Shown here one piece after another: positions 1 through 18,680 of a stretch of 18,680 nucleotides of DNA; position 1 is the first letter of the stretch, and each line of letters opens with the position of its first letter. A program made the translations under genes and the position numbers. Location of the stretch: the NCBI GenBank assembly GCA_024626585.2, contig JANKJI020000002.1:261421835-261440514 (forward strand), in the 5' to 3' direction. The notes under the pieces are model-generated. The model was not told the origin of the DNA, did not search any database, and saw nothing but the letters and a program-made list of their open reading frames with translations. Origin of the DNA: Ginkgo biloba (taxonomy: Eukaryota; Plantae; Ginkgophyta).

Positions 1-1673
1 TGCCTTCATACAAAATAGGTGCCCAAATTATATTATAACTACTATACTAAGGTTAAGACTTGAGGGTCCTAACATACAATCAGAATGGAAATGGCAGTAT
101 GTAGGTTATTTATAACAAAATTATGAGTACTAATGAAGGATACTATAATTCCCAACTCAAGACTAAGGAAAATCTTAGAGTAGTTAATAAATTATCTCAA
201 GAAGTTTTAAAAAAGAAAGGTGAGTTGGTAACACGGCTGGAGTGAACCAGGAAATATTACAAATAACATTTTGATAAAGAGAAGGATCTAGCTTGGAAAA
301 ATATAGAAAAGGTAAGGAAGATACCAATGTATAAATATTTGAAGGTCTAGTGGAAGTCATCCTCAAGAAATGGGATGAGATAGGCAACAAAAATGGGAAG
401 CTTGATGTTAAGACAAATAAGATCCATAGAATCTAAAGTGATTATAGACATCTCTAACTATCACTAAAAATTTTCTATAATTCTCAAGTTTTTTAATGCA
501 AGAAAAGGGAATCCTGATTACTTTTTTTATGGCATATTTTCCTATAAGTATGACAAGTTTTCTCTACTATGTTTTATGTTTCCTTAAATATGTTATGGAT
601 TTCCCTAGTAATGCTATAGGATTTTTTAAATATATAAAAGTTTTGATCTTCTTCTTTTTCTCATGTGTGAACTACTACACATGAATGATATTAGGAATCT
701 AAAATCCACAATAGAATACCTATATAAACAAGTTTACTTCCACTCTCAAAGGTAGGATTAGAAGAAACATGTATTACGAATAGGAATCGAAGAATATCGT
801 GAAGGAAGAAGAAGAATTTGGATAGAGAATAATAATGTTTTATTCATGAGGACTCTCACAACTTAAGAGAAGAGTAAAAAGACTCAATAATGAATGATTG
901 ATATAATACAAAGGTCAAGTCTCTCTCTTAATTAGATGAACCATGGTATACAATTAATCATTATAGTCTATAGAGTATAATCATGCAACCATCTATTTAA
1001 ATTAGGATGTTTTTCCATGAAAATAATCCTCTGGTGCATGTGAGTGCTACCCACGAGAAAAGATTCATTACATAAAAAATCCTAATGAAGCAAGATGAGG
1101 ATAAGTTCCTCATAAACTAGCCTCTAGGTCATGTAGCCCAACAAACAATTTAGACCATATAACCTCCCCTCTAAAGTTCTAAGCCCTCTTAATCTCATAA
1201 GAATTTCTAGAATCAACCATAAGACGTCTTATCAAATATTTGAGACCTTTATGGGCTCATTGATAATTCTATAAAAAGAATTATATTACTAAATGCCATA
1301 TTTTTATCATATTTGAATGATATTAATAGGAAATGAGAATAATATAAACTTGAAAGATTGTATAGATAATAATTATTAATCTATACTCTTACACTAAACA
1401 AATGGTATATCTAACTACAATAACCCTCTTTAATGAAGAAAGGATAAATCAATAAAATACAATTTAATAGTTCAATTAAAGTTTTTATAATATTTAATAT
1501 AATATCATAATATGTATATAACTATATTGTATTATACTAAAAGTATTAGTATGTCCAACCACCCCCCTTTTTAAATAAGAAAGAATGAATTAACTAAATA
1601 TAAAATAATTTAATTAAAATTTTAATAATACATAATTTTACATCATAATATGTATTTGTTATTATATTATTGA

Positions 1674-2351
1674 NNNNNNNNNNNNNNNNNNNNNNNNNNN
1701 NNNNNNNNNNNNNNNNNNNNNNNNNNNNNNNNNNNNNNNNNNNNNNNNNNNNNNNNNNNNNNNNNNNNNNNNNNNNNNNNNNNNNNNNNNNNNNNNNNNN
1801 NNNNNNNNNNNNNNNNNNNNNNNNNNNNNNNNNNNNNNNNNNNNNNNNNNNNNNNNNNNNNNNNNNNNNNNNNNNNNNNNNNNNNNNNNNNNNNNNNNNN
1901 NNNNNNNNNNNNNNNNNNNNNNNNNNNNNNNNNNNNNNNNNNNNNNNNNNNNNNNNNNNNNNNNNNNNNNNNNNNNNNNNNNNNNNNNNNNNNNNNNNNN
2001 NNNNNNNNNNNNNNNNNNNNNNNNNNNNNNNNNNNNNNNNNNNNNNNNNNNNNNNNNNNNNNNNNNNNNNNNNNNNNNNNNNNNNNNNNNNNNNNNNNNN
2101 NNNNNNNNNNNNNNNNNNNNNNNNNNNNNNNNNNNNNNNNNNNNNNNNNNNNNNNNNNNNNNNNNNNNNNNNNNNNNNNNNNNNNNNNNNNNNNNNNNNN
2201 NNNNNNNNNNNNNNNNNNNNNNNNNNNNNNNNNNNNNNNNNNNNNNNNNNNNNNNNNNNNNNNNNNNNNNNNNNNNNNNNNNNNNNNNNNNNNNNNNNNN
2301 NNNNNNNNNNNNNNNNNNNNNNNNNNNNNNNNNNNNNNNNNNNNNNNNNNN
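1674..2351. other. Largest N-run (assembly gap or masking); about 14 N-runs occur in the window, several of ~100 nt
   Basis: Directly visible. The ~100-nt runs suggest placeholder gaps of unknown size. Confidence 0.9.
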
Positions 2352-2386
2352 GTACCTTCCTAACTTATGCAATTAAATATCATTAG

Positions 2387-2480
2387 TTGGTTGGTTTATG
2401 AGCTTGCCTAAATTTTTTCAAATAAAAAACTTGTAATATTTTTGTTTGAAACAATTTAGGCAAGCTCATAAACCAACCAA
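2387..2480. repeat. Near-perfect inverted repeat (42-bp arms, 10-nt loop); MITE-like or hairpin-RNA candidate
   Basis: 2387-2428 ttggttggtttatgagcttgcctaaattttttcaaataaaaa versus the reverse complement of 2439-2480, ttggttggtttatgagcttgcctaaattgtttcaaacaaaaa: 40/42 identical. Confidence 0.92.
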
Positions 2481-2498
2481 TTGAACTAATTAGTTCAA
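2481..2498. repeat. Perfect 18-bp palindrome abutting the hairpin
   Basis: ttgaactaattagttcaa equals its own reverse complement. Confidence 0.9.
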
Positions 2499-2520
2499 GC
2501 AAAAAAATTGTAAGTAAGTA

Positions 2521-2577
2521 TCCAATAGTAGTCCAAGTGGTATAGAGTCGATGCTTTCACCATCAAGACCAAAGTTC
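2521..2577 (+). mobile_element. tRNA-Glu(TTC)-derived SINE head or tRNA pseudogene (3' part lost in an N-run)
   Basis: tccaatagtagtccaagtggtatagagtcgatgctttcaccatcaagaccaaagttc resembles plant tRNA-Glu (TCC..GTAGTC..TGGT..CTTTCACC..AGACC..GTTC). It has an A-box-like tagtccaagtgg, an anticodon arm gatg-CTTTCAC-catc, and a B-box start gttc at the gap edge. Confidence 0.65.
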
Positions 2578-3392
2578 NNNNNNNNNNNNNNNNNNNNNNN
2601 NNNNNNNNNNNATGTATTGAGCGAAATTATGACTCATATTGTTCCAAGTGTCAATAGGTAAAAAAAATTATTATATATACATTTTTTTCTTACAAATAAA
2701 GTTATATGTAATATTTTATAATTTTTAGAATAATCAACTTTCAAATAAAATTATGGAAAATATATATGGTTTTAGTATTTGGTCAAGAAAAAATGTTGTA
2801 TAGTTTTCTATTAGTTTTAAAATGAGTCTAAAAGGACAAAAAATGGAGCTATCATTTGCACGTTATGGACAAAATAGTAAAGGCCTATAATAAAGTGGAA
2901 AAAATGGAGAGACATTTTAGAAGGGCATTTCCAACAACCACGTAACAATAACACTATTAAGATACCACCGCGAATGTTGGCTATCCATATTCTAAAAAAT
3001 AGAATGGTTCATATTTCCTTTGGAGGGAGTTAAAAACCTAAGCCAAAAACTTATAATTTTAGAGTGGGTATAATAGTTTTGGTACTCTTTTTTTCATGGT
3101 GTTGGAGAAGAACATAGAGAAAATCTTATAATAGGACCTCATATGCACCAGTTAGCTTTGGTTGATAAATATACAAAGGTAATATTATATTTATGTATAC
3201 CTATGTATCTATCTAAATATATTTTAATGGGATTATTCTTGTCATTCTAGTAATTTCTTTATGTTATTCAATTGAATGTAAATCTTTGGTAGTAATTTTA
3301 TTTGATAGTATAAATTTATCAAACCTCATCCTTTTTAGAGGTGGTTGGTCCCTCTCTCTAAAGTGGCCATTAGCACCCATTAGGTGGAATTA

Positions 3393-3935
3393 TTGGTATC
3401 AAATATTTTTGGTAAGATTTGAAGTTAGAAAAATAAATGTGGATGATAAGTATATACAAGAGGAAAGATATTAAAAGAAAAGAATCCTCCTCTTTACCTA
3501 GACCCAATAAGAAGGACATATAGGAATACTGTATCTATGAAAAAGGAAGCAGTTGATAATGGCAAATAAATACTGATGTAGATTATATAAGAGGCTTTAA
3601 GAAAGAAGAGAGCTAATTTAATTGCTAAGTTTGCATCCATAATGAATGAGAGCAAGCCCCACAAGTCCCAAGATTCTAAATACTTTATATCCAAGGTGCT
3701 TAGAGGAAAGATACATTTCAAGGTAAAAACTCATATAGAAATTCCATCTTTTAATGGTGAATTTAATGCTGAAGCATTAGATTTTTAGATTCACCAACTA
3801 AAACTCTATCTTAATGTCAATTAATTAAGTTAAAGAGATAAAATCAATTTTACAAGGCTCAGATTCAACCAAAATTCTTTATTTTGGTGGAGGTTAATTT
3901 ATAAACAAAGAGAGGAAATACATGAATATCTAGTG
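3393..3935 (+). mobile_element. Degenerate Ty3/gypsy LTR retrotransposon 5' internal region: PBS(Met)-like site plus gag N-terminus
   Basis: ttggtatca at ~3393 resembles the tRNAiMet PBS TGGTATCA. From ~3705 the frame reads GKIHFKVKTHIEIPSFNGEFNAEALDF*IHQLKLYLNVN*LS*RDKINFTRLRF...WW, matching the gypsy gag pattern IPxFxGxxxxExLxxW...K(I)xFAxL...WW, with stops. The upstream ~2975-3392 may be the LTR. Confidence 0.65.
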
Positions 3936-4139
3936 NNNNNNNNNNNNNNNNNNNNNNNNNNNNNNNNNNNNNNNNNNNNNNNNNNNNNNNNNNNNNNNNN
4001 NNNNNNNNNNNNNNNNNNNNNNNNNNNNNNNNNNNACTGTGCAATTGCACGGTGCCATGTGTTGTAAGTTGTCCTACCAGGACTTTGAATATAGGCTAAC
4101 CATTTGACGACAAACATTGTCAAGATTAGAAAAAGGTAT

Positions 4140-4855
4140 CTGCGAGTTTAGATGAGACAAAAAAAAAGAGTAATTTTCTATCGATTTTTATATTTATCTT
4201 GTGATTCACGGTGGACCATAGTGAACTCATGGTAAATCAATGAAAACCATGGCGTTTGACGTGGCAGATTAGAAATGGGTACTGCGTTCTTGAATCTTCC
4301 TGCGCATTTAGATGAGACAAAAAGAGTAATTTCCTATCAATTTTTATATTTAACGTGTGGTTCACGGTGGACCATAGTGAACTAATGGTCAATGACAACC
4401 ATGGCGTTTGACGTGGCAGATTAGAAATGGGTAATTGTGTGTTTTCTTTGAATCTTCCCGCGCATTTAGATGAGACAAAAAAAGTAGTTTCCTATCAATT
4501 TTTATTTAATTTGTGGTTCACGGTGGACCATAGTAAACTAATGGTCAATGACAACCATAGCATTTGACGAAAAATGTTTTCCTTGAATCTTCCTGTGCAT
4601 TTAGATGAGACAAAAAGAGTAATTTCCTATCAATTTTTATTTAACTTGTGGTTCACAGTGGACCATAGTGAACTAATGGTCAATGACAACCATGGCATTT
4701 GACGTGGCAGATTAGAAAAGCGTTTTCCTTGAATCTTCCCGTGCATTTAGATGAGACAAAAAGAGTAATTTCTTATCGATTTTTATATTTAACTTGTGGT
4801 TCACGGTGGACCATATTGAACTAATAAAGGTCAATGACAACCATGGCGTTTGACA
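4140..4855. repeat. Tandem array of five ~135-160-bp units
   Basis: The anchor gatgagacaaaa recurs at 4151, 4311, 4469, 4604 and 4750 (spacings 160, 158, 135, 146). Each unit contains gtggttcacggtggaccatagtgaactaatggtcaatgacaaccatggcgtttgac with few changes. Confidence 0.95.
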
Positions 4856-7800
4856 AGAACGAACGTATGGACAATCTACGTATTGGAACCAATTTTGTTT
4901 GATAGAAAACATAATAACATTGGTCGGCTTTACCAGCAATATATTTTGTCATTTTCATCCAATAATGTCAATGAGGTTGATTCTAGTAATCCTTGAACTA
5001 TGTAACTATTAGTCAAGCTTTAGCATTGAAATTCAAACATGTAGTTAAACACACTATGAGAATGTGAGCTTCAAGTGTTCATACTTATTGCATTGACAAT
5101 CCAATTCGCAAGACAATGAAGAGCAAGTTGCGTCATATTATTTACACTAGAAACGTTTCAAGTTTTACTCTTACATTTCTTAAAGGTTGCATATTTGATT
5201 TGACCATCTATAACATGTTTGACCTCTAGCAAAATAAATCAATATAAGTTGGTTGAATGAATATTTATGCATGAAAGGCTCATATAAGGGCAACTCCATC
5301 TAGAGGTTTATTTGGATGTGTTTCTAGCTATTTATGCTTTCTATGATTCATGGGATGATTTAATGACTTAAAAAACCTTTCCTTTCATTACACAAAACTG
5401 ATTGCCCTACTTTAGCAGAAATCCTAGATTAGTGTCTAGGGGCAACATAGTTTGATAGTTGGGATTCTNNNNNNNNNNNNNNNNNNNNNNNNNNNNNNNN
5501 NNNNNNNNNNNNNNNNNNNNNNNNNNNNNNNNNNNNNNNNNNNNNNNNNNNNNNNNNNNNNNNNNNNNNNNNNNNNNNNNNNNNNNNNNNNNNNNNNNNN
5601 NNNNNNNNNNNNNNNNNNNNNNNNNNNNNNNNNNNNNNNNNNNNNNNNNNNNNNNNNNNNNNNNNNNNNNNNNNNAACAACAACGCCAGATGATTCGCAC
5701 TCACCAGTGAACATTACAGTATTTAAAGGGGGAAATACATTTGTTATTGAAACTAGGAAGACGGTAGAGAGCAGACCCCCTAATCTCAATTGGCAAGATG
5801 GAAATAGTATGATGAGACTAAGACGTCGACATTACTTGACCCTTCAATCCCATTGGTAGCTCTGAAATAGGACAAACTAAGAAACATGTATCTCTGGGTA
5901 TCTTTTAAGAAAAATAGAGAAGGAGCAACTGAACGCATCACTTCGCAATCAGACGACAAAACCAAACTTGTCATGCAAAACAATAACATTCAGGTTCTAT
6001 TTTCCATAGCCTCCAACAACATGACTAGATGAAGAACTAAGGAGAAACATAGTTGTGCGAATAATCATGGAAAACAACTATCTCCAGACTCATATCACAG
6101 CATTACCAGAAACATGAAGTCTAGAAATTTAGTTTTCATTAAAATAATATGCAAATACAACTCCCACTTGGGTTTCATATCCCAAAACATTACATCTTGA
6201 TGCCCATTCATAGGCTACAATGCTTGAGACCAGACTGAACCTGTAACCATAAACTGAAATCCATCGACTTCTTTCTCTCCAAGAGGAAGGAAAAGCACTG
6301 AGATGAGAAGAGAGAAGAAGCTCCACCCTAGACCTCCACCAACTCCTAAACTAAAGAGGGATCAAGATCATTGAAATGGCCAATTTTCTCCCTTTTATAA
6401 TTTCCTTCACCTATCATCCTTTGGTAACCGCTTATTGAACCTATCAGCTAGTTGATTGCATGTAAGGTTACATTTGCATGGAATGATCTACTCTGTAACT
6501 ACCAAAGTGGTGGACAAATGAAGCNNNNNNNNNNNNNNTAGAGAAAGCCAGGACCAAGGGACAGTCATTTCCTTTCCTAGGTTGGATGCCTCCTTGGTAC
6601 AGCCAGGAAGAAAATACAGCAAGGACCGAGGAGCATGTGACTTTTAAAATCTACTTTGAAAAACAAGCACTTTTAACTATTTTTGGGGCCCATGCGGTCT
6701 TGACCGTAACTTTTGAATACCAACTCCATTTTTCATCTTCTTGGGCTTGTTCTAAATCCTGTAGAAATTACTACAACTTTTACCTTATGGGTCTTTGGCN
6801 NNNNNNNNNNNNNNNNNNNNNNNTCTAAAAACTAGCCATTTCGTAAAAAATGACGAAATGGTCCAGTCTTTGAAAATGGGCTAACTTTACAGAATTAATT
6901 GCTCTCCTCGACCAAGCATGCATGATGGGTTTTGAGAAGGATCATGAATTTATAGATATGATTTGTGCACCATCTTCTTATGAGCTATGTGCTTTGTCAA
7001 ACCAACTCTAGGATTCTAAAATTGCATCTAAAAAGGTAGGGGGGGGGAGCAGGATGGGGTCATTGACCNNNNNNNNNNGGTCAACATAGATTTTTATGGA
7101 TAATTATCGCATGCATAGTAGGGTGTCTCCATTTAGAGACTTATTATGGTTCATTTATGCTTGTAAATGTTTTTATGCTATATGGACTAATTAATTAATA
7201 TAAAAAAATCCGTCCTTCCCCATGTAAATATGGAAACCTTAGCTTTTGGGATCTAAGGTGACATGGTTGGATAACTAAGTTTATATTGGGGGATCATTGA
7301 TATATCTTATGGTTTATTTATCCATTCATCTTGCATGCACGTTTGGGGATAAACTAATAAAGGGTTGAAAGATAGCTAAAGATAAGGATTTGTAACACAC
7401 TCATGATTTGCTCTTAGGGTGGCTAGTTATATGGCTATGATTATATCCATATGCTTGGATTAGACCTCACCAACACTTAATCAATGATATGACTATTGCT
7501 ATAGTTAGATGGTTCAAATAAATCCCCCCACTAATTAATATAACTAAATCTATCAGTAGAGTGGAATCCTACATATTAGGGTATCCTAGTGCCAAAAGAA
7601 GGGAGAAACTAACCTAAGTCCTAAAACCTTTACTATCATTGGGATTGAGAGCTAGATTATACCAAATCATTAATAGTAGCTAAGTGTTAATGGTGTGGAT
7701 TATTTTTCTATTAGAGGTTTGGCTACAAATATAATAATCCCTTTNNNNNNNNNNNNNNNNNNNNNNNNNNNNNNNNNNNNNNNNNNNNNNNNNNNNNNNN

Positions 7801-7889
7801 NNNNNNNNNNNNNNNNNNNNNNNNNNNNNNNNNNNNNNNNNNNNAGCCATATCCATGGGATCATGTGCTAGCCCTCCAAAGGAACGATA

Positions 7890-8610
7890 GCACATCAATC
7901 CAAAATAGTCGTCAATACCTTCTATTTAACCTGCATCCTAAAGGTGAAGAGACCCTCAATGTCCTTGCTCTTCTCTTTGGTTTTAAAAAGATTTATAGTA
8001 AAATATGGCTCATCAAAAGTGACAATAAAATCATTCAATTATTTCTTCCTTTTATGTTTCTTCTTTCCTTGATACAACAATATAGGTTCCTTCTCAAGAT
8101 GAAGCTTTAAAAAATTAGCTTCATCGCGTCGAACCTTACCACAGTGCCCGCATTTATTTTACTTATCAAATCTTATACTCTTCTTAACTTTATTCAAAGA
8201 AGTATATGATGATGTAAAATTAAGCTTTGGCTTGACCTTACCCTAGAATTTTTTTGAATCTTCCTCCTAGATTTAATCTTGGAAACAAACCCATATGCCT
8301 CTTGTAGGCTATGAATAGAAAAAAATTCTAGTTCATGCCTAAGATGATTATGTAAACCTCTAATAAACATTAGTATCATCTTGTTGTTTGATTCCTTAAT
8401 ATCCAACTAAGTTGTGAGATTTTGATACTCTTCATAATAATACTCTAAACTCTATCTTTGACCCTACTTGAGATGATGCCATTTGAAGAAAATTCATCCT
8501 TATATCCACGAGGATAATTTTATTTTTTCAAGTCCTTCTTAAAATCACTTAAAGAAGAAATAGGTAACTTCCCTACCTGCTCTCCGGTCATACAAAAATA
8601 CTCCCACTAA
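7890..8610 (-). mobile_element. Degenerate Ty3/gypsy gag (capsid C-half and zinc knuckle) running into the start of the protease region
   Basis: The minus strand reads L*WEYFCM...FKKDLKK*NYPRGY...KWHHLK*GQR*SLEYYYEEY...MFIRGLHNHLRHELEFFSIHSLQEAYGFVSKI, then a decayed CCHC knuckle KCGHCGKVRRDEANF-LKLH (~8100-8160), then EGLFTFRMQVK (~7925-7960). Many stops and frameshifts. Confidence 0.75.
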
Positions 8611-9831
8611 AGTAGTGTTGAAAATGTATTGTATACTTTGCATGTTTTACACCAACGTAAATGTTACACCCCTAAGTATTGTACACCCCACCACAAATTT
8701 TTTGGGTCGTTATAGGGGTCCCTGGTTTTGAGCCCACAGTTATGTATTACTGCTTGGTAGTTTCTATCACAGACCAGGAAATAAGGGTCAGAGAATGTTC
8801 AAAAGAGGCTTATGGAGGGGCTAAATTGACTCTTACAGTGAAAAAGAAGGCTAAAAAGGTGTTAAACCATGAGTCAAGCATGTTAATTCTTAATTTGATG
8901 GCAAATAGTGATGGTAAGNNNNNNNNNNNNNNNNNNNNNNNNNNNNNNNNNNNNNNNNNNNNNNNNNNNNNNNNNNNNNNNNNNNNNNNNNNNNNNNNNN
9001 NNNNNNNNNNNNNNNNNNTTGCATGATGTAATCTTTCATATTTTCAAGAAATGATGAAAATTATGTGTATATATATTTTTGATATATATACACATATTTG
9101 CAACAACAAAAATTTTATTTTGAAAGCGGTGAACCTTGCGCCTATAACTTCAAATTTTGACTTCATCTGCAAAATTTTGTCTTCCAACTCCCTATGATGA
9201 TGTCTCTATGATTCATGCTCCGTATTTAAGCAACTTTTGCTCATAAATCTTCGTCTCTCCAACTCCATTTGGCTTCTCCTCACGTCAAACGGCTTTCATG
9301 TTTTCTTCTCGAGTGTGTGTTGCTTTCGTATTTTCTTCTCAGTGTGGATGTGCATCTTCCCTGTAATTCAGGTTTCTCCCTGGGCGTCTCGCAGTCACCA
9401 CCCATGTTCGTTGCAAGGTTTCTATCACACGACTGGATCTGTCCCTTCAAAACGCATGATTTCTCTATGTGATTTTTTGGATGCGCGGCTTCTCTTCTCT
9501 TATTCGCATTCTTTCAAAATCTCGTGGTTCTCCCACCTGAGTGCAAAGTTCCCATTCACATCTGCAATCTTTGAAGATAGGGTGCATTCCTAAGGTATAC
9601 TTTGCCTCCTCCCAGTAACCACTGAGTGGTTCTCTTCTCAAAATAGACAATTGCATACTCCACAGCGTCACGAGAATCGTCAATTATTATTCTCAGTGTT
9701 GGTGGTCCTTCTCCTTCTCACGTGAAGACTTTCTCTACCTAATACATCTCTTGTCCATGATTGCAGTCTCAATTGTAGTCTCTTGTGTGGCCTTTCAGAC
9801 TGCTAAAAGAACTTATCCAGCAGATGGAGAC

Positions 9832-10080
9832 TGGAATTTTATCTAATGATCCAGCGAATCTCCATTTCTTTCCTTCGTGACAAGCCAATCTAATGAAATT
9901 TGATTGCTTGCAAATGATTTGTACTAAACTAAGTTGAGAAGCATCTAGAAGTAGGGAAAACTTCCAGAAAGATTGAAAATCTGAAGCTCTTAGAAGCTTG
10001 CAATTTGAGCTAGGAATTTTTTTGTCTAATGATCCAAACCATCTCCATTTCTCTCCATAGTAACCCAATTTAATGAAAAC
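9832..10080. repeat. Imperfect ~65-bp direct repeat pair about 180 bp apart
   Basis: ggaattttatctaatgatccagcgaatctccatttct...ccaatctaatgaaa (~9833-9898) versus ggaatttttttgtctaatgatccaaaccatctccatttct...ccaatttaatgaaa (~10013-10078). Confidence 0.75.
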
Positions 10081-10868
10081 ATTCCGTCAAGAGACATGAT
10101 AAAATATTTTAGATTATATTGTGACAATCGGGATATAATAAATACCAATTATTATTTAATTTTTAATATTTCTCATTTTATGATTTTTATATGCGGTTGT
10201 TGGATGGATAGTCTACTCAATTTTTTGGAGTACAGTATATAGATATAGGAGTACATAAAACAATAGTAACAGTATCTCACCAAAAGGAAGAGATGAAGGC
10301 CAAGTGCTTTCAAACTCAGAGAGGTAATAGAAGAACATAGATTGCTGTTTTTCTTCGAGTCTTCATATGGAATAATATATTATCATTTCTNNNNNNNNNN
10401 NNNNNNNNNNNNNNNNNNNNNNNNNNNNNNNNNNNNNNNNNNNNNNNNNNNNNNNNNNNNNNNNNNNNNNNNNNNNNNNNNNNNNNNNNNNNNNNNNNNN
10501 NNNNNNNNNNNNNNNNNNNNNNNNNNNNNNNNNNNNNNNNNNNNNNNNNNNNNNNNNNNNNNNNNNNNNNNNNNNNNNNNNNNNNNNNNNNNNNNNNNNN
10601 NNNNNNNNNNNNNNNNNNNNNNNNNNNNNNNNNNNNNNNNNNNNNNNNNNNNNNNNNNNNNNNNNNNNNNNNNNNNNNNNNNNNNNNNNNNNNNNNNNNC
10701 TCTCAAATCTCCAAAAGGCTTTAATCCCTCCAACAACATCCCTAGCCAATCCTTCAAATACCTGCTCCCGTATTCTCTACAAAGATCACGGCATAACCAA
10801 TTGAGTCAATTTAATAAATCTGGACCAAGACTGTGAAATCGCAGTCAAACCAAAGGATTGTTTCCTTC

Positions 10869-11159
10869 TTATTGATAAGGTCCTGGCGAATGATCGGGTG
10901 GAGGTTTTCTATTTCTGATTCTGTTGCACAGATAAAGCAGGAGTGCAAGGAGAAGCAACAGTACTCCTGCCGGCAAAGCTGATACTAAAGCTATGCTTCT
11001 GGTGCTCCATTTTTTACTATCGGGGATCTTAGGAGGTGACTGGGGAGCAGATGATGAAGTGCAATTGTTACAACAGTTAAGATCAACGAAGGTCATGTTG
11101 CCAGTCCTAGGGCAGACTACTTTGGACCCCTCACAAAAAGGACAAATATTATTTGACGC
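10869..11159 (-). CDS. Terminal exon: 6-Cys module, Ser/Pro stalk, single transmembrane helix, short basic/Pro-rich cytoplasmic tail, stop codon
   Basis: Acceptor tctctgtgcag|GCG at 11159, phase 0 as required. 96 codons + TAA (10871-10869): ASNNICPFCEGSKVVCPRTGNMTFVDLNCCNNCTSSSAPQSPPKIPDSKKWSTR-SIALVSALPAGVLLLLLALLLYLC-NRIRNRKPPPDHSPGPYQ*. The hydrophobic 24-mer (10926-10997) is followed by a positive-inside cluster. The preceding intron is 276 nt (11160-11435). Confidence 0.85.
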   Translation of the reverse strand, partial: ASNNICPFCEGSKVVCPRTGNMTFVDLNCCNNCTSSSAPQSPPKIPDSKKWSTRSIALVSALPAGVLLLLLALLLYLCNRIRNRKPPPDHSPGPYQ

Positions 11160-11435
11160 CTGCACAGAGAAGGAACGAAATTGTCAGTAAATTATACTGA
11201 ATTCCAGGTGAAAATGGAGAATCAAGTAATCTTTCAGTATATGGTTTAACAATGGTTAGTAGCTGGTTTTATGATGAAAAATCTTAAATCTGTAGTGGAC
11301 CCAATAACTGAAAGTTATAGCCATATTGAGCCAGCTTTTGCGCAACAATAACAGTATAAGAAAAAGTGCAATACATTAGTATCCAAAAAAAAAAAGAAGT
11401 TGAGTTTTTTAACAATGTGCGTTTATCTTGCTTAC

Positions 11436-11581
11436 CCCTACACGAGCATCCAGTGTAGCATTGGGATTGTTTGGTCGTCTACCAGAACGGTAACCAAGAA
11501 TGGTGGGCAAATTATTTAGGACTGACTGCAAAAGAATATCAATTGCAGCTACCCCAATGAGATGGCCTTTTGAATTAACAA
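11436..11581 (-). CDS. Internal exon of the same gene: Cache domain final beta-strands and linker (missed by the ORF track)
   Basis: Acceptor gaactgcag|TT at 11581, donor GTAGGG|gtaagc at 11436/11435. 146 nt completes the phase-1 split codon and ends in phase 0. Translation (V)VNSKGHLIGVAAIDILLQSVLNNLPTILGYRSGRRPNNPNATLDARVG contains the typical Cache GxLxGVxxxD(I/V) motif. The preceding intron is 94 nt (11582-11675). Confidence 0.88.
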
Positions 11582-11675
11582 CTGCAGTTCAAAACACGGA
11601 TCTGGTTAGAAGACTGAACATATTCCTGATAATGGATTTTGGAAATAGAATTTAAAATGAATTGCTTTCTATTAC

Positions 11676-12000
11676 CTTGATATGATACAGTAATGATGTT
11701 TCCAAGTTCACCATAATTCACATAATACTTAGTCCAATATGGTGTATCTTCTGAAGCGTTGCGTGCAAGTGCCATGAAATTGAAGTAGCTGCTTATTTGA
11801 TACAAAGGATTGTCAAAATTTGCATTTAAAATTTCAAAGTACCCACCCGCTTCTGTGGCAAGAAGTTTCAACATATCAGACTTATCAAAGCTATATGTAA
11901 AAAGCCTCGCGGACTGATTTTTAATCATTCCAGAGACGTGCTCTACATCTTCTGCCTGAAGCTGTGTTGCAAACCCACCACTTGTAAACAGCAATATGAC
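11676..12000 (-). CDS. Internal exon of an alpha2-delta/CACHD1-like VWA-dCache_1 membrane protein: C-terminal half of the VWA domain and start of the post-VWA Cache segment
   Basis: Acceptor tgtattatag|GTC at 12000; the TAG is an in-frame stop, which fixes the border. Donor CAAG|gtaat at 11676/11675. 325 nt = 108 codons + 1 nt. Translation VILLFTSGG...ARLFTYSF...LKLLATEAGGYFEI...SYFNFMAL...YWTKYYVNYGELGNIITVSYQ parallels alpha2delta-1 IIMLFTDGG...VRVFTFSV...IQWMACENKGYYYEI...EYLDVLGR...[21 protein letters not shown] (reference recalled, aligned by eye). Confidence 0.88.
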
Positions 12001-13665
12001 CTATAATACAACAGAAATAAGAAATTGCATGAGGAATAGTTCCAAAAACCTGCACACTCGTTGTGGTGTCTTCTTTCAACATGTCATGACAAATACCAGA
12101 CTATTTTTTAATTTCCTATTAATAAAAAGAATGCTTGCAAAATTATCCTGCTGCTGCTTTAGTGAACCTTAGGGTATGACTATTCAAATCAACCATAAAC
12201 ATTAACATACGTCATCTACCACAATAATTTATCCATGCCTTTACGAAATATATCACAAGATAGTCACGATAATAGATCCCAAAGGGATTCTTTGAGTTCA
12301 CGAGTTCATAAAGAGACCTCCACAAGTCCACAAATGATCCACAACTCTACAAAGATTCCGAATTCAGAGTGATGATCACAAGTAAAACTCTTTTTGATTG
12401 CAAGTATATTTAAATCGCAAAATTCAGAGGATAAATAATTAAAAAGAGTAGACTGGACAATGGCTTGCATCCAACATTAGTCAAAATCTCTTGTTATATC
12501 ATGTAGGTGTTTTACCTAACCAATTTACCCATACAACCAAGAAGAATTACTTGACTAGATGAAACTCGGATTACTCAGCAACGCAATGGTACCCTAATTC
12601 CACTATAACAACTTTTATGTGTGAACCAAAATTTTACTAATTACCACTATTGAATTCAATTACTAAGACTCTAAAGACTAATGAAGAAAAAACCCCAACT
12701 TGTATTTCACAGTATAGACTATATCCAAGACAAAAGACAGATAGTGAAGAAGATGAACAACTAAGGCGAGAACCAATAACACCAGAGGCTATAGTCAGTA
12801 TTCCCTAAATCAGTTGCTTCTGATTGCATTGACTGTTCCAACAATTAAGAGTCTTAGTCTTTTGCTTCCTCCTCCATTGTGTTACCCGAGTTGTGGGGAG
12901 TTGCTTTGGGACTGGGACTTCTTTCTTTTATCCTTAGAGCCAAGTTAGGCTGAGCAACACTGTCTTCCACTATCATTAGGTTCTTAGCATGCTTAGTCTA
13001 TATGTCACCTTCCTCCAACACAGTGGATCAAATTTGATCTTGTGGCATGTCTTGTATTGTGCTTGTGCCCTTTAAAAACTAAGAATTACTGCCTATTCAT
13101 GAATTAGTCCCCAATTCTACAATTCAATTCATAGAGGCAACAGTCAACACGTCTAATCTCCTTTCTTTGGTTGAGAAAGGCTTGATGAACTCTCATGAAC
13201 AAGTGCATTTGAATGAGCCGGCACAGTGTGTCAACTCGTAGCATTTAAGTTACCACCTTGTTGACTTGGAAAATGAATTCAATGATAAAATGTTCTACGC
13301 CCAAAACCAATACTTTTGTGTACTCAAGCATTGTTGTGTCTAACAATCTCCCTTCTTACTGATCTGTTTCTGGATCCAAAGGAACAACGAATGGCAATAA
13401 AGGATGGATGGAGTCAGAACAAGTGAGATATTTGTGTATGAGATGCAAGTCAATCGCAAGGCATAGGTTTTGTCGGTCAACAATGGGAAAAACGGTGTCA
13501 CTATTGGTATTTCAAGAGACCAGGTGTCGTAGATTTGTGTAATGTTTAAAACGAGGAACGTTCAACAAAAGCCCAAAGTTAGAAGTGAACTAAAATCCTT
13601 GTGAACTTGTTGGAAACTTGGTGGCTTAAGTGAAGTCCAACAACCAACTAATGCTGGAGTATGAA

Positions 13666-13797
13666 AGTTCGTCATTGTCAGTGAATGGTGCAAAGCCAAG
13701 TTCATCGTTGTCAACGAATGGTGCAAAGACAAGCCTGTCGTTGTTGGCGAAAGGTGCAAAGATGAATTCATCATTGTTAGCGGATGGAGTAAAGACA
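13666..13797. repeat. 33-bp minisatellite, 4 diverged copies
   Basis: ggtgcaaag/ggagtaaag at 13687, 13720, 13753 and 13786 (exact 33-bp period). The + frame reads SSSLSVNGAKP SSSLSTNGAKT SLSLLAKGAKM NSSLLADGVKT. Confidence 0.9.
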
Positions 13798-15249
13798 GGT
13801 TCGGGTGTCAGAGAGTTAAGTGACGCTGCACCTTCTCAAAAGTTTCGAAGTGGTAGACCCAACAAGGATTGAAATACGGTTATATCAGGACTCGAGGAAA
13901 CTAAAGGAGCGTTATGCGACACTTATTGGACAGACCAACATCAAACATCACATCTCTAAATGACAAAACCCCAAACTTGTACCTTCCAAGAGAGGGTCCC
14001 ATGGTGACCGAGGAAATAAGGCAGATGGTTACCAACGGTTCAACTACTCTGAGCGGTTACGGTAACTGAAGCGACACTCGAGAAAAAAGAAGATAGACAG
14101 AGAGGACACTCTGATGAAGACAGGGCCTTGATGGAACAAAGGGAGAAATAATTGTGGAAGAAAAAGGCTCTCACTCAGACAAAGAGGACATTCTGACGAC
14201 AACAGGGAGAGGAATCGCAAAGAGTTGAGAGAGGCGAAGACACTAAACGAAGGTTCTGTTATAGGATGGTTCAACTGCTCTAGGCAATTTGAGTAACTGA
14301 ACAAACGGACATAACAAAGGGGGAACAATTTGCTTGTGTAGGGGGATGGACTCACACACTCACACTGACAAGAAGAGAAGGATTTCACACTCAAAGAAGA
14401 GACTGTGAGAGGGATCTCACCCCAATAGCAAGCAGAGAGCGANNNNNNNNNNNNNNNNNNNNNNNNNNNNNNNNNNNNNNNNNNNNNNNNNNNNNNNNNN
14501 NNNNNNNNNNNNNNNNNNNNNNNNNNNNNNNNNNNNNNNNNNNNNNNNNNNNNNNNNNNNNNNNNNNNNNNNNNNNNNNNNNNNNNNNNNNNNNNNNNNN
14601 NNNNNNNNNNNNNNNNNNNNNNNNNNNNNNNNNNNNNNNNNNNNNNNNNNNNNNNNNNNNNNNNNNNNNNNNNNNNNNNNNNNNNNNNNNNNNNNNNNNN
14701 NNNNNNNNNNNNNNNNNNNNNNNNNNNNNNNNNNNNNNNNNNNNNNNNNNNNNNNNNNNNNNNNNNNNNNNNNNNNNNNNNNNNNNNNNNNNNNNNNNNN
14801 NNNNNNNNNNNNNNNNNNNNNNNNNNNNNNNNNTATGATTTTAGACACAGGAATGTTTCTTTAAAGAATCTATAGTTAGTAACATTGGGAGATTTTGACT
14901 CACCCACTGAGATACGGATCACTTGCTTATATTGATTTGCTGCACCCAAGACTCTCATCACTTGCAAGAACATATTCAACTCCCTTGCTTTCTAATCAAT
15001 TATCTTCCTTAACTTATATATCTTTCTTTCTACACGGTATTAATCATACGCACTTATCAATACTCTGAAGTAGGTGAGAAATGTCAGGGCCCAATCCATA
15101 CTATTAAGACTTATAGTAACTAAGTATTTGTTGTTGTGACTATGAATAGCTATGCAATTTCGGCTTATCATTACCCTTTATAGGTGATGTATCCTTGATG
15201 AGGTACACTAAAGGTGTGACTTTTAGTTATGCAAAAGCATCTAAACAAG

Positions 15250-15890
15250 CTCAAGGATGCACCGTTGTATTGTTAAGTTTGCACAATAAACTCTTTCTTC
15301 TTGCTAAATCCCAAGCCTGAAACTAATTTTTTGCACTAAAGGGAAAAGGCATGGCATCCTGCATTGTGTAGCAACTTTACCTACCTGCATCATGGACTTT
15401 CCTAAAGGTAGTGTAGTATATTTTTCCTACAACCTGATAGCCCAAAGAGAATCTTCCAAACACGTGCAAAATCTCGCATGTGGACCGATGCTACAACCTG
15501 ATAGAATCTTAAATAACCTTCATATGCACACATAGTTTCCCAAATCCTCATATAGGATTCCTCATGGTCATATCCCTTACAATAATCAACCCCATGGGAC
15601 CACATTCTATGCCCCCCCTATTGCCTAATGACATATCACTTTGTTCCCTGGCAAATAAATACTTAAGGGCCTCCACAAAAATAACAAAAAGTAAGGGAAC
15701 TAAAGGAGAACCTTCTCAATTAGACATCTATATGGGGATTACCTAGGAGAGTGCCCATCACTCTTACTAAAGCATGAGACAAGAGTGCCTAAACTATATT
15801 ACAAAAATAATTCTTGAATCCCACTCTTTATAGAATGAAGAATATGAAATTTAACTAAACCTTGTCATATGCCTTCTTAAAATTCTTTTG
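15250..15890 (-). mobile_element. Degenerate LINE (L1-like) reverse transcriptase fragment
   Basis: Minus strand NFKKAYDKV (~15859-15885) matches the D(F)xKAYDxV RT motif. *EGSPLVPLLFVIFVEAL (~15666-15720) matches RQGCPLSPLLFxIxxEAL, in the right order and at plausible spacing. Interrupted by stops; the lower boundary is approximate. Confidence 0.8.
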
Positions 15891-16804
15891 AAAAAAAAGA
15901 GATTTTGAAAGTAATATTAATGGTATGTATGATTATTGTTATATTAATGGCTATATTCCAAATGCAATGGATTTAAAATAAAAATGTATTAGAAAGATTC
16001 TTTAGTGGATTACATGGTGAAAATAAGTAGCTANNNNNNNNNNNNNNNNNNNNNNNNNNNNNNNNNNNNNNNNNNNNNNNNNNNNNNNNNNNNNNNNNNN
16101 NNNNNNNNNNNNNNNNNNNNNNNNNNNNNNNNNGTATATGCCCTAGAAATCTCAACACAAGATCCATAAGAGTTTTGAGGCCATTTTGAGGAGGCAAATG
16201 TAATTGCAACATTTATGGCATCAAACTCACAAAAACTATTTACATATTTGGAAATTTCAAATTCTTCTACTCAAATCCCATCTAAGGAGCATCAAAATTG
16301 TCTACTATATTATCCTATAAGCACTCCTGGAAAACAATGCAATTTTTGGAGTGAATTTTAGGATTTCCACTAATGTGCGATAGAAACTGGGTTATTCTTA
16401 CCATTTATTTTATTTTTATAAAATATTTTTGCACTACCAGAAAGCTCAGTCTATGATATTCAAAATTATAAAAATCACCAACCTCATTTGGATTTTAGAA
16501 GCTCTTGTGGCATTGGAAACAATTTGGTTGCTATTTTAAGGCCTAATTTTAGAGTTCAAACTGATAAAATTTTATGAAGCAATCAACATTTGTAGATATT
16601 TTTTCATATTTGGGTAGATCAGATTCTGTTATTCAATTTTTATTTAAAGAACTTCAAATTTGGTTGGCCAATGACTCTATAGAAACTTCTCAACGATACT
16701 TTTGAGCCATTTTTTTCAAAAGGGTGATTTTAACAGTGGAACTAGTTAGTGTTGGAAACAAATTCACAAAATAATGGAGGGAATTCGTATGTTAAAGATT
16801 ATGT

Positions 16805-17230
16805 ATGGAAGATGAATATGTATGCAGTGTTGAATGGCTAATTATGTTAGAGGATTGCTTTGTCATTCATCCTATGACAGATGAAGAAAAAATTGAATTT
16901 TTTAATCTTCATATGGGAGGCTATAGTGGTAAGGACACATACAAATGGTTTACAAGGTGGAAGCAATGTGAGAGTACATATTCCCACTATGTTTTTCTAA
17001 TTAAAAATATGTTTTTCTAATTAATGGGGAGAGTACATATTTCCACTAAAAAAAGAACATTAGAGGATTACCATCATATGTTCCATATGTTAAAAGATAT
17101 AACATCAATAATATAGGAGGACATGTTGGATCTATATAGGGATGGCCTTGAGAATATTATAATGATTACAAAATTGACATTATCACTTCGAGAAAATTTG
17201 CCAAAAGCAATTAGAATGTCAATTGAACAA
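16805..17230 (+). mobile_element. Degenerate Ty3/gypsy gag-like fragment
   Basis: EWLIMLEDCFVIHPMTDEEKIEFFNLHMGG...YKWF fits the gag pattern W+..+E..F......EEK+.+..+H+.G.A..W. Disrupted by a local duplication at ~16970-17050. Confidence 0.6.
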
Positions 17231-17256
17231 ATTTTGGTTGTTGTTGGACAAAGGAA

Positions 17257-17440
17257 CCGACGAACATCGGAGTTACCTTAGACCGACACCGACATGCATC
17301 ATTCCACCGACGAATGTCGAAGTTGCCTTTGGTCGACACCAACACGAGTCGTTCTATCGATGAATGTCGGAGTAGTCTTCACTAACATGACATGAGTGAT
17401 CCTTGGACGACATCAATAGAGGTTCATTACGAACACCGAT
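17257..17440. repeat. 50-bp CpG-rich minisatellite, at least 3 copies, running into an N-run
   Basis: ccgacgaacatcggagtt / ccgacgaatgtcgaagtt / tcgatgaatgtcggagta start at 17257, 17307 and 17357. Confidence 0.85.
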
Positions 17441-18523
17441 NNNNNNNNNNNNNNNNNNNNNNNNNNNNNNNNNNNNNNNNNNNNNNNNNNNNNNNNNNNN
17501 NNNNNNNNNNNNNNNNNNNNNNNNNNNNNNNNNNNNNNNNAGAAACCCTGGTTATAATTCATAATTTCCTTTGTGCAAAATGAAAAATCAAACCCTCATT
17601 TCGTAAGGGAGACGTAAGAGGTAGAACTGTCAATAGAAATCAGTTTTAAACACCTGATGAAGAAAATAAAAAAAATGGGTGAGATAAAAACGTTGGAAGA
17701 GAATCGCGTGCATACATGCAGAGATTGTAGGCTATGGGCCGTTTGTTACACAGAGAAANNNNNNNNNNNNNNNNNNNNNNNNNNNNNNNAAGTTAAATCA
17801 CCGTAAGGCTGTGAGCATCCGTTGGAGGAACTAGAGGCGTAGAGAGAGGGAACTATCTACTACTGGGAGACGTGAACCAGTTGCATAGAGGGAAATCACC
17901 TAAAGAACCATAGGAGAAATGTCGTGAAAGGCTGCAGAGAAGTTTCACGACCCAGAGATGCACAAAGCAGAGAAGTTTTTAGGCACAACAAAGGTGCGCC
18001 AAAGGTTCAGGGGAAAAGAACTACATTGTGTGTAGAGAGGAAGAATAATGCGCAAGTAGATGCCTCACCACCGGGAAGAACAAGTGCTATGAGCACAAAC
18101 CCATGGAAAACTTTGTGTGCAGGTGCACACAGAAGAAGAAATCACCGCGCAGAGAAGCCAAATACGTTGAAAATTGGGAGATTTCGTAGAAAAGTTCTGC
18201 GCAGGTCAAAATCCACGCCGCGATTCAAAAAATCAAAAATTCTATGTGCAGCACTGAAATCGAGCGCCCGATAAAATGATTTGGAATATTCTTGGAAATA
18301 TTTATTTTTTAATTTGACCCCTTTTGTAATGTTTTATTAAAAACTCAATTGTTAGTGTAAAATGGGGCTTTTTTTTATCTTAAAAATTTTAGAAAAATTC
18401 TAAAAAAAAATTTCTAAGAGTTTTTACACCCTTTTGCAGTTCAAAAAGCAAAAAGAAACACATAAAGCATGTTTTTTCACTTTTTTAATATCCATTTGGT
18501 GAATTTGTTTACTTCTTTGCATC

Positions 18524-18680
18524 ATGGCTGCAAATCTTGTAAATGCTCTTACAGAGAAATTAATTGGTACTGAAAATTTTAGTACTTGGAAGCACTAGAT
18601 CAAAATTTTAATGTTATTAAATGATCCATGGGGCTAGATTGATGTAACCACCATTAGACATGCAACTGACACAACAACTC
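18524..18680 (+). mobile_element. Ty1/copia gag N-terminus, pseudogenised; ~17540-18520 is probably its 5' leader
   Basis: ATG at 18524: MAANLVNALTEKLIGTENFSTWKH*IKILMLLNDPWG*IDV matches the copia gag KLxGxxN(F/Y)xxWK...LL...DLW motif, with two in-frame stops. Confidence 0.8.

Follow-up and report, generated by a model that had tools for sequence, protein, structure and literature searches.

Proteins that combine one dCache_1 domain with a VWA domain occur in diverse eukaryotes, include kinase fusions in streptophytes and are absent from angiosperms, and the alpha2delta cluster is restricted to metazoans (Gumerov et al. 2022; PMC8915833). Supplementary file 5 of the corresponding preprint (10.1101/2021.05.05.442820) lists kinase-less members from Selaginella, Marchantia, Physcomitrium, Chara, Klebsormidium, Osmunda and the cycad Dioon edule; Ginkgo, Picea, Pinus and Taxus were not found in that supplement. 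A VWA-RLK family has also been catalogued in eight bryophytes by metaRLK 2.0 (PMC13174206), and neither Cache nor VWA is mentioned in two receptor surveys (PMC10834447, PMC12757656). An incomplete literature search returned no functional study of a plant member, including of what it senses, and no ligand data for any of them. The preliminary description of the present locus had regarded it as an uncatalogued orphan. Since the Gumerov supplement (with its kinase-less members, Dioon edule among them) and metaRLK 2.0 already list the family, that view had to be given up; the absence from flowering plants that it put forward is as reported in PMC8915833.

The window analyzed here is a stretch of 18,680 nucleotides of Ginkgo biloba DNA, on the minus strand of which lie three exons covering under half of the protein. 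Exon A (11676..12000; 325 nt, encoding 108 residues plus one nucleotide) comprises the C-terminal half of the VWA domain and the return into the Cache module, contains the sequons NQS and NAS, and is flanked by AG at 12002-12001 and GT at 11675. Intron 1 (11582..11675; 94 nt, GT-AG, phase 1) separates it from exon B (11436..11581; 146 nt), which encodes the last Cache strand with the motif Asp, followed by a helix and a linker, and carries the sequon NAT. Intron 2 (11160..11435; 276 nt, GT-AG, phase 0), whose junction recurs in the model of the Ginkgo gene Gb_23298, leads to exon C (10869..11159; 291 nt including the TAA stop codon at 10871-10869), encoding a six-cysteine module, a stalk, the transmembrane (TM) helix and a tail of 22 residues. 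Frames were checked exon by exon and by arithmetic, and searches were run with single exons or with natural database proteins, Gb_23298, a natural protein with the same junctions, serving as a stand-in for the three joined exons. As claimed earlier, each exon is free of internal stops; the borders are GT-AG and the phases (0/1/0) mutually compatible. The earlier claim also holds that the five sequons (NQS, NAS, NAT, NMT and NCT) all lie N-terminal of the TM helix, which is followed by a short tail. The frame of exon A is open across the whole of intron 1 (ORF 11575-11994), so that, were this intron retained, the protein would be briefly extended and would end short of both the motif Asp and the TM helix.

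Searches with exon A returned 29 relatives among 1.84 billion representatives, the best of which were Ginkgo and Cryptomeria models without a kinase. The closest was Gb_23298, with identical residues at 101/108 positions in exon A, 44/48 in exon B and 44/47 in exon C (92-94%) and with similarity reaching into the flanks as well (15260-15508 and 10711-10755); from these identities we infer that the window gene is probably a recent paralogue of Gb_23298. Exon A is about 60% identical to Cryptomeria proteins, in the genes of which the corresponding exon is likewise 325 nt long and agrees in its phases. Other matches were Gb_23303, Gb_10461/Gb_13773, Gb_14993 and Cryptomeria LOC131033072 and SUGI_0767290, joined outside the gymnosperms by proteins of Psilotum, Marchantia, Riccia and Physcomitrium; a profile search (A1) yielded liverwort proteins only. 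The named exon A matches included no angiosperm, in agreement with the published loss although no proof of it. A tree built from the exon A region placed the window copy inside the gymnosperm clade with a support of 98/98. A non-plant origin of the sequence, a caveat of the preliminary description, was rejected, the best relatives being from Ginkgo and Cryptomeria and the closest being Gb_23298. The distant Ginkgo paralogue Gb_14993, which keeps TDG at the last MIDAS position, was placed by the tree apart from the gymnosperm clade; it may represent a different subfamily, perhaps one with a fused kinase. Two tandem family genes were seen on a JGI metagenome contig (L002; 245-1538 and 7176-11400), the second of which ends in a Cys module, TM helix, tail and stop codon and is thus kinase-less. 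The VWA-Cache kinase XP_024368104.1 of Physcomitrium is annotated 'THESEUS 1', a name that its ectodomain does not support.

Because single exons found no useful match in Pfam or in PDB sequence searches, the domain calls rest on relatives. These match the Pfam families VWA, MCP-like_PDC_1 and dCache_1. A family profile matched alpha2delta-1 (E 4e-30, over residues 160-501 only), CACHD1 (E 7e-12) and, weakly, the bacterial chemoreceptor PctA (E 8e-4); the full-length Cryptomeria protein alone matched alpha2delta-1 with an E of 3e-10, and an Atlas feature search placed exon A beside alpha2delta (0.92). The AF2 model of the ectodomain of the fern relative from Psilotum (pLDDT 81) superposed best on alpha2delta-1 (Foldseek 4e-20; VIA Z 29.5, rmsd 3.9 A over 385 residues) and second best on CACHD1 (Z 24.6). 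A single-sequence fold of exon A reached a pLDDT of 36 and was left out of the analysis. In the relatives, the VWA domain forms an insertion within the distal module of dCache_1, and the window exons share the residues of Gb_23298 to the extent given above. The window protein is therefore homologous to the VWA-split first dCache_1 of alpha2delta-1 and CACHD1; the kinship proposed in the preliminary description, and the structural match that it anticipated, were thus borne out, the latter on the Psilotum ectodomain.

The dCache_1AA amino-acid motif consists of two halves, both of which are ligand contacts in PctA. The C-terminal half, Y-x(27-34)-D, is present as Y-x29-D spanning intron 1: the Tyr equivalent to PctA Y144 is encoded at 11722..11724 and the Asp equivalent to PctA D173, 29 residues past the Tyr, at 11538..11540 (both minus strand). 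It represents the amino-group half of the motif and is kept in the window copy and in all gymnosperm members. The N-terminal, carboxyl-group half, YxxxxRxW, falls in an exon outside the window; Cryptomeria keeps it as YDPRTRPWY. The VWA domain does not carry a complete MIDAS (DxSxS...T...D). The first part of this site lies outside the window, and its last Asp is replaced by Ser (11980..11982, minus strand), giving TSG here and TNG in Gb_23298 and Cryptomeria (other members of the gymnosperm clade have Asn or Thr at this position), whereas alpha2delta-1 and most members from bryophytes read TDG.

The segment that separates the motif Asp from the TM helix measures 78-98 residues in all members and contains 4-6 cysteines; in the window protein it has 89 residues and six cysteines. 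The six-cysteine juxtamembrane module of the window protein (11061..11144, minus strand) occupies the place of a proximal Cache module. A second, membrane-proximal PDC module was not found: the Pfam matches of the relatives stop at positions 157-162 of the 240 of dCache_1, and in the Psilotum model the distal sheet is followed by a helix and a strand-less Cys segment, modeled at lower confidence. Only the distal Cache module thus seems to be present, and the proximal module of the first dCache_1 absent, a loss for which there is a bacterial precedent (PMC11804620). Used as query against the Atlas, the Cys module returned no match. With one Cache module in evidence, and not two nested dCache_1 domains, the full alpha2delta type proposed at the outset did not hold. 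A single C-terminal TM helix (10938..10994, minus strand; best 19-residue window, mean hydropathy 2.7) is followed by 22 residues, the tails of Cryptomeria SUGI_0767290 and Psilotum being 25 and 33 residues long. No cytoplasmic Ser/Thr kinase follows the TM helix and no kinase match was found in the window, in keeping with the single-pass, kinase-less architecture originally described. A hidden kinase exon was considered and rejected, since two relatives with a kinase, used as tblastn queries, had no match downstream and a kinase-bearing relative (locus L004) encodes its Cys module, TM helix and kinase in one exon. Family searches turned up no kinase-bearing gymnosperm member.

The three exons are a real gene fragment rather than a product of chance, as seen from their identity to relatives, the kept length of exon A, the dN/dS ratio and one skip of intron 1. 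Compared to Cryptomeria, exon A has a dN of about 0.27 and a dS of about 0.8; the resulting dN/dS of about 0.33 is a mark of selection on the lineage and not on the last branch of this copy. That the fragment is the 3' end of an intact Ginkgo gene, encoding a kinase-less member of the streptophyte VWA-Cache family with the architecture described above, we consider probable, if by no means assured. The main rival, which we hold to be unlikely, takes this copy for a recent duplicate, partial or decaying, that received the 3' exons together with their flanks, whose 5' exons are missing or disconnected and whose RNA is poorly spliced and 5'-truncated. Such an origin would fit the 92-94% identity to Gb_23298, itself modeled without true N-terminal exons, and the flanks that the two share. 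Every Ginkgo family model is, however, 5'-truncated, for which we propose giant introns as the reason: these account for truncation in Cryptomeria, where models extend over about 100 and 180 kb and one gene is apparently split into an N-half and a C-half model, the latter devoid of an upstream exon within 10 kb. Searches with family proteins, tblastn included, found no N-terminal family exon in the upstream intron of the window (12001..18680, minus strand; presumed long, with four N gaps totaling 622 nt), and given the 100-180 kb spanned in Cryptomeria, a long intron is the simple explanation.

The contigs of runs X1 and X9 bear on both readings. One X9 contig skips 11582-11675 exactly; the same contig, which starts at 12626, retains the upstream intron as well as intron 2, where the +5 base of the donor (11431) is changed, while the X1 contig is unspliced over its whole length. 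Splicing was seen in no examined contig at either the intron 2 junction or 12001. Of the two junctions put forward for verification, 11675/11582 was accordingly recovered, exactly, in one X9 contig, and 11435/11160 went unseen in the contigs examined. A duplicate with poorly spliced RNA would produce this picture, but that X1 and X9 are RNA is a guess, and contigs lose minority forms and may stem from pre-mRNA or DNA. Decay is also favored by the X1/X9 form of exon C, in which two replacement changes and, within the TM helix, an insertion of 3 nt stand against one silent change. Against decay, the 762 nt of exons contain no stop and no frameshift, exons A and B have zero variants in X1, X9 and X15, and the insertion leaves the frame intact. 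X15 agrees with the window sequence at every position and may be its source. The variant sites of the X1/X9 form are 10960-10961, 10973 and 11137, with 11431 in X9. At 10718 (region 10700-10755), the window and X15 diverge from the X1/X9 form, the continuation of which, as also the Gb_23298 model, reads RLILCRR in another frame. This peptide resembles RVLLCRR, with which Gb_23303 and Gb_10461 end their longer tails (post hoc shuffle p 0.005-0.016), and may be either the remnant of a longer tail or due to chance.

Other features of the window include a stretch of the upstream intron (13345-14440) that looks retroelement-like by eye, in which TG follows a purine-rich tract at about 13345 and a 33-nt unit occurs in four tandem copies at 13665-13796, and a tandem array at 4163-4855 (period about 135-156 nt, 3-4.6 copies, 84-86% matches). 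Broken ORFs at 8194-8480 and 15260-15605, without a Pfam match, appear by eye to be retrotransposon remnants, the second of which matches the atypical N-terminus of the Gb_23298 model (49%). The part at 15260-15508 was considered as an upstream exon and rejected, as the Gb_23298 N-terminus matching there is sequence unlike that of all other family members.

On the favored reading of an intact gene, N-terminal exons beyond the window, across the long intron, would supply a signal peptide, a Cys-rich region, the YDPRxRPWY half-motif and the first half of the VWA domain, and the product would be a glycosylated type I receptor-like protein of the plasma membrane. The pocket of its distal Cache module, which closes around the VWA insertion, might bind an apoplastic free amino acid or a similar amino-carboxylate. 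With a tail of only 22 residues, the protein would have to hand the signal on to a partner, for which a receptor kinase, for instance a kinase-fused paralogue, is the most plausible candidate. This amino-acid receptor-like reading is supported by the pocket residues and by the existence of kinase-fused relatives, and sensing of amino acids through a partner kinase is, on such sequence grounds, a possibility that we would place somewhat short of even. An intact accessory subunit or co-receptor similar to CACHD1 or alpha2delta, the VWA and Cache surfaces of which would bind and traffic a membrane protein with any small ligand being secondary, appears improbable to us. The nearest solved folds are indeed those of accessory proteins, among them CACHD1 in complex with FZD5 and LRP6 (8s7c, 9eq6), the tail is too short for signaling alone and the VWA insertion is kept family-wide; yet the amino-acid motif has persisted across land plants alongside an eroded MIDAS (in gymnosperms its last Asp is Ser, Asn or Thr), there is no second dCache_1, and bryophytes fuse the same ectodomain to a kinase, as a sensor would. 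To our knowledge, land plants are without four-domain Cav alpha1 channels and hence offer no known Cav alpha1 partner. Least likely, and indeed very improbable despite the likeness to alpha2delta-1 in sequence and fold, is therefore a functional alpha2delta acting as auxiliary subunit of a plant calcium channel, given also the single Cache module, the incomplete MIDAS and the metazoan-only alpha2delta cluster (PMC8915833).

Extended beyond this locus, the favored reading would credit gymnosperms with an expanded clade of Cache-VWA receptor-like proteins that are kinase-less and single-module, have a six-cysteine module in place of the proximal Cache and act as apoplastic amino-acid or GABA receptors via partner kinases, a generalization we regard as doubtful enough to be offered tentatively. 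The perception of extracellular amino acids and GABA by plants has been explained only in part. If true, the proposal would point to a plant amino-acid sensing route apart from glutamate-receptor-like channels that was lost in flowering plants. Since the pocket carried by the family has been proven to bind amino acids in bacterial proteins and gabapentinoids in animal ones, and since the family has kinase-fused as well as kinase-less forms, binding is directly testable.

Compared to known systems, the window protein is closest to the streptophyte single dCache_1AA plus VWA proteins, with which it shares a VWA domain within one Cache, the Y..D half of the motif and a distribution among non-flowering plants; the listed Physcomitrium kinase XP_024368103.1 falls in the cluster of one exon A match. 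The difference is that Gumerov describes a dCache_1, whereas the model and profiles here indicate a distal module followed by a Cys module. Bryophyte VWA-RLKs (Physcomitrium XP_024368104.1, Riccia KAL2612061.1) share the ectodomain, the TM helix and the exon layout around exons A-C but bear a kinase after the TM helix, where the Ginkgo protein stops within 22 residues. In alpha2delta-1 and CACHD1, the first Cache is likewise split by a VWA domain, motif positions agree and a single C-terminal membrane anchor is found; these proteins are, however, about 1100 residues long, as opposed to about 600 in the plant family (580-660 in full-length relatives), which lacks the nested second dCache_1 and, here, the last MIDAS Asp. 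PctA and PctB, bacterial dCache_1AA chemoreceptors, have in common with the Ginkgo family the amino-acid motif and, for PctA, the weak profile match, and differ from it in that the latter has a VWA insertion, one TM helix instead of two, no proximal module and no signaling domain. The Ginkgo locus is thus not a new system but a new member of an already catalogued family, to which it adds a species record and two structural details, the single Cache module and the eroded MIDAS.
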